A stretch of DNA of 64,000 bases from Candidatus Bathyarchaeota archaeon (GCA_963828195.1 CAWHDT010000003.1:160001-224000); one strand, 5' to 3'; counted from the first letter of the stretch, positions 1 to 64,000 are shown. Notes: generated from the letters alone by a model not told the origin. Made by a program: numbers and translations.

Positions 1-1175
1 GCCAGCAAGAGGAAGGGCAGTTGCGGTGATACAAATGCGTATAGCGCTCCGACCAGAATTAGGAAGACTGCCTGCGTCAGGTACATGAAGAACTGCAGGC
101 TCCCTATGGCTGTTCCCCGTATGTTCCTCGGGATCAAGTCGCCCATTAGGACTTGGTAGCTGTTGAGTTGAAGCAGGTTGCCGAGGCCGAAGAAGAAAAA
201 GGCAAGCAGCAGCATGTCAAAATTGGCGTTTATGAAAAGCAGCATTCCTGGAACATACAGGAGGTAGCCAAGTATCAGGAAGCGTTTTCTGCCCAAGGTG
301 TCCATGCTGAACCCCGCGAGGATGGCTGGAACCGAAATGGTCAGGTACATGAAAGCTAAGACAATAGCCCATTGCGAGAGAGACATTTTAAGGATGGAGG
401 TTGCGTAAACCACGAAGTATGTTTGGCAGCCTGCAACTAACCCGTTTATGACTATGATGGCTACAAAAAGGTTGAAAGCTGACGTTGGAAGCTTCCGCCA
501 AACATTTATGCCTTCTCTAACCGATTTCGGGTAGTCTCTTAAAGCATTTAAGAAAGTTGGACGTTCTTTTCCGTCTTTGCCCGTCAACGTCTCTTTTAAT
601 CTAAGTCTGAGAACTGCAATCCCAAAGTACATCACTGCCACAAAAGTGTAAGCTATCCGCATACCTAAATCAAAGTGAAAGGTAACAACCAAAAACTGTG
701 CAATAAGCGGGGCGGGCAAGATTACAATTGTCGAAATAACTGTTTGGAAACTGTACCCTGCGCCCCTGTTCTGCGGAGCCAAAGAATCCAGGTCCATAGC
801 CATCAATGCTGGACCGTAAATAGAGCACAGGTTTTGTATCAGAATTCCCAGCAGCAAGAAGGGCCATGAAGGAGCCAAAATAAAAAACAATGTCCCAACG
901 CCCAAGCCGAAAGTCATAGTGACTATGAGCCATCTTCTGCCGTGTTTATCTGCTAAGTAGCCGCCTGGAAACTGGACCAGAGCAAGCGCGACTGCGCCGG
1001 CAAAACCCATGATTGAAATTAGAAACACGTTGGCTCCAAGGTGCAGGTAAAAAAGGCTGGAGTAGGTGTCGGGGATGGGCTGCGCAAAAAACATGATGAT
1101 CCAGCTTACGGTTATCAGTAGAAAGTTTCCTTTTAGGACGGCTGAGTCTCCTCGGAAAAGCTCTGACAGCTTCAT
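1..1175 (-). CDS. MFS transporter (runs off the window start)
   Basis: Manual translation from ATG at 1175: MKLSELFRGDSAVLKGNFLLITVSWIIMFFAQPIPDTYSSLFYLHLGAN...GGYLADKHGRRWLI, containing MFS motif A (GxLADxxGRR) and hydrophobic helices. Absent from the ORF track because no stop lies in the window. Confidence 0.9.
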   Translation of the reverse strand, partial: MKLSELFRGDSAVLKGNFLLITVSWIIMFFAQPIPDTYSSLFYLHLGANVFLISIMGFAGAVALALVQFPGGYLADKHGRRWLIVTMTFGLGVGTLFFILAPSWPFLLLGILIQNLCSIYGPALMAMDLDSLAPQNRGAGYSFQTVISTIVILPAPLIAQFLVVTFHFDLGMRIAYTFVAVMYFGIAVLRLRLKETLTGKDGKERPTFLNALRDYPKSVREGINVWRKLPTSAFNLFVAIIVINGLVAGCQTYFVVYATSILKMSLSQWAIVLAFMYLTISVPAILAGFSMDTLGRKRFLILGYLLYVPGMLLFINANFDMLLLAFFFFGLGNLLQLNSYQVLMGDLIPRNIRGTAIGSLQFFMYLTQAVFLILVGALYAFVSPQLPFLLL

Positions 1176-1339
1176 TTGCTTAAGAAATCGGCTTAAGCAT
1201 ATTTAAATTAAGAGCGATTTGAGGCGAAGTTGCTCTGCAAACGGGGTGAACGGAAGCAAACGACAAAATTAGGAACCATGATTCTACAAATGGAAATCTG
1301 GCTACTTGCTTTTCTTGGTCTTCAAATAAAAACAGAAAA

Positions 1340-1579
1340 TCATGAGGTGGCTGCTTTGATTGGCGAATCTAACCCGTTTTGGAACACTTGAACGCCGTAG
1401 TGGAGCAGGCTTTTTACGGCGCTTATCCTGCTTCCCGGCACGGAAGCAACGCCATGAATCAAACCGTACAAAGACAGAAACGCCATAACCAAAAACGTAG
1501 AGCGGGAGTAGACCAGGAGCAATAAGACAAAGAGGGACAATTTAGTAAATCCTTCAGTTGACGCCTTTTGCAAGCTCAT
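1340..1579 (-). CDS. small hypothetical membrane protein
   Basis: 79-aa ORF with a hydrophobic segment and an upstream BRE/TATA-like sequence near 1620; no recognisable family. Confidence 0.45.
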   Translation of the reverse strand: MSLQKASTEGFTKLSLFVLLLLVYSRSTFLVMAFLSLYGLIHGVASVPGSRISAVKSLLHYGVQVFQNGLDSPIKAATS

Positions 1580-1784
1580 TGTGCTATTTCTCGCAGTTGT
1601 TATCTCTTCAACGGAAAAAGTTAAGGGTTGTGCTTAAGTCTCGACATTCTTGAAGAACACTACTCAGTTATGCGCCGAAATTGACAAACGAGTTTAAATC
1701 AGCCTAAAATGATTGAATTCAGAAAATGCCTTCCCCCCGCAATTCTTAAATCGCCCTTGCCAAGAGCTTAATTAGATTAATACA

Positions 1785-3158
1785 ATGCAAAGCTCAGTAG
1801 AAGGAAAATACAAGCTTAAAGCATTAAAGATTTCAGCAATCGCAATCCTTAGCGTTGTAATAGTTGAAGTTTCAATAGGATTATTCGTTAACAGTTTGGC
1901 AATACTAAGCGACGGCTTACATGCTTTGCTCGATGTTGTTTCAACGGTCATGCTTTTTTTTGCGGTTCGAGCCTCAATCAAGCCGCCTGATGAAGAACAC
2001 ACATATGGACACGAAAAGTTTGAAACCATAGGCGGCTTAATCGGAGGAATAGTTTTAATTGCGGTTGCGTTCTTGATTTTTTATGAAGCCGCGTTAAGAT
2101 TGACTGGATTAGAGAATGCACAGATCAATCAAGGCGGCGTTTACGTTGGTTTCATCGCGATTGGCTACGCGATGTTTATTGCTTCTTTAAGGGTTACCGT
2201 CTTCAGAAAAACTCAGCACATGGAAAGCCCCTCCATGAAAATAGGTCTCTACGACGCAGTTTCTGACTTGAGCTCAACATTGCTTGCTCTTCTGGGATTC
2301 GGTTTGGCTGCTTTAGGTTTTCTTTACGGGGATGCTTTAGCATCAATCTTCCTCGGAGTCATGCTTACTTACCTCAGCGTTAAGCTCATACGGTACAGCG
2401 TCATGGAACTTAGCGATACCGCGTCAAAGGAGCTGGTTCAGAAAACAAGAAAAGTGATTCTTTCACACGAGGGGATTGTGAAAGCTGATAACCTCAAAGT
2501 CCGCAAAGTTAGCTCCAAAATTTTCGTAGATGCAGCCGTACAAGTTCCAAGTCATATGCCCTTGGAAGAGGCTCATTCTTTGGTCTCCACTATTGAAACC
2601 GACTTGAAGCAATCTCTCGGAAATGTAGATGCCACGATCCATGTTGAACCGTCAGAAAAAGAAGCAAAAATGGATCAGCTGGTAAAAAAACTGGCAACAG
2701 TGGAGGGTGTTAAAGAGGTTCATGAAATCTCAACCATTTACACTGGCGGCAAATTCTACATTACATTACATGCCTACGTGGACCCCGAGATGTCAGTTGA
2801 AGATGCACATAAAATAGCGGAGAACATTGAACGAAGAATGAAAGCCGAAATTAAACCTCTTGAAAACGTAACTGTACATGTGGAGCCTTCAGGTATTGCG
2901 GTCCCAGCGCCGGAAGCAAATGAGGCACAGCTTAAGAGGGCAGTTCACGAAGTCGCCGAAGGCATCGGTAACTTGCAAATCAAGCGAATAGTAACTTACG
3001 TCGCAGAAGGCAAACGTTACATCAACATTGATTGCTGCTTCATCAAACAAATCCACATAAAAGACGCACACAAGATTGCCTCACAGCTTGAAGAAGAAAC
3101 AAAAGAACGGTTCGCTGACGCGGTCGTCACAGTGCACATTGAACCAGAATGCCCATAA
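1785..3158 (+). CDS. cation diffusion facilitator (CDF) transporter with three tandem C-terminal ZT-dimer domains
   Basis: SLAILSDGLHALLD and KPPDEEHTYGHEKFE motifs; three repeats of EAH..A..IE...VTVHVEP. Confidence 0.95.
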   Translation: MQSSVEGKYKLKALKISAIAILSVVIVEVSIGLFVNSLAILSDGLHALLDVVSTVMLFFAVRASIKPPDEEHTYGHEKFETIGGLIGGIVLIAVAFLIFYEAALRLTGLENAQINQGGVYVGFIAIGYAMFIASLRVTVFRKTQHMESPSMKIGLYDAVSDLSSTLLALLGFGLAALGFLYGDALASIFLGVMLTYLSVKLIRYSVMELSDTASKELVQKTRKVILSHEGIVKADNLKVRKVSSKIFVDAAVQVPSHMPLEEAHSLVSTIETDLKQSLGNVDATIHVEPSEKEAKMDQLVKKLATVEGVKEVHEISTIYTGGKFYITLHAYVDPEMSVEDAHKIAENIERRMKAEIKPLENVTVHVEPSGIAVPAPEANEAQLKRAVHEVAEGIGNLQIKRIVTYVAEGKRYINIDCCFIKQIHIKDAHKIASQLEEETKERFADAVVTVHIEPECP

Positions 3159-3237
3159 AAGTTAAAGATTAAGATGATTAAATTCTTAAAAATAATGTTT
3201 TATCAAAATAATTGAGAAAAAAGAAAGAAAGGGGATT

Positions 3238-4095
3238 TTATTTTTTAGCTTTTCTTGTGTATGCGTATGTTCCAAATGCGACAATGACCAGTGCCATCGC
3301 CGTGAAAATTGCGGCTGCAGACGAAAACTCATTCACTGTCGGCGAGGTGGATGTGCCAACTGGGCTGAAAACTGCTTCGTAGCTGTACGTGTTTCCATAG
3401 CCGTGGTCAACGTTGTAGGGATTGTTTGTCGGCGTAGCTGTATATGAGTATGAACCGTGGTCGTTCATTGGAGTGCCACCAATGACCCAGTTGTCAAATT
3501 GCCATCCGTTGTTTGGAATCGCTGTCAAATCAAGTGAAGTAGCGTTGGCTAATTCGTATGTTCCCGGCGCGGGGCTTGTGGTTCCTCCAACTCCAGCTAT
3601 CACAACAACTATTGCATTAGTAGCGGAATTGGTTTGAACTGCTGGGGGTATAATGGTGTCTGGTGTAAATGTTGCCTGTATAGCGTAGGCGCTCTCGTTA
3701 AGAGTAATTGTGAGCGGGTTATCAACGGCATCGGTATATGAGTAAGCTGCAGTTACAATAGTCCACAATCCGAAGCTAAAACCGTCACCGGGGACCGCTG
3801 TGAATGTCTGAGACGACCCATCGGCATAAGTGTATGGACCTGGGGTTTGAACTGAGCCGTCAGTATTAGCGTATGATCCTCCCACTGAGGCTATGAGGGT
3901 TACAGTGTCGTTCGTCTGTGCTTTCGCGATTGGTGCGTAATTATTTGCGACGGCCATTAGAAGTGTTGCTGTTAGCAAGGTAAATACGACGATTCTCAAT
4001 GTTTTCGATGTTTTTGCCAATTTTTTATTCTCCGTTAAAAGTAGATAATTCAATGTAGGTGCATTCGATATATTAACTTTGTGATTCCTACTCAT
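3238..4095 (-). CDS. secreted/surface protein with repeated beta domains and PEF-CTERM-like anchor (real start probably TTG ~4020)
   Basis: Signal peptide, two GG.T.P..G.Y repeats, C-terminal VNEF + TM helix + basic tail. Confidence 0.8.
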   Translation of the reverse strand: MSRNHKVNISNAPTLNYLLLTENKKLAKTSKTLRIVVFTLLTATLLMAVANNYAPIAKAQTNDTVTLIASVGGSYANTDGSVQTPGPYTYADGSSQTFTAVPGDGFSFGLWTIVTAAYSYTDAVDNPLTITLNESAYAIQATFTPDTIIPPAVQTNSATNAIVVVIAGVGGTTSPAPGTYELANATSLDLTAIPNNGWQFDNWVIGGTPMNDHGSYSYTATPTNNPYNVDHGYGNTYSYEAVFSPVGTSTSPTVNEFSSAAAIFTAMALVIVAFGTYAYTRKAKK

Positions 4096-4110
4096 TTGAT
4101 ATATAAAACT

Positions 4111-4136
4111 TTGTGATTGTATTAATGCAGCAACAA
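4111..4136 (-). promoter_or_regulatory. 26-bp motif WTGTKG-N10-ACARTCACAW abutting a TATA box (site 1 of 5)
   Basis: Minus strand TTGTTGCTGCATTAATACAATCACAA followed by AGTTTTATATA. Confidence 0.7.
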
Positions 4137-4414
4137 TTATGCGAAAATAAATTGTTTTCCAAAAATAAAAAAGAGCTGATGTGTATCACAGTTCATTCAA
4201 CTTTAATCAGAAAGCAGACAAACGCTAAACTCCTTAATCAATAATGAAGAAAAAGACACAGAGGCAACACGAGAAAGGCAGGGCAAACCCAAAATGTCAG
4301 GTTTGATTGACCCAGAATAGATTAGTTTATTTCCAGTAACATAAAAAGCGGGCTCAGTTATTTTTTAAAATCAAAAACGCTTTAATGGTTAACGTTATAT
4401 AGTGACCTGTGTAA

Positions 4415-6691
4415 ATGTACGAGTGTGCGACGGAAATGTTGTCTCGTTCAGCCAAAGTTAAATTGAAAGCGATTTTGATTATTGACATAATTATTATAGG
4501 CGGAGCTGCAGGAGCCTATCTTTATCTTCAAAATCGGGGACTGATCGCAAATGCAGCTAAACCAGCTACTTTTACTATAACAGACCTCACTATCGATCCT
4601 CCAGTAGCAAACGTGACAGATGCCATAGAAATCTCAGTCAACGTAACAAACGTGGGCGCTTTAGAAGGCAACGCAACAATAAATCTTGAAATTAACAATG
4701 CAACAAAAAACACCGAGAACGTAACGCTTACAGGCGGAGGATCTCAACTTGTCCAGTTTACCGATATAGAAACAACGCCGGGGAATTATACTGTGCAAAT
4801 TGGTGACTTGACGGGAATGTTTACAATTAATCCTGCTCCGCCAGGGTCAAGTAAGATAATATTGTCTAACCTGTTTTTTTCGCCGTATGAAGTCTGGCCA
4901 AATCAACCTGTTAACGTGACGGCAACCGCTGAAAACCCGACTGACCAGCCTGACAGCCTTGCTGTTACGGTTTCGCTTGATGGCACAGCTGTGGAAACTA
5001 ATGTTATTTCGGTAAATGCAAGCACGAGCGAAATTGTAGAATTTACTGTTAATGCTACAACGTTAGGATGGCACACTGTTAATCTGAACACATTAAGCGG
5101 GCAATTCTCAGTTGTTAAGACCGGTTACCACACGCTTTTAATTAACAGGTCTGGCGGAGGCTCCACACCTTTACCCTTCACCTTAAACGGAGCAGGCTAT
5201 AACACGCCTTTCAGTCAACTTATGCCCGTGGGGCAATACACCATAACTGTCCCAAGTCCATTTAGCGTTGGAACCGGGGTGCTGGCGTTTTCTTATTGGG
5301 AAGATGGCGAAACTAATCCGACGCGAACTTTCACGTTAAATCAAGATATGATAGTGATTGCAACGTACACTTTGATTAGTGGATATGCCTCTTGTCCGTC
5401 GCTTTATACTTGGAATGGAACAGCCTACTCTTACGTCACTGACGTTTCAAATGCCGGTTGGTTGGGATACACCGGGTACATGACAAGTAGCGGCAGCATT
5501 GTGAATATAGGCGGAAACCCCTGGGACAACGTGAAACTTAACCAAAACCAGATGGCGTTAACAGACATTGACGGCACCAACTGCTATGACATGACTCTTT
5601 TCCAGCAAGCCGATGAACTCTTCTACTTAGACGCGGCATATTTGCTAGTTGTTGATCACCCAGCAGGCACCAACGTCTACTCAAGTGTAACTAATTATCT
5701 TAACCAAGGGTTAAATGATCAAATCTACACGGTAAACCAAACTACCACAACATCCCCTCTCAGCGCGACTTATGTTTGGGGACCAAACGGCACCAACGCT
5801 CAAGGCGAAAATGTCTTGCCTCAAATTTCGAAGCTTGATGGTGTTTTCACGCCTGGAAACAGCGGAGATCTTAGCCCCTCCTGGAATAACATCTACTTTA
5901 ATCAGTTAACAATGGACTTAGGAAACCTATCCTCGGCAAACACAATCAAACTTGAAATAAACGGAATTGTCGATTGGGGTTCACCAGTTGACTATGACAA
6001 TTGGATAGCCAGCTTTAAGGCGGCAGCTGCACAGGGACTGGTAGCTACTGGAACACAAATAACGCCGCCCGCTTACATGGAAATTAAATATCCAAACGGC
6101 ACCTGGGTTCCTGTTCCGCAGAGTAGGCAGATGCCAATCCCGTCGGATTCTAACCCAAGAACTTTCGTGGTGGATTTAACTGGGCTATTCCCAGCTGGTT
6201 TAAGCGATTACCAGATCAAAATTGTCAATTTCTGGAATGTAACCTACGACTACATCGGAGTTGACACCAGCACGCAACAGAACATAACAATTCAAAAAAT
6301 CAGCCCAATCGCAACCCTAAGCCAAGTGTGGACAACCAACTCGACTTCTTCAGGAAACTTTACACAATATGGAAACGTAACGGCGCTGCTTCAAAGCGCA
6401 GACAACCAATATGTAATCGGACGCCAAGGCGACGAAGTTACTATGGAGTTTCCCGTCAGCAATTTAACGGCTCCTGCCCCAGGCATGGTTAGAGACTACT
6501 TCTTCTTCGTAGCATGCTGGTTTAAAGATCCGCCCGGAGGTTGGGGCTACGGATTCACCTTTACAGTAGACCCAATGCCTTTCCTCGGAATGACCGGATT
6601 TCCATACTCGACAGCTGAAAGCTACCCCTACACCGCAGCGAACCTGGCGTACCTGAAAGAGTACAATACGCGGGTAATTCCTACTTCATAA
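4415..6691 (+). CDS. large N-terminally anchored extracellular protein: CARDB-like Ig domains plus a C-terminal SCPxLYxWNG...YPY...YNTR domain
   Basis: N-terminal TM helix, two CARDB-like repeats, many NxS/T sequons. The C-terminal domain resembles that of ASPIC/UnbV-type proteins (from recall, unverified). Confidence 0.8.
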   Translation: MYECATEMLSRSAKVKLKAILIIDIIIIGGAAGAYLYLQNRGLIANAAKPATFTITDLTIDPPVANVTDAIEISVNVTNVGALEGNATINLEINNATKNTENVTLTGGGSQLVQFTDIETTPGNYTVQIGDLTGMFTINPAPPGSSKIILSNLFFSPYEVWPNQPVNVTATAENPTDQPDSLAVTVSLDGTAVETNVISVNASTSEIVEFTVNATTLGWHTVNLNTLSGQFSVVKTGYHTLLINRSGGGSTPLPFTLNGAGYNTPFSQLMPVGQYTITVPSPFSVGTGVLAFSYWEDGETNPTRTFTLNQDMIVIATYTLISGYASCPSLYTWNGTAYSYVTDVSNAGWLGYTGYMTSSGSIVNIGGNPWDNVKLNQNQMALTDIDGTNCYDMTLFQQADELFYLDAAYLLVVDHPAGTNVYSSVTNYLNQGLNDQIYTVNQTTTTSPLSATYVWGPNGTNAQGENVLPQISKLDGVFTPGNSGDLSPSWNNIYFNQLTMDLGNLSSANTIKLEINGIVDWGSPVDYDNWIASFKAAAAQGLVATGTQITPPAYMEIKYPNGTWVPVPQSRQMPIPSDSNPRTFVVDLTGLFPAGLSDYQIKIVNFWNVTYDYIGVDTSTQQNITIQKISPIATLSQVWTTNSTSSGNFTQYGNVTALLQSADNQYVIGRQGDEVTMEFPVSNLTAPAPGMVRDYFFFVACWFKDPPGGWGYGFTFTVDPMPFLGMTGFPYSTAESYPYTAANLAYLKEYNTRVIPTS

Positions 6692-6952
6692 CCCATTTTC
6701 TTGCCAAAACCTAAAAAAGGCGATTGGGCGGCAAAGATATGCAAGATTTAAAAGGTGCTCCTCATATTTTTAATATCTAAAAATTCATTGAGACCTCTGC
6801 ATGTCTTTCACTAGAAAATCCACTTATCGGCTTTGTGGAGCGTTTGCTCACGTTTTTGCATTGGTGGTTGCAGTCTTCATATCTTAGCTCTTGAGAGCCT
6901 TTAATGTTGAGCTTAAAGCCTAACTTACAATAATCGAAATGGCGAGAAAGAA

Positions 6953-7933
6953 ATGATTTGGGAAGTCATAGGAGACATATTAAGAATTTCAGTGCTTGGG
7001 GGGCTCGGAGCAGCGGGGATACTTGCCATTTTAATATGGAAAAGGAACAAAACTGTAAGAGTAACCTACATTCGGCTGGTCATTCAGGCGGTCGCTTTTG
7101 CAGCCATATTTTATATATTCAGTTATACTTTTCCGCTTATCTACGCTTTAATCGCCATTTTTGCGATGACTATAGTTTTAGGTCGGTTGTTCTGCGGTTG
7201 GTTTTGCCCATTCGGCTTTGTTATGGACCTAATTGTCCTGCTTAGAAAAGCACTCAAAATTCGTTACATAAACTTTTCTGACAAACTAAACATGATTCTA
7301 CACCAATCAAGATACGTAATACTGCTATTTTTCCTCCTTGTGCCCGCCATCTTATGGTATATCGCACCGCTTCCAAACATCAATTTCGCCTTCGATTTGG
7401 CGCAAATTTTGGGAGGTCCCTTCCATCCATATACTGTTCTGATTGATCCGTTGACACCTCTGATTGTTCCATATGCTGGTCCACTGGTTGTTAGCCATAT
7501 TAATTTCAGTTACCCGTACGTTCACGATATATTCAATTATTCGGGTCAAAATCTTGGTGAAATAATAGCTATTGCTTTTGTTGGTTTAACGTTGGTAGGT
7601 TCATTTTTTGTAAGGCGCGTTTGGTGCCGCTTCTGTCCAACAGGCGCTTCGTTTGGAGTCATGAATAGGTTTAAGGGGTTCAATTGGGCACCTCTGCTTC
7701 ATCTAGATAAAGATGAGGAAAAATGCACGAAGTGCGGCGTTTGCAAGAGAGTGTGTCAATCGCAAGTCCCCGACGTGTATGAACAGAAGGGTGGAAGAAT
7801 AAACACTTCAATGTGTATGTTATGCTTGCGGTGTGCTGAAATGTGTCCATACGAAGATGCCTTGAAATTGAAGTTGGGAAGTAAAACAGTGTTCAAATCG
7901 AGAAACTGGCTAGAGCCATCAACATGTGAGTGA
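6953..7933 (+). CDS. NapH/MauN-like membrane 4Fe-4S protein
   Basis: GRLFCGWFCPFG and RVWCRFCPTG motifs, several TM helices, two C-terminal CxxCxxCxxxC ferredoxin motifs. Confidence 0.9.
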   Translation: MIWEVIGDILRISVLGGLGAAGILAILIWKRNKTVRVTYIRLVIQAVAFAAIFYIFSYTFPLIYALIAIFAMTIVLGRLFCGWFCPFGFVMDLIVLLRKALKIRYINFSDKLNMILHQSRYVILLFFLLVPAILWYIAPLPNINFAFDLAQILGGPFHPYTVLIDPLTPLIVPYAGPLVVSHINFSYPYVHDIFNYSGQNLGEIIAIAFVGLTLVGSFFVRRVWCRFCPTGASFGVMNRFKGFNWAPLLHLDKDEEKCTKCGVCKRVCQSQVPDVYEQKGGRINTSMCMLCLRCAEMCPYEDALKLKLGSKTVFKSRNWLEPSTCE

Positions 7934-9273
7934 AGAAATCCATGAAAAGCGAAAAAACCGAAAAAAAATATACGCCTGAAATCTCAACCAGAGAACTTGA
8001 GGAACTTAGAGACTCCATCAAAACTGCATCTCAGAAGGTAATCTCCGAGAACATAGAGCGCATGAAAAAAGCCGACCCTAACAGACCTGAAGCCATGAAG
8101 TATTTTGACGAAATCGCAAACGTGTTTGGCAAACGAGAAACTGAGATCGCAGCTGAGAAAGCGAAAGGAAAGAAAGTGATCGGCTACATGTGCCTGTTTG
8201 CTCCCACAGAGTTAATTTTGGCGGCAGATGCTATTCCAGTCAGAGTAAACTCAGGTTGGTACGATACTTCTAAAATCGGCGACAGAGTGGTGCCAGTTGA
8301 AGTGTGCCCCGTTATTCGCTCAACGATAGGCGCACAAATGATTGGGCTTTCGCCTTTTCTTGAGTTAAGCGACGCCTTGATCAGCGTTTTAACCTGTGAC
8401 GGCATGACTAAACTGAGCGAAATCTTAAGTGACTACAAGACCATTTGGGATATGAACATTCCACGAATTAAAGATTCAGACCACTCCCTTCGCTTCTGGA
8501 ACGACGAAATAAGACTCATGAAAACGCAGATTGAGAAGTTCACCGGCAACAAAATCACGCGGAAAAACTTGAAAGCAGCCATCGAGCAGACGCAGAAGGC
8601 GACAAAAGCTTTTCGCCGCCTGCAGGACCTGCGGAAGGGTCAACCAGTAATTATGGGCAGAGATGCAATGCTGGTTAATCAAGCGTACCTGTGGGATGAT
8701 AAAGCCCGGTGGACAGAGAAAACTGAAGCATTATGCGATGAACTGGAAAAGAGGGTCGAGCGGAAAGATTGGGTTTGTCCTCCTGATACGCCTAGGGTTC
8801 TGGTGACGGGTACGCCGATGTTTTGGCCTGATAACTGGAAGCTTCCAACTTTGGTTGAAGAAGCGAATCCAAAGGGCATCATCGTTGCTGATGAGCTTTG
8901 TTCAGGCGAAAGAATTCTTATCGACCCTGTCGGCATCGACGAATGGAACATGGATGACATGCTTAACGCTATCGGAGAGCGGCATCTTATGGCTTCTACT
9001 TGTCCCTGCTTCACTTCAGGCGACGGAAACGAGGACAGAATCAACTGGCTGCTAAACAAGGTTAAGGAATGGAATGTTCAAGGCGCTATCTATTATGTAG
9101 TGCGGGGCTGCATGCTGTATGCGATGGAGTACAACAGAATTAAAAAAGCGCTTGACAAAATAAATGTCCCAACATACTATCTTGACACAGAATACACCAG
9201 GGAAGATGTCGGGCAAATGAAGACGCGTGTTGAAGCATTCCTCGAGATGTTAACGGCGAGGGTTGACTTTTAG
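7930..9273 (+). CDS. 2-hydroxyacyl-CoA dehydratase-family protein, double-cubane cluster (DCCP)-like reductase
   Basis: Cys pattern GYMC, VCP, TCDG, ELCSGER, CPCF, GCMLYAME; C-terminal DTEYTREDVGQMKTRVEAFLEML. Confidence 0.85.
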   Translation: MKKSMKSEKTEKKYTPEISTRELEELRDSIKTASQKVISENIERMKKADPNRPEAMKYFDEIANVFGKRETEIAAEKAKGKKVIGYMCLFAPTELILAADAIPVRVNSGWYDTSKIGDRVVPVEVCPVIRSTIGAQMIGLSPFLELSDALISVLTCDGMTKLSEILSDYKTIWDMNIPRIKDSDHSLRFWNDEIRLMKTQIEKFTGNKITRKNLKAAIEQTQKATKAFRRLQDLRKGQPVIMGRDAMLVNQAYLWDDKARWTEKTEALCDELEKRVERKDWVCPPDTPRVLVTGTPMFWPDNWKLPTLVEEANPKGIIVADELCSGERILIDPVGIDEWNMDDMLNAIGERHLMASTCPCFTSGDGNEDRINWLLNKVKEWNVQGAIYYVVRGCMLYAMEYNRIKKALDKINVPTYYLDTEYTREDVGQMKTRVEAFLEMLTARVDF

Positions 9274-9282
9274 GGTGGATTT

Positions 9283-10068
9283 ATGATCACTGTCGGGATG
9301 GATTTAGGCACTCAACGTGTAAAGACAGTTGTGTTAAAAGACAATACCGTCGTTTCGAGAGGGCAAGCCTTCTCAGGGTTTGACCCTTCCAAAGCCACGG
9401 AAGAAGCAGTGAACCAAGCATTAAAAGACGCAAACTTGAAGATTTCTGATGTTGCCTATTTTGTCGCTACCGGTTCAGCTATGGAAATGGCGCCTTATTC
9501 TAACGGCACCGTAAGCATGATGGGTGCTGACGCTAAAGCAGGAGTTCACCTTTTTCCGAAAGCCCGAACAATAATTGATGTGGGCGCTGAAGAAGCCCGA
9601 GCCGTTAAATGCGACGAAAAAGCCATTATGGTTGATTTTATCGTTAACGAACGCTGTGCTGCCGGCGCCGGAGCATTCATAGAGGCGATGGCTCGGGCGC
9701 TGGAGGTGAAACTGGAGGAGATGGGTCCGCTTTCACTTAAGGCTGAGCGCGCTAGCCCCATAAACGCTTCCTGCGTCATCTTCGGCGAATCCGACGTGGT
9801 TTCGCTTATTCACCGCCAAGAATCCAAGCCAGAAATAGCCCGAGCGGTTTTTGACGCGATGGCAGATCGAATATCCTCCATGATCCACAGGTTAGGCATT
9901 AACCCAGATGTGGTTTTGATCGGCGGAGTCGCGAAGGATGTTGGTTTTGTTGCCTCTCTAAAGAGAAAGCTTGGGGTTGACGTGTTGATTCCCGATTTTC
10001 CCGATTACGCGGGCGCTTTAGGTGCAGCTCTTGTTGCAGCCGCCCGAGCGAAGGAGGGTCAGAAATGA
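9283..10068 (+). CDS. ASKHA-type ATP-dependent activase (BzdP-like)
   Basis: GMDLGT, IDVGAEE, NERCAAGAG and CVIFGESDVVS motifs. Confidence 0.9.
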   Translation: MITVGMDLGTQRVKTVVLKDNTVVSRGQAFSGFDPSKATEEAVNQALKDANLKISDVAYFVATGSAMEMAPYSNGTVSMMGADAKAGVHLFPKARTIIDVGAEEARAVKCDEKAIMVDFIVNERCAAGAGAFIEAMARALEVKLEEMGPLSLKAERASPINASCVIFGESDVVSLIHRQESKPEIARAVFDAMADRISSMIHRLGINPDVVLIGGVAKDVGFVASLKRKLGVDVLIPDFPDYAGALGAALVAAARAKEGQK

Positions 10069-10976
10069 AGGAGCCCAGCAGCGTTAAAGAGGAAATTGAG
10101 TTTTGGCGTTGGCGCGAGTACAACCGCGTAGTGCCTGGCAAAAAGTGGTGCAGCAAAGACTTAATCACTGCAGGTGTTGACGTGGGCTCTGTGGGTTCTA
10201 AAGCAGCTATAATGGTGAATGGCGAAGCGTACTCTTGGGGGATAACGCGAACTGGCTCCAACAGTCCCGAGAGTGCAACCAAAGCTTTGAACCTTGCATT
10301 AGAAGGAACCGGACTTAAGGGAAGCGACCTAAAATACATCGTAGGCACAGGCTATGGACGAGTAAATGTTCCCATGGCTAACAAGGCGATTACGGAGATT
10401 GCTTGCCACGCTAAAGGCGCCAACTTTATTTGGGGACCAAGCGTGCGCACCGTGCTGGATGTCGGCGGTCAAGACATCAAAGCTATTCGCTGCGATGAAA
10501 CGGGTAGAGTGGTTTCTTTTTTGATGAATGACAAATGCGCGGCGGGAACTGGCAGAGGCATGGAGGTGTTTGCTGATTTGCTAAAGATTCCAATTGAGGA
10601 AATCGGCGCTATCTCACTGATGGTTGATGTCGAGCCGCCGCCGGTAAGTTGCACCTGTGTGGCTTTTGCGAAAACTGAGGCTATGGGGCTTTTGCGTAAA
10701 GGCTGGTCTAAAGAGAAGGTTTTGGCTGCTTACACGCGGGCTATGGCTGTCCGCATGGCTAACCTGATTAACAGAGTGGGCTTAGAGAAGGAGCTTGTTG
10801 TCACAGGTGGTCAATCCAAGAACATCGGGATCGTGAGCAGAATCGAAGTTAATTTGGGCGTAAAGTGTTTGCCGATGCCTAACTGGCGCGACAATGGTTT
10901 AGATCCGATGGTTGCGGGTGCGTTTGGCGCCGCGCTTTTCGGCAAAGCCCTCTACGAGAAGGCACAGAAATCTTAA
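10065..10976 (+). CDS. ASKHA-type ATP-dependent activase (BzdQ-like)
   Basis: N-terminal EFWRWRE, GVDVGS, GTGYGR, EIACHAKG, DVGGQD and NDKCAAGTGR motifs. Confidence 0.9.
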   Translation: MKEPSSVKEEIEFWRWREYNRVVPGKKWCSKDLITAGVDVGSVGSKAAIMVNGEAYSWGITRTGSNSPESATKALNLALEGTGLKGSDLKYIVGTGYGRVNVPMANKAITEIACHAKGANFIWGPSVRTVLDVGGQDIKAIRCDETGRVVSFLMNDKCAAGTGRGMEVFADLLKIPIEEIGAISLMVDVEPPPVSCTCVAFAKTEAMGLLRKGWSKEKVLAAYTRAMAVRMANLINRVGLEKELVVTGGQSKNIGIVSRIEVNLGVKCLPMPNWRDNGLDPMVAGAFGAALFGKALYEKAQKS

Positions 10977-10992
10977 CTGGAGGTCAAAAGCC

Positions 10993-11280
10993 ATCATCAC
11001 GCACTACGGCTACAGCGACGGTTCAGGCGAATACTACATAACCATCGACACTGACAAGTGCAGCGGCTGCGGCAAATGCGTCAAGCAGTGCCCACAATCT
11101 GCGCTTCAGCTGGAAACGATGTTTATTGACCTGGAAGATAAAACCGTCGTCTCAGTTGCGGAGGAGCATCGGAGAAAAATAAAGTACACTTGCTCATCAT
11201 GCAAACCCGAAACCAACACGGCTCCATGCGTTATAGCTTGCAAAGCCAAAGCAGTCAACTGCACGTGGAAACCGCAATAA
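10993..11280 (+). CDS. BzdM-like ferredoxin (probable ATC start)
   Basis: (M)ITHYGYSDGSGEYYITIDTDKCSGCGKCVKQCP...CSSC...CVIAC; GGAGGT 8 nt upstream of ATC at 10993. Confidence 0.85.
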   Translation: MITHYGYSDGSGEYYITIDTDKCSGCGKCVKQCPQSALQLETMFIDLEDKTVVSVAEEHRRKIKYTCSSCKPETNTAPCVIACKAKAVNCTWKPQ

Positions 11281-11504
11281 CAGGCATTGCAGCGAGATTT
11301 GGGTGATTTTGCACAGTACAAGGTTTTTTCTATGTCGCTGTGCTGTTTAGACCTAAAATTTTAGGCTGGCATTCAAATAGGAGGATGGCATTGCAGAGCG
11401 GCTTGCTGATTGCATAATTTTAAATATTTGTTTTGTCTTAAGTCTTATTTAAAGCGATTTTAACTTGTTCACTTAAGTTCCAACCAAGAGGCGCAAAAAG
11501 TAAA

Positions 11505-12536
11505 ATGGCTACCTCAAAGTACCCTACGGGCAAATGGATAAAATCATCGAGTAACAGGTTCTTTTCTAACAGAGAATTCTTAACTCACTCAGTTGAAGTA
11601 AACTCTTCCGCATCCTCCCTGGGCAAGGTTGCCTCAGATCAAAATAACCAATCGGAAAAGAACACTCAACCCGCGTACCTGCTAAGAACAGTTTCAACTG
11701 AAGATTGCTTCCGTTTTTACAGTGCAGTTGGGAAATTCACTGGGGAAACCGCGTGCAGCACCGTTGACTTCGCCGCGAAACTGCAAACAATCCCCATTGA
11801 CTCGGTAACTTTTCATTTTCTACACCAAGATTTCCAAAAATGGTTCAGAGACACCATCGGCGACGAAAAATTAGCCGACAGAATTGACCAGATCAAAGCA
11901 GGTTTGCAAGGCGAAGACTTGAGAAATGAGCTTTTGAAAAAGGTTCAGAACCGCACAGCTGAATTAAATATGACGCCGGAAGATCTGCGCGTGGCATGGC
12001 GAGTGGCGGCTTACACCATCATCGTATTTGCAGTCATAACTTACTTTTTTGTTGGCGTGTGGCCGTCAAAAACAGAAGACATCGCGTTAAACGCAACAAC
12101 AAGGCAGGTAACACTGTATGGGACGGGCGTACGTTTCCCAATCGGCGCCGAAACCACGCTTGTATTCGTAATGATGTTTGCTGGAATAATGGGCGCGTGC
12201 GTCTTTTCGCTTTTCGCGATTTCACATCATCTTGGAGCCGACAAAGACTTCGATAAAACTTGGCAAGCATGGTACCTGCTAAGGCCCATTATCGGCGGAG
12301 GACTCGCCTTAATCTTCTATTTTCTGTTGCGTGGCGGAGTGCTCTCAATCGGGGCAAACCTGAACAGTTTGAACCTTGTAGGGCTTGCAGCCGTGTCTGG
12401 GCTGGTCGGCATGTTTGCTGAGCACGCCATGCATAAACTTCAAGACTTAGCAGACACCCTGTTTGGAGCAGCCCCCGAAAACGCGCAAACAACAGCCAGC
12501 ACCACACCACCAGCGTCCGCTAATGCAAATTCGTAA
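11505..12536 (+). CDS. DUF5752-like domain fused to a multi-TM membrane domain
   Basis: FRFYSAVGKFTGETA...FHF...DFQKWFRDTIGDEKLA domain, then about four TM helices including WYLLRPIIG. Confidence 0.75.
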   Translation: MATSKYPTGKWIKSSSNRFFSNREFLTHSVEVNSSASSLGKVASDQNNQSEKNTQPAYLLRTVSTEDCFRFYSAVGKFTGETACSTVDFAAKLQTIPIDSVTFHFLHQDFQKWFRDTIGDEKLADRIDQIKAGLQGEDLRNELLKKVQNRTAELNMTPEDLRVAWRVAAYTIIVFAVITYFFVGVWPSKTEDIALNATTRQVTLYGTGVRFPIGAETTLVFVMMFAGIMGACVFSLFAISHHLGADKDFDKTWQAWYLLRPIIGGGLALIFYFLLRGGVLSIGANLNSLNLVGLAAVSGLVGMFAEHAMHKLQDLADTLFGAAPENAQTTASTTPPASANANS

Positions 12537-12656
12537 ATTGGCTTAAGACTTGAGCAGGGCGGATGCAGTAATAATATTTTCTTAAAAAGACAGCGCCCGC
12601 AAAGCAAAGGTTTTCCCCTGGTTTTTGTGAAGGCTGTTGCTAAGATGGACTTCAGG

Positions 12657-13610
12657 CTAAAATTTCGTTAAGTCAAAGCCTACCCTTTTAGATAATTTTG
12701 CCAGATCATTTAGGACATAGACAAACGCATATCCTCTCCAGCTTCCCCATCTTTCCTGCGCAATCGCTGTGAGATTAGTTATGGCTTCTCGCGAATCATC
12801 AGGTTCTTTGCCGAAGAAGAGGACATAAAAGATTTTGGCGCTCCAAGAATCCAGTGGAAAACCCATCTGAGGCATCACAAGTTCCGCTGAATAATTGCCG
12901 ATCCCTCGAAGCGTAAGAAGCATTTTCTTTGCTTCTTCAGGCTCCATACCGTACAGCTCGTCCATTGTGGGGAAGCCTTGGATCAACGTTTTCGCTATGC
13001 TTACGAGGTTTTGGGCTCTGTATCCGAGTTTAGCTTCTGTTTTCAGTTCTTGAAGCGATTTGGAAGCTATGGTTTGGGCTGAAGGCCAGTATCGGATTGT
13101 TTCTCCGTCAAAGTTGGCTTGGTCACCGTATTTAGCGGTTAATAGCTCCATCATTTGGTTACTTCTTTTCATAGGCGCCATCTGAAGGGTAACAGCTAAA
13201 ATCAACGCGGGAAACAGTTCTGGCCAACCGACCGTGTGCATGCCGTAGAGGTCATCGACGACATCTCGCAGGATAGGGTCTTTTCGACTGAGCTCATAGA
13301 AACCTGTTAGGTCCTCGTCGGTTTTGAGCGCCCGCTTCAACATATGCTTAATGACCTGTTTTTCCGAGACGCCTACTTTGGTTTCGGAGTAGATTGTGCA
13401 GTAAATTTGCGGTTCATCTGTTGTTCCTGATGAGCGTAGTTTTAAGCCTAAAAGCTCGTTGTTGAATCGTGTTACGCTCCAACATGTGTCGTCCCTGAAG
13501 TCTTCATCTGGTGCGGACCACCACCAACCGGCAGGCTTACGAAGAGTAAGTTCAAAATTGTACGGCGGAACCGCATCAATCTTAAAAGAATATTTTTCTT
13601 TCAAGTTCAA
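12657..13610 (-). CDS. alkA: AlkA/OGG-like HhH-GPD DNA glycosylase
   Basis: LGYRA, LLTLRGIGNYSAE (HhH), FPLD, WGSWRGYA. Confidence 0.85.
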   Translation of the reverse strand: MNLKEKYSFKIDAVPPYNFELTLRKPAGWWWSAPDEDFRDDTCWSVTRFNNELLGLKLRSSGTTDEPQIYCTIYSETKVGVSEKQVIKHMLKRALKTDEDLTGFYELSRKDPILRDVVDDLYGMHTVGWPELFPALILAVTLQMAPMKRSNQMMELLTAKYGDQANFDGETIRYWPSAQTIASKSLQELKTEAKLGYRAQNLVSIAKTLIQGFPTMDELYGMEPEEAKKMLLTLRGIGNYSAELVMPQMGFPLDSWSAKIFYVLFFGKEPDDSREAITNLTAIAQERWGSWRGYAFVYVLNDLAKLSKRVGFDLTKF

Positions 13611-13754
13611 GATGAAACCCTCAGCAGTAATAATTCAACACTTTCATACCTAAAAAAAATAAACCCACAACACAGATAAAAGTAATGGTTTAAGAAAAAT
13701 CATATAAACTATTTGCGATGTATCTCTACACTCAGAGAAGTGGAGGGCCGAGTT

Positions 13755-15428
13755 ATGAGTAAAAAAATTTTATTCGCAATCCTAACCTTGATTTTCTTAG
13801 TCAGCATGATAGTTTCTATTTTCCTTGGAACATTAAATGTGACCAAAGCCCAAAGCAGCGACGGTAACGGGGACCCCAACTCATGGCTCATGTTCCGCAA
13901 TAATTTAGTTCACACAGGCTTTTCCACGACCGCCAACCCTCCAACAACAAATCAAACTATATGGAGCTACAAAACAGGCTCCTACGTGGAGTCATCACCT
14001 ACAATAGCCAACAGCACAGTTTTTGTTGGCTCTGGCGACGACAACATCTATGCTTTGAACGCGCTGACAGGCACTAAAATATGGAACTACTCGACGAATG
14101 CTGCAGTTGTTTCTTCTCCTGCAGTCGCCAATGGCATTGTCTTTGTAGGTTCCGAGGACCACAATGTTTATGCTTTGAACGAAACTGATGGAACAAAACT
14201 CTGGAATTTTACAACTGGCAACATGGTTGATTCCTCCCCAGCAATTGCCAGCGGCATAGTATACGTAGGTTCATGGGACGACAATGTTTATGCCATAAAC
14301 TGTTCTACCGGAGCCAAACTTTGGAATTACACTACTGGAAGCGCAGTTTATTCATCTCCCGCTGTTGATGACGGAGTAGTTTATGTAGGCTCCTTTGACG
14401 GCAACATATACGCTTTAAATGCAGTAAGCGGCGCTCAGGTATGGAACTCCACAATAAAAGGTTATGTAGTGCATTCTTCGCCCGCCGTTGCTGTCGGCCT
14501 AGTTTATGTAGGCTCGGACAATGGTAACTTTTATGCTTTGAATGCCGCAACTGGCAAACAAACATGGAACTTTACAACAGGTAGTGCAGTGGAATCTTCC
14601 CCCGTTTTTGCAGGAACAGCAGTATATGTGGGCTCATTTGATGACAATGTTTACGCTTTGAATTATACAACAGGCGCAAAAATATGGAACTTCACAACGG
14701 GGAGTGCCGTGTTTTCGTCTCCCGCTATTGCCAACGGCATACTGTACGTAGGCTCAAATGACGGTAACATGTATGCTTTGAATGCTTCAACAGGCACGAA
14801 AATATGGAGCTACTCAACCAGTAGCGTGTTATCATCTCCTGCTATTGCAGATGGCATTGTCTACGTAGGTTCGTTTAACGATTACGTTTACGCGTTTGAG
14901 ACAATTTTGATTGCTCCTTCTACGTCAACTTCTTCCAGCACAGTATTTCAAGGCCAAACAAGTAGTTTGACTTCTACTATGGTCACAACAGGCACTTCAC
15001 CTTATAGTTATCAGTGGTTTAGTGAGTCTCCTGGGGCATCCTCTTACTCGTTAATTAGCGGAGCAAGCTCGCCAAATTACAACTTTGTAACCTCAGCTTC
15101 AACCGCTACAGGTAACTGGAACTTCGTACTTCAAGTAACCGATAGCACTGCAGCGACCGTGAGCTCAAATGTTACATCTGTAACAGTGAATGCGCCTGCG
15201 CCAACTTCAACTCCAACTGCATCTCCAAATCCAACTCCATCGCCGCATGTAACCGCGACTCCTATTTCGTCTCCAAAACCAAATGCTTCGCCCACTCCAA
15301 GCCCAACAAAAACTGTGCCCGAGTTCAACATTGAGGCTGCAATTTTTGTGTTGACATTGACCTCTTGTGCGATTGCGTTGGGATCAAGAAAAATGACTAT
15401 AATCCGCTTTGAACCAAGCCAGAAATGA
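13755..15428 (+). CDS. PQQ-like (BamB-type) beta-propeller surface protein with PEF-CTERM-like anchor
   Basis: Eight SSPA.A.G.VYVGS.D..VYALNA.TG..W repeats, PT linker, VPEF + TM helix. GGAGGG upstream of ATG 13755. Confidence 0.92.
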   Translation: MSKKILFAILTLIFLVSMIVSIFLGTLNVTKAQSSDGNGDPNSWLMFRNNLVHTGFSTTANPPTTNQTIWSYKTGSYVESSPTIANSTVFVGSGDDNIYALNALTGTKIWNYSTNAAVVSSPAVANGIVFVGSEDHNVYALNETDGTKLWNFTTGNMVDSSPAIASGIVYVGSWDDNVYAINCSTGAKLWNYTTGSAVYSSPAVDDGVVYVGSFDGNIYALNAVSGAQVWNSTIKGYVVHSSPAVAVGLVYVGSDNGNFYALNAATGKQTWNFTTGSAVESSPVFAGTAVYVGSFDDNVYALNYTTGAKIWNFTTGSAVFSSPAIANGILYVGSNDGNMYALNASTGTKIWSYSTSSVLSSPAIADGIVYVGSFNDYVYAFETILIAPSTSTSSSTVFQGQTSSLTSTMVTTGTSPYSYQWFSESPGASSYSLISGASSPNYNFVTSASTATGNWNFVLQVTDSTAATVSSNVTSVTVNAPAPTSTPTASPNPTPSPHVTATPISSPKPNASPTPSPTKTVPEFNIEAAIFVLTLTSCAIALGSRKMTIIRFEPSQK

Positions 15429-15526
15429 GCAGAAACGAGTAAAAAACAAAAACTCAAGGTTTCAGTTAACTTAATGAGTTATAGTTTGAATTTATAGCCA
15501 AGCCAAATTTTTGGGTTGCCACCAAG

Positions 15527-15552
15527 TTGTGGCTTTGCAGTTACAGTCACAA
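15527..15552 (+). promoter_or_regulatory. 26-bp motif abutting a TATA box (site 2 of 5)
   Basis: TTGTGGCTTTGCAGTTACAGTCACAA followed by ATGTTTAAGA. Confidence 0.7.
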
Positions 15553-15593
15553 ATGTTTAAGAATTAATGTCTGTACTTGCTGGGTTATTGTAA

Positions 15594-16136
15594 TTGTTGA
15601 TTTTTTCGGGAGGTGTGTGTGTGTCAAAAATTAATCCTGGGTCAAACATCTACGGAGACAATGATACTAAAAGTGCACGTCCGGGAGGAATGCAAGACAT
15701 TGACATCATGGAGCCCTCAATTGACGACAAGAAGAAACTTCATTGCCCACAATGTGACAGAGTTTTTGCATCAAGAGAAGACTACATCAGCCACGCTTTA
15801 TCTAAACATCAAACCAGCCAGCTGAAGCAAGTGAACACGTCTTTAGATATGGTGCCATACAATAATGGTTTTCATTTTTTCACATCTATAGGCCGCTACA
15901 CAGGAGAAACAGCTGTCAGTTTATCAACCTTTGCCAAAGACGTTGAGGTCGTGCCGATTGAGTCAATTGATTTTCACTTCAAAAGAGGCGACTTTCAGAA
16001 GTGGCTAAAAGATACAATTGGAGATACCGAATTGGCGAAAGCAATCGAAAATGTGGAGAAAGAACCTGCAGGCGAGCCATTAAGACAAAGACTTCTGGCG
16101 GTCATAAATGCACGAGTAAATGAACTTAAAAAATAA
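15594..16136 (+). CDS. C2H2 zinc finger plus DUF5752-like domain protein
   Basis: CPQCDRVFASREDYISHALSKH, then GFHFFTSIGRYTGETA...FHFKRGDFQKWLKDTIGD. Confidence 0.8.
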   Translation: MLIFSGGVCVSKINPGSNIYGDNDTKSARPGGMQDIDIMEPSIDDKKKLHCPQCDRVFASREDYISHALSKHQTSQLKQVNTSLDMVPYNNGFHFFTSIGRYTGETAVSLSTFAKDVEVVPIESIDFHFKRGDFQKWLKDTIGDTELAKAIENVEKEPAGEPLRQRLLAVINARVNELKK

Positions 16137-16185
16137 ACTCTAACCAGCAAGAATCTTGGCGACGAAAAAATTAAATGTTGGAGCA

Positions 16186-16818
16186 TTAAAGACCGGGGAT
16201 ATTTGTATCCACCAAGGTTATGTCCATATTGTAGGATAGGCCATCTACTGATGCTGGGGAAGTCATAACCATTTCAATGGGCCACTGAACACTATTATCA
16301 ATGTAGTAAGCAGCGCTGATACCCTGGCTATCGTATTCATAAACTGTACAGTTGCATGTCCCAAGATTCGGCAAGGTCACTTGGGTGTTATAGGTGCTAT
16401 TTAGAGTTAAACCATCAGGTTGGAAAGTCATGTTTTCCCTGCTCACCCAAGTTGTAGTAGTGTTCTCCGTTGCACCGAAGGGCGTCGACATGTTAAAGTC
16501 AGTTAAGACTTGAATGTAAGTATCGTTTAGGCCAACTATTTCCATTTTTGCGGTGAAAGAAATCGGCATTGATAGAATGCTGGTTTGGCCTTGGTAGGTC
16601 GCATAGGCTCCTATTTGAATCCATGATTGCGGGTTGTTTTGATTGTTAGTTTGACTGTTCACATCGTTATTTTGGGTGCCAGTAGTGTTTTGACCAGCCA
16701 TCAGCAATGCACTGGCTAACACCGCGCCAACAACAAGAATTATAACAGCCACTGCGATTACCGCTATTTTCTTTTTGCTGTGTGTTATGATTTTTGAATC
16801 TTGCTGATTCGTTTCCAA
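16186..16818 (-). CDS. membrane-anchored hypothetical protein
   Basis: N-terminal TM helix, N/Q/T-rich linker, beta-rich extracellular domain. Confidence 0.75.
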   Translation of the reverse strand: METNQQDSKIITHSKKKIAVIAVAVIILVVGAVLASALLMAGQNTTGTQNNDVNSQTNNQNNPQSWIQIGAYATYQGQTSILSMPISFTAKMEIVGLNDTYIQVLTDFNMSTPFGATENTTTTWVSRENMTFQPDGLTLNSTYNTQVTLPNLGTCNCTVYEYDSQGISAAYYIDNSVQWPIEMVMTSPASVDGLSYNMDITLVDTNIPGL

Positions 16819-17039
16819 TTTATGCCCCTCAATCTAATATATTGAATATTACTAAACAATATATATCTTCTGGATCACAAATAGCCAAACCAATGTTGCT
16901 TACATAACCCACCTGCATTCACATTTAATGCCCCACAATGAGCTTAAAAATAAGAAGCTTATCAGTAAAGAGGGAACCCATTTGGTACGACGCATTCTAT
17001 GCCGCACTCCACATTAGAAAGAGAAAATGGGCGCTTAAT

Positions 17040-17105
17040 TTATTTGCCCGTTTTCGCTTCGTGCTTTGCTTTTTTCGCCGCATTCTTCTTTTTTAAAGAT
17101 GGCAT
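17040..17105 (-). CDS. 21-aa lysine-rich micro-protein MPSLKKKNAAKKAKHEAKTGK
   Basis: ATG to TAA read by hand; BRE/TATA (GAAAAGTCTTTTTAG) ~25 nt upstream, as for a leaderless mRNA. Confidence 0.5.
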   Translation of the reverse strand: MPSLKKKNAAKKAKHEAKTGK

Positions 17106-17367
17106 AATGCAGTAGTGTACAGATGAAGCTAAAAAGACTTTTCACAAAAACCAACGTTTGCCATCACAAAATAAAAAATAAGCTACATCCATGTTGCCAT
17201 CTGATTCTTTTTGCGCACGTTCTTTGATTTTCAGGTAAATGTTTTTGTCAGATACGGAGCAGTTAAATCTTCGTCACTAAAACTCTTGACAACTGAAATA
17301 TTATTTTTCGGAATACGCCAAGTTTTCGAGGATTATCCGTTTTTTAAATCTGCAAACAGATAGGCGG

Positions 17368-17451
17368 TTATTGCCATTCAAGATACCAAAACATCTTCTT
17401 TACATAACTTGAACATAATTTCTCTGCCCAAGAAATCAATGTTTTTTTCAT
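17368..17451 (-). CDS. 27-aa micro-ORF MKKTLISWAEKLCSSYVKKMFWYLEWQ
   Basis: First ORF downstream of motif site 3 and its TATA box. Confidence 0.35.
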   Translation of the reverse strand: MKKTLISWAEKLCSSYVKKMFWYLEWQ

Positions 17452-17501
17452 TTATTTTTTGCCTTCACGAATTATGGAGGTAAAAAATAAGCCTTAAAGA
17501 T

Positions 17502-17527
17502 ATGTGACTGTTTAGGTGTATCCACAT
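17502..17527 (-). promoter_or_regulatory. 26-bp motif abutting a TATA box (site 3 of 5)
   Basis: Minus strand ATGTGGATACACCTAAACAGTCACAT followed by ATCTTTAAGG. Confidence 0.65.
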
Positions 17528-17641
17528 TTTCCTTCGATTTTTAACTTGAAATTTACTCTTTTTTTGTATGTTGAGAAAAACATCGAGGATCGGCAGAAAA
17601 AGCTAACGCTAATGGGGATTCTCCGGAGATGTTTGAAGTTA

Positions 17642-17854
17642 TTACATTCGGTTGAAATATTCTAGCGGGGCATACCAGGAAACTGTAATTGTTTTTTTGC
17701 AGTTGTTGCACTTAAGTTTTGTTTTAACAATCTTGCCGTAGAAACTGTTCGGAAGAGGATTTACAAATGAAAATGCGGTATGCAGCTTATCAGGCGGCTC
17801 AACTTCAAGGATTTCATTGCAGAAGGGACACTCGAGGGTAGCCATCACATCCAC
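17642..17854 (-). CDS. small zinc-ribbon protein
   Basis: CPFC...CNNC pairs; GGAAGGTGG SD-like sequence upstream. Confidence 0.75.
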   Translation of the reverse strand: MDVMATLECPFCNEILEVEPPDKLHTAFSFVNPLPNSFYGKIVKTKLKCNNCKKTITVSWYAPLEYFNRM

Positions 17855-18063
17855 CTTCCACTAATAATACCCTACTCTAAGGTAAAAAATTTGCGATGCC
17901 ATATCACAACAAAAAGCCCTCGCACTCGATTGTCAAGTTAGAAACCCCGTTTTTCTTTACAAAATCCGAAGTAATTTTCAATGGGTAATGTTTCTCGCTC
18001 AAATATCGGAATTTGCCATCGCGCTGCCTTCGAACCCGGCATGGATAATTCTTTAATCTTAAG

Positions 18064-18384
18064 CTATTTCTTCGTGATTTCAACAAGTATTTTCCCATTT
18101 TCGATTTTGCATCGGTAACATTCCAGTTTTACTTGAGGAATTTCCTGGTATTGCCCATTTCGAACGTCAAATTTCCAGCCATGACACGGGCACATAACAA
18201 TGTAGCCTGCAAGGATTCCCCTTTCAAAAGAGCACCCCTCATGCGGGCAAAAGTTTGAAACCCCAAAAACTTCGTCGCCCACTCGCACCAGCAAAATCGG
18301 TTTGCCCTTGATGCGGACGGGTTTCATGTGGCCATCTTTGAGTTCGCTCTCTTTTATGCTGGAGACAAAATCGTTTTTGCTCAT
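18064..18384 (-). CDS. Rieske [2Fe-2S] ferredoxin
   Basis: CPH...CPCHGWKFD motifs. Confidence 0.93.
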   Translation of the reverse strand: MSKNDFVSSIKESELKDGHMKPVRIKGKPILLVRVGDEVFGVSNFCPHEGCSFERGILAGYIVMCPCHGWKFDVRNGQYQEIPQVKLECYRCKIENGKILVEITKK

Positions 18385-18442
18385 GCGTTTGCCTTCAAAC
18401 TACTTTGCTCGGCAAAGAAAAAAATTGTTCGTCATGACACGT

Positions 18443-19813
18443 TCACGTCATAAACCTCTTCACGGTTTCATAAAGTATGCTTGTTCCATAAACAAGGTTC
18501 TCGACAGTTATTCTCTCGTCAATGCCGTGCATCCGCTTCTCTAACTGATCGTTAGGTTCATCCGGAATCATCGGCTGGAATCCGTAGCATACGCTGCCAG
18601 TTTCCCTAAAGAACCGCGAATCCGTACCCCCAGTTGTTAATGTTGGAGTTACTCCGCAGCCTGGCTCAAACTCACCGAGAACTTTGGCGATGGTGCTGTA
18701 AAGTGGTGTGTCAGTCGTTGATTCTGATCCGCCGTGCGCTTGAATAAATTCAAATGTCAGCTTGTCCAAGCCCACATCTTTAAGCAAACTTTTGATTAAA
18801 CTAATCGTTTCGTTGACATCTTGTCCAGGCAGGATTCTGCAGTCAAAAACAGCCTCGCAGTCTGAAGGAATAATATTTTCTTTAACTCCTCCGCGAATCA
18901 TAGTTGGGGCGATGGTCATTTTGGTCCGAGGTCTAATTTCCTCAGCTAAAGCCCTATCTTTTTTTGCCAACTCATCTAGTATCAGTTCACTCTGCGTTGG
19001 ATTAGCTAGTAAATGAGTAAAAGTTCCGTCAAGGTCAGGGTCCTGTTTTGCCATTTGAGCAAGGAACTGCTTTAATGTGGGTACATAGATGGTCGGCGGC
19101 TTGTAGTCCGCAAGTTTATCGATAACTTTGTTCATGCGCAAAACCGCGTTGTCCGCCATATTAGGGGTGGAGCCGTGTCCAGGTGTCCCTTTAGCTTTTA
19201 TTTTAAGCCACAGAATCCCCTTTTCAGCCGTTTGAACGGGAAAAACATAGCCGTTTTTCGAGGGGAAAGCCAATCCGCCCCCTTCGTTAATAACATATGG
19301 GCACCAAACTTTTTCTTTATGGTGGCTCAGAAGGTAACCTGCCCCCTGTTCCCCACCTTGTTCCTCATCTGCGGTGGCTGCCAAAACTATGTCGCCTTTG
19401 AGGTTGATGTTGTTTTTCTTTAAGAGCTTGAGAACCATGATTTCGATGGCGGTCATGCATTTCATGTCGTAAGCTCCTCTGCCGTAAACGTAGCCATCTT
19501 TGACCACTCCTGCAAACGGGTCAACGGACCACTCATCGGGGTTGGCTGCAACCACGTCAAGATGCGACAGTAAAAGAAGGTTGGGTTTTTCGCCTGTTCC
19601 CGTAAGTCGCGTGATTACGCTGCCTCTTCCAGGCGCTGACTCGATAATTTCTGTTTTAAACCCATCTTTAGCCAGATACTCCGCTATGTAAGTGGCTGCT
19701 TTTATTTCGTTTCCAGGCGGATTGGTCGTATCAATCCGTATTAACTCTCCAAGTAATTGCGTGACTTCTTGTTTTGTATCATTTAAAATTTGAGGCGGCA
19801 TTATTTTTTCCAA
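18443..19813 (-). CDS. M20/M25/M40-family metallopeptidase/amidohydrolase
   Basis: SHLDVV, GRGAYDMK, DEE, NEGG, GHGS, GGTD and HGIDERI motifs. Confidence 0.95.
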   Translation of the reverse strand: MEKIMPPQILNDTKQEVTQLLGELIRIDTTNPPGNEIKAATYIAEYLAKDGFKTEIIESAPGRGSVITRLTGTGEKPNLLLLSHLDVVAANPDEWSVDPFAGVVKDGYVYGRGAYDMKCMTAIEIMVLKLLKKNNINLKGDIVLAATADEEQGGEQGAGYLLSHHKEKVWCPYVINEGGGLAFPSKNGYVFPVQTAEKGILWLKIKAKGTPGHGSTPNMADNAVLRMNKVIDKLADYKPPTIYVPTLKQFLAQMAKQDPDLDGTFTHLLANPTQSELILDELAKKDRALAEEIRPRTKMTIAPTMIRGGVKENIIPSDCEAVFDCRILPGQDVNETISLIKSLLKDVGLDKLTFEFIQAHGGSESTTDTPLYSTIAKVLGEFEPGCGVTPTLTTGGTDSRFFRETGSVCYGFQPMIPDEPNDQLEKRMHGIDERITVENLVYGTSILYETVKRFMT

Positions 19814-19945
19814 GCTCCTTAAGTTGTTTACGTGTTTTTTCTCTTAAAAGTATCTATGGTCCTATTACTGTTGCCGTGTTAGACGGGAACAATTTTTTGC
19901 TTATTGGACAATGATGTTTATATATGATGCCAAAAAACCTATTGA

Positions 19946-20470
19946 ATGATAAAGTTGGTTGCAATGAAAGAACTGAAACCGATAGATTACAAAATACTGT
20001 TTGAATTAATGAAGGATTCTCACAGAAGCGATAGGCAACTGGCAAAATCTTTAGGTGTTTCCCAGCCTACTGTGACCCGAAGAAGAGCGATGCTTGAGGA
20101 AAACTTCATAGAAGGATACACTGTCATACCAAAGTTTGGTCAAATCGGGTTTGAAATAGCCGCTTTAACTTTTTTGAAAAGCAAACTTAAACTTAAAACA
20201 GGCGAAGAAAAAAATCAAGCTTTAAAGAAAATGAGAGATTGGTACATGAAACAACCCAACGTGATTCTCGTTATGGAGGGAAGAGGCATGGGTTGGGATG
20301 CCGTCTGCATTTCGCTTCACGAAAACTTTTCGAATTTCGCTGATTTCATAAGAGCGCATGATTCAGAACTGTCAGAATGGGTGATTGAAAGCCAAACTTT
20401 CCACGCTGATCTGAAAGCTGGAATCATAATTAAGCCATTGCACCTGAAATACTTGACTGCACCAAAATAA
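19946..20470 (+). CDS. Lrp/AsnC-family transcriptional regulator
   Basis: DYKILFELMKDSHRSDRQLAKSLGVSQPTVTRR HTH, followed by IEGYT.IP.F..IG. Confidence 0.9.
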   Translation: MIKLVAMKELKPIDYKILFELMKDSHRSDRQLAKSLGVSQPTVTRRRAMLEENFIEGYTVIPKFGQIGFEIAALTFLKSKLKLKTGEEKNQALKKMRDWYMKQPNVILVMEGRGMGWDAVCISLHENFSNFADFIRAHDSELSEWVIESQTFHADLKAGIIIKPLHLKYLTAPK

Positions 20471-20700
20471 GCCCAATTCCCAATGATTTAAAACAGCCAG
20501 ATTTCTCTTTTTATTCAATCATTTTTAAACATGTTTAATGGTCAGCAACGGGCTTTTGCGGGGTAATTTAATCTCTAAAAGAGAAAGACTTTGAATTCTG
20601 CCCCTTTTCGCAAAAACGCCTTATGTGCCGACGTTGAATTTTTGGTTATTCGGCGATAAACGCTTGAGTTTTTGCTGAACTGAAAAGTGAATAATCGGTT

Positions 20701-20836
20701 GTGATTGGAGGGCAGCTTCGTGTGTTGGCTACCCATGGCCATCCGTCATCGAGGAGAAAGGAGAAGGCTTCGAAAACGGAAAAATTCTTTTGGCTTGAGT
20801 GGTTTAGCCTTCAACCGTTACTTACCCTCCAATCAC
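20701..20836 (-). ncRNA. candidate structured small RNA
   Basis: Perfect 12-bp terminal stem (GTGATTGGAGGG/CCCTCCAATCAC) extended by G-U pairs on the minus strand, three internal hairpins, TATA CTTTTAAG at 20862-20869. Confidence 0.55.
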
Positions 20837-20915
20837 TAAACAATCATGATACTGCAAAACACTTAAAAGACTTATGAATCAGAAATAAAGATTAATAATA
20901 AACAGGAAAAAAAAA

Positions 20916-21482
20916 TTATATTATGGCTAAGACGCCTTCCAAAATCTTCGCTTCTGGAACATCCAATTGCTTGGATAAAGATGCTTTCAGAATCGACGAG
21001 AACTTTGGAAAAGCGCCGTTGTACGTGATGATTTGGTCGCCTTTGAGGGCATCAGCTTGAAAAACCTTTTCATCTTCTTTGTAGGAGAAAGATACTGTTT
21101 GGGCGTGGAACGATAGAGCTTGAAAATCTTCCCATTGCTTGCACCGCAAAATTACAGAAGGCTTGCCTTGAGCCACCGAAACAGGTGCAGTTTGACTTAA
21201 AGATTGGCTTGTTTGCTCTTTGACGGCTGCTGGAGGTTCTTCTTTAGGTGCGCTGCTTGACATGTGAGTGATTAAGTTTGTTACTTCTTTCTGCATATTG
21301 TTTATTTTTTCTTCAATTTTTTCCACTTTACCAGTTATTTCGCCTGCATCTCCAAGTTGCTCGGTAACCGTTGCCAGTTCATTAATTAATTTGTCTAAAT
21401 CGCTCTCATGTTCTTTGAGAACGTTTACTATGAAGTCTAAGGCCTCTAAGGCATCATCCTTTGATTGCGGATTCTTCGTCAA
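20916..21482 (-). CDS. hypothetical protein with N-terminal coiled coil
   Basis: 188-aa ORF with heptad pattern; GGGGATG upstream of the TTG start. Confidence 0.8.
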   Translation of the reverse strand: MTKNPQSKDDALEALDFIVNVLKEHESDLDKLINELATVTEQLGDAGEITGKVEKIEEKINNMQKEVTNLITHMSSSAPKEEPPAAVKEQTSQSLSQTAPVSVAQGKPSVILRCKQWEDFQALSFHAQTVSFSYKEDEKVFQADALKGDQIITYNGAFPKFSSILKASLSKQLDVPEAKILEGVLAII

Positions 21483-21792
21483 CTAACACATCCCCCATTG
21501 TCTGCCACTCATTATGACGAAACTGTAAATAAAGATAGCGAATCCTCAAGTAATATCACAATAGATGCACACCTATAACTATTAAGAATCATATGTCCTA
21601 ATATATGAAGCTTTACGATACAATACTGGTTTCATGCCTGAATCGCCACCACAAATAAAGCGCCCCAGAAACGCCATGGCTAATCAATGACATTTCCATA
21701 CGCAACAAACTAGCTACATTACCTTCATAGTTTTCTCAATTTTTCGGCAGTATTTTTGCTTGTTTTGTATTTTTTGGCTGTTTTTGCTTCTT

Positions 21793-24318
21793 TTACTCTT
21801 TTATGTCCCCTAAAACGCTGAGTGCTACAACTATAATTATGAAAATGAAGTATACTGCGCCAGTTATCAAAAGTGAATTGTGGAAAATCGGTTCTGCCGT
21901 GAGAACTTTAGTTGAAGGCAGCGGAATATCATAATCTAAAGTGAAAGCTACATAGAAGCTCAGTCCTAACACCTGAGTCAGGTAGAGAAGCAAGTTTACC
22001 AGTTTACTGTTCAGCATATAGCGTTTCTTAGAGATTCTACCCGCGTCTTTAGTTTTGGCGGATGCAGCGAAGAGTAGGCATAGGCCGACGAAGGGTGTTG
22101 TCACTGCCCACAGGTCTAGGTAGCCGTGGCCTAGGAACCAAGCGTACCATGTGCCCCATCCTCCGACAGCACCAAAAATAAGGTATAATAGGAAAATCAA
22201 AAGCAGGTACATGCCTAATGCTGTGACGATTATGCCTAATGTTTTCAGATTAATTGTTTTCGATGAGAGGTCCATTTTCTGGCCTGATTTTCTCGCGAAG
22301 AAAGCAATATAGATGAAAAGCAGGAATAACCCAACCGTTGTCAAGATGAAACTAAGCAGGTTTATTGGCCACTGTGTGATGTAGCCTGTTCCTTTTGTGA
22401 TTACTGCGCCTATCCAGTTGCCCGCGTTGCTTAGCCAAAAAACAAACAGGTATGCGGCGCCTGCGATCAGCCCCCATTTTATTTGTTTTGCAACGGGTTT
22501 GTTCGGGTTTAATTCATAAAATAATTTGGCCAGCACAACCGGAATTAATGTTCCTTCAGCCAACCCCGGCAAAGTAAGTTGGAATACTTTTGCCAGCGCA
22601 AAGTGGAATCCGCCTGGGATGCCTTCGACAAAAACTGAGGGCCAGAAGGAAAATATGAAATAGCCTATTTCGAAGATTAGAATCAGTCTGAGGGCCATGA
22701 AGGCTTCTGGTTTTGACAGGTCTCTTCTTGCAACATAGAAGAGGACGGCGATGACGACGATGATGCTTGCTCCGAGGCAGCAGCTGATTCCCAGCGAGGA
22801 AGGTATATCTTCAAACGCCAGTCGGCCCACTGTGTGGCGGTTGTAAACGGTTAGGAAGAAGTCGTAGAGGTTGTAGGAAATCCAAGAAAGCGCAACAAGC
22901 AGCAACCCAATTCTGAAAGTCGTATCCGTTGAACTGGCTTTAAGTGTAGGTTGAGTAAAATTTGTTGTAGCTGCGGCTGGTTCAGCGCCGGCGTTGTTTT
23001 CAGGAATGGACTCAGCGGCGGGGTCACTAATCGGATCGGGAAGTGGGTCAATAACAGTAACTGATTCAGTAATTGGAGTAATTGGATCGGCGATTGGAGT
23101 AACTGGAATATTTGGAGTAAGTGGTCCAATGCTCACCTCGTTTTTTAGGGATCGCGGGGTTGGGGGTAAAGGATTTTCGTTGGGTTTTAATTGCTTTTTT
23201 AGTTGTTCCTTGAAAATTGATCTGCAGCGTTCTATGGCGCGTTCTCTATTGCTGTCAACATCGATTTTATCTATGGAACTTTTTAGCTCATCTCTGTCCA
23301 CGTTGAAGTTAGTTTTGGCAGATAGATCCGTCAAGACACTTTCAAGCTGACTGACTTCTCTTTCGTTATCTTTGTCTCCAACAGCCTTCCCGAGTAAAAG
23401 GTCATTTAAAATAAAATATGCCGAAATCACATTCTTAGCATCATTAAAATTTGGGTGATTCACTTTAAATTCATCATTAACGCCCAAGCCATTAAAATAT
23501 TCGTATACTGATTTAATGAAGCTGCTAGCTTCGTTTGAAACTTCTTTAGGAATCTGTTTTTTTACCGCTTGAATGATTTTTGTGAAGTCCAAGTTCGAAG
23601 GCGGCGTATTTTGGACTGTGAAGGTGGTGTTTGCTCCAAAACGGTTTAAGAAGCCTTCCAGGTTTTCCCAGTTTATCCGTTTCGCCTCTAAACCCATCAG
23701 AATGTTAAATGATAGGTCAACAACACCAAGTGAAGCGTTAATTTCCTCCAACAATTCGTTTTTTCCCAAAGAGGCTTTATCGATAGCCTCATGAGATTTT
23801 TCAGCGGGTTTCCCAACAGATACCGGAACAGATTGCACAATTGGTTGCACGAATGGCTTCGCTTCTGGTTTTGCAATGGGCGGCTCAACAGATGCAGGAA
23901 CAGATTCCGTAACCGGTTTCTCAATAGACTTCTCAGCGGGAACCTCTGCAAATTCAGCGGGTTTCTCAACCGTTTGCTCGGTGGGAACCTCTGGGGGGTT
24001 CTGTTTGGTCTCAAGTAATGTGTTAACTTGCTCTATTAATGGGCTGAATAAGTCGGGATTTTGTTTGGTGAAGAAACTGTTAGTGGTGCCTTTCCAAGTT
24101 ATGCTTATCTCTTTCCCAAATTTCTCAATGTGCTCAATTTCAAGAACGGGAATTTCCCCAACAACAACCCAATTTTTTTTACCGAAGCCTTTGCTGGTAG
24201 CAAAAAACTTGGCTATATTATCGGAAACCTCAAGTTTGGCTACCTCGAGGGGTTTCTGCTTTTTTTTCGGCGTTTCCTTCTTGCCTTCGGAATCATTGGA
24301 TTGTGTTGCAAGTTTCAT
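21793..24318 (-). CDS. large membrane protein (soluble N-terminal domains, Pro-rich linkers, ~10 C-terminal TM helices)
   Basis: 841-aa ORF; hydropathy judged by eye. Confidence 0.8.
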   Translation of the reverse strand: MKLATQSNDSEGKKETPKKKQKPLEVAKLEVSDNIAKFFATSKGFGKKNWVVVGEIPVLEIEHIEKFGKEISITWKGTTNSFFTKQNPDLFSPLIEQVNTLLETKQNPPEVPTEQTVEKPAEFAEVPAEKSIEKPVTESVPASVEPPIAKPEAKPFVQPIVQSVPVSVGKPAEKSHEAIDKASLGKNELLEEINASLGVVDLSFNILMGLEAKRINWENLEGFLNRFGANTTFTVQNTPPSNLDFTKIIQAVKKQIPKEVSNEASSFIKSVYEYFNGLGVNDEFKVNHPNFNDAKNVISAYFILNDLLLGKAVGDKDNEREVSQLESVLTDLSAKTNFNVDRDELKSSIDKIDVDSNRERAIERCRSIFKEQLKKQLKPNENPLPPTPRSLKNEVSIGPLTPNIPVTPIADPITPITESVTVIDPLPDPISDPAAESIPENNAGAEPAAATTNFTQPTLKASSTDTTFRIGLLLVALSWISYNLYDFFLTVYNRHTVGRLAFEDIPSSLGISCCLGASIIVVIAVLFYVARRDLSKPEAFMALRLILIFEIGYFIFSFWPSVFVEGIPGGFHFALAKVFQLTLPGLAEGTLIPVVLAKLFYELNPNKPVAKQIKWGLIAGAAYLFVFWLSNAGNWIGAVITKGTGYITQWPINLLSFILTTVGLFLLFIYIAFFARKSGQKMDLSSKTINLKTLGIIVTALGMYLLLIFLLYLIFGAVGGWGTWYAWFLGHGYLDLWAVTTPFVGLCLLFAASAKTKDAGRISKKRYMLNSKLVNLLLYLTQVLGLSFYVAFTLDYDIPLPSTKVLTAEPIFHNSLLITGAVYFIFIIIVVALSVLGDIKE

Positions 24319-24596
24319 TTTGCATCTATCTTTAATTGCTTTTTCGATTTATAAATTGATGCATAAAAACGCTTAAAGTTAGCAGTATTGCAGGTTTTTA
24401 ACCCGGCGATTGGCGGTTTTCTTAGCGCCTGCCACCTTCTATTAGGTTCATATAGTGAATCGCGTCAGTTGGCTGTGGGCGAGCACTGGGAGAAGCATTT
24501 CTTAAAAAGAACAGAAACCAACGTTGTGGACACAAAAACGCCTTACCTAAGAGGATACCTGCTATTTGCGCCAAAAAACAACCACAAAAAGAAACA

Positions 24597-24705
24597 GGAA
24601 GAAGAAGAAAAATTGTTTTCACCAGCTTCTTCTTCTTTTGAAAATAAATATTGCCGAGAAGAACAACAGTTGTTTTCGGGGTGTTGTTCTTTCAAAATTT
24701 TATAA
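24597..24705 (-). repeat. dispersed modular hairpin repeat, copy 1 (modules A and B)
   Basis: Module A 24597-24639 is the reverse complement of 34443-34485 except for 3 loop nt. Module B 24657-24705 resembles the reverse complement of 33234-33285. Confidence 0.85.
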
Positions 24706-24740
24706 AAATTAAAAGAAAAGGGAAGTGGGTTGGAAAGCGT

Positions 24741-26375
24741 TTACTTCATTATTGCTTTGAGGTCTTCGTCGGGGGTTTTGATGGGCATTATGTTGAATTT
24801 GTTGACAAGTACTTTGAGTATGTTTGGGGTTATGAAGGCTGGTAGGCTTGGTCCAATGCGTATGTCTTTTATGCCCAGGTACAGCAGCGAGAGGAGGATG
24901 GCGACTGCTTTCTGTTCGTACCATGACAGCACCATCGAGAGGGGCAAATCGTTTATTTGCACTCCGAAGGCGTCGGCTAAGACTTGAGCGATTTTGACGG
25001 CGGAGTAGGCGTCGTTGCATTGTCCGATATCGAGTAAACGTGGGATTTCGTCGATTGTGCCAAGTTCTTTGTCGAAGAAGCGGAATTTGCCGCATGCCAA
25101 CGTCAATATGACCGTGTTTTTGGGTGCTTTCTCAACGAATTCTGTGTAGTAGCTTCTGCCCGGCTTTGCACCGTCGCATCCTCCCACTAAGATGAAGCGC
25201 TTAATATGCCCGCTTTTGACTGAAGCAATGACTTTGTCAGCTACGCCCAGCACGGCGTTTCTGCCGAACCCAACTAGAACACTTTTGCCCTCAGCGTCTT
25301 CTTGGAAACCCGGCATCGCCAAGGCTTTCTGGATTACTGGCGAGAAGTCATTGCCGTTTATGTGCGGTACACCTGGGTAACCGACGGGTCCTGACGTGAA
25401 GATGTTGCCTTTGTAGCTTTCGACTGGTCTTTGGATGCAGTTGGTTGTCATCAAAATAGCGCCTGGGAAAGCAGCGAATTCTTTTTGCTGATTCTGCCAA
25501 GCGGTTCCGTAGTGACCGTAGAAATGCGGGTACTTGTTGAGTTTGGGGTAGCCGTGGGTAGGAAGCATTTCGCCGTGGGTATAGACGTAGATACCTTTGC
25601 TTTGGCTTTGCTTCAATATGTGTTCTAAATCGATGAGGTCGTGGCCAGAGACGAGGATGGCTTTGCCTGCTTTGTGACCCAGTGGAACTTTGGTTGGAGT
25701 GGGATGGCCATAGGTTTCCGTGTTGCCTGCGTCGAGGAGCTCCATAGCGCGTATGTTGATTTCGCCGCATTTGAAAACTAAACCGACAAAATCGTTGACG
25801 CCAAGAGACTTGTCAAAAGGAGCTGCGAGTCCTTCGTAAACGAAGTCGAAAACTTTGCTGTCTTTTTTCCCGAGCAGATAAGCGTGGTAAGCGTATGCTG
25901 CTACTCCTTTTAAGCCGTAAGTTAGGAGCCACTGAAGTGAATGCAGGTCAGAGTCAACTGCGGGTTCAGAGTTTACTCCATAGCATTTGCCCTGTGCAAC
26001 TAAGCCTTCTGTTGTGTTTTCCAGCTGCAGACTGAACGTGGAGTTAACTTTAGATTTTACCGCGTATAGTCGGCTGCGTATTTGCTCTTGGAACTGCCCT
26101 GTCTTTCTTATGTAGCCAGCTAGTGATTCGGGGTCAAAATTCACGTTTGTCAAAGTGGAAAACAATGCTTCGCAGGCGAAGACATCGATGTTTTCGTCTT
26201 TTACACCCGCTTTAGCTGCCTCGATCGACAGTTGGCTGAGCCCTCTTAGCATGTAGACAAGCAAGTCTTGAAGCGCCGCGACATCGGCGGATTTTCCGCA
26301 GACACCAGCAACGGTGCAGCCTTGCCCTTTGGCTGTTTGTTCACATTGGTAACAGAACATTTGGTTTTGACTCAA
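24741..26375 (-). CDS. hcp: hybrid cluster protein (hydroxylamine reductase)
   Basis: MFCYQCEQT...GCT..GVCGK, ILVSGHDL, YTHGEMLP, GCDG, LLDIGQCNDAYSA, SWYEQKAV. Confidence 0.98.
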   Translation of the reverse strand: MSQNQMFCYQCEQTAKGQGCTVAGVCGKSADVAALQDLLVYMLRGLSQLSIEAAKAGVKDENIDVFACEALFSTLTNVNFDPESLAGYIRKTGQFQEQIRSRLYAVKSKVNSTFSLQLENTTEGLVAQGKCYGVNSEPAVDSDLHSLQWLLTYGLKGVAAYAYHAYLLGKKDSKVFDFVYEGLAAPFDKSLGVNDFVGLVFKCGEINIRAMELLDAGNTETYGHPTPTKVPLGHKAGKAILVSGHDLIDLEHILKQSQSKGIYVYTHGEMLPTHGYPKLNKYPHFYGHYGTAWQNQQKEFAAFPGAILMTTNCIQRPVESYKGNIFTSGPVGYPGVPHINGNDFSPVIQKALAMPGFQEDAEGKSVLVGFGRNAVLGVADKVIASVKSGHIKRFILVGGCDGAKPGRSYYTEFVEKAPKNTVILTLACGKFRFFDKELGTIDEIPRLLDIGQCNDAYSAVKIAQVLADAFGVQINDLPLSMVLSWYEQKAVAILLSLLYLGIKDIRIGPSLPAFITPNILKVLVNKFNIMPIKTPDEDLKAIMK

Positions 26376-26416
26376 ACTTTACACCTACCTATGCATAACG
26401 CGGCTTACCAGATAGC

Positions 26417-26444
26417 CGTTATCCCTGATGTATTAGGGATTACG
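26417..26444. promoter_or_regulatory. palindromic operator/hairpin upstream of hcp
   Basis: CGTT-ATCCCT-GATGTATT-AGGGAT-TACG inverted repeat between a TATA-like sequence (~26460) and the hcp start. Confidence 0.5.
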
Positions 26445-26528
26445 CTTCAACCTCCTCTACTAAAGATTGGCTCTGTCCGGAAGCAGGTGTAAAAAAGCTT
26501 TTATTGCAAATCATTTCTAAGAGTAATC

Positions 26529-27101
26529 ATGCGCTATAATGCTACAACCATAGCAATCTTAATTATTACAGTATTATTCGTTAGCGCAATCGCCGAAACG
26601 ATAGTTTATTTCAATAATGTTCTAAAAGAAAAAGATTCGAAGATTGCATCGTTGACTACCCAAATACCAAACCTAGTCAGCCAAATTTCAATTCTCAACA
26701 GCCAAATGGCAAATCTGACATCGCCAAATCTTGTAGCCACATTGAAAACCCAGGAGGTACCGAAGTTCTCTCAAGAATACCCAGGCGGACCAAATTACAC
26801 CATCCCCTATAATTTCGTTCAGATAACAGGTACAGTAACTAATTCGGGGGCAGGAACGGCATTCAACGCGGGTCTACACGTGGTTGGCTACGAGTTAAAT
26901 GGGCTATTGGTGGCTAACGTAACTGTTCCTTTGAGTTCAGGGTACTTCGGCTCTGACAATGCAACAGCCGCCTATAGCACAGGTGCCTCGCAATTCGGAA
27001 ATTTGGGCATTGGGCAAATAGCAAATATCAACGAAAGTATAATCCACGAAGGAGCCGTTTACAATTGGACTGCCACGCCAGTTTGGTCAAATTCGCCATA
27101 A
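26529..27101 (+). CDS. membrane-anchored coiled-coil + Ig-like protein (paralog 1)
   Basis: TM helix, coiled coil, PYNFVQITGTVTN.G.GTAFN.GLHV.GY, WTATPVWSN. Confidence 0.8.
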   Translation: MRYNATTIAILIITVLFVSAIAETIVYFNNVLKEKDSKIASLTTQIPNLVSQISILNSQMANLTSPNLVATLKTQEVPKFSQEYPGGPNYTIPYNFVQITGTVTNSGAGTAFNAGLHVVGYELNGLLVANVTVPLSSGYFGSDNATAAYSTGASQFGNLGIGQIANINESIIHEGAVYNWTATPVWSNSP

Positions 27102-27125
27102 TCAAAAATCCTTGGAAGAAACAAC

Positions 27126-27728
27126 ATGCAAAACAAAACAAAATACAAAATAATTTCTGCGGCTTTGGCAATCATACTCCTCGCCAGCATAACTGTCGGA
27201 ACGGTAAGCTATTACCTGAATTCTTTAAATGAAAAGAACTCAAAGATATCGTCGTTAAGCGATGAAATAGCCAATTTAACAGCTCAAATTTCAACCCTTA
27301 AAAGTCAGGTCGCAAGCCTGAAGGCAAATGCAACTTCTCCGCATCTTGTTAGCACATTAACCACGAAAGAAATTTCTTGGATTACTATATGGCAAATGTT
27401 TGGTGGTGGTCCTCCATACAATTTCGTTGAGGTTACCGGGTCAGTAACAAATATTGGCGGGGGGACTGCATTTAACACTGGACTGCACGTTATTGGTTAC
27501 GACGGAACTGGTGTTTTAGCGGTAAATGTCACGGTTCCTTTGAATGATGAAAATTATCCTTATGCTGCAAGTTTTGGATCGGACAAGGCAACTGACCCGT
27601 ACGGGACAAGTTCATGGCAACTGGGAAGTTTAGGCACAGGCAAAACCGCAACAATTTATCTGGATATTTTTCATGAAGGAACGATTAGCAACTGGACTGC
27701 AACTCCCGTGTGGACAAATTCTGCCTAG
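27126..27728 (+). CDS. membrane-anchored coiled-coil + Ig-like protein (paralog 2)
   Basis: Same motifs as 26529-27101; tandem duplicate. Confidence 0.8.
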   Translation: MQNKTKYKIISAALAIILLASITVGTVSYYLNSLNEKNSKISSLSDEIANLTAQISTLKSQVASLKANATSPHLVSTLTTKEISWITIWQMFGGGPPYNFVEVTGSVTNIGGGTAFNTGLHVIGYDGTGVLAVNVTVPLNDENYPYAASFGSDKATDPYGTSSWQLGSLGTGKTATIYLDIFHEGTISNWTATPVWTNSA

Positions 27729-27746
27729 CCGTGGGTTCAAGGCCTC

Positions 27747-28373
27747 TTATATTTCCCGTTTAAAATAGTGCTCAAGCAAACGTCTTGTTCCCCTGCGCAT
27801 AATCTCAGAAAGCGTTGCTGCGCTAATGCCTAGTTTGGCTGCGAGCTCTGCCATCCCTATTTGCCGTGGATAATCAAAAAACCCGCTTTTGAGGGCAAGC
27901 CAAAAAATCCGCTCTTGATTCTCTGTTAACACGCCTATTTGCTGCTCAAATTTGCCGATTTTTCTGATATTAACTTTGTAGCCTGCTTTTTCCAAGTCGC
28001 CTATTATGCCCTTGTAAGCTTCGGGGGTCGGCACCATGAAACTGTAAGAGATTATGCTGTCCTCCATGCTTTTGCCTGACACCAAAAAAGCCTCATGAGC
28101 CAAAATCGTGTTGCAGACCTCGCAGCCCTCGCTTTCCAGCCAAACCGCCGATTTTCCTTCCACATGCCCCTTGGAAGAGAGTTCTTTGGGAACACTGTGA
28201 GTCTGGTCTTCGCCTACATCCATCAGGTGCCTAACGCATCCCCTGCTTGAACTGCGCACGTCCACAACTTTAAGGTGCTTAAACCCGAGGGAACTAAGCT
28301 TCTTAACCATTCTGCACTGCTTGTTCTCGATTTCAATCACGACATGGTAAGGTTCACGCCACGCATCAACCAA
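27747..28373 (-). CDS. Bat-type (HTH_10) transcriptional regulator
   Basis: LTENQERIFWLALKSGFFDYPRQIGMAELAAKLGISAATLSEIMRRG. Confidence 0.92.
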   Translation of the reverse strand: MVDAWREPYHVVIEIENKQCRMVKKLSSLGFKHLKVVDVRSSSRGCVRHLMDVGEDQTHSVPKELSSKGHVEGKSAVWLESEGCEVCNTILAHEAFLVSGKSMEDSIISYSFMVPTPEAYKGIIGDLEKAGYKVNIRKIGKFEQQIGVLTENQERIFWLALKSGFFDYPRQIGMAELAAKLGISAATLSEIMRRGTRRLLEHYFKREI

Positions 28374-28455
28374 ACTAATCAGCCTTACAATCTAACTTCA
28401 AGAACAGGCTGTTAAACATGTTTGCCCAAAAAAATGACCCTAAAAGCTGCGAAAT

Positions 28456-28713
28456 TTAAGGCGGAACTTGCTTGCTGGCAACCATGAGGATTTGGCTGAT
28501 TAAGAATTCTTCATCAGCGCTTTTGTGTTTAGCCCTGTGATTCTTTATGGCTCTATCCATGGCGGATAAGTCAGGGACCACCAAGATTTTTGCTCCGCAA
28601 GAACACCTTACAATGGGCATTTTTGACCTAAACTTTGGTTTGTGGCTTCGACCGAGTTCTTTTTCGATTTTATAATCGATGTGTTGATTTTTCTTTATGT
28701 TCTTACTCTCCAC
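28456..28713 (-). CDS. small putative metal-binding protein
   Basis: CSCG...H...H pattern (CSCGAKILVVPDLSAMDRAIKNHRAKH). Confidence 0.6.
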   Translation of the reverse strand: MESKNIKKNQHIDYKIEKELGRSHKPKFRSKMPIVRCSCGAKILVVPDLSAMDRAIKNHRAKHKSADEEFLISQILMVASKQVPP

Positions 28714-28787
28714 ATAAAAAGCTGTATTGTATCTTCTGACATCGGAAGAGCGATAAAATAATATCCTGTTTAATTCCTATTAAATAT

Positions 28788-28813
28788 TTGTTGTCAGCTG
28801 CAAACAATCACAA
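28788..28813 (+). promoter_or_regulatory. 26-bp motif (site 4 of 5)
   Basis: TTGTTGTCAGCTGCAAACAATCACAA; a TATA-like sequence lies on the minus strand next to the left half. Confidence 0.65.
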
Positions 28814-29012
28814 AACAACAAATCTAAAATGGTTGCGTCAAAAACGAGCCCAAGCAGTCTCCACTGAAAAAGAAAAATGACTCTGCGCTTGACTTTAACC
28901 CACCTTGTCGCCGTTTCAGCCAGCATTTGTTGTCTCAGATTGATACCACATTGTTTTATAACTTTCCATAGAGAACATCATTAAAACAAGAAGGGAAGAA
29001 GGAAGGAGCTTT

Positions 29013-29594
29013 TTGGAGGTGAATTTTTTGAGAAAGAAAATTTTGATTATTGCAATAATTTCTGTTCTTTTAGTTGCAGTTCCTCTTGTGATAGCGACAG
29101 TGGAAAATCAACAAACCACAATCAATGTCAGTGGAACGGCAAGTTATCCAAATGCTGCGTCCACGCCCGACCCGACCGCAACCCCCAGCGCCTCTCCGGT
29201 GGCGACGGTAAGTTATTCTTTAACGTTGCCTAATGGCACGGCTTATCCGTCTTCATTAACTAATTTTCCGTTGATTGTGGAAGTCGACAATGGACCGATT
29301 GCTCCAGTGGTAGTTGGCGAAGTATTTAATGTCACCAACACGGGCAACGTGCCGATCAACATGACTGTGGCCGCGACAAACTTGAACTTGCCCAGCAACT
29401 TATCATTTAACTTGGGATGGGGAAACTATAATGGAGGAGCCTCAACAGTTGATGTGGGTCAATCTATAACGATGTATTTCCTCCCAACAGCTTATCCAAC
29501 GACTTTGTACTACCCCAACGGAACATTAACATTCACTCCGGGAGCAACGTTCAGCTACAGCTTCAACATCGTGATATCCGCAATAGAAGCCTAA
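29013..29594 (+). CDS. secreted/anchored hypothetical protein
   Basis: N-terminal hydrophobic helix, PT linker, Ig-like NVTNTGNVPI motif. Confidence 0.75.
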   Translation: MEVNFLRKKILIIAIISVLLVAVPLVIATVENQQTTINVSGTASYPNAASTPDPTATPSASPVATVSYSLTLPNGTAYPSSLTNFPLIVEVDNGPIAPVVVGEVFNVTNTGNVPINMTVAATNLNLPSNLSFNLGWGNYNGGASTVDVGQSITMYFLPTAYPTTLYYPNGTLTFTPGATFSYSFNIVISAIEA

Positions 29595-30015
29595 GTTTCT
29601 TGAAAAAGTAAAGCTATTTTTAATTAGTTTAGTTTGTTTGAACAGCGTTTTTTGAAATTCAGAATCTTTAAGGTTTAGTGGGCTCCAAGCCCTGCCCTTT
29701 TTTATGGAAACCTAGAATAAATCAATAAATCAGTTAGCCCTGAAAATTATCCTTGTGTAGTTCTGTTGGTCAAATAGACATCTTCCTCAACTTTTTCACA
29801 AGCTTTATTAAGATTTACTACACACAAGTTTTTCTGCGAAGAAACATGCATCACTCAACAAAAAAAGACCGTGAGAGTGACTAAAAAAATGCGAAAGTTA
29901 ACTTGAAAAGCCTTGTCAAGTTGGCTTCGCAAAGAGCATTAATTGAATTTGCAAAAACCTCTTATATCGACTTCGCCGATAAGGGGAACAATAATTCAGG
30001 AAGAGAGAGAGAAAA

Positions 30016-32451
30016 ATGAAAACAAACAAGTTAGGGAACATAGTTGATTCCATAAACTTTAGGAAGCTTGCAAAGCCATTAGCACTTTTCACCATTGCAA
30101 TCTTTGCCATAAGCGCAGTTTCAGTTTTTTCGCTGTCTGGAGTTCACGCTGCATCAGCAACGCTGGCGCTGCATACTTCGGGGAACCAGATACTTAACTC
30201 AAACAACAACGTTGTGTATCTACGCGGGATGGGCATAGCTGGAATGACGCCGGACCTGATTCTCTGGGGGACAGGCTCTAGCGACAGTTGGGGCGACCAA
30301 TGGGGCTCAGCCTCGTCAACAGCGGTAACCCAAACGCTAACAGAGCTATCCAGCGCCTGGAACGTAAACATGCTACGCATCTTCATTTACCCAGAATGGT
30401 GGATGCTAAATGGGGCAGACGGTACCGCAAACGGCGAAAACGTGCAGAGCTACGTTGAGACTTTGGCCAGTGAAGCAGAAGCGGCAGGCATCTATATCGA
30501 CATCGTGCCTTACCAGTTAACTGCCTGCTCAGGCTCGTTCAGCTCCGACCCGTATCTTACGCCTAACCAAGCTGGGTCTCAGGGACTGCCCATGTGCGGT
30601 AACTGGGACAGTGCAGGACAAGCATTCCTCAGCTACGAAGAAAGCCAAAACGGCTATGCTAATGAACAGGCATTCTGGACTGCGTACTGGACGTCTATGG
30701 CTAACGCGCTCAAAGCTTACCCAAACGTGATCTTTGAAGCTTGGAACGAACCTATGGGTTCATCAACCAACACCGTAACCTCAGGATACATGACTTATCT
30801 TACCACGATGTACAATGCTATACGCGGCACAGGCGCAACCAACTTGATTTTCATGCAGTGGAACTGCGGTTGGGAACCAAACGTTGGCCAGACACTGGGC
30901 TGGGCTTCGACGATATCTTCAGCTATTGGAAGCCCAACGAATTTGGCGTTTACAACGCACCTTTACTATTACGCGCCTTCGGACCTTACTTCGTACTGGA
31001 ACCAGAACGGTAAAGATTCTAGTTCAGGCGGGGTTCCTATGACTACTGCTCAGCTTGAAACGCAGCTTCAGAGTCTGCAAAGCGGCATGGACGTCAGCGC
31101 TCCACTGGTCATTAATGAGGAAGGCTCATGCCTATCCTCGTCTAGCAATACCGCAAACGACGCTACGTGGTGGACTAATTTGCTTACCGCTCAATATGCC
31201 TGTGGAATTGGCGACGGGGCTTATTATTGGCTTAGCAGCAGCGGTCTTGGCGGAACTTATGATGGTGAAGAGCTGTTGTCAAGCGGTTACACGCCGAACA
31301 CTATGGGACAAGACTACATCAATGCGTACGTAGCGCCATCTCCAACGCCAACCCCTACCGCAACGCCTACACCTACTTCAACGCCCACGCCAACCCCAAC
31401 ACCTACACCTGCACCAACCGCTACTCCAAAACCCACCGCAACTCCAACGCCAGCCCCAACCGCCACACCGACTCCAACCCCAACACCAAAACCAACAGCA
31501 ACCCCAACACCAGTTCCAACTACTGCTCCAACTCCCACGCCAACTGCAACCCCGACTCCAACTCCAGACCCGACCCCAGTTCCAACGGCCGATCCAACTC
31601 CAGCACCTACAGCAGCTCCAACCCCAACTCCTGTACCAACCGCTACGCCAACACCAACTCCGGCTCCAACGCCAGTTCCAACTCCAGCGCCGACAGCCGA
31701 TCCAACTCCAGCTCCGACACCAGCACCAACGGCTGATCCAACTCCAGCACCTACCCCGGTTCCGACCGCGGATCCTACGCCAGCGCCAACGCCGGCTCCA
31801 ACTACCGCACCAACTTCGGCGCCAACTCCAAAACCGACACAAGCCCCAACATCGCAGCCTGCCGCAGCAAATATAGTGCAGAACGGCGGTTTTGAATCTG
31901 GAACTTCACCTTGGACATTAGTTATCTCAAATCCATCGCAATATGCAGGAACGCTCACTCAGAGCTCCGACGCTTACTCTGGCAAATACAGCGGCCAATT
32001 CACAGTAACCAAATATCAGCAGGGCGGATCAGGCTACATAACTGTGCTGCAGACAATTCCAGCTCAAGTGGGAAAAACATACACGCTGCAGTTCTACTAC
32101 AAATCAACCATGACAGTTTACCCACACATATTCTGCTTCGGCTCCTCGTGGAATACAATCGAAATGTTCAGCGGAAAAGCCTTACCCCCGACAAACACAT
32201 GGACTCTGGTAACGATGACTTTCGGATCAATTCCCTCAGGCACCTCAATCACACAAATACACTTTGACGTCGCTTCAACCGGAACCTTCAAAGTAGACAA
32301 CGTCACCGCAGTTGATCCACCTTCAACTCCATCATCAGCGACAACATCAACACTAACGCCACAACCTGCGTTGTTCGCATCTTCACCAATTCGTCAGTTC
32401 CTGACTTCCCAGTGGGAACATGCACTTTTGCGCGCTGTTGCTTTCATTTAA
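30016..32451 (+). CDS. secreted GH5 glycoside hydrolase with long Pro/Thr linker and CBM4_9-like domain
   Basis: Signal peptide, [11 protein letters not shown], catalytic WNEP and INEEG, H.Y motif, ~180-aa PT linker, [14 protein letters not shown] start. Confidence 0.92.
31333..31860 (+). repeat. coding low-complexity repeat ([10 protein letters not shown] linker)
   Basis: Repeated CCN-ACN codons; explains the shadow ORFs on the minus strand. Confidence 0.9.
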
Positions 32452-32570
32452 AACTAAAAACCCTTTTTTATTTTTTTTTACTTTTTAAACTTGCCCGCGT
32501 CCATCTTGCCTAGTCATCATGTTTGAAGCAAGGGTTTTAGCATTAACCCCTATGTTTCTTATAGAAGCGT

Positions 32571-32596
32571 TTGTTGTAGGCTTGGTACAGTCACAA
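32571..32596 (+). promoter_or_regulatory. 26-bp motif abutting a TATA box (site 5 of 5)
   Basis: TTGTTGTAGGCTTGGTACAGTCACAA followed by CTTTTAATG. Confidence 0.7.
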
Positions 32597-32637
32597 CTTT
32601 TAATGAGCGCCCAACAGCCCTAATTTATTGAGGTTAA

Positions 32638-33219
32638 ATGATGAAGATCGCTATTATCGGAAAAGGCAACGTCGGCAGTGCATTAGGCAGAGGCTTAAGC
32701 GGCAAGCACGACGTAAAATTTGGTCACCGCGACCCAGCCGAGCCAGTTGCTGCCGCAGCTAAATGGGGAGAAATAATAATACTTGCTGTACCGCACGATA
32801 ACGCAAATGAAGCTCGAGAAGAGATAAAGCCGTATGCCGACGGAAAAATAGTGATTGACGCAATGAATGCAATTGGCGCAGACAGTGAGTTAGGCATAAG
32901 CTGCACTACATCGACAGCGGAGGAAACACAGAAAACGCTGCCGAAAGCGCGCGTAGTTAAAGCATTCAACACCGTTTTTGCGCAGAACCAAAGCACGGGC
33001 AAAGTTGGCAAAGAACAGATAACCGCTTTCATTGCTGGAGACGACTTGAAAGCCAAGCAGACTGTCGCCCAGCTTTCACGGGACATCGGTTTTGACCCAG
33101 TTGACTGCGGACCATTAAAGACTGCGCGGTACCTGGAAGCGATGGCAATAATGATAATCAACTTAGCCTACATGTATGGAATGGGACCGAAAATAGGATA
33201 CAAACTGGTAAAAACCTAA
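32638..33219 (+). CDS. NADPH-dependent F420 reductase-family oxidoreductase
   Basis: IAIIGKGNVG Rossmann motif, IILAVP, VVKAFNT, AGDD. Confidence 0.9.
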   Translation: MMKIAIIGKGNVGSALGRGLSGKHDVKFGHRDPAEPVAAAAKWGEIIILAVPHDNANEAREEIKPYADGKIVIDAMNAIGADSELGISCTTSTAEETQKTLPKARVVKAFNTVFAQNQSTGKVGKEQITAFIAGDDLKAKQTVAQLSRDIGFDPVDCGPLKTARYLEAMAIMIINLAYMYGMGPKIGYKLVKT

Positions 33220-33233
33220 GGTTAAAATTATTC

Positions 33234-33285
33234 TTATAAAATTTTGAAAGAACAACAACACCTGGAGAGCAACTGTTGTTCTTCT
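33234..33285 (+). repeat. dispersed modular hairpin repeat, copy 2 (module B)
   Basis: TTATAAAATTTTGAAAGAACAACAACACCTGGAGAGCAACTGTTGTTCTTCT. Confidence 0.8.
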
Positions 33286-33385
33286 ACCAAACATGATCCA
33301 ACACACTAAACGTGGATGGTTGGTTGCGCATTTTCTATGCAGAACGAAGCATTTCAACATAGAAAATACAGCGGAGACTTTTAGC

Positions 33386-33490
33386 TCATTTGGATTTGCC
33401 GGCTTTCTTGGCGCATGCATCGCTGCAGTACTTCGACTTTGCATTAAACGTCGTGTAGGTTCTTTTGCAGACGGGGCATTTCTTATCCAT
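33386..33490 (-). CDS. 34-aa zinc-binding micro-protein MDKKCPVCKRTYTTFNAKSKYCSDACAKKAGKSK
   Basis: CxxC...YCSxxC (treble-clef/TRASH-like); AGGAGG SD and BRE-TATA (GAAAAGTTTTTAG) upstream. Confidence 0.8.
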   Translation of the reverse strand: MDKKCPVCKRTYTTFNAKSKYCSDACAKKAGKSK

Positions 33491-33591
33491 TTTAACCCTC
33501 CTGATCTTTTGAATATCTTGTTTTTATTGGCTAAAAACTTTTCTTAAGCAAACAAAATTTTGGGTAGATGAGCTGCAGGGCAACGGGTCGG

Positions 33592-34389
33592 TCAGGGCGG
33601 TAATACTGTTGCGTTGTTGGGGTAGCCTTCGCTTTCCCAGTATCCAAGGTAGCCTGTGTCGTTTGACACTTCAATTTCGGTAACCCATTTTATCCATTTG
33701 TACCCATATTGGTTTTGGGCTACAACCACAAACGGGAAGCCGGCGGCGGCTGGAAGAGTGACGTTGTTCATTTTGTAGGCTAAGATTATGTTGTTTTGCG
33801 AGATGTAATCCAGCGGCAGAGCGGTGGTGTAGCCGTCGGATGCGTGGAAGATAACAACGGTGGCTTGTGGGCTGACGCCTGAGGCTTGCAGCAGATCAGT
33901 TAATGAGACGCCTTGCCAAAGCATGGTGACGCTCCAGCCTTCCACGCAGGTCAAAGTGGCAACTTGCTGGTACGACGGAAAATTGTTGATTACGTCATTG
34001 TAGCTGTACGTCTCGGGATTGTTTACGAGTCCCGTGACGTTTAAGCTGTAAGTTGACTCGTTAATGACTTGTGTGCCGTCGATGGCGACGTCAGGATGCT
34101 GAACGATTTCTTCGAGAAAATCGGCGACCGATGTCAAGCTTTGCCCTTGATACTGGGTGACTTCGCCTGGGTAAAGAGAGGATGACGGCGACGATGTGGG
34201 AGTCACGGCGGGAGTGGGAGACGTTTCGGGTGTCGGTGTTGGGGAAATTTCGGTTGGGGTAGGTGAAGATGTAGGCGGCGGGGAAGGTTTAGAAATGCTC
34301 TGAACCACAAAAAACGACACAAGTATTATAACCACTAAAAATACAGCGACCAAAACTATCTTTATGTGTTTCTTGAGAACCTGCATCAC
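33592..34389 (-). CDS. membrane-anchored sulfite-oxidase/MsrP-like molybdopterin oxidoreductase
   Basis: LTCVEGWS...WQGVSL, DGYTTALPL, GFP...YGYKWIKWV...GYWE. Confidence 0.92.
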   Translation of the reverse strand: MMQVLKKHIKIVLVAVFLVVIILVSFFVVQSISKPSPPPTSSPTPTEISPTPTPETSPTPAVTPTSSPSSSLYPGEVTQYQGQSLTSVADFLEEIVQHPDVAIDGTQVINESTYSLNVTGLVNNPETYSYNDVINNFPSYQQVATLTCVEGWSVTMLWQGVSLTDLLQASGVSPQATVVIFHASDGYTTALPLDYISQNNIILAYKMNNVTLPAAAGFPFVVVAQNQYGYKWIKWVTEIEVSNDTGYLGYWESEGYPNNATVLPP

Positions 34390-34442
34390 AATAAAATAGT
34401 GAAGTTTAGCTTATTTATCTATGCAGCAGCAAACAAAAAATT

Positions 34443-34539
34443 AAAAGAAGAAGAAGCTTCAGAAAACAATTTTTCTTCTTCTTCCATGTGCACTTTTTCA
34501 AAAGAACAACAACAACTCAGAAGCAACTGTTGTTTTTCT
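34443..34539 (+). repeat. dispersed modular hairpin repeat, copy 3 (modules A and B)
   Basis: AAAAGAAGAAGAAGCTTCAGAAAACAATTTTTCTTCTTCTTCC, then AAAAGAACAACAACAACTCAGAAGCAACTGTTGTTTTTCT. Confidence 0.85.
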
Positions 34540-34618
34540 TAGTTGTTAAATTGTTTGTTTCGGCGCGTTTTAGAAAGTTTTAAATGGCTGATTATCCCAC
34601 TTGGTATTGTGGGAAAAG

Positions 34619-34864
34619 ATGGAGCAGGTTGTTAAAGTCGATTCAAAAGGCAGAATCTGCATTCCAGCAGAAATAAGAGAAGAAATCGGAGACACCGCAA
34701 CCATAAAAAAAACCTCTGAAGGCTACCTAATAATTCCCGGAAAACGCCAAGATGCGCACGAGAAATTGCTTAAGATTATTAATTCAAAGCATCAGCGAAC
34801 AGGCAAACCTGAGAATTGGTCACCCGAAAAAATGAAATCTATCTGGAACAAGACTGAAGAATGA
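34619..34864 (+). CDS. AbrB/MazE-family antitoxin
   Basis: VKVDSKGRICIPAEIRE motif; lies upstream of a PIN toxin. Confidence 0.9.
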   Translation: MEQVVKVDSKGRICIPAEIREEIGDTATIKKTSEGYLIIPGKRQDAHEKLLKIINSKHQRTGKPENWSPEKMKSIWNKTEE

Positions 34865-34987
34865 GCAATTCCGAAAATTTCCTTCTGGAGTTCAAAAAAC
34901 TGATTACATCTGAACCGAAGCGCAAAGGTAAACCTAAGCTTGCTAGCCCAGAAAGAAATGAAGTCTGTGTGGAGAACAGTTAAGTGA
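34861..34987 (+). pseudogene. second antitoxin C-terminal-tail minigene with a +1 frameshift
   Basis: MSNSENFLLEFKKLITSEPKRKGKPKLASPE/EMKSVWRTVK resembles the antitoxin tail KLLKIINSKHQRTGKPENWSPEKMKSIWNK. The shifted-frame stop overlaps the VapC GTG (GTGA). Confidence 0.65.
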
Positions 34988-35418
34988 TAATGGGCTTAGA
35001 CGCTAACGTGCTCTGCTACGTTCTGGATGAAGCGTATCCTGAGCACGAAAAAGTGAAATGGGTGCTAGTCCTATCAGCGGGGGATAAAATTGCACTTAAC
35101 CCCACCACAATACATGAAACATACCACACACTTGTTTTTAGCCAAAAATGGATGCCGCAAGAAGCTGCAGACGCATTAAAAACATTTTTAGAAGACCCCA
35201 CCTCCGTGTTTTTCAACCAAACAAGAAAAACCAGCATCATAGCCCTTAACTTGTCAGTAAAGCATAACCTCGGCGGCAGAGACGCCCTCATAGCAGCCAA
35301 CTTCCTATCAAACCAAACACCCATAATGCTCACCCACGACAAAGCCCTCCTAAAAATACAGAAAATAACTTGGAAAAACACCAGTTTAAATTTTAAAGAT
35401 CCATTGACCGAAGGCTAA
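34984..35418 (+). CDS. vapC: PIN-domain (VapC) toxin
   Basis: LDANVL, P.TIHET, RDALIAA, LTHD acidic tetrad. Confidence 0.92.
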   Translation: MIMGLDANVLCYVLDEAYPEHEKVKWVLVLSAGDKIALNPTTIHETYHTLVFSQKWMPQEAADALKTFLEDPTSVFFNQTRKTSIIALNLSVKHNLGGRDALIAANFLSNQTPIMLTHDKALLKIQKITWKNTSLNFKDPLTEG

Positions 35419-35495
35419 TGGGCACCTTTGCCTTGCTGTCTTTGCTTTTGCAAAAGCTTGGCCTCCAATTAAATTTAGCTGAGTTTTCTTAGCCA

Positions 35496-35600
35496 CGAAT
35501 CTTTTTGACCCGTTATTCAAGCCCTCGAGTATTTTAGCATCTCATCGATTATACGCAGTGCTATTTCCATAGGTCTTTAAATTCGCCATTTTCAAGTCAC
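35496..35600 (+). repeat. ~105-bp direct repeat, left copy (degenerate)
   Basis: Aligns with 36935-37043 (TTTTGACCCGTTATTCAA..AGTATTTTAGCATC..ATTTCCATAGG..GCCATTTTCAAG). Confidence 0.85.
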
Positions 35601-35685
35601 GCCTCTCCTTTGTTTTCCTTTACGCTGCTATAATGGTTCTGATAAGAAAAGATAATTTTGGGTATTAGAAAAAACTGTTTACAAA

Positions 35686-35746
35686 CGATATAATTTTGTA
35701 TCGGTAAGCCTTGGAATCTGACATAACCGATATATTGAAATATCGG
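35686..35746. promoter_or_regulatory. two palindromic operators (CGATAT-N6-RTATCG) upstream of fic
   Basis: 35686-35703 CGATATAATTTTGTATCG and 35727-35746 CCGATATATTGAAATATCGG. Confidence 0.65.
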
Positions 35747-35766
35747 ATTTAGCTTTAATAGCTGCC

Positions 35767-36699
35767 ATGAATTTGCTCGATGAAAGAATACACGAAAGAA
35801 TAATTGCTAAAAAGATTCGATTAGACAGTTATAGACCTCTTTCCGAAAGCTTAGTGCGAAAACTGCACGAAAACATGGAAATTGCCTATACCTATAACTC
35901 AAACGCCATTGAAGGCAATACTCTGACTTTACAAGAAACCAAGCTAGTAATTAGAGAAGGGATTACAGTAAACGGAAAAAGCCTCAGCGAGCACCTCGAA
36001 GCTGTTAATCACCCAAAAGCCATCGCTTATATCGAAGGCTTGATAAAGAACAAAATAGAGGAAAAAAACATTCTTGAGCTACACAATATCCTTTTTTCTG
36101 GTTTTTGCGAGAATGCTGGAAATTATCGGAACTGTCAGGTTTACATTGAAGGCCGGGACTTCATGCCTCCTCCAGCATTTGAAGTGCCCGAATTAATGAC
36201 GGCTTTAATCGAATGGTTGGACAAGAATCCAGAAGAATTAAGGCCCATAGAGTTGGCAGCTATCTTTCACCATAAACTTGTATTCATCCATCCCTTTGAT
36301 GATGGAAATGGGCGGATAGGCAGATTAGTAATGAATCTTGTACTGATAAAAAATGGGTATCCCTTAACTGTCATTAAGCAGGTTGACAGACGAAGATACT
36401 ATGACAGTCTCATAAAAGCTGACAACGGCGACCAAAAACCTATAGTAAATTTCGTCGCTCGCTGTGTTGAACAATCGCTAAACATCTACCTGAGCTCTGT
36501 TGAACCAAGTGAACCCAAGAATAAGCTTCTGAGTCTGGCAGAAGCATCAAAATTAAGTCCATATAGCCAGGAATATCTAAGTCTGCTTGCTCGCCGAGGC
36601 CTCATTGGGGCCATTAAAATAGGCAGAAATTGGCAAATTAGCCAAAATGCATTAGAAGAATACTTATCCGACTTGTCAAAGACTAAAGCTAAGCGATAG
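35767..36699 (+). CDS. Fic-family adenylyltransferase with C-terminal HTH (excisionase-like)
   Basis: SNAIEGN inhibitory motif, HPFDDGNGRIGR active motif, LSLAEA...YLSLLARRG.I.A.KIGRNW HTH. Confidence 0.95.
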   Translation: MNLLDERIHERIIAKKIRLDSYRPLSESLVRKLHENMEIAYTYNSNAIEGNTLTLQETKLVIREGITVNGKSLSEHLEAVNHPKAIAYIEGLIKNKIEEKNILELHNILFSGFCENAGNYRNCQVYIEGRDFMPPPAFEVPELMTALIEWLDKNPEELRPIELAAIFHHKLVFIHPFDDGNGRIGRLVMNLVLIKNGYPLTVIKQVDRRRYYDSLIKADNGDQKPIVNFVARCVEQSLNIYLSSVEPSEPKNKLLSLAEASKLSPYSQEYLSLLARRGLIGAIKIGRNWQISQNALEEYLSDLSKTKAKR

Positions 36700-36927
36700 C
36701 ACGTTGGGGAAATTTGAGCCTAATCTTGAGGATTGAAAAATCTATAACGGGTTTTTACGAAGACGTCTTTATTGAATCTAAATGACTAGAAGGGCTTAAG
36801 AGGAGACCTATGAAGAAACTTCAGCCTATCAGTCAAGCAAAACCTCGGCGGCAAAGTTCAATGAATATGCGAGCAGGCTACCAAGTTACTCTTGAGTTAC
36901 AACAGTTACAGAAGTTAAAAGTTCAAG

Positions 36928-37032
36928 TTAGGCGCGAATTTTTTTTGACCCGTTATTCAAACCCTTCAGTATTTTAGCATCCTCATCAATTATGCGCAGT
37001 GCAATTTCCATAGGGTCTTTACAATTAGCCAT
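36928..37032 (-). CDS. 34-aa micro-ORF MANCKDPMEIALRIIDEDAKILKGLNNGSKKIRA within the right repeat copy
   Basis: Starts 2 nt after the stop of 37035-37259. The left repeat copy carries the same ORF with indels. Confidence 0.5.
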   Translation of the reverse strand: MANCKDPMEIALRIIDEDAKILKGLNNGSKKIRA

Positions 37033-37043
37033 TTTCAAGCCAC
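36935..37043 (+). repeat. ~105-bp direct repeat, right copy
   Basis: Aligns with 35496-35600. Confidence 0.85.
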
Positions 37044-37259
37044 TGGCGCCAAATAGTTCACCGGAGGTTCCGCGCATATTTGAACAATCAGAACTTCCGC
37101 GTTACCGAAACGTTTCAGAGCCTCTCTATGGGCATCTTCAAAACTTGCAAAAAATCCCCTGTTAGCCTGATCTTTAATCAATACAAATTCGCCGCTATGT
37201 TTCTTTGCAAGTTCTTTCTCAATCCTATGATAATGCTCAACATCTTCTTCAAACGGCAT
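37035..37259 (-). CDS. small DUF5678-like protein
   Basis: L.K.H.GEFVLIKD...GFF.SFEDA..EA..RFG pattern. Confidence 0.7.
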   Translation of the reverse strand: MPFEEDVEHYHRIEKELAKKHSGEFVLIKDQANRGFFASFEDAHREALKRFGNAEVLIVQICAEPPVNYLAPVA

Positions 37260-37342
37260 AACATTTCACACTAAGAAACTCATTACCTAACTTTCTTACA
37301 AATCTTGCGCCTAACATACTGAGACGTTATTTTGATATAACT

Positions 37343-38155
37343 TCAGGCAAAATTGTATTTTTTACTTACAAACCACATGAAGCCATCAACGGTTGTCAAA
37401 TCACTATGAGTTTCCTGCGCTATGTCGTTAAGGATTTTGTTAACTCTCTTATAACTCTCCCCAAAATCATCGCTTGGGAAAGTCGATCGATGCAACTTCT
37501 TCAACGTATCTACCGTTCGGCTATTCCAAACACCATATTTTTCATTGTTAAATGTATGCAGCAACGCTGTGACTATTCCTTGACCAATCCCTGTAACCTT
37601 TACAGCCCCCTGCAATGCACTACCAACTCTCTTCCCAATTTCGATGTTCTCATTCTGTAAAGTGATAAGTAGTTTAGCTATACTTTGAGGATGCTCAATG
37701 GCATTAGTGGCTGCCCGCTCTAACATAGTCCACGAAAAGTTATTCCTAAAATGAAGCCAACTCTCAAAATTGCGCTGAAGAGCCTTAAGATTGTTCAATC
37801 TTTCAGGAGCAAACTTGTATCTGTATTCAACATATACTTCTTTACGTCTTTTGACCCATAGCTCAACACTCGAAAATGTTCTTCCTGCACTAATTTCTAT
37901 CGGGTTATTCAAATAAACTGGCCAGAGTTTTTCAACATATGCCGATGAAGGCGGCAAATTTTCACGTTTCTCTCCTTCATTAATATCTGGGTCGTCGATG
38001 TAGACTTTTTCTAGAAAGCCGCCGCAACTAGCCTCTGAACAAAACATTTTTCGGTTGTTTGCTTCTGGCGCTACTTCTTGCAAGCATTTAGAGCATCTAT
38101 ACTTTATCATATGCAACACTTCAGCAATTGGCTGGCTTTTATTGAACGTTTGCAA
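37343..38155 (-). CDS. hypothetical protein: N-terminal Zn ribbon plus helical DNA-binding-like domain seen in restriction-associated proteins
   Basis: CSKC...C....CGG; GIGQGIVTALL...KYGVWN...VDGFMWF. Family recalled, not verified. Confidence 0.6.
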   Translation of the reverse strand: MQTFNKSQPIAEVLHMIKYRCSKCLQEVAPEANNRKMFCSEASCGGFLEKVYIDDPDINEGEKRENLPPSSAYVEKLWPVYLNNPIEISAGRTFSSVELWVKRRKEVYVEYRYKFAPERLNNLKALQRNFESWLHFRNNFSWTMLERAATNAIEHPQSIAKLLITLQNENIEIGKRVGSALQGAVKVTGIGQGIVTALLHTFNNEKYGVWNSRTVDTLKKLHRSTFPSDDFGESYKRVNKILNDIAQETHSDLTTVDGFMWFVSKKYNFA

Positions 38156-38209
38156 ATATTGGCTTTGCGGTAATTAGGCGCTTTTGATAGTTGGGATAGC
38201 CAATTTACG

Positions 38210-39514
38210 CTATCTGACTTTTTTTCTTTTCTTTTTCACCGCTAAGGGTATCATTTCTTCTAATTGTGCATTCTCGGACAAGTCACTTTCTTCTTTGTCT
38301 TTTGCTAGTTCTTGCATTGGAAGTGAATCCTGAATAATGCAGTCCATGCCATTTGAGATTCCTGAATACGCATTGTTCAACTGAACTTGCAGGTTCTTTC
38401 TCTCTTTCCAAAGTCTCCCATGAGCTTTTTCTTCCGAATCTTGCAAATCTGACATTTTTTGATAAACTTGATGAAGCTTTTCTAATAACCCTGAGAATTC
38501 TTGGCTTCTTATATAGTCATACAACTTGGCTTCTTTACCTTCCCGGTCCTTCCGACTTTCTGACTGCTTAGAAATCTCAATCATTGATCTTCGTATTTGT
38601 TTTACAACATCTATAACTATACATGGGTGGCAGAGTAAAATTCCTTCTTTCTCTCCAAAAAACCCGTTTTTAATATCTTTCTTGGGTAAGTTATTTGAAA
38701 CAATGATGACATAATCTGTTGCATGAATATCTTTGTATTTCTTCGCTTTTTCTAAGTCTTTACTAGTGACACTTTCTGCCTGTTTGTTATCATAAACTAT
38801 TGGCATCTCAATCGTTTTTGTGGCAGTTCTAATCTGCTGTATAATGTCCCCCATTGATGTGCCTCGCTTCTGACGTTTGAAAAAGTCTTGTTGGAACTCC
38901 TGAGTAAGATTAGCGTATAAGTCAATTTCTCCAGCTTCACCTTTCAACTCTGACTGACTCTGTTGTAACTGCTTCTTAAGGTCTTCAATATCACGTTGAA
39001 AACGTCCCAATTGGATATCCCGCTCTTTAACATCATTTCTTAAACCTGAAATTTCAACGTCGGCTTTGGACTTGCCTTCATCAAAAGCAAGCTTTTTTAA
39101 ACGCGCTTGCTCTTTTATCAAAATCTTAAGTTGTTTTTCTTTTTCTTGAAGAGCTTTTTTTCCTTCAACCTTAAGTTTATTCTCTATAATGGTGAATTGC
39201 TTTTGGTTGTCTTTGTTCATTTTTTCATAATTTCTTTTTAGCTCGCCAATCTGAGTTTTGTATAAGTCCTCCATTTCTCTTCGTAGTGTTTTTTTATTCT
39301 CTTCAAACGTTGCCTTTAGGTCTGCAACTTCTTTCTTGTTACCTTGGTTAGCATTCAGAAGTTTCGTTTCGTAGTCCTCTTTGCACTTTCTGTAATCCTC
39401 ACCGTACGTTTCTGAAACCTTTTTTTTGAGGTCTTCAAGTGCTTGTTTATAGTCAGAGTTGGTTAGAGTAGAGTGGCATAAGGGGCATTTGAATTCTGTT
39501 GATTCAGTAGACAC
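38210..39514 (-). CDS. DUF2130-like coiled-coil protein with PD-(D/E)xK-like C-terminal domain
   Basis: CPLC, long coiled coil, SELKGEAGE...GDIIQ...IVYDNK. Confidence 0.75.
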   Translation of the reverse strand: MSTESTEFKCPLCHSTLTNSDYKQALEDLKKKVSETYGEDYRKCKEDYETKLLNANQGNKKEVADLKATFEENKKTLRREMEDLYKTQIGELKRNYEKMNKDNQKQFTIIENKLKVEGKKALQEKEKQLKILIKEQARLKKLAFDEGKSKADVEISGLRNDVKERDIQLGRFQRDIEDLKKQLQQSQSELKGEAGEIDLYANLTQEFQQDFFKRQKRGTSMGDIIQQIRTATKTIEMPIVYDNKQAESVTSKDLEKAKKYKDIHATDYVIIVSNNLPKKDIKNGFFGEKEGILLCHPCIVIDVVKQIRRSMIEISKQSESRKDREGKEAKLYDYIRSQEFSGLLEKLHQVYQKMSDLQDSEEKAHGRLWKERKNLQVQLNNAYSGISNGMDCIIQDSLPMQELAKDKEESDLSENAQLEEMIPLAVKKKRKKVR

Positions 39515-39769
39515 GATAAATTCCCTTTACGAAATGGAGTTGTTTTATTTGGCAAATAAGCTTTGTGAATTCAGGAGATAGTCAAAAAAAGCTTGAAACA
39601 ATGGCTGAATAGCAGTTTTAAAGGCAAAGAAGAGAATAAACTAAGGCAAAAGTGACGTTGCCATATCAGCGAATACCCTTGAATAAGTCTATGTTCTGTC
39701 TTGTTGGTTCGTGTTGTTTATATATTGGAATATTGACTATGGATGTGCAAAAGAAGGAATATCTTAGAT

Positions 39770-40210
39770 ATGGGTTCCAAGTCACCAAGAGGCGAATTTG
39801 CCGCAAGGCAACTAGCGAAGAAACGGAAGAATTTCCGTTGGTCTGATCGTTACTTTAACAGACGTATGCTTAGACTAGATGAGAAAGTTGACCCGATGCA
39901 GGGTGCACCCCAATCGCGGGGTATCGTGCTGGAAAAAGTCGGGGTTGAATCAAAACAGCCCAACAGCGCCATCCGCAAATGCGTCCGCACACAACTCATC
40001 AAAAACGGCAGAGTCATCACCGCTTTCCTCCCCGGAGACGGCGCACTCAACGTTGTTGACGAACACGACGAAGTAGTTGTGGAGGGCATCGGCGGCACCA
40101 GAGGCGGCGCAATGGGAGACATCCCCGGAGTCCGCTGGAAAGTCGTCATGATTAACGGCGTCTCACTAAACGAGCTCGTTTACGGGCGCAAACAGAAACC
40201 GGCAAGGTAA
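39770..40210 (+). CDS. rps12: 30S ribosomal protein S12 (uS12)
   Basis: [40 protein letters not shown]. Confidence 0.99.
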
Positions 40211-40215
40211 TAGTT

Positions 40216-40806
40216 ATGAGCACAACAACATTAGCCCAACCGCAAGACATCAAACTTTTCCAAAAATGGACCTTCAAAGACATAGCAGTCGTAGACATCG
40301 GCTTGCAGCGCTACCTCAACTTAACCCCGATGGTTGCACCCCACAGCATGGGACGCCATGAGCACCAGCGATTCCGAAAAGCCAAACTCAACGTTGTGGA
40401 ACGCTTAATCAACAGTTTAATGCGCAGCGGCAAAAACGCAGGCAAAAAAGCCAAAACAACCAACATCGTTAAGGAAGCATTCGAAATAATCTATTTACGC
40501 ACGGGCAAAAACCCAATAGAAATTTTGGTTAAAGCAGTCGAAAACGCTTCACCATGCGAAGACACCACAAGGGTCAGCTACGGCGGAGTCGTATACCACC
40601 TATCCGTTAACGTAGCGCCGCAACGCAGAATCGACCTGGCAATACGCCACATCAGCGAAGGCGCAAGAGCCTCAAGCAAAAACAACCCGCGGAGCATACA
40701 AGAAACCCTCGCAGACGAACTGGTATTGGCAGCGGCAAAAGACATCAAAAGCGCAGGCATCGCCAAACGCAACGAAATCGAACGCGTCGCACAGTCAAGC
40801 AGATAA
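40216..40806 (+). CDS. rps7: 30S ribosomal protein S7 (uS7)
   Basis: LFQKW, VERLIN, NPIEILVKAVEN, RNEIERVAQSSR. Confidence 0.99.
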   Translation: MSTTTLAQPQDIKLFQKWTFKDIAVVDIGLQRYLNLTPMVAPHSMGRHEHQRFRKAKLNVVERLINSLMRSGKNAGKKAKTTNIVKEAFEIIYLRTGKNPIEILVKAVENASPCEDTTRVSYGGVVYHLSVNVAPQRRIDLAIRHISEGARASSKNNPRSIQETLADELVLAAAKDIKSAGIAKRNEIERVAQSSR

Positions 40807-41085
40807 AACATCTTTTTCCATTATCTGGAAATTTCCGCGGGGAATTTTTTGAACCGCAATGAATCTTAAAGTAGCGGAAGCTGGGATTAAGCAGAGGTAT
40901 GCCTAACCTGTGCAGTAAGCAATCTTCTTTCAAAGAGAATCACCCTAAAAACGCCAATTACCCTTAAAAAAGCGCTCAAACCATTTTCAGCAGATTTCTG
41001 CAATTGAAAAGGCTCGTATTTGGGGGGAAATTTGAAAAAACTTTAATAACTATTTAAGACAAGAACTCTTTCTCACAGAGCATTA

Positions 41086-42090
41086 ATGTTCGGAAGGGAT
41101 AAAGTTACTTTGAAAAAGATCATAACAGCCGTAATTATTGTGGCTTTAGTCTTAGCTGCATTTACCGTTTTATCGACAACGCCAGTGAAGGCGCAAGCGT
41201 CAGAAGCCCAAGTTCTGAGCTACACTTGGTACGTGGCTCCGGCAGACACCTCCTTGGCAGAGTACGCTGGTGATTTGGTCGCCGTTGGCGAAATACAGAA
41301 CGTCGGCTCAGGCGTCCTCGCTCAAGTGGACGTCTCAGGCACGGCTTATAACGGAACAGGTTCCAACGCCACGGTTTTGAATCAAAACAGTAATTCAGTT
41401 TTCGGAAATAATCTGCTCCCTGGCCAGAAGGCTCCTTTCTACATAGATTTCCCGCCTGAAGATAGCGTTACTCAAGATCAAACCTACATTCCTTTAGTAA
41501 GTAACGTTTCCGTTGTAGTATCATACGTCGAAGACTCCAACTCAACTCCATACACGGACTTAACAACTACAGGCGTCACTTCTTTTCTGGATAACACTGG
41601 AACCTTCAATGTTCAAGGAACCATACAGAACACAGGCACCCAAACAGTTCAACAAATAGTGGCTGTTACAACGTTTTATAATGCTACAGGGCAAGTTGTA
41701 TCTTTAAACTTCACAAATTACTTAACAGATGCATCTGGCAGTAGTTCGCTCACCCCAGACGACTCTATGCAGTTTACAGCAACACCTACAGACAATTCAG
41801 CTGCCCTATCAAGTGAAATAGCAAATTACTCAGTACTAGTCGAGTCCTCACTGCCCGTATCAACTACTCCCACATCTACCCCGACAACCACGGCGACGCC
41901 TTCATCCTCAAGCACCACCACACCCACTCAAACTCCAACCCAAATATCTCCAGCCGTAACCTATGGCATAATAGCCATAGTTGTGGTAGTTGTAGTTGCA
42001 CTCGTAGCTTTGCTGTTCCTCAGAAAGCGCGGCACACACGCAGAGGCTGAACCTCCGCCACCGCCGCCCCCACCGCCGCCTCCAACCTAA
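41086..42090 (+). CDS. FxLYD-like domain surface protein with C-terminal TM and polyproline tail
   Basis: Signal peptide, two GEIQN.G/GTIQNTG Ig-like domains, TM helix, run of 12 prolines. Confidence 0.8.
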   Translation: MFGRDKVTLKKIITAVIIVALVLAAFTVLSTTPVKAQASEAQVLSYTWYVAPADTSLAEYAGDLVAVGEIQNVGSGVLAQVDVSGTAYNGTGSNATVLNQNSNSVFGNNLLPGQKAPFYIDFPPEDSVTQDQTYIPLVSNVSVVVSYVEDSNSTPYTDLTTTGVTSFLDNTGTFNVQGTIQNTGTQTVQQIVAVTTFYNATGQVVSLNFTNYLTDASGSSSLTPDDSMQFTATPTDNSAALSSEIANYSVLVESSLPVSTTPTSTPTTTATPSSSSTTTPTQTPTQISPAVTYGIIAIVVVVVVALVALLFLRKRGTHAEAEPPPPPPPPPPPT

Positions 42091-42131
42091 TTTTTTCTTT
42101 CAGTTAAAATGCGCCTGATATTTTTTTGACG

Positions 42132-43316
42132 CTACATTCTTGTGTGAATCTCAACTATATCTCCATCTTCCAATAGGAAGCCTAAACCGACCTTTTTGGG
42201 GCTAAAGGGCAAACGCTTCGCCCATACCATCGCAAACATAAAGTTTTCCAACATTTCCTTATGAATATTCTTCGTCAAATCATTGATTGTTGCTCCATGT
42301 TTTAGGACAAACGGGTGGCCAGTATCCTCTTTTGAGCCAGGCTCTTTGGTGTAGACGCGAATAACCTTTAGGCTTTCCAAAAGTGTTCGCCCCAATTCGT
42401 TAATGCCGGTTTTTTGTTCACATGACATCGCAACTATAGGCAGCCGCCCATTCACATACTGTTTTAAAAGCTTAAGATTCGCCTCTGCACCCTTCAAATC
42501 CAGCTTATTCGCCACAACCACCGCCGGCTTATACGTCGTGGTTTCGAAAATTGCGTCCTCCACGTCATCAAGCCGCACTTCACCGCTGATTCGCACGATA
42601 GCATCATGTATCTTGTAGCTGCGCAGCAAATCCTCAACATCCTGCATGCTGCAGTCCAGAAGCTTCCCTACAAGAATAACCCTCAACGCGGCGCCAGCAT
42701 GACGGCGGTCAATATCGACTTTGCCGCTGGGTTTACTTACAAGTACACGGCTTTTCTCCAACTCAGCCAAAACCAGCTCCAGCTGCTCAATGGGGTCACG
42801 GGACAAATCAACCATCAAAATCACGCCGTCTGCATTCCGCGCTAAACCAAGCGTGACATGACCGGCTGCACGCCCATCCGCACTGCCTTTCATCACCGCC
42901 GGCGCCTCAACAATCTGAAACTGCACATCTGAATAACTCATTATGCCCGGCACTGGCTCATGAGTGCTGAAGGGCGTGGGCGTGACCACCACTTTGGAAT
43001 GTGTGGTGGCGCTCATAAGGCAGCTTTTGCCCACGTTGGTCATGCCGATCAAAGCGATCTGTGCTGAACCTTCTTTCTCAACAAAAAGCTTCGGTCCGCC
43101 GCTGCTTTTCCCCGTGCCCATGCGTTTCTTCTTGTCCAAATCCGCGCGGATAAGAGAAATTTTCCTGTTCATTTCGCCGCGGAGCTTCATGGTGCCTTTG
43201 TGGTGAGGAACATACTTTAGGAACTCAATCATGGCATCCATTTTTTCTCTAGGCGTATGAGCAGCTTCAACTAGCTCCCATTTATCCATCGCTTCAGGCG
43301 GCAAATTAGTCGGCAT
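42132..43316 (-). CDS. DRG/OBG-family GTPase with TGS domain
   Basis: MPTNLPPEA, GMTNVGKS, NKLD, IRVYTK, DGDIVEIH. Confidence 0.95.
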   Translation of the reverse strand: MPTNLPPEAMDKWELVEAAHTPREKMDAMIEFLKYVPHHKGTMKLRGEMNRKISLIRADLDKKKRMGTGKSSGGPKLFVEKEGSAQIALIGMTNVGKSCLMSATTHSKVVVTPTPFSTHEPVPGIMSYSDVQFQIVEAPAVMKGSADGRAAGHVTLGLARNADGVILMVDLSRDPIEQLELVLAELEKSRVLVSKPSGKVDIDRRHAGAALRVILVGKLLDCSMQDVEDLLRSYKIHDAIVRISGEVRLDDVEDAIFETTTYKPAVVVANKLDLKGAEANLKLLKQYVNGRLPIVAMSCEQKTGINELGRTLLESLKVIRVYTKEPGSKEDTGHPFVLKHGATINDLTKNIHKEMLENFMFAMVWAKRLPFSPKKVGLGFLLEDGDIVEIHTRM

Positions 43317-43496
43317 TTAAACTTCGCAAATACTATCGGCAAGACACGTTTAAGACTATTTCTAATTTAAAGACGCAAATTAACCTGAAAAGCAGCAAAA
43401 TCGCTTTGGAAAAACAGTCTGTTTTAATAGGTTTGTAATGCTTAACGTTCTAGTGAACGCTAAGTGTTTTTAGTTCAGCAAAACTAAGGAAATTTT

Positions 43497-44768
43497 ATGC
43501 CCAGGCTTCATCTAAACCGAGACTTCATAATTGTTATCTTGAGCGTTTTGGTACAGGTGCCGTTAGCCGTTTTTCTGGGGCATTACTATGACGAAAGATC
43601 CTTCATAGATACAGGTTACCTGGTGAGCTCCGGGTTAAACCCTTATACACCGCATTTAATCACGGTTTTCTCCAGCCCATCTCTGCAGGGAACTAACCCC
43701 ATAATAGGGTACCCGCCCCTGTGGCCGCTGCTTTTAGGCCTGATCTATCGATTAACATACAATATTGTGCCCAACATCTTTCTCTACAATTTCGCCATCA
43801 AAATTCCAGTCATTATTAGCAACATAGGCTTAGCGCACTTAACCAGATCTATTCTGAGAAAAACGGGAGCTTCCCCGAAAAAAACCCGGTTTGCTTGGCT
43901 TTTTCTTTTGTTTAACCCCTTTACGTTGCTGACCACTACCGCTTGGGGAGAATTTGACACATTAATCGCGTTGCTATGTGTTGCATCAATTTATTTTTTA
44001 AGCAAATGCATGGTTGGGAAATCCTCACTGCTTCTCTCGCTCAGTCTAGTCCTAAAACCCGTAGCGTTTCCCCTAATCGGTTTGCCTTTTCTCTGCCTTC
44101 CATCCCAAAAACTAAAGAAATTCACGATGTACATTGCCATCGCCGTCGGGGTTTTGTTGGCGTTGTGGTTTTTGCCTTTTTACCTGCTTGGCTGGATGAC
44201 TCCCTCATCTGGCTTTCAGGTTACCTCATACTTCAGAATGGCAGGCGGCATGACCGTCTTCAACATCGTGGAGCTCCTGAAGGACCAAACTACGTTTCCT
44301 GCGGGTTTACAGTTTTTAGGTTACCTATGGATCCCAGCTTTGTTAATCGCATATTATTTTGTTTACCGCAACCCGCCAAAGTCCCTTCTTGCAATCACCC
44401 AAGTATCGGTGGGGTTGCTTCTTGTTTTTTTCTTAACTCGCTCTTGGCTCTCAGAACCAAACATCAACGTTGTTCTTCCACTGGCGATCATAGCCGTCTC
44501 GCTCAAAGAAATGAAGTTCCGCAACTTCCATTTTCTCTGGGTAATCCCCCTCGTTTTTATGTTTCTCTCAACCAATTTTTTCCAACTATTTTTCCTCATT
44601 TCACCCCAATCGCTTGTTTCAACAGGTCTCCAAATCGAACACAGCGTAAGGACATGGAGACTTCTCGCAAGATTGTTAATCATGGTTGTTTGGCAGGTTT
44701 TCGCGTGGATACTAGTTGTTGAAATGTTCAACCGAAAGAAAAACTCGGACGAGAACCCAAAATCGTAG
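43497..44768 (+). CDS. GT-C-fold membrane glycosyltransferase (GT87/PIG-M-like)
   Basis: HYYD, GLNPY, YPPLWP, FNP...WGEFD; ~11 TM helices. Confidence 0.8.
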   Translation: MPRLHLNRDFIIVILSVLVQVPLAVFLGHYYDERSFIDTGYLVSSGLNPYTPHLITVFSSPSLQGTNPIIGYPPLWPLLLGLIYRLTYNIVPNIFLYNFAIKIPVIISNIGLAHLTRSILRKTGASPKKTRFAWLFLLFNPFTLLTTTAWGEFDTLIALLCVASIYFLSKCMVGKSSLLLSLSLVLKPVAFPLIGLPFLCLPSQKLKKFTMYIAIAVGVLLALWFLPFYLLGWMTPSSGFQVTSYFRMAGGMTVFNIVELLKDQTTFPAGLQFLGYLWIPALLIAYYFVYRNPPKSLLAITQVSVGLLLVFFLTRSWLSEPNINVVLPLAIIAVSLKEMKFRNFHFLWVIPLVFMFLSTNFFQLFFLISPQSLVSTGLQIEHSVRTWRLLARLLIMVVWQVFAWILVVEMFNRKKNSDENPKS

Positions 44769-44774
44769 CCCAAA

Positions 44775-45947
44775 CTATTTTTGGATTACCTCAAACGTTT
44801 TGGGTTTTTTGATGAGCGCAAATATCGGTGTTGTGCATTCAAGCAAGCCTATTACAATTGCCGACACTAAAGCTAAGAAATGGAAGCTTATCCTCTTTTT
44901 TAGAGAAAGATACTTGCCGTTTAAAAAAGCGCCGATTTGATAAGAAAAAAGCCACATGAGACTCGTCAGGGAAAAGAAAACCCTTAGCGGAAACGGCATG
45001 TATTGGGGAGTGAAGAAGGCGACAATAGAGATTATTCCCGAGATTAACCCCGAAGTCCAAATTAAAGCTCTGAGGCTTTGTCTGATTTTCTCTTTGGTGC
45101 AGAAATATTTGAAATTCTGAATTAAACCGTAGAACCATCTTCTGCGCTGTTTAAACAAATCTTTGACGGTTAAAGGGCTTTTTTCCTCAACAACTCCGCC
45201 GTGCCAACCAAAAGCTTCGGAGCCATATTTGATCTTGGCATTGATTGCGAACAGCGTGTCTTCAGCAAAAGTTATTCCGTTTGCCCAGCTGACTTCCTCT
45301 TCAATATCGCTTCTCACCAGAAGGTTTGACCCGTGGATGTAAGCTGGGTTGCCGCTGTGCATAAACTCGAGGCATTCAAAGCAGCAGAACGGTCTAAGAG
45401 TATCCATTAGATTTGAAATTTTAAGGTCTTCTTTTTCGCGGACCGGATAAACAATTAAGCCTTCACTTATCGGCTTAGGGTTGTCCCCCTCCAAATATGA
45501 AAGAATGCTGCATAGGGTTTGTTTTGTAATTAAACTTTCATCGTCAAGATGAAAAACGTAAACATCCTTGCTAGCCAGTTTTTCTTCTCTGCGGACTTCA
45601 ACAGCGTACTGAAGTGCTCGGCCTTTATTGATTGCGTTGCAGGAAAAGTCTTGGGGGACAACTATTGTTCTGCACCCGTCAAATTTTTCTTGCGCGTCAG
45701 TGACGGCCCAAACACTGTATTTTGTGTAGCCGATTTCTTTGCAGACAGCGTTTATTCGGTTAATGGTTTCTTGCACCACTCCGATGTTGCCTTTAGTGGT
45801 CACTTGGAAGATTATTTTTGGGGTCCCGAATCTTTCTTTCTCTGGCTTTGCAATCAGTTTTGAGCGATGCGCAAATATGTAAAAGTAAAATCTTACGAAT
45901 AAAAACGAGGTTAGAATCCATATTACCCACAGGTAATCCCAAAACAC
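44775..45947 (-). CDS. GT2 membrane glycosyltransferase (egghead-like)
   Basis: KGRALQY, HLDDES, HGS, AED and QRRRW motifs; C-terminal TM helices. Confidence 0.9.
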   Translation of the reverse strand: MFWDYLWVIWILTSFLFVRFYFYIFAHRSKLIAKPEKERFGTPKIIFQVTTKGNIGVVQETINRINAVCKEIGYTKYSVWAVTDAQEKFDGCRTIVVPQDFSCNAINKGRALQYAVEVRREEKLASKDVYVFHLDDESLITKQTLCSILSYLEGDNPKPISEGLIVYPVREKEDLKISNLMDTLRPFCCFECLEFMHSGNPAYIHGSNLLVRSDIEEEVSWANGITFAEDTLFAINAKIKYGSEAFGWHGGVVEEKSPLTVKDLFKQRRRWFYGLIQNFKYFCTKEKIRQSLRALIWTSGLISGIISIVAFFTPQYMPFPLRVFFSLTSLMWLFSYQIGAFLNGKYLSLKKRISFHFLALVSAIVIGLLECTTPIFALIKKPKTFEVIQK

Positions 45948-46092
45948 AAACTTTAACTCCGTCTATCCCTAATATTTTATTTGAGTCTAAGAAACAGTCT
46001 TATTTTGACGAGAAGATGTTAACATAATAGTTAAGGCACCATATCTATTAAATATTAAGTAATTTAAGAGCCTAAAAAACGATTCAAATTGA

Positions 46093-47034
46093 TTGCACAA
46101 ATTTTTATTTCAAATAAATATTGAAGGAACAAACATGTATGCAGGAACATGCATCCCACAGTTGCATCAGATTAATCTTCAAAAGCAGATTACTGTCCCG
46201 CTTGCCAAGGGTTTATCAGTTCGACTCTACGAGGACACGCGTCCCCACTGCATGGAAACGGCAGCTCTCCAAAAAGGCCTCATACTTATGCTCGACAACC
46301 AAGAGTTAGTGGACGAGGGGCTCGGCTTCGGGGTCCCGGTCGCCAAATACAGCGATAAAACCTACTTTTCCAGTTCAGCGGAAGTATCAATTCAAGAAAC
46401 CTCCGTTGCAGTCAGCTTAAAAAAAACTTATATTTTAGACACAATCTCAAAAAAGAAGCTCGGGAAAACCTCATACATCGATGATGGGGTTTACTCGTCT
46501 ATGCGAAAAAGCTTCGAAAAACTGTATTTGACCCGAAAAAAACTGTCGCCTATCTTTAACCGCGTTATGGAGCTGCGTGAATTAGCAAAAATTAAAACTG
46601 AATTCATCAAAGTTAAACCCAGAGGCGTCGTAACTGTAGATTACGAAGTTCAACCCTCCTCCATCAACGTGAACTTTGACTTTTCAGGTTTAACGTTGGC
46701 TGGCTGCGAAGAAGTTTTGGTTTTAAATGAGCAAGGCTCAACCACATTTGAAAAATATGCGGACACAAGCGGCTCAAATCTGTCCAGAAGAGCAATTGGA
46801 GCATGGGATGCCGTGGCAGCACAGAGGGCGGCAATGATGAATGCTGAGGAGCAGTTTTCGTTCGTTCTAAAGAGAATCCGCGGAGCCAAGCTGTTTAGAG
46901 GGTGGGAAAGAACAAGGAACCGCTTTTCGTGGGCAGGATTAAGTTATTCCATGCAGCCTAATCACGGAACTTTTGCTTATGCAATCAGATTAGATTCCAA
47001 AAAACATTTTGACGATTGTTCAGTGGAAAGTTAA
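46093..47034 (+). CDS. hypothetical protein
   Basis: 313-aa ORF (EGLGFGVPVAKY...RFSWAGLSY); no family recognised. Confidence 0.7.
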   Translation: MHKFLFQINIEGTNMYAGTCIPQLHQINLQKQITVPLAKGLSVRLYEDTRPHCMETAALQKGLILMLDNQELVDEGLGFGVPVAKYSDKTYFSSSAEVSIQETSVAVSLKKTYILDTISKKKLGKTSYIDDGVYSSMRKSFEKLYLTRKKLSPIFNRVMELRELAKIKTEFIKVKPRGVVTVDYEVQPSSINVNFDFSGLTLAGCEEVLVLNEQGSTTFEKYADTSGSNLSRRAIGAWDAVAAQRAAMMNAEEQFSFVLKRIRGAKLFRGWERTRNRFSWAGLSYSMQPNHGTFAYAIRLDSKKHFDDCSVES

Positions 47035-47182
47035 TTGTTCATATTAAACAGCGCCAGAATTAAAGGGGAAAAACCAAAAATGTTCAGTGATCGTCTGAAT
47101 TGCTGTAAATGTGAAAAATTGTCAGGCTTCGAAAAAATTTTATCTTGTATTTATTGACACATAAGATATTGGAAAGTTTTTT

Positions 47183-48883
47183 ATGCTCTCTCAACCTCTA
47201 TATATGGTGAGGGGAGTAAATAAGATAGTAAAATCTATCGATGTTGCTCAATCACAGCCAGAAAAGCAGACCTCCCCATTAATTCATTCTTCACAAAACC
47301 GTTTCGCGGCAAAACTAGATAGGATCGATGAAAGCGGGGTTTTGCTTGAAGAGCTTGGAATAAGCCGCGAACAGTTCAAAATTTTATTCGGTAATCTTCC
47401 TCAAGGTGTGGCTCTGTATAAAATGGTTTATGACGAAAAAGGCGAGCCTGTTGACTTTATTCTTCTTGAGAGCAACGAAGTCTATGAGGGTATTCACTGT
47501 TTTAAGCGTGAACGAATAGGCAAAAGAGCAACTCAGTTTAATCCCCAAATTAAAGATGACCCCTTGGATTGGATAGGGGTTTACGGCAGGGTTGCCACCT
47601 CTGGTGTGCCCGAACAACTGGAAATGTATTGTAAGCCTACAGATAAATGGTATCATCTGTATACTTACAGCCCCAAAAAGACTTTTTTCGTTGCCGTGTT
47701 TATGGATATAACTGAGCAGAAAAAGAAAAAGGCGAAAGAACTTGAGGAACAAAATAAGTTCGAGCAGCAGCTTATTTTTTCAGAAGAAAAATATCGGCGC
47801 CTCTACGAAACTTCTCAAGATGGAATTATGGCAAGGGATACTGAGGGGCGAATGATTGACTGCAATAAAGCCTACGCGAAAATGCTTGGTTACACAAAAA
47901 AAGAATTAAGACAAATATCCGTCCAGCAGCTATTACCTGCGAAGTGGTATGAGCAGAGAGAAAAAATCGTTAACCAAGTTTTAGCTACAGGCTGCTCAAT
48001 CGTTTTCGAAAGAGAATACACACGCAAAGACGACTCGGTTTTTCCAGCTTCTGTCAGAACATGGCGTCTGACTGATGGAAAAGGAAAAGTGATTGGCATT
48101 TGGTCGATTGTTCGGGATATTACTGAGCAGAAGAATTCTCAGAAAAACCTGTTCGACCACGCGGTCGATCTGGAAAAAATAGTTGATGAGCGAACAAAGC
48201 AGCTTAAAGACGCTGAGCGTTTAGCGGCGATTGGGCAAACTGCAGCCATGGTTGGGCATGACCTTCGTAATCCACTGCAGTCAATAACGGGCGAATTGTA
48301 TCTGGCTAAAGGCGAGGTTGAATCGCTTCCCCAAGGTGAACTTAAAAGTAATTTGCTGGAGAGCATAAAGACAATTGAAGAGCAAGCAGCTTACATGGAC
48401 AAGATTGTTTCGGATCTGCAAGCGTTCGTGCGGCCCGTCAGGATAGATAAACAGCCAATCAGCTTGGTTGAGCTCATCACTGGAGTTTTAGCGTCCATTG
48501 TGATCCCAGAGAACGTCAGCGTTAACGTTTGCATGAAAGCAGATTTTCCACAGGTAAAAGCTGATCCACAACTCCTCAAGCGGGTTCTAATTAATCTTGT
48601 AACTAACGCGGTGCAAGCCATGCCAGCAGGGGGGCAGCTCACAATAGGCGCGGAAGTTAACATGCCCGGTCAAGTGACTGTAACGGTGGAGGATACAGGC
48701 GTAGGCATATCTGAAAAAATCAAAGCCCAAATCTTCACGCCATTGTTCACTACTAAACCAAGGGGGCAAGGGTTCGGCTTAGCCGTCTGCAAACGAGTAA
48801 TAGAAGCGCACGGCGGCACCATAAATTTTGAAAGCCGAGAGGGCAAAGGAACAAAATTCACCCTTCAGTTTCCAGCAAGTTAA
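47183..48883 (+). CDS. PAS-PAS histidine kinase
   Basis: Two PAS domains; H-box GHDLRNPL, N-box NAVQAM, G1 DTGVG, FTTK, G2 GFGL. Confidence 0.97.
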   Translation: MLSQPLYMVRGVNKIVKSIDVAQSQPEKQTSPLIHSSQNRFAAKLDRIDESGVLLEELGISREQFKILFGNLPQGVALYKMVYDEKGEPVDFILLESNEVYEGIHCFKRERIGKRATQFNPQIKDDPLDWIGVYGRVATSGVPEQLEMYCKPTDKWYHLYTYSPKKTFFVAVFMDITEQKKKKAKELEEQNKFEQQLIFSEEKYRRLYETSQDGIMARDTEGRMIDCNKAYAKMLGYTKKELRQISVQQLLPAKWYEQREKIVNQVLATGCSIVFEREYTRKDDSVFPASVRTWRLTDGKGKVIGIWSIVRDITEQKNSQKNLFDHAVDLEKIVDERTKQLKDAERLAAIGQTAAMVGHDLRNPLQSITGELYLAKGEVESLPQGELKSNLLESIKTIEEQAAYMDKIVSDLQAFVRPVRIDKQPISLVELITGVLASIVIPENVSVNVCMKADFPQVKADPQLLKRVLINLVTNAVQAMPAGGQLTIGAEVNMPGQVTVTVEDTGVGISEKIKAQIFTPLFTTKPRGQGFGLAVCKRVIEAHGGTINFESREGKGTKFTLQFPAS

Positions 48884-49191
48884 ATCTCAGCCATTTCCTT
48901 CTGTTCGGCTGTTCCTTTCAATTTCTCCCTTAAGCTGTAGAGGAAGGCTAGGAACCAGAACGCGACGGTTGCCCACCCTACAGTGAAACTGACATAGTTG
49001 CCCAGCAGGTAATAAGCCACTTCGAAGCCAACGATGGATACGAACGTTAAGAAAGAACCTACGATGCTGTAGCCGCGGAGGACTTTTCTGTTTTTAATCA
49101 CTGCTCTAAACATTAGCATTAAGGCGGAAAAATTGACTATGCTGGCGAAACTTAAAGCTAAATTAGCTGCGTTCATCTGCTTTTTCCTCAT
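48880..49191 (-). CDS. small 3-TM membrane protein (PQ-loop/SemiSWEET-like topology)
   Basis: Three hydrophobic helices in 103 aa. Confidence 0.65.
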   Translation of the reverse strand: MRKKQMNAANLALSFASIVNFSALMLMFRAVIKNRKVLRGYSIVGSFLTFVSIVGFEVAYYLLGNYVSFTVGWATVAFWFLAFLYSLREKLKGTAEQKEMAEI

Positions 49192-49315
49192 GCCACAACG
49201 TTTTTGTATAACTTAAAACTTGCGCACCGACCAAGCTCTAAGCTGTAAAATACCTTAAATCCAATTACGACAATTGTAAGCTATTCGGCGAAAAGAGAGG
49301 GGGGAATTAGAAAAA

Positions 49316-49450
49316 TTGATTTCGCGTGATTGTGACGGCTGCACACAGCAACATCCATGTATTCTGCGTTACCGCCGAGTTTCTTTAGGCGAAAAAGTCT
49401 ATTGCCCCGATGGAACAGTGCACCTAGTAGACAACGCAAGCATGGCATAA
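49316..49450 (+). CDS. 44-aa Cys-rich micro-protein MISRDCDGCTQQHPCILRYRRVSLGEKVYCPDGTVHLVDNASMA
   Basis: GAGGGG SD, TTG start, TATA near 49254, CxxC...C...CPDG..H pattern, downstream hairpin and T-tract. Confidence 0.7.
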   Translation: MISRDCDGCTQQHPCILRYRRVSLGEKVYCPDGTVHLVDNASMA

Positions 49451-49635
49451 GGGCACGCAAAGTAAGAAGAGTAGCCTAAGTATTCTTCACCCGCTTTATT
49501 TTTTCAAGTCCTTGAATGGCATTGGTTTTTTGTTGTTGAAATTGAGTGCTAATAGTAGGTCTATAGGAAGCGCTTTGTGAATCGGGTTTGTTGCGTTTGC
49601 TATTAGGGAGGGGTTTTTTTACGGAACATGGATTT

Positions 49636-50151
49636 TCATGGAGACTTCATTAACCCCATTTTGAGAAGCATGGTGTATTTCCCTTTAATCCAAAGCATGT
49701 TCCTCAACGTCGTTATCCCCATCAATATTTCGCTCAACTGCTTGAACTGCGCTTCATCAGGAGAAAGCTTCGATTCGCATTCTTTACTCAAAATAACAAA
49801 CTGCGCACTGCGTCCACACATCAACCTGACCTCTTCGATTTCCTCATAAGTGTAGAAACAGCTTTTTTTGCTGAGCCGCAACATGTCGTCCAAAGGCATG
49901 TCTTTGATTTTTTCATCAATCGATTCCCCCTTCTGTGCTTTTTCGCTGTGCGATTCCATGGGCGGAGGCACACCGAACACTGAAGGCATTATGGATAGCG
50001 GCCCTGATGCGTCGGATTCAAAACGATCCGACCTACCCATGCAAACAATCGCAACACGCCTGTCAGTAAAATAAACATCATACCTAGCGTTAACATCAAC
50101 GGGCAAGACAACGTCTTTAACAATTCCCAACACCTTTTCGGAACTTGACAT
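49636..50151 (-). CDS. hypothetical protein (PH-like fold suspected)
   Basis: YDVYFTDRRVAIV...YEEIEEVRL pattern. Confidence 0.7.
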   Translation of the reverse strand: MSSSEKVLGIVKDVVLPVDVNARYDVYFTDRRVAIVCMGRSDRFESDASGPLSIMPSVFGVPPPMESHSEKAQKGESIDEKIKDMPLDDMLRLSKKSCFYTYEEIEEVRLMCGRSAQFVILSKECESKLSPDEAQFKQLSEILMGITTLRNMLWIKGKYTMLLKMGLMKSP

Positions 50152-50330
50152 GCATTAAGTCTCCAGTCAAAAGGTTCTTGCTTTTGCTGGTTCATAAGTT
50201 TTCTTACGTTTTTGCGACAGATCCGGTTGAAAACTGGCGGCGGGAAATAGGATTTAAGCCGATGATCTTAAGATTATCCTATTTTATTTTTTGGTAGGAA
50301 ATTTTTTAGGGTAGGATTTTCTTTTAAAGT

Positions 50331-50582
50331 TTGATTGAAATCATGCGAACTTTGGATGCCCACTTGGTGAAAGTTACGAGGAGAGGACAGATTACGATCC
50401 CTTTGAAGATTAGGCAGCAGTGCGGAATCAAAGAGGGCGACAAATTACTGGTAGAAGTTACAGAAAAAGGAATACTCTTCGAGCCAATACCAAAGCTATC
50501 GGATATGGCGGGAATCGATGTCGGGTGCGCTACAGTGGATGAAGTAGACAAAATGATTGATAAGCTCAGAGAAGAGTACTGA
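50331..50582 (+). CDS. orphan AbrB/MazE-family antitoxin-like regulator
   Basis: VKVTRRGQITIPLKIRQQCGIKEGDKL; no toxin ORF follows. Confidence 0.88.
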   Translation: MIEIMRTLDAHLVKVTRRGQITIPLKIRQQCGIKEGDKLLVEVTEKGILFEPIPKLSDMAGIDVGCATVDEVDKMIDKLREEY

Positions 50583-50632
50583 CTTAAAAGAAGAAACAAA
50601 ACGAGTCTGGATTTAACAATTAACAAAAATAG

Positions 50633-50656
50633 TGGACGTGCCGGGATTTGAACCCG
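50633..50656 (-). other. tRNA 3'-end fragment (T-arm plus Ala-type acceptor strand)
   Basis: Minus strand CGGGTTCAAATCCCGGCACGTCCA; U at position 70 as in tRNA-Ala; no matching 5' half nearby. Confidence 0.75.
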
Positions 50657-50740
50657 CCACAAGAGCGCTGCAATTGCTTCTGTGTCATTCTTTTGATGCA
50701 TAATGCTTAAATTGTTTTTGTTCGTGCTATGTGTGGCTGA

Positions 50741-50845
50741 GGGCTGGTAGATCAGTCTGGTATGATCGCCACGTTGGCATCGTGGAGGTCGCGGGAAGCA
50801 CGGCAGTTTCGGCTGTGCTCGCGAATTCAAATCCCGCCCAGTCCA
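50741..50845 (+). tRNA. tRNA-Ala(GGC) with a 30-nt intron at non-canonical position 53/54 (intron 50796-50825)
   Basis: Acceptor GGGCTGG/CCAGTCC with G3:U70, anticodon arm CCACG-TTGGCAT-CGTGG, T arm GCGGG^TTCAAAT-CCCGC. BHB-like motif: CGCG/CGCG helix with GGA and AAT 3-nt segments. Confidence 0.95.
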
Positions 50846-50985
50846 TTCTGGAGCGGAAGGGGAGATCCCTTCCCAGCCCATCCTCCTAACTTTCTGCAGT
50901 GTTTTATGGAAATTTCCCCTCATCTCTGACGGCGTAGCTTTTTATAATGCAACTGCAAATAGAGAAGCCAAGCAAGGTGCAAAAG

Positions 50986-52038
50986 ATGCCTAAAGTTAAA
51001 GTTGCGTTAATCGGCGTTGGAAACTGCGCTTCAGCCTTCATGCAAGGCATCCAATACTATGGGAAACTCGAAAAACCCGAAGATTTCGTTGGATTGCGAA
51101 ACCCCGTTTTAGCAGGTTTAAGCCCCAAAGACATCGCGGTGGTCGCAGCTTTTGATGTTGATGCACGCAAGGTTGGAAAAGACCTTTCAGAAGCAGTTTT
51201 TGCAGCTCCTAATAACGCGCCGAAGGTCTGCAATGTGCCTTCAACAGGCGTTAAAGTTAGCAAGGGTCCTCTGCTGGATGGTTTGGGGGAATCAAGTAAA
51301 GTTATCGTGGAAGTCAGCACCGCGCCTGACGTGAACGTTGCGGGGGTTCTCAAGGATGCGGGTGCTGAAGTTATGGTTAATTTGCTGCCGAGTGGAGCCT
51401 CAAAAGCTTCGCAGTTTTACGCTGAACAGGCTCTAGCCGCGGGGTGCGCTTTCGTGAACGTCACACCGAACTTTATCGCCAGCGACGCAGCGTGGGCTAA
51501 ACGGTTTGCCGACGCGAAGCTTCCGCTTGTAGGCGACGACTTAGTAGATCAGGTCGGCTCAACTTCTCTACATAAAACCCTGCTTAAACTGCTCTCCGAC
51601 AGCGGAGTCAGGATAGATGAAACTTACCAGCTTGACGTCGGCGGAGGAACCGAATCCGTTGACACAATGGACCGCACGCGGGATGCAAAACGCCAAATCA
51701 AAACCGAGTCAGTAGCAGCCGCAATACCCTACAAGGCTGAAATTGTCGCTGGCTCAACAGATTACGTGGATTTCCTTCAGAACAAACGTGACAGCTACTT
51801 CTGGATAAGCGGCAACTACTTCTGCAATGCGCCAATGAAAATTGACCTCAAATTCCAAACCGTTGACGCGCCAAACGCAGGCTCAGTGCTCTTCGATGTG
51901 GTGCGCGCAATGAAGTTGGCGTTAAACAAGAAATTAACCGGTGCCTTGGAGCCAGTTTGCGCCTATGCTTTTAAGCGTCCGCCCAAAATGTTGTCGATTG
52001 AAGCCGCCGAAAAAGAATTCGAGAAATTCATTGCTTAA
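50986..52038 (+). CDS. ino1: myo-inositol-1-phosphate synthase
   Basis: VALIGVGNCAS, AAFDVDARKVGKDLSEA, GDD, YQLDVGG, D.PN.G. Confidence 0.92.
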   Translation: MPKVKVALIGVGNCASAFMQGIQYYGKLEKPEDFVGLRNPVLAGLSPKDIAVVAAFDVDARKVGKDLSEAVFAAPNNAPKVCNVPSTGVKVSKGPLLDGLGESSKVIVEVSTAPDVNVAGVLKDAGAEVMVNLLPSGASKASQFYAEQALAAGCAFVNVTPNFIASDAAWAKRFADAKLPLVGDDLVDQVGSTSLHKTLLKLLSDSGVRIDETYQLDVGGGTESVDTMDRTRDAKRQIKTESVAAAIPYKAEIVAGSTDYVDFLQNKRDSYFWISGNYFCNAPMKIDLKFQTVDAPNAGSVLFDVVRAMKLALNKKLTGALEPVCAYAFKRPPKMLSIEAAEKEFEKFIA

Positions 52039-52131
52039 CCTCCCTTTGAATTCTTTCCTTTTCTCACCTTGTATTGCGGTACAAAAAACCTTTTTAACTA
52101 GAAAAGCCGAACTACATTCTGAGCACCTTAA

Positions 52132-52806
52132 ATGCGAAAAGCAGTTGCAGCAATCTTAATCATCGCTTTTGTCGTTATTTCGGTAACTTTAACCTTAACT
52201 GAAGCTCAGCAAGCTCAACCTTCTGTGGGCGTTAAGCCGGGCGACTGGGTTGAGTACTCAGTTAAAAATGCTGGTGCTGTTCCCGCTGCTCAAGATTTAA
52301 CATGGGCTAAAATCGAGATCCTAAATGTAGACGGCGAATCGTTTAACGCTAACTTCACGGTCGAATACGTCAATGGAACCTACTCAACGTCAACAAGATC
52401 CTTCAACTTCTCCTCTGGAAACGTTCAAGCCTGGATAATTATACCAGCAAATCTTAGTCCAGGACAAATCTTCTATGATTCATCAATTAACAGCAACGTA
52501 ACAATTCAGGGTCAAATCCAAAAAACCGTCGCCGGGGCAGAACGAACAGTCACCTACGCAAATAGCACTGTAAGTGGTAACGAAAGAAATAAGGAGTGGG
52601 ATAAAGCTACGGGTTTTTACATTCAAAGTGAAGATTACTTGGGAACTTACACTGTTAATGCACAGGCAATAGCAACAAACATTTGGAGCCCCCAAATTTT
52701 AGGCTTAAACCAGAACGTGTTTTACCTGGTTGTTGCAGCCGTCGTCGTTGTAGTTGCCGTGGTCGCTGCAGTGGCTGTGATTGTCCCAAAAAAGAAAAAG
52801 AAATAG
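52132..52806 (+). CDS. secreted protein with C-terminal TM anchor
   Basis: Signal peptide, VGVKPGDWVEY, WDKATG, C-terminal TM helix + KKKKK. Confidence 0.8.
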   Translation: MRKAVAAILIIAFVVISVTLTLTEAQQAQPSVGVKPGDWVEYSVKNAGAVPAAQDLTWAKIEILNVDGESFNANFTVEYVNGTYSTSTRSFNFSSGNVQAWIIIPANLSPGQIFYDSSINSNVTIQGQIQKTVAGAERTVTYANSTVSGNERNKEWDKATGFYIQSEDYLGTYTVNAQAIATNIWSPQILGLNQNVFYLVVAAVVVVVAVVAAVAVIVPKKKKK

Positions 52807-52834
52807 TTGCCAATGACAACCATTCAGGGACCCG

Positions 52835-53935
52835 CTAAAGTTTTGCAAGTTCCTCTATTATTTTGTCTCTGACCCCGTTTTTCTTCAGCGTGTCTTTTAG
52901 GTAATTTATTGTTTTAACAGGTGTCGGGTCCACGCCGTGCAGAATCGCCAAGTAGATGCTTGTGAAATCGCCGACACAAATGGTTGACAGCATCTTTGCC
53001 AATGGGCTTTTGCCTTGAGCAGACACTTCAAACAGCTTCACGCCCGCTTTCTCAAGCATCTCTTTTGTGATCTCGATTCTGCTGCGGACTTCAGTAGGTT
53101 CCGCTTTGTCCCTGATTATGATTGCTGTGAAGCATTTGGCAACGTCGCCGGAGCTTTCCCAACCTACAATTTCGTTGTGGTTAAGTTCCGAGAAAACTTC
53201 CCATTTCGCGGGAATCTTGGTGTTTTCGTTGAATTGCTGCTTAAACCGCTCGGCTACGCTTCGGTAGAACCCAAAACCGTAGACGACAGGTGAAGTCTTC
53301 CCGATGCCTAAAGCTAAAGTTTTAGCAAAGTTGTTTTCAGCGGGCTTTTCAGGCGAGTTGTCTTTGCTGACTTTTTCCAGAAGAGACACCGCTTCAGCGA
53401 ATTCCTCTCTGACGCCTGAAACCAAACCCATTTTCTCCAAAACAAAAATCAGAGGAACGAACAGGTAGGGAAGCGCTGCTCGAGGAGGATTGCCGCCTGG
53501 GACACGCAGGTAAGGCACTTTGAGCCGTTCCGCGTTTTCCAATAGGGCGCCGCCGCTGCTTACGCAGAAAATCATGCATTTCCGCTTAAGTGCATCAAGA
53601 AAAGCGCCGAGGGATTCTTCAGTGTCGCCTGAGTAGCTGGTTATAAGAACCAGGGTTTTTTTGCCTGCGTAAGCGGGCAGGTCATATTCTCGGTTGATTT
53701 CAATCGGCACGTCTGTTTTGTTTCTTGCCCAGTCTTTGAGCAGGTCGCCGCCGATTGCTGAGCCGCCCATGCCTGAAACGATAATGTTGTCTGGTTTGGG
53801 ATAGTTTATTTTGATTTTTTCAGCCAGCTTCGCCGCGTCAAGGTAACGTTTAGCTGAATCAACGCTGAAATTAATCATGTTACTTTTATCAACGGCTTTA
53901 ATTTCGTCAGGTTCATCTAAAATGGGTGTCTTCAT
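52835..53935 (-). CDS. bifunctional phosphoglucose/phosphomannose isomerase
   Basis: GMGGSAIGG, SYSGDTEE, PRAA, NENTK, ELNHNEIVG, GVDPTPV. Confidence 0.96.
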   Translation of the reverse strand: MKTPILDEPDEIKAVDKSNMINFSVDSAKRYLDAAKLAEKIKINYPKPDNIIVSGMGGSAIGGDLLKDWARNKTDVPIEINREYDLPAYAGKKTLVLITSYSGDTEESLGAFLDALKRKCMIFCVSSGGALLENAERLKVPYLRVPGGNPPRAALPYLFVPLIFVLEKMGLVSGVREEFAEAVSLLEKVSKDNSPEKPAENNFAKTLALGIGKTSPVVYGFGFYRSVAERFKQQFNENTKIPAKWEVFSELNHNEIVGWESSGDVAKCFTAIIIRDKAEPTEVRSRIEITKEMLEKAGVKLFEVSAQGKSPLAKMLSTICVGDFTSIYLAILHGVDPTPVKTINYLKDTLKKNGVRDKIIEELAKL

Positions 53936-54031
53936 TTTTGAATCCTCCAGTAACCCGCACTTTTATATCTCGTCTCCCACTTTTAAGGTCAACGCACAAC
54001 AAATTAACCAGGCAATAGGAAGCAACCCGCC

Positions 54032-54880
54032 GTGGACAAAAAAAAGCTTGCAATCGCGATTCCAGCATCCGTAATTTCGGATACGCCGCACCTGCGGGAA
54101 AAAACCTCGAAGGTCGGGTTGATTGGAAGGACAGCGGCGATTTTCAGGGTGGATGAAATCATAGTTTACTCAGATAACCCCAGAGCTAATCAGGCTGTAG
54201 ACATGGATTTTATCTCGCTGCTTCTAAGCTACTTGGAAACGCCTCAGTATCTGCGAAAAGGGCTCTTCAAACTTGAGCCCAGTCTGCAGTTCGCTGGAAT
54301 TTTGCCTCCGCTGCGCACACCTCATCACCCTGTCAGCGGGAAAACTCGGGATTTAAAGGTCGGCGAATACCGTGAAGGCCTGGTTTTGTCGAAGGCTAAG
54401 GAAGGCTTGCTTGTGGACATAGGCGTTGAGCAACCCGCGGTTCTGAGGGAAACACAGCATGCCCTAGGCGACCGCTTAACCCTGCAGATTGTTAAGGTTG
54501 GCGGAAGAATTGAGATCCAGACAGCAAATCGAGATGACATCCCACTTTACTGGGGATACAGAGTTCGCGTAGAAAAGCGCCCGTTTGGGCGACTGGTAAC
54601 TGATAAAGAATTTGATTTAACCATAGCCACCGCAAGGATCGGCGACAAATTCAGTGATGCGGCAGCTGAAATTGGAGAAAAATGGGTTAAGGCACAGCAT
54701 ATTTTGGTTGCGTTTGGGGCTCCCTCGCGTGGTTTGCATGAGATTGCCAAAGAAGAAGGCGCAAAGCTTGAGGCGCTGGTGGATTTTACTGTAAATACGG
54801 TTCCTGAACAGGGAACGGCGACGGTTCGAACTGAAGAGGCGCTTTTGGCTACACTGGCAATTTTCAATGTTTATTTTTAG
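54032..54880 (+). CDS. SPOUT RNA methyltransferase (DUF171 family)
   Basis: AAIFRVDEI, YLETPQYLRK, GILPPLRTPHH, QGTATVRTEEA. Confidence 0.95.
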   Translation: MDKKKLAIAIPASVISDTPHLREKTSKVGLIGRTAAIFRVDEIIVYSDNPRANQAVDMDFISLLLSYLETPQYLRKGLFKLEPSLQFAGILPPLRTPHHPVSGKTRDLKVGEYREGLVLSKAKEGLLVDIGVEQPAVLRETQHALGDRLTLQIVKVGGRIEIQTANRDDIPLYWGYRVRVEKRPFGRLVTDKEFDLTIATARIGDKFSDAAAEIGEKWVKAQHILVAFGAPSRGLHEIAKEEGAKLEALVDFTVNTVPEQGTATVRTEEALLATLAIFNVYF

Positions 54881-55053
54881 TTATGTGGGTCTAATTTTGC
54901 CGCTGAAAAAGGCTAGCTAAATGTAGACCATATTTTTCGATACTAACACAATAAGTAGGTATGCTCTCCGAGTTACTATATCGCTGTATAAGTTGGGACG
55001 TTTTTCCATTTTTGGCTAAAGGCATAAATGAGTCGCTGATTATTCTGCTCTCC

Positions 55054-56217
55054 ATGCCCACTCTTGACATAGCAATGCCACTCGCATTGTTCGCTGTAGT
55101 TATAGTTGCCTTGCTTTTGAACAAGCGCAGTGGCGGAAAATTGATGTCAACAGTTGAGGAAAAAGAGTTCAAAATGAGAGACGTAGTTATCCTTGTTGTC
55201 TTCATGGCAATAATTATTACGGGATTAGCCTTCGCTGCAATGTATAATCCCGGCGGACTCTTTGAAGACGTCATACTTCTCTTCTTTTTGTCATCATACA
55301 CTACGCTGCTTTTCACTATTTCATATGTATTCAGCGGAATCACAAAAATCAGGGCTCAGCTCATCTCCATCGGTTTTGGCGCTGCATCTATAGTTGCAGG
55401 AGTCGTCTGCGCATTAGCGCCATTTCATGATGCCTTCACAATCTTTAGAGTTGTCGCATTCATAGGGTTGGCCGCCTTCTGCTTTGGCGTAGCTGTTTAC
55501 GAGCAGATAAAGACCTCGCTTAAACAACGTTGGTACGTAGCTGCACAACCACCTGCAATATTTGTTCTGCTATTTGTCTTCTTTAACTTCATAAATAACT
55601 CGGGGACTGCAGCAGTGTGGTCTCCTTACCTCCTGGATGTTTTCGGCTTAACTTTTGCTGTTTTGATTATTTTGTATCTTAGCTCGCTGTTTAACTGGAA
55701 GACAGTGGGGCTCTTTGCCGTTCTTTTGACGTCTATGGACATTATTTTGGTTATCGGTTCATCGGCAATGCTGACTGCTGCAAATTCGTTTACCGGCTTG
55801 GGGCTTCCTGTACTGGTTATCTTGCCGAACACTCCTATCGTTACAGTAATTAATCCTGTTACGCATCTCAGTGGCATCGAATTTAGAGGGCTTGGTTTAG
55901 GTGACTTCTTCTTTGCAGGAGTATTGGCAGTGCAAACAGACAAAAAGTTCGGAATGAAAACAGCTATTATTGCTGCAGTTGCGATGGCTGTATCTTTCGG
56001 CATCTGGGAAGCGTTTCTGCAAGATATAATCAATGACCTTGTTCCCATTCTTGGAAGAAACATCGGAGGATGGCCCGCAACCACTTGTATGCTAACAGGA
56101 TGGGCGCCAGTCGTCGCTTGGAAACTGCTTAGCGACAGAAGAAAAGCATCCAAGATACCTGCTGAAAGTAAACTGCCTGAGGTCCCCAAAGAGCAAAGCA
56201 GTTTACCGATACAATGA
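55054..56217 (+). CDS. presenilin/signal-peptide-peptidase-like intramembrane aspartyl protease
   Basis: MD (YD-equivalent), GLGLGDF, WPAT (PAL-equivalent); ~11 TM helices. Confidence 0.8.
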   Translation: MPTLDIAMPLALFAVVIVALLLNKRSGGKLMSTVEEKEFKMRDVVILVVFMAIIITGLAFAAMYNPGGLFEDVILLFFLSSYTTLLFTISYVFSGITKIRAQLISIGFGAASIVAGVVCALAPFHDAFTIFRVVAFIGLAAFCFGVAVYEQIKTSLKQRWYVAAQPPAIFVLLFVFFNFINNSGTAAVWSPYLLDVFGLTFAVLIILYLSSLFNWKTVGLFAVLLTSMDIILVIGSSAMLTAANSFTGLGLPVLVILPNTPIVTVINPVTHLSGIEFRGLGLGDFFFAGVLAVQTDKKFGMKTAIIAAVAMAVSFGIWEAFLQDIINDLVPILGRNIGGWPATTCMLTGWAPVVAWKLLSDRRKASKIPAESKLPEVPKEQSSLPIQ

Positions 56218-56322
56218 GCATTCTTAACTTTTAGAACGTCTATACGGCATTTTTGCGAACTATATGTTAAAACGAAAATAAATTCTGGGGAAAAATGGTT
56301 AAAAAAGAATAAGAGGCGTATT

Positions 56323-56646
56323 TTACCCGAATAGGGCGCCTAATCCTTCTAGAGCTGCTTCTTCCTTGGCTTTTTCTTCTTCAGCTTTCTTCTTCTTATC
56401 CTCTGGTGGAGCTGCTGCCGGTGCCGCTGCGCCGCCTGCTGGAGCTGCAACTGGAGCCGCCGCCATCATTGCTGGGGCTGCTTTGATTGCTTCATCAATG
56501 TTTACTTCGCTCAGTGATGCTACAAGTGCTTTTACCTGTATCGGGTCAACTGTGATTCCTGCTGCTGAGAGAACTTTTGTTACTGAATCCTCGTCTATTC
56601 CTTTTCCTGCCTTGTGAAGGAGCATTGCTGCGTAAATATTTTCCAT
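56323..56646 (-). CDS. rpl12: 50S ribosomal stalk protein P1 (L12)
   Basis: [11 protein letters not shown]...Ala-rich hinge...[13 protein letters not shown]. Confidence 0.98.
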
Positions 56647-56760
56647 ACCTTTTCACCTCTTCATCGGACTATTTTAACCTTTTCCGTTGGTCAGACCCGC
56701 CTCGTTTAAGCGAAGCTGATCGTTACCTTGAACTGGCAGTTGATTCCGCCATTTCTTGCC
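56647..56760 (-). promoter_or_regulatory. structured 5' leader of rpl12
   Basis: TATA-like TTCATAAG near 56785; three hairpins with G-U pairs on the mRNA strand; SD GAGGTG. Confidence 0.5.
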
Positions 56761-56921
56761 GTTTAGAAGAATACCCAATACCTTATGAACCTTTCGAAAC
56801 AGGAGTTGACGTAGACATTAACAACTTTTTCGGTTTCTCATGATACCCAAAAACCATGTTGCCTCATAACGCTTATCTTTAAGGCGAGGCACAATACGGT
56901 GATTTACAGGTTAATGATAAT

Positions 56922-57893
56922 ATGGGAAACATTACAGTCGCCCTCATCGGCGCTTTAGACTACGGCAACAGCCTCGCCAAAAAAGGCACATCCACAGACA
57001 TAACATTCTACAACATAAAAAAAGGCGAAGACACAGTTACCCTTATTGAACCCACACGTTACCCCGAAAGACTGGCACCCCTGTTCTACGCCGTCTCCCT
57101 ATCTAAAGAGGCAATAATAGTTGTGGACCAGCTAGATGCTACTTTTGGCGAGAGCCTAGTTATGCTTCAATGCTCCGACATCAAAAGCGGCTTCATCATT
57201 CTGAGAAACTACATTCCTAAAGAAAAAATCCTGCCGCTTATAAAAGGAACCGTCCTCGAAAAATTTGAATTCGCAAACGATGACCCCAACTATCTAAGAG
57301 AGCAGCTGTTGGCAGAAGCCTCAAAACAAAAAAATGCAGAAGTTCCAGTTGGGCAGCAGTCGGTTGGGACCGTGCCTGTTGACCACTCGTTTAACGTTAA
57401 AGGCGTCGGGGTCGTTGTATTGGGGGTTGTTGCAAACGGAATCGTTCAGAAACATTCGATGCTAAATGTTCTTCCGGGCGGGAAAACAGCGCAGGTCCGC
57501 TCTATCCAAAAACACGATGATGAATTTGACGTTGCAGGCGAAGGCGACCGCGTTGGGCTTGCATTGAAAAACGTCGAAGTGGAAGATTTAGATCGGGGAG
57601 CAGTTTTAACAAATGACCCTTCAATTAAGACTTCTGCCAAGCTGGAAGCCCCTGCTTCTTTGGTTAAGTATTGGCAGACGCCGATAAAGCAGGGCATGGT
57701 TATGCATATTGGTCATTGGGCGCAATTCATCACCGCTAAAGTGGAAACTGTTGCCGAAACAGGCGACCCGAAAAAGCCAACTTTAACCTTATCGCTTGAT
57801 AAACCACTCGTCTACCGCCCACATGACAAGGCAGTGCTGATGTATTTAGAGGGTGCAAAGCTCCGAGTCGCAGGAACAATAGAGCTACCATAA
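56922..57893 (+). CDS. SelB-like/EF-Tu-like translation factor homolog (archaeal SelBL type)
   Basis: KKGTSTDITFYN, P..YPE, VDHSFNVKGVG.V.LG, VRSIQKHD, GDRVGLALK; degenerate P-loop. Confidence 0.9.
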   Translation: MGNITVALIGALDYGNSLAKKGTSTDITFYNIKKGEDTVTLIEPTRYPERLAPLFYAVSLSKEAIIVVDQLDATFGESLVMLQCSDIKSGFIILRNYIPKEKILPLIKGTVLEKFEFANDDPNYLREQLLAEASKQKNAEVPVGQQSVGTVPVDHSFNVKGVGVVVLGVVANGIVQKHSMLNVLPGGKTAQVRSIQKHDDEFDVAGEGDRVGLALKNVEVEDLDRGAVLTNDPSIKTSAKLEAPASLVKYWQTPIKQGMVMHIGHWAQFITAKVETVAETGDPKKPTLTLSLDKPLVYRPHDKAVLMYLEGAKLRVAGTIELP

Positions 57894-57999
57894 CTAACCT
57901 AAACCGTTCAACTGCCATTCAAAAATTTGGGTGAACCATATCGGAGTAGAGTAGGTTTTAAAAGGCAGAAGAGTGAAATAGCATAAATAGAGTGGGAAC

Positions 58000-58308
58000 T
58001 TGAGCGTCGTAAAGGTAATTATGGGCGATTTGGACGAGGAGAAAGAAAACCTCGCTAATTTCTTGCACAGCCAATCCAAATTGAATTCATCAATAACTTC
58101 TTGGGGCTTGGAGCTAAAGATGGATGATGTCTCGACTTTTGTGTTGGCAAGAATGGTGACAAAGTTTGTCTACCGCAAGCATCTAAACGTCACACATTGG
58201 GTTGACGTAAAAAACAACGAGGTCCAAATCAACAGGTTTAAACATCAAAAGGAAGTTAAGAAAAACAAGCATCCAACTACCGCATCAACAATCAAACATG
58301 GGTGGTAA
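58000..58308 (+). CDS. eL22-like ribosomal protein homolog
   Basis: LANFL...L.RMVTKFVYRKHL...WV......I.RF pattern resembles eL22; basic C-terminus. Confidence 0.55.
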   Translation: MSVVKVIMGDLDEEKENLANFLHSQSKLNSSITSWGLELKMDDVSTFVLARMVTKFVYRKHLNVTHWVDVKNNEVQINRFKHQKEVKKNKHPTTASTIKHGW

Positions 58309-58381
58309 AAAAAAGAACGAAAAAGGGCTCTAAAATTTAAATGCATCTCTTAGGTTCTCAATTAAATTTAATTTTTTGAAA

Positions 58382-59032
58382 TTATTTTGCATATACAAGA
58401 TAGGATAAGGCAAGAAAAACGATTGCGATTGAAGCCATCAGTACTCCGAAAAGCAGGCGGTTCTTTCCTGAAACTTTGCCAAGTTGTCTGCCATACCAGA
58501 AAAGCCATGAGACGCCAACTATGTTGGAGATGAACCAGGCTAAAACTTTGTCATGTAAAATTAGGAAGGGCAGGGCAAGCATGAAGCCTACAAACAGGTA
58601 GATGCCGATGATGGATAACCAACCCATAACTTCGTCCGTTGTAAGAGCCTTGCTCTCTCCTAAAGAACTGTGAGGCACATGCGCAATAATATCTCTGGCT
58701 ACTGCTTCCTTGCCTTCATCATCTAAATCTGCCAAGAAAGTGTCCGTTAAACTGCTTTTAACCCTATCCAAAACATTTTCCCCGTTCACAGCAGATTTAA
58801 GTTGCAAAAGTTTGTTTCTAACGTTGTTGCGTTCAATTGAGCTTGAAACAGCATAGATTAAGCCGTCAATAATGCCCCAAGTGGCGCAGGCGCCTAGATT
58901 AACCGCCACAATGTAGATGAATCCTGAGTTAAGGTCCGTTAAGGCAACGTAGCCGTTGATTATTATAACCATCATAACGGCAAATGCAATTTCGCCTGTG
59001 CGGTCAGCATAAGAAAGATATTTCGAAGCCAA
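58382..59032 (-). CDS. VIT1/CCC1-like membrane protein
   Basis: DR.GEI.F, N...WGIIDG, ALPF, LFWYG; five TM helices. Confidence 0.7.
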   Translation of the reverse strand: MASKYLSYADRTGEIAFAVMMVIIINGYVALTDLNSGFIYIVAVNLGACATWGIIDGLIYAVSSSIERNNVRNKLLQLKSAVNGENVLDRVKSSLTDTFLADLDDEGKEAVARDIIAHVPHSSLGESKALTTDEVMGWLSIIGIYLFVGFMLALPFLILHDKVLAWFISNIVGVSWLFWYGRQLGKVSGKNRLLFGVLMASIAIVFLALSYLVYAK

Positions 59033-59168
59033 AAAATCGCCGACAATTATAAATCCGAATCAAGCAAATAACAATTTTGGAAACCAATGTCCCCCCATGA
59101 AACTGCCGTGAAAGCTTCAATAACATTCAAAACGTAATGCCTCATTATTTCCTTATAGAATCGTAAAA

Positions 59169-59612
59169 GTGAAAAATATGTATAGAACTGGCGTCGCGAA
59201 TCTTCCGTTTCACGGCGGCAAAGCTCCTTCATGGCTTACCGTGCGCATGCGTAAGTTAGCCAAAGAAATAGCGGATATTATGGTTGAGGAGCAGGGCACA
59301 GCCAAGTTTATTGAGCGGTTATCTGACCCCTACTGGTTTCAAGCATTCGGCTGCGTCTTAGCCTATGACTGGCACAGCAGCGGAGTAACAACCGTCGTCA
59401 CCGGCATCCTCAAAGGCGCCCTATCGCCGGAAGAGCACGGCATCGCCGTCTGCAGAGGAAAAGGCAAAACCTCAAGAAAAACACCCGCCGACATAGCTTT
59501 GGCTGGCGAAAAATTCGGTTTTTCAGAAGAAACAATCAAAACGCTTACCTACAACAGCAAAATGGCTGCGAAAATAGACAACACCGCCATCCAAGCAGGA
59601 TACCAGCTTTGA
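59169..59612 (+). pseudogene. DUF763 gene 5' part, truncated by the integrated element
   Basis: G.ANLP.HGGKAP.WL, LSDPYWFQAFGCVL..DWHSSG.TT, AKIDNTAIQAGYQL* stops where the family continues (YHH). Confidence 0.88.
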
Positions 59613-59643
59613 ATACATGTTTTTTTCTCGATTACCATGCTTT

Positions 59644-60942
59644 TCACGTGAGCCTACTGTATAGCTTACAGGTTTTTCCGTTCTCGTCAAGCATGGTATC
59701 AAACAGTTCATAGCACATTTGCCTAGCTTCTTCTGCTTGCTCTATCGTATAGACTCGCATTGTCTCATAGCTGCAGTTTTCGTCATCAAAGTCGCCAAAA
59801 TATTTCTCTGTTGAACTTAACCGTTTATGCCCTAGTCGAGCTTGTACTTTTCTCACGTTGAACTGAGTTTTCTTATAGGTTTGGTCTGCAAAATATCGCC
59901 GAAAACTGTGATGATGGATATTAAGCAAATTTGGCATCTGAAGTTTGTCAGCGATTCTTTTCCTGGAACGTGCAAAAGTTGACTGTAGAGCGCGTTTATT
60001 CGGGTTAAAGACGTATGGCGCGTACTTTTTTGGCAAAGATTGAAGCATTGTAATAGTCTGTTGACTAACGTGGATTTTGCGAGATCTGCTTCCCTTTTCT
60101 GGGTGGTTGATATAGACTATTTGACCCGTTACGTCTATCTCATTCCATTGTAACCGCGAAACCTCACCTATTCGAGCGCCGCAATCTGCCAACAACATAC
60201 AAAGCGCTCTTTGTTGTTTGCCGAGATTCTGAAGTAATGTTGTAACTTCATAGGGTTTTGGCGTGTATTGCTGTTTAGGCTCATAGGCGATTTTGGGTTT
60301 TTTAAAAGGAATATCAAACGCCCCGGCGTAACTGATGTATGCCTGAACGTAATGGAATTTTGATGCTGGCGAGAACTGTTCCGTCATCAGAACCGTTAAA
60401 AGACTGTCTGGATTGCTTAAGTTTACACCTTTTTTTCTAAGCGCATTGAGACGTAAAACTCTATGTGTTATGGTTGCGTCTGCTATACCGCGTTTCTTCT
60501 CTTTCCATGCGTATTCTATTAGACTATCTTTTTCTCCCACGCAAACAGTCTTTTCTGCTTGCGATTCCAAATTTTTCGTCTCCTTGACGCATATTTGAAA
60601 CTTACTATTATAGAAAGGTAAAGTATTTAACTCTTTTTCTACAATAGAAAGGCATGATGCATTATGAGAACCTACATCTTCACCGAAAACGAGAGACGCA
60701 CCGTTAGAAACTTTCTCAACGGCACCATCACACGAAGCGATCCCAACCTCATGACGATTCTTTCCAGAATCAAAAGTTTCATCGACCTTTCCAGCGATAT
60801 TGACCTTTACGTCAAGTTGAGAGAAACGGTACCCACAGTTTCGGCATAAATAACGCTGTACTTGAGAACCATTATCTAGATAGCGTAAGCCGTCTTTGTA
60901 ATGACGATCTGAACTGCATTGAGGGCAACAACTAACAACCAT
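59644..60942 (-). CDS. tyrosine recombinase/integrase with N-terminal IS1-InsA-like Zn ribbon
   Basis: GARIGE (R), EKG (K), HSFRR (HxxR), LGH, TEKY (Y); CPQC...YKDG.R...QRYLCRNCGYRF. Confidence 0.95.
   Translation of the reverse strand: MVVSCCPQCSSDRHYKDGLRYLDNGSQVQRYLCRNCGYRFSQLDVKVNIAGKVDETFDSGKNRHEVGIASCDGAVEKVSNGASLVFGEDVGSHNASCLSIVEKELNTLPFYNSKFQICVKETKNLESQAEKTVCVGEKDSLIEYAWKEKKRGIADATITHRVLRLNALRKKGVNLSNPDSLLTVLMTEQFSPASKFHYVQAYISYAGAFDIPFKKPKIAYEPKQQYTPKPYEVTTLLQNLGKQQRALCMLLADCGARIGEVSRLQWNEIDVTGQIVYINHPEKGSRSRKIHVSQQTITMLQSLPKKYAPYVFNPNKRALQSTFARSRKRIADKLQMPNLLNIHHHSFRRYFADQTYKKTQFNVRKVQARLGHKRLSSTEKYFGDFDDENCSYETMRVYTIEQAEEARQMCYELFDTMLDENGKTCKLYSRLT
60664..60849 (+). CDS. 61-aa antisense ORF nested in the integrase gene
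   Basis: MRTYIFTENERRTVRNFLNG...LSSDIDLYVKLRE, amphipathic helical pattern; own TATA (TATTTAA 60624-60630). Confidence 0.6.
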   Translation: MRTYIFTENERRTVRNFLNGTITRSDPNLMTILSRIKSFIDLSSDIDLYVKLRETVPTVSA

Positions 60943-61212
60943 CTTTCTGCTACCAAAACACAGCGAGGCTACCTATCTTTAAATAATTTTCCGTTAAAAA
61001 TTATAGGGTTTTAGGCAGTACAAAAAAATAACATTTATTCAGAAATTTAGCTAAAATTAAGCCTTAAATTGTAAAATACCACTGTTTTCAGCTAATTTAT
61101 TGAAATTTTCACAAGCCAAAAAAATAGACAACTAGAAAACACAACTCGTGTGTTTTATCCAAAAATTTTGCTGGAGGAGGGAGGGGTAGCAGATCCTCCT
61201 AACCCCAGGCGA

Positions 61213-61323
61213 TTAGGCGCCCGCGAAGGTAATAAAAAATGAGTCGAACGCATATAAGACCCACTTCGCCCAGACAATGAGCGTGACACGGACGCCCAAC
61301 CAGCACCTATACAAGGTACCCAT
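61213..61323 (-). CDS. 36-aa hydrophobic micro-ORF MGTLYRCWLGVRVTLIVWAKWVLYAFDSFFITFAGA
   Basis: Begins 6 nt after the stop of 61330-61677; could form a TM helix. Confidence 0.4.
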   Translation of the reverse strand: MGTLYRCWLGVRVTLIVWAKWVLYAFDSFFITFAGA

Positions 61324-61329
61324 GAAGAT

Positions 61330-61677
61330 TTAAGGATTTTTGGTTTTCCAAGGCTTTTTCTGGTATCCCAGAGCATGAGCTTTGTCTGAAAGCAAGACTT
61401 TTCCGCCCGCGATGCAAGAATCGGTCGCAGCAGCTTGCGCGTTATCAATGTCCATGCCTGAAACTCTGAATTTTGAGAACTCTGACATTTCGCACATTGG
61501 ATTAGCCCGCGCGCCGTAAGCGATCAGTAACGCTTCTACGTCCAATGGTGCCTCTATACCTTCAGTTTCAGTCAAAACAGGAGCTGATTCCTCAGCTTTC
61601 GACTCTGCTAAATCGTCCAAACCAAGCTTGTAGCTTCGGGTTTTAATTTTCCCTGGCTCATAAGCATCAAGTGACAT
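61330..61677 (-). CDS. element hypothetical protein
   Basis: 115-aa ORF with GAGGT SD and TTTATA TATA upstream. Confidence 0.65.
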   Translation of the reverse strand: MSLDAYEPGKIKTRSYKLGLDDLAESKAEESAPVLTETEGIEAPLDVEALLIAYGARANPMCEMSEFSKFRVSGMDIDNAQAAATDSCIAGGKVLLSDKAHALGYQKKPWKTKNP

Positions 61678-62174
61678 TTTTACATCATTACCTCAAAAAC
61701 ATGTATAAACTACAAGATATATTAGCTTTTCCGAAAATTTTTACAGTAGTCACTTTCCTATCAAACGTCCAAAAAAAGACCATACCCCATGAGAACGTTT
61801 CCCATAGCGCAATTTCTGGCCAGTAAACAACTGTTTAGAGCGTCTGTACAACCACATACACCCACTATATGGCTTACGTCCGTTCACTTGTATTCGACTG
61901 AACCTGATGCCCTAGGCGTGCCTAACAAAAAAGACCCGTAGCTACGAGTTGACAACAGGCGAGCCTGTCATGTAGACAACCCATCTTTTTCAACTCAAAC
62001 CCCTACCTGGACACAACAAAGTACTCGACTCTTTTTGACCTAACAGGAAAAACCGATTTTTTACATCAGGGCAGTCTTCAAAAAACAAAAATGAAGAAAT
62101 ATGAACGGTTCCCATCCACGACTAGCACTTTTTACACGAAAAAAGCCAGACTAGGAAGCAAAAAACATCACTCG

Positions 62175-62363
62175 TCAATATTTCCAGTCCTTAGTTCCGC
62201 ATGCAGGACACCGAAGAGGCAGCTTTTCAGATCGCGCACGCCAAACCCGACCGCAGTGAGCACATTTACATAACAACCGCCTTTTAGCACGCCGATGCCT
62301 CGGCGCCAACGGAACAGAACTCCGCCTAATCCGATATCTACGCCCATAATGATACCTGTACAC
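62175..62363 (-). CDS. Arg-rich zinc-ribbon protein
   Basis: CAHCG..W......P..CPACG...W motif; abuts the upstream ORF stop. Confidence 0.7.
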   Translation of the reverse strand: MYRYHYGRRYRIRRSSVPLAPRHRRAKRRLLCKCAHCGRVWRARSEKLPLRCPACGTKDWKY

Positions 62364-62714
62364 TCAATGAAACTCCTCAAAATTAGCAAGATCACGATAC
62401 AATTCATCTAAAAGCTCCTTTGCGTCATGAACTAAGGGCAGCGCCTCAAATTGGTAATGAGAACGCCTCAGTTCATCCAAAATAAGGATAATTTGGCTTG
62501 TTTTTACAACAACATCAGCCTCACGGACGATCTTTTCCGTTAAAACCTCTTCCTCTCCCACGTCATCCACCTCTGTATACTTGGCTACTCCAATTTCTAC
62601 CTGAAAAACCTCTTTTTCCCTCAGCCTTTCCACCTTATCCACCATGAAAGCTACTTTTCTACTCAATATTATCCACCTGGATCCTTTTTCTTCCAACGCT
62701 CCAAATAGATCCAA
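62364..62714 (-). CDS. element hypothetical protein
   Basis: 116-aa acidic ORF overlapping the Rep 3' end (start may be the internal Met near 62646). Confidence 0.65.
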   Translation of the reverse strand: MDLFGALEEKGSRWIILSRKVAFMVDKVERLREKEVFQVEIGVAKYTEVDDVGEEEVLTEKIVREADVVVKTSQIILILDELRRSHYQFEALPLVHDAKELLDELYRDLANFEEFH

Positions 62715-63907
62715 CCTTCACGTGAAGGCAAGTAAGCAACGTACCCCTCTTCTTCCTCGGCAAGCCCTAATTTTTTGTCGCCAACATAAACGATATCCTG
62801 CAGGACGTGACCCCATGGACACTGCTCTTCTTTTTTGCCGTGTAATTCTGACTTTTTAAGGGGAAGTTTGGAATATCCCAAGCTACCAAACCAAGTTACT
62901 ACGTGCCCATGACCAGGAGGCACGCTTGCATGCCCCAACTCATAGAAAATCGTACCAGCTAGGCTATTCCGTAACCCTTTGTTTTTCTGGAAAAAACCCG
63001 CATTCTTTTGAACTTTCAAGGCATTACTACGAGTAGCAACAATACATACGTCACCCTCTTTGTAAAGGGAAGTTTGCAATACTGGAGTACCCTTACAATG
63101 TACCCAACCATACGTGTAAACCTCAGCTATTTTATCTCCGTCAATATCCTTAGAATAACCTACAAAATGAAAATGAGGGCTAAAATAAGGCTTTCCATGA
63201 TTAAACCGTTTCGAGTGAAAAACACAACTGCCACCTTCAAAACCGACCAGCTTAGCGGCTATTAACGAAAAACGCTTCATTTTTGCGACGCTCCAAGTGT
63301 AAAATTTGGCTGGAACACTCACAAAATAGTGTAGTTGCTTACCTTCCGTCCCGTTTTTTTCATCATAAGCAACAAATCGTTTAAGCTGCCTAGCAGTTTC
63401 GCGCGCACGCCAACGCTGCAGGCAAATCGGACAGCTAGGCCTATGGCACCAAAAACGCTGAACCCTAACAAAAGCACCATTAGCCAAACATTCATCATGG
63501 ACGACAAGATTTTGGTGAATCGCATCATCCAACTGTTTAGGTTCATGGTCTTCCAAGCAGCCTACAAAAAAAGGCATCCCACACGTAGTTTTAGCGTGCC
63601 CATGACCAACCAAATCCCAGTCAGCTTCAAAAATCTGGAAAGGCAGATCAGCCAAAATAGTGTTACTTGGGATATTACTGATAATAGCCTCGTCGTCGCC
63701 ACTTGGCGACGTGGGCGGGATACCCGACGCTAAAAAACGTACTTCATCAAACTCTAGGACTTGCTCATCGGTCAATTTTAAAATCTGCTTTCCAACTGCC
63801 GAAAGAACACCAGTATTTTTGAAATCGTTAGCTTCTTGGATTAAACCAGCAGACCATAACTTACAATAAATATAGTTGGATCGATCCAGCTCCTGAAGAA
63901 CTGACAA
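62669..63907 (-). CDS. rep: rolling-circle replication initiator (HUH endonuclease)
   Basis: Motif I HYFVSVP, motif II SPHFHFVGY, motif III FYELGH, N-terminal CHRPSCPIC Zn motif. Confidence 0.85.
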   Translation of the reverse strand: MSVLQELDRSNYIYCKLWSAGLIQEANDFKNTGVLSAVGKQILKLTDEQVLEFDEVRFLASGIPPTSPSGDDEAIISNIPSNTILADLPFQIFEADWDLVGHGHAKTTCGMPFFVGCLEDHEPKQLDDAIHQNLVVHDECLANGAFVRVQRFWCHRPSCPICLQRWRARETARQLKRFVAYDEKNGTEGKQLHYFVSVPAKFYTWSVAKMKRFSLIAAKLVGFEGGSCVFHSKRFNHGKPYFSPHFHFVGYSKDIDGDKIAEVYTYGWVHCKGTPVLQTSLYKEGDVCIVATRSNALKVQKNAGFFQKNKGLRNSLAGTIFYELGHASVPPGHGHVVTWFGSLGYSKLPLKKSELHGKKEEQCPWGHVLQDIVYVGDKKLGLAEEEEGYVAYLPSREGWIYLERWKKKDPGG

Positions 63908-63908
63908 C

Positions 63909-64000
63909 CTAGTGACGCCTCTCTGCTGCTCTTGCAGAGTCAGCCTCTTTTGAGGCTGTAAACGACTCTTTTTTAGAAGTAGCCTTTATTTTAGCCTCGT
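63909..64000 (-). CDS. 3' end of an element ORF upstream of rep (partial)
   Basis: ...EAKIKATSKKESFTASKEADSARAAERRH* ends immediately before the rep TTG. Confidence 0.45.
   Translation of the reverse strand, partial: EAKIKATSKKESFTASKEADSARAAERRH

What the first reader, a model, noticed from the sequence alone, without database searches (positions are those of the whole stretch)
59169..64000. Rolling-circle element integrated into a protein-coding DUF763 gene
Seen: DUF763 stops at ...IQAGYQL*, followed 31 nt later by the 3' end of a tyrosine integrase, then small ORFs and a HUH Rep with a Zn motif and a single-Tyr YELGH motif III. Established: such Reps drive archaeal rolling-circle plasmids and pleolipovirus-like viruses, and archaeal integrases usually target tRNA genes. 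Inference: a probably undescribed bathyarchaeal RCR provirus or plasmid using a conserved protein gene as attB, so integration would switch DUF763 off and excision restore it.
Basis: partly seen in the sequence, partly recalled or inferred. Interest (0 to 1): 0.7.

Follow-up and report, generated by a model that had tools for sequence, protein, structure and literature searches.

The report
Integrated mini-plasmid splitting a DUF763 gene
A 4.6-kb plasmid-like element carrying its own integrase and a rolling-circle-type replication gene sits exactly in the middle of a conserved archaeal gene of unknown function. The uninterrupted gene also occurs in the environment, so the insertion is a real, precise and probably reversible event, though of an already known general kind.

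Summary

- **Split gene.** The DUF763 gene stops at IQAGYQL*. Its missing half (…LYHH…) lies 4.6 kb downstream, just past the window end.
- **Element.** The 4,633-bp insert is bounded by a 6-nt core, AGCTTT. It carries an intact tyrosine integrase, a small conserved ORF followed by the Rep gene, and three small ORFs.
- **Empty site.** One public run holds a 429-nt contig, identical to both flanks, that joins them across the core. That is the intact gene.
- **Recurrence.** Five other genomes of the same order have an integrase-bearing insert at the same codon. One is a 4.3-kb sister element, three are 13.5–17.5 kb, and one is cut by a contig end. One of the large inserts carries an MCM-like helicase and no Rep.
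- **Rep.** It has no Pfam hit, but its family profile matches RepA of haloarchaeal virus SNJ1 (hhalign 98.6 %, E 1e-15), which papers call a rolling-circle initiator. It also matches pC194 Rep weakly. Relatives sit on 1.7–3.2-kb contigs that look circular, with no capsid-sized gene.

So this is an integrative mini-plasmid, not a pleolipovirus-like provirus. A regulated on/off switch of DUF763 is not shown. In passing: a conserved antisense gene lies inside the integrase linker.

The parts
59169..59612 (+). DUF763 gene, 5' half (147 codons plus a TGA stop created at the junction). The 3' half (...LYHHAF... to the natural stop) lies beyond the window end, at window-equivalent 64225-64944 (L004 6225-6944).
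   Evidence: PF05559 E 1e-57, profile positions 1-139 of 319. Relatives read on as ...QAGYQLYHHAF.... The 3' half matches PF05559 profile 136-319 at E 6.6e-63; its ORF is.
59605..59610 (.). attL core AGCTTT (crossover region, codons Q146-L147 and the first base of the next codon). The matching attR core lies beyond the window end, at window-equivalent 64238-64243 (L004 6238-6243), 4,633 bp away.
   Evidence: The empty-site contig has 6 letters that fit either side.
59644..60942 (-). Tyrosine integrase, 432 aa: N-terminal IS1-type Zn ribbon (CPQC at 6, CRNC at 33), long linker, catalytic domain. Read by eye: R257, H345-x-x-R348, H372, Y381.
   Evidence: PF00589 E 5e-20; NF050000 Zn domain E 3.4e-6; motif positions; alignment A4. 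The gene is intact, not split by integration.
60664..60849 (+). orf61p: 61-aa gene nested antisense in the integrase linker
   Evidence: The ORF is open in all 13 loci examined: 56-65 aa in 12, and running off the held stretch in 1 (L059). Amino-acid identity is higher than in the integrase frame in 26 of 28 pairs. Substitutions run pos3 0.525 > pos1 0.443 > pos2 0.272 in its own frame. No family hit.
61330..61677 (-). orf115, small ORF of unknown function
   Evidence: No Pfam, PHROG, NCBIfam or PADLOC hit. No homologue in the sister elements.
62175..62363 (-). 62-aa Zn-ribbon ORF
   Evidence: Only sub-threshold Zn-ribbon hits (DUF7130 E 7.8e-5, below cut-off).
62364..62714 (-). orf116, acidic small ORF that overlaps the Rep stop
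   Evidence: no family hit.
62669..63907 (-). Rep, 412 aa: GHGHAK..CG, Cys cluster C154/C159/C162, H193 (motif I-like), H245-F-H247 (HUH), Y322-E-L-G-H326, C-terminal Cys motif
   Evidence: Invariant columns in 52- and 74-sequence alignments. Profile vs SNJ1 RepA: hhalign 98.6 %, E 1.2e-15; hmmsearch 65 bits. Profile vs pC194 Rep: 26.8 bits; hhalign E 1.2e-4.
63909..64000 (-). orf75 (75 aa). Its full extent is window-equivalent 63909-64136, so it runs past the window end. Small conserved ORF directly upstream of rep.
   Evidence: Homologues lie upstream of rep in L021 and L023 and on metagenome contigs, including circle-like ones.

Best explanation
This is a 4,633-bp integrative mini-plasmid inserted by its own tyrosine integrase into codons 146-148 of a conserved DUF763 gene of a Bathyarchaeia genome.

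Shown:
- The gene is split exactly there.
- The two junctions share the 6-nt core AGCTTT.
- The element side supplies GA, so a TGA stop follows Leu147 at once.
- The integrase gene stays whole.
- The precise uninterrupted gene exists in an environmental sample that also holds element sequence.
- Related integrases sit at the same codon in five other genomes, with different cargo.

Inferred:
- The excised form is a circle whose attP contains AGCTTT.
- The integrase recombines attP with the attB inside the invariant QAGYQLYHH coding stretch, exchanging strands within the 6-nt overlap.
- The free circle replicates by a rolling-circle mechanism. Rep, a homologue of SNJ1 RepA with a Cys cluster, an HUH motif (H245-F-H247) and Tyr322, would nick an origin that I could not locate. 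The small orf75 protein would be a conserved accessory.
- While integrated, DUF763 is knocked out; excision restores it.

Whether this on/off state is regulated or merely a by-product is open.
For: - **Split gene and core.**
- **Empty site.** Run X1 holds a 429-nt contig with 0 mismatches covering L004 1335-1604 and 6238-6396. It skips 4,633 bp, and 6 letters fit either side. The same run holds element pieces. In run X4 a contig spans attL (1508-1738).
- **Intact sites in relatives.** 26 of 26 intact relatives' sites read (Q/P/K)LYHHA at this point. 28 of 41 relatives carry a full-length DUF763.
- **Recurrence.** A DUF763 N-half lies next to an integrase in 5 of the 29 other best integrase loci: G415, G441, G389, G463 and G333. 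The C-halves lie about 4.3, 13.5, 14.5 and 17.5 kb away. All junctions fall after CARCTYT and are followed at once by a stop.
- **Modularity.** G000 and L021 share the int/att module (71 % nt over 989 nt) but their Reps are only 28 % identical. L021 and L023 share the Rep module. The G441 element carries an MCM-like helicase instead.
- **Integrase.** PF00589, with R257, H345..R348, H372 and Y381 present.
- **Rep.** hhalign of the family profile against SNJ1 RepA gives 98.6 %, E 1.2e-15, over 176 columns that include the Cys cluster, motif I, HUH and the Y-x-L-S-H motif. hmmsearch gives 65.3 bits. SNJ1 RepA is described as the HUH initiator of rolling-circle replication (PMC12642351, passages).
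- **Free replicons.** 12 of 80 metagenome contigs with a Rep relative have exact terminal repeats of 56-127 nt. The units are 1.67-3.18 kb. All encode Rep, and most also a small orf75-like ORF, some an RHH-like one.
Against: - No circular junction (attP) was seen, neither in the four runs laid nor among 80 metagenome loci.
- No origin was identified. The recalled pC194-type nick motif CTTGATA is absent from the element. No hairpin is shared by the three elements.
- Fold searches gave HUH nucleases as top rows, but only at Z 4.2-4.9, tied with RRM and S6 folds. Foldseek gave nothing at E <= 0.001.
- Rep has no hit in Pfam, PHROGs or NCBIfam.
- A 6-nt core is far shorter than the att sites reported for crenarchaeal elements (29-69 bp; PMC6563490, passages).
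- The empty-site contig could come from a sister strain that never carried the element, rather than from excision.
- Most empty sites in relatives read AACTCT, not AGCTTT. Only 3 of 26 hold AGCTTT.
Confidence: 0.8

Rival explanations
1. It is a small provirus (pleolipovirus-like or other) rather than a plasmid. The small ORFs would encode virion proteins.
For: - HUH Reps also drive some archaeal viruses. SNJ1 itself is a virus.
- The sister elements L021 and L023 each carry one or two small ORFs with hydrophobic stretches (read by eye).
Against: - Apart from Int and Rep, no ORF that I take as a gene exceeds 116 aa, so there is no room for a spike or capsid gene.
- The small ORFs have no PHROG or Pfam hit.
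- No relative was found in the IMG/VR viral contigs (0 confirmed) or in 50,697 phage records by tblastn.
- The circle-like relatives of 1.7-3.2 kb have no second ORF of capsid size that I take as a gene. The other long ORFs printed (up to 194 aa) overlap rep.
Confidence: 0.06
2. It is a decaying, immobile remnant. The insertion is old and fixed, and DUF763 is simply a pseudogene here.
For: - No attP was seen.
- One of the related insertions (G389) has an integrase broken into three pieces.
- DUF763 was not found in 4 of 30 high-quality relatives, so it looks dispensable.
Against: - Int, Rep, orf75 and orf61p are all open and full length.
- The flanks of the empty-site contig are identical to this genome over 270 + 159 nt.
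- Both halves of DUF763 are still 85-94 % identical in protein to close relatives and carry no further stops.
Confidence: 0.1
3. The HUH protein acts as an IS91-like rolling-circle transposase that moved the element, and the integrase is a passenger.
For: - SNJ1 RepA is said to be homologous to IS91 transposases. I saw this only as the title of Wang et al. 2018 in reference lists.
- The Atlas look-alike clusters carry Zn_Tnp_IS91 on 10-20 % of members (a lead only).
Against: - Insertions at the same codon occur with the same integrase clade but without this Rep (G441; no Rep relative in L084-L086).
- Only one invariant Tyr lies in the motif.
- The Rep family occurs on tiny circle-like contigs.
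- The genome holds only one copy of the element.
Confidence: 0.03
4. The junction is an assembly chimera.
For: The genome is a metagenome-type assembly in 9 contigs.
Against: - The same architecture appears in the independent assemblies G415 (L021), G441, G389 and G463.
- A public contig bridges attL (X4).
- The skip is base-precise in X1.
Confidence: 0.01

Closest known systems
RepA of haloarchaeal virus SNJ1 (Simuloviridae), an HUH rolling-circle initiator said to be related to IS91 transposases
   Same: The family profile aligns over 176 columns: LPG.G..CG, the C..CP.C..W cluster, H..(V/I)S.P, (S/R)PH(F/V)H..G and RSV....Y.LSH (hhalign 98.6 %, E 1.2e-15; 65 bits). Like our Rep, SNJ1 RepA has no Pfam hit.
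   Different: - SNJ1 RepA is 481 aa with long inserts. It sits in a 16.5-kb virus genome with capsid genes, which is kept as an extrachromosomal episome (PMC12642351, passages).
- Ours sits in a 4.6-kb integrating element with no structural genes.
- The window's Rep belongs to a small sub-branch. It has 6 close relatives among 5.8 billion clusters, an extra N-terminal helical part and a 50-aa insert.
Thaumarchaeal cryptic integrated elements, notably NitAQ6f-E2 (Krupovic et al. 2019, PMC6563490)
   Same: Both are small integrase-bearing elements. NitAQ6f-E2 has a rolling-circle endonuclease 'homologous to that of SNJ1'. Att sites there are short (down to 8 bp, median 17), and protein-coding genes are among the targets (passages). 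Rep relatives found here lie in Nitrosarchaeum, Nitrosotalea, Nitrosotenuis and Nitrosopumilaceae contigs, with an integrase nearby in 4 of 5 thaumarchaeal loci tested.
   Different: - There, the 14 protein-gene integrations are in the 3'-distal regions. Here the insertion is after codon 147 of a gene of roughly 377 codons, so it destroys the gene.
- The host is Bathyarchaeia.
- The core is only 6 nt.
- I could not see the paper's Table S2 (supplements are closed), so I cannot say whether a DUF763-like target is listed there.
pC194/pUB110 (Rep_1, PF01446) rolling-circle plasmids of bacteria
   Same: The order of motifs is the same: Cys cluster (SCKNRFCPVC vs SC.R..CPiC), motif I (FLTLT vs HvvvS.P) and HUH (NPHFHVL vs SPHFH). 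The family HMM scores 26.8 bits against pC194 Rep; hhalign gives E 1.2e-4. Replicons are tiny, with Rep plus small regulators.
   Different: The window's Rep does not reach Pfam's Rep_1 threshold (no hit at E <= 0.01). The hhalign probability is only 55 %, and the match stops before the Tyr motif. The CTTGATA nick motif is absent. pC194 has no integrase.
pNOB8-type (non-suicidal) archaeal integrases, versus SSV-type
   Same: The integrase gene stays intact after integration. It lies at one end of the element, with its 3' end 31 nt from attL.
   Different: - It has an N-terminal IS1-type Zn ribbon and a long linker that hosts an antisense gene.
- It targets a protein-coding motif, not a tRNA gene.
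- Its place in the published classification of archaeal integrases was not tested. In PMC8371274 I saw only passages, and that paper holds no mention of 'zinc' or 'protein-coding'.
Prophages as regulatory switches in bacteria ('active lysogeny'; recalled, no paper read here)
   Same: A mobile element interrupts a chromosomal gene, and precise excision recreates the reading frame. Here both states are seen.
   Different: No condition-dependent excision, no re-integration and no phenotype are shown. The function of DUF763 is unknown.

Membership tests
Tyrosine recombinase / phage integrase (PF00589) | Catalytic domain with the R...K...H-x-x-R...H/W...Y residues | tested here: met
   PF00589 E 5e-20, above the cut-off. 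GAR257, H345-S-F-R348, H372 and Y381 are present. Assignment of residues to catalytic roles is by eye.
SSV-type ('suicidal') archaeal integrase | The att site lies inside the int gene, so the gene is split on integration | tested here: not met
   The int ORF is whole (432 aa) and lies 31 nt inside attL.
SNJ1 RepA-like HUH rolling-circle initiators | Significant sequence homology to SNJ1 RepA across the catalytic motifs | tested here: met
   hhalign 98.6 %, E 1.2e-15, 176 columns. hmmsearch 65.3 bits, E 3e-22 with Z=1. The query profile is the family alignment A3, which includes the window's Rep.
HUH endonuclease superfamily | HUH metal-binding motif on a beta strand and a catalytic Tyr on a following helix | tested here: met
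   H245-F-H247 and Y322 are invariant in 52 and 74 sequences. In the AF2 models, HUH lies in strand 239-252 and Y322 in helix 316-324. The same holds in the L021 model.
HUH endonuclease superfamily | HUH fold shown by structural match | tested here: inconclusive
   By VIA-align, HUH nucleases are 8 of the top 10 rows and 6 of the top 10 rows, at Z 4.2-4.9, rmsd 3.4-5.1 and 90-134 residues aligned. These are tied with S6 and RRM folds. Foldseek gave no match at E <= 0.001.
HUH endonuclease superfamily | Site-specific nicking of a double-strand origin, and ssDNA intermediates | not testable with these tools
   Needs biochemistry. No origin was found by motif or hairpin search.
Rep_1 (PF01446, pC194/pUB110) | Score above Pfam's gathering threshold | tested here: not met
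   The window's Rep has no hit at E <= 0.01. Of 52 family members, 1 hits at E 0.021. Remote homology is supported only weakly.
Rep-Arvir (PF25227, Rep_trans-like; PMC13107129) | DUF7845 domain with a TBP-like fold | tested here: not met
   No Pfam hit. The paper's section 28 equates Rep-Arvir with PF25227. The presence of an HUH motif also argues against it.
Pleolipovirus-like provirus | Genes for spike and membrane virion proteins and an NTPase | tested here: not met
   Apart from Int and Rep, no ORF taken as a gene exceeds 116 aa. The small ORFs have no PHROG or Pfam hit.
Gene-interrupting element acting as a regulatory switch | Precise excision restores the gene | tested here: inconclusive
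   A base-precise empty site exists in run X1 alongside element DNA. It may instead be a never-occupied sister strain.
Gene-interrupting element acting as a regulatory switch | Excision or re-integration is condition-dependent and changes a phenotype | not testable with these tools
   No culture and no expression data. All runs found are DNA contigs.

The most novel reading that the evidence does not exclude
A whole clade of Bathyarchaeia integrases has specialised on the invariant QAGYQLYHH-coding stretch of DUF763, a conserved protein that carries what reads by eye as a helix-hairpin-helix motif. Replicons as different as a 4.6-kb rolling-circle mini-plasmid and a 13.5-kb MCM-helicase element all silence this gene on entry and restore it on exit. 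On this reading DUF763 would be a host DNA-handling factor whose loss benefits the element (or whose return benefits the host). That would be the first archaeal case of a reversible, element-operated gene switch. The 61-aa gene nested antisense in the integrase linker would be its directionality or regulatory factor.
Probability: 0.12. Interest if true: 0.75.

Novelty: new variant of a known kind. Interest (0 to 1): 0.5.

Why it matters
- **A first of its type in the papers I could search.** Four virus families are proposed for Bathyarchaeia in PMC10541130 (passages). That paper holds neither 'rolling' nor 'HUH', and my searches found no paper describing a Bathyarchaeia plasmid. This locus gives a base-precise, probably active integrative replicon of only 4.6 kb, with a defined attB and attL/attR and two candidate modules (orf75-rep, and int with a nested gene). 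That is the kind of minimal part list from which shuttle or integration vectors were built for haloarchaea.
- **The SNJ1-RepA-like family is much larger than its annotation suggests.**
  - 2,223 clusters at 50 % identity match at E <= 1e-3.
  - None of the 120 best hits listed has a Pfam domain or a replication-related name.
  - The family includes tiny contigs that look circular.
- **A different style of target choice.** The elements use a 6-nt core inside a conserved protein motif. They reuse that site with swapped replication modules and destroy the gene. The thaumarchaeal elements in PMC6563490 target tRNA genes or 3'-distal gene regions instead.
- **A handle on DUF763.** The gene has no known function. 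Natural knock-outs (6 genomes) and isogenic empty sites exist for comparison.

Tried and rejected
- **Long att repeat.** The repeat finder found no long direct repeat at the ends. The core was found only by aligning relatives' intact genes.
- **tRNA target.** ARAGORN found no tRNA in L004. Rfam found an intron-bearing tRNA 70 nt downstream of DUF763, but it is not the att site.
- **Direct family hits for Rep.** Pfam, PHROGs and NCBIfam gave none. PDB sequence searches with the profiles gave nothing meaningful.
- **Rep-Arvir.** Considered after a paper search and rejected, because it is PF25227 and Rep_trans-like.
- **Origin.** CTTGATA is absent from the element. An 11-mer shared by three elements turned out to encode the conserved GILP motif of Rep. 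DNA folds showed a 7-bp hairpin only in this element, at z -2.0, with 8 of 200 shuffles folding as well.
- **attP.** No joint of circular type was seen in the four runs (contigs show presence, not absence). The element's two ends, searched separately, hit none of 80 metagenome loci.
- **Second copy or spacer matches.** blastn of the element against the whole genome gave only chance-level hits of 26 nt or less. CRISPR arrays were not searched as such.
- **Viral collections.** 0 confirmed relatives in IMG/VR and none in phage records.
- **Small ORFs and DUF763.** No PADLOC or NCBIfam assignment. A PDB sequence search with an intact DUF763 gave only a non-significant ComEA-like HhH hit at E 0.49.
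- **Papers.** 'DUF763' occurs in one unrelated paper. Searches for Bathyarchaeia mobile elements, for gene-disrupting archaeal elements and for PF01446 in archaea found nothing on this element or target.
  - Wang et al. 2018 (SNJ1 RepA / IS91) was seen only as a reference entry, not read.
  - Supplementary tables of PMC6563490 were closed and may list further targets.
- **Not followed up.** Locus L052, fetched to look at the split DUF763 of G039, was not analysed beyond tblastn.

Full report
**What is in the sequence.** The window is G000:C3:160001-224000 of a 2.83-Mb, 9-contig genome.

- At 59169-59612 (+) lies a 147-codon ORF ending IQAGYQL*. It matches Pfam DUF763 (PF05559) at E 1e-57 but covers only profile positions 1-139 of 319.
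- At 59644, 31 nt later, a 432-aa ORF on the minus strand ends (59644-60942). It matches the phage-integrase family (PF00589, E 5e-20). At its N terminus it matches an IS1/IS1595-type zinc-binding domain (NF050000, E 3.4e-6, just under its cut-off).
- Further on, all on the minus strand, come orf115 (61330-61677), a 62-aa Zn-ribbon ORF (62175-62363) and orf116 (62364-62714).
- Then comes the 412-aa 'Rep' (62669-63907), and a 75-aa ORF that runs past the window end (63909-64136).

**The other half of the gene, and the boundaries.** A search of the whole genome with PF05559 found exactly two pieces. One is the N-half. The other covers profile 136-319 at C3:224231-224812, which is 231 nt beyond the window end. 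Its ORF reads ...KLYHHAFLV....

I aligned both junctions with intact genes of the same genus. The relatives read ...GGATACCAACTCTACCACCAC... without interruption. In G000, attL is ...GGATACCAGCTTT|GAATAC... and attR is ...CATTTAAGCTTT|ATCACCAC.... The only shared letters are AGCTTT, at window 59605-59610 and 64238-64243, which are 4,633 bp apart.

The element side supplies GA after the T of the next codon, so a TGA stop follows Leu147. The repeat finder saw no longer repeat. The element's G+C (0.424) hardly differs from the rest of the window (0.441).

**It is a real, precise and probably recent insertion.** One stretch (L004:1100-7000) was sought in public runs, and four holders were laid on it.

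- Run X1 holds a 429-nt contig with no mismatch. It covers 1335-1604, then continues at 6238-6396. It skips 4,633 bp, and six letters fit either side. This is the uninterrupted DUF763 gene.
- The same run holds element-internal contigs at 99-100 % identity.
- In run X4 a contig spans attL (1508-1738).
- No circular-type joint was listed. These are contigs, which show presence and not absence.
- X1 may be the sample from which the genome was assembled, so it is not independent evidence of occurrence. It is still evidence that both states exist.

**The site is used again and again.**

- The search for related loci with the Rep alignment found a 'Candidatus Bathyarchaeota' MAG (L021). Later it proved to be the same record as G415, of the same genus.
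- In L021 the order is the same. A DUF763 N-half ends IQAGYQL*. It is followed by an integrase 69 % identical to ours over residues 116-431, then by a Rep only 28 % identical, an orf75 homologue, and the DUF763 C-half about 4.3 kb away.
- Its junctions read CCAGCTTT|GAATGTACG... and ...TTTGAGCTTT|ATCACCAC.
- A protein search with the integrase over 401 genomes of the order found homologues at E <= 1e-20 in 264.
- Among the 29 other best loci kept, five have a DUF763 N-half ending at residue 147 next to the integrase: G415, G441, G389, G463 and G333. The last two have integrases only 41-44 % identical to ours and belong to other genera.
- The C-halves lie 13.5 kb (G441), 14.5 kb (G389) and 17.5 kb (G463) away. 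G333 is cut by a contig end.
- All six junctions fall after CARCTYT and are followed at once by TGA or TAA.
- The G441 element carries an MCM-like helicase (PF00493, E 2e-12) next to the integrase. No Rep relative was found in the stretches held of it and of the other two large inserts, each of which lacks its last 1-2 kb. The G389 integrase is broken into three pieces.
- At the DNA level, G000 and L021 share the int/att module (71 % over 989 nt) and about 60 nt next to attR. L021 and L023, a third MAG where the element is not in DUF763, share the Rep module (72 % over about 1 kb).

The integrase with its att site is therefore a module that carries different replicons into the same codon.

**The target.**

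- DUF763 was found in 32 of 41 related genomes (26 of 30 high-quality ones). It is full length in 28.
- In 26 of 26 intact sites examined, the junction lies in the motif (I/V)Q(A/S/D)G(Y/H)(Q/P/K)LYHHA.
- The exact hexamer AGCTTT is present in only 3 of those 26 empty sites. Most read AACTCT. The two occupied sites in G441 and G389 read AACTCT at attL.
- Its function is unknown. There is no PADLOC hit, no meaningful NCBIfam hit, and only a non-significant ComEA-like HhH hit in the PDB. The C-terminal GVGPATVRGLA stretch looks like a helix-hairpin-helix motif by eye only.

**What the Rep is.**

- The window's protein has no hit in Pfam, PHROGs or NCBIfam. It has only six relatives by word-based search of 5.8 billion clusters.
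- A profile of these seven found 2,223 clusters at 50 % identity at E <= 1e-3, 1,464 of them at E <= 1e-10.
- In alignments of 52 and 74 members, the invariant columns are four Cys (C109, C117, C154, C159; C162 is nearly invariant), H193, H231, H245, H247, Y322, L324 and H326. F246 is invariant in the 52-sequence alignment and nearly invariant in the 74.
- AlphaFold models were made of the window's Rep (mean pLDDT 75) and of the L021 Rep (pLDDT 86). They put HUH on a strand and the Tyr on a following helix.
- Structure searches are only suggestive.
  - VIA-align against 48,161 chains ranks RepB of pMV158, vientovirus Rep, parvovirus NS1, nanovirus and smacovirus Reps, and the Helitron transposase at the top. 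They are 8 of the top 10 rows for one model and 6 of 10 for the other.
  - The scores are only Z 4.2-4.9, tied with S6 and RRM folds. Foldseek found nothing at E <= 0.001.
- The ESM Atlas listed, behind unnamed clusters, clusters carrying Rep_1 and Zn_Tnp_IS91 at scores of 0.95-0.96 (a lead only).
- I tested that lead with alignment methods.
  - The family HMM scores 26.8 bits against the Rep ORF of pC194, which is itself PF01446 at E 1.5e-58.
  - hhalign aligns the Cys cluster, motif I and HUH at E 1.2e-4, with 55 % probability.
- The decisive comparison is with RepA of the haloarchaeal virus SNJ1.
  - hhalign gives 98.6 % probability, E 1.2e-15, over 176 columns that include every conserved motif up to Y-x-L-S-H.
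  - hmmsearch gives 65.3 bits.
  - SNJ1 RepA is described as the HUH-superfamily initiator on which rolling-circle replication of that virus depends (PMC12642351, passages). It too has no Pfam hit.
- The recently described Rep-Arvir family is a different thing. It is PF25227 and Rep_trans-like (PMC13107129, abstract and section 28).

**Plasmid or virus.**

- Among 80 metagenome contigs that encode a Rep relative (the best 80 of 175 confirmed, from 229 pattern matches), 12 have exact terminal direct repeats of 56-127 nt. This is the usual assembly signature of a circle.
- Their units are 1.67-3.18 kb.
- All encode Rep. Most also have a small ORF that by eye carries the orf75-type W-ANE-LR...WWQ...NWIHR motif; tblastn with orf75 confirmed this for 1 of the 12 (L093). 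Some have a short ORF that reads like a ribbon-helix-helix regulator. The other long ORFs printed (up to 194 aa) overlap rep, and I take none as a second gene of capsid size.
- orf75 homologues also precede rep in L021 and L023.
- In the window's element, apart from Int and Rep, no ORF that I take as a gene exceeds 116 aa.
- No relative was confirmed in IMG/VR or in phage records.
- In the thaumarchaeal genome loci, an integrase lies 1-3 kb from the Rep relative in 4 of 5 tested. Two of them are next to tRNA genes.

I therefore read the element as a minimal rolling-circle-type replicon (orf75-rep) joined to an integration module. It is an integrative mini-plasmid.

**Mechanism, and what remains inferred.**

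- Shown: the anatomy, the precise empty site, recurrent use of the site, intact Int and Rep genes with the family's conserved residues, and homology to a Rep that papers describe as the rolling-circle initiator of SNJ1.
- Inferred: excision to a 4,633-bp circle with an attP around AGCTTT, strand exchange in that 6-nt overlap, nicking by Tyr322 at an origin, and loss of DUF763 function while the element is integrated.
- Not found: attP and an origin.
- The 'switch' is so far only the coexistence of two states. The empty-site contig could belong to a sister strain.

**Comparison with what is known.**

- Krupovic et al. 2019 (PMC6563490, passages) describe thaumarchaeal cryptic integrated elements. 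[quoted passage not shown] One element (NitAQ6f-E2) encodes a rolling-circle endonuclease homologous to that of SNJ1. So the kind is known.
- What differs here:
  - the host class;
  - the mid-gene position, which destroys a conserved gene;
  - the 6-nt core;
  - reuse of the site by at least two replicon types;
  - the size of the unannotated Rep family, in which none of the 120 best hits listed has a Pfam domain or a replication-related name.
- My paper searches found nothing on DUF763 as a target or on Bathyarchaeia plasmids.

**Verdict.** It is a new variant of a known kind. It is of moderate interest as it stands. It would be of higher interest if DUF763 proves to be a factor that the elements silence on purpose.

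Noticed in passing
window 60664-60849 (+), inside the integrase ORF 59644-60942 (-): A 61-aa ORF (MRTYIFTENERR...) lies antisense, codon on codon, in the integrase linker. It sits in a roughly 50-aa insertion that the L021 and L023 integrases lack. The ORF is open in all 13 loci with this integrase type: 56-65 aa in 12, and running off the held stretch in 1 (L059). Each has a start codon at the same place. Its amino-acid identity exceeds that of the integrase frame in 26 of 28 pairs. Substitutions follow its own codon phase, pos3 > pos1 > pos2. No family hit. It may be a regulator or directionality factor; that is a guess.
   Followed up: partly
L004 7014-7182 (+), which is window-equivalent 65014-65182, beyond the window: A 169-nt tRNA match in Rfam (RF00005, 38.5 bits, full model), presumably intron-bearing, lies 70 nt downstream of DUF763. 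ARAGORN missed it. The element did not use it as a target, although tRNA genes are the usual archaeal target.
   Followed up: no
metagenome loci L093, L102, L110, L117, L118, L126, L136, L143, L149, L153, L156, L162: These contigs have exact terminal repeats of 56-127 nt and units of 1.67-3.18 kb. They encode only a Rep of this family plus small ORFs. Most have an ORF that looks orf75-like by eye (tblastn-confirmed in L093 only), and some have an RHH-like one. They may be among the smallest archaeal plasmids. Their hosts are not established.
   Followed up: partly
L041 (G015:C18:81168-84161): The DUF763 gene of this same-genus genome matches in two overlapping pieces with a stop between them. 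It appears to carry a 1-nt insertion about 20 nt upstream of the att position (by eye). This could be a sequencing error, a pseudogene or a scar; I cannot tell.
   Followed up: no
G039: C99:5822-6106 and C67:1-480 (L042, L043, L052): DUF763 is split over two contigs at other positions (profile 1-96 and 170-319). About 1 kb of other sequence follows the first piece. No integrase was found there by tblastn. It could be a different insertion or an assembly break.
   Followed up: no
L085 (G389:C14:890000-903500): The integrase next to the DUF763 N-half matches in three separate pieces (residues 1-41, 113-178 and 170-432), so this 14.5-kb insertion looks decayed.
   Followed up: no
window 59633-59642 and 59689-59698 (L004 1633-1642 / 1689-1698): A perfect 10-nt inverted repeat (TACCATGCTT / AAGCATGGTA, 46 nt apart) brackets the integrase stop just inside attL. 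TTACCATG is also present at the same place in L021. It could be a terminator or an integrase arm site.
   Followed up: no
L050 (G223:C6:108462-111794): Another genome of the same genus holds a 243-aa member of the Rep family (5e-56 to the family HMM). It also touches Pfam Rep_1 weakly (E 0.0055). Its context was not examined.
   Followed up: no
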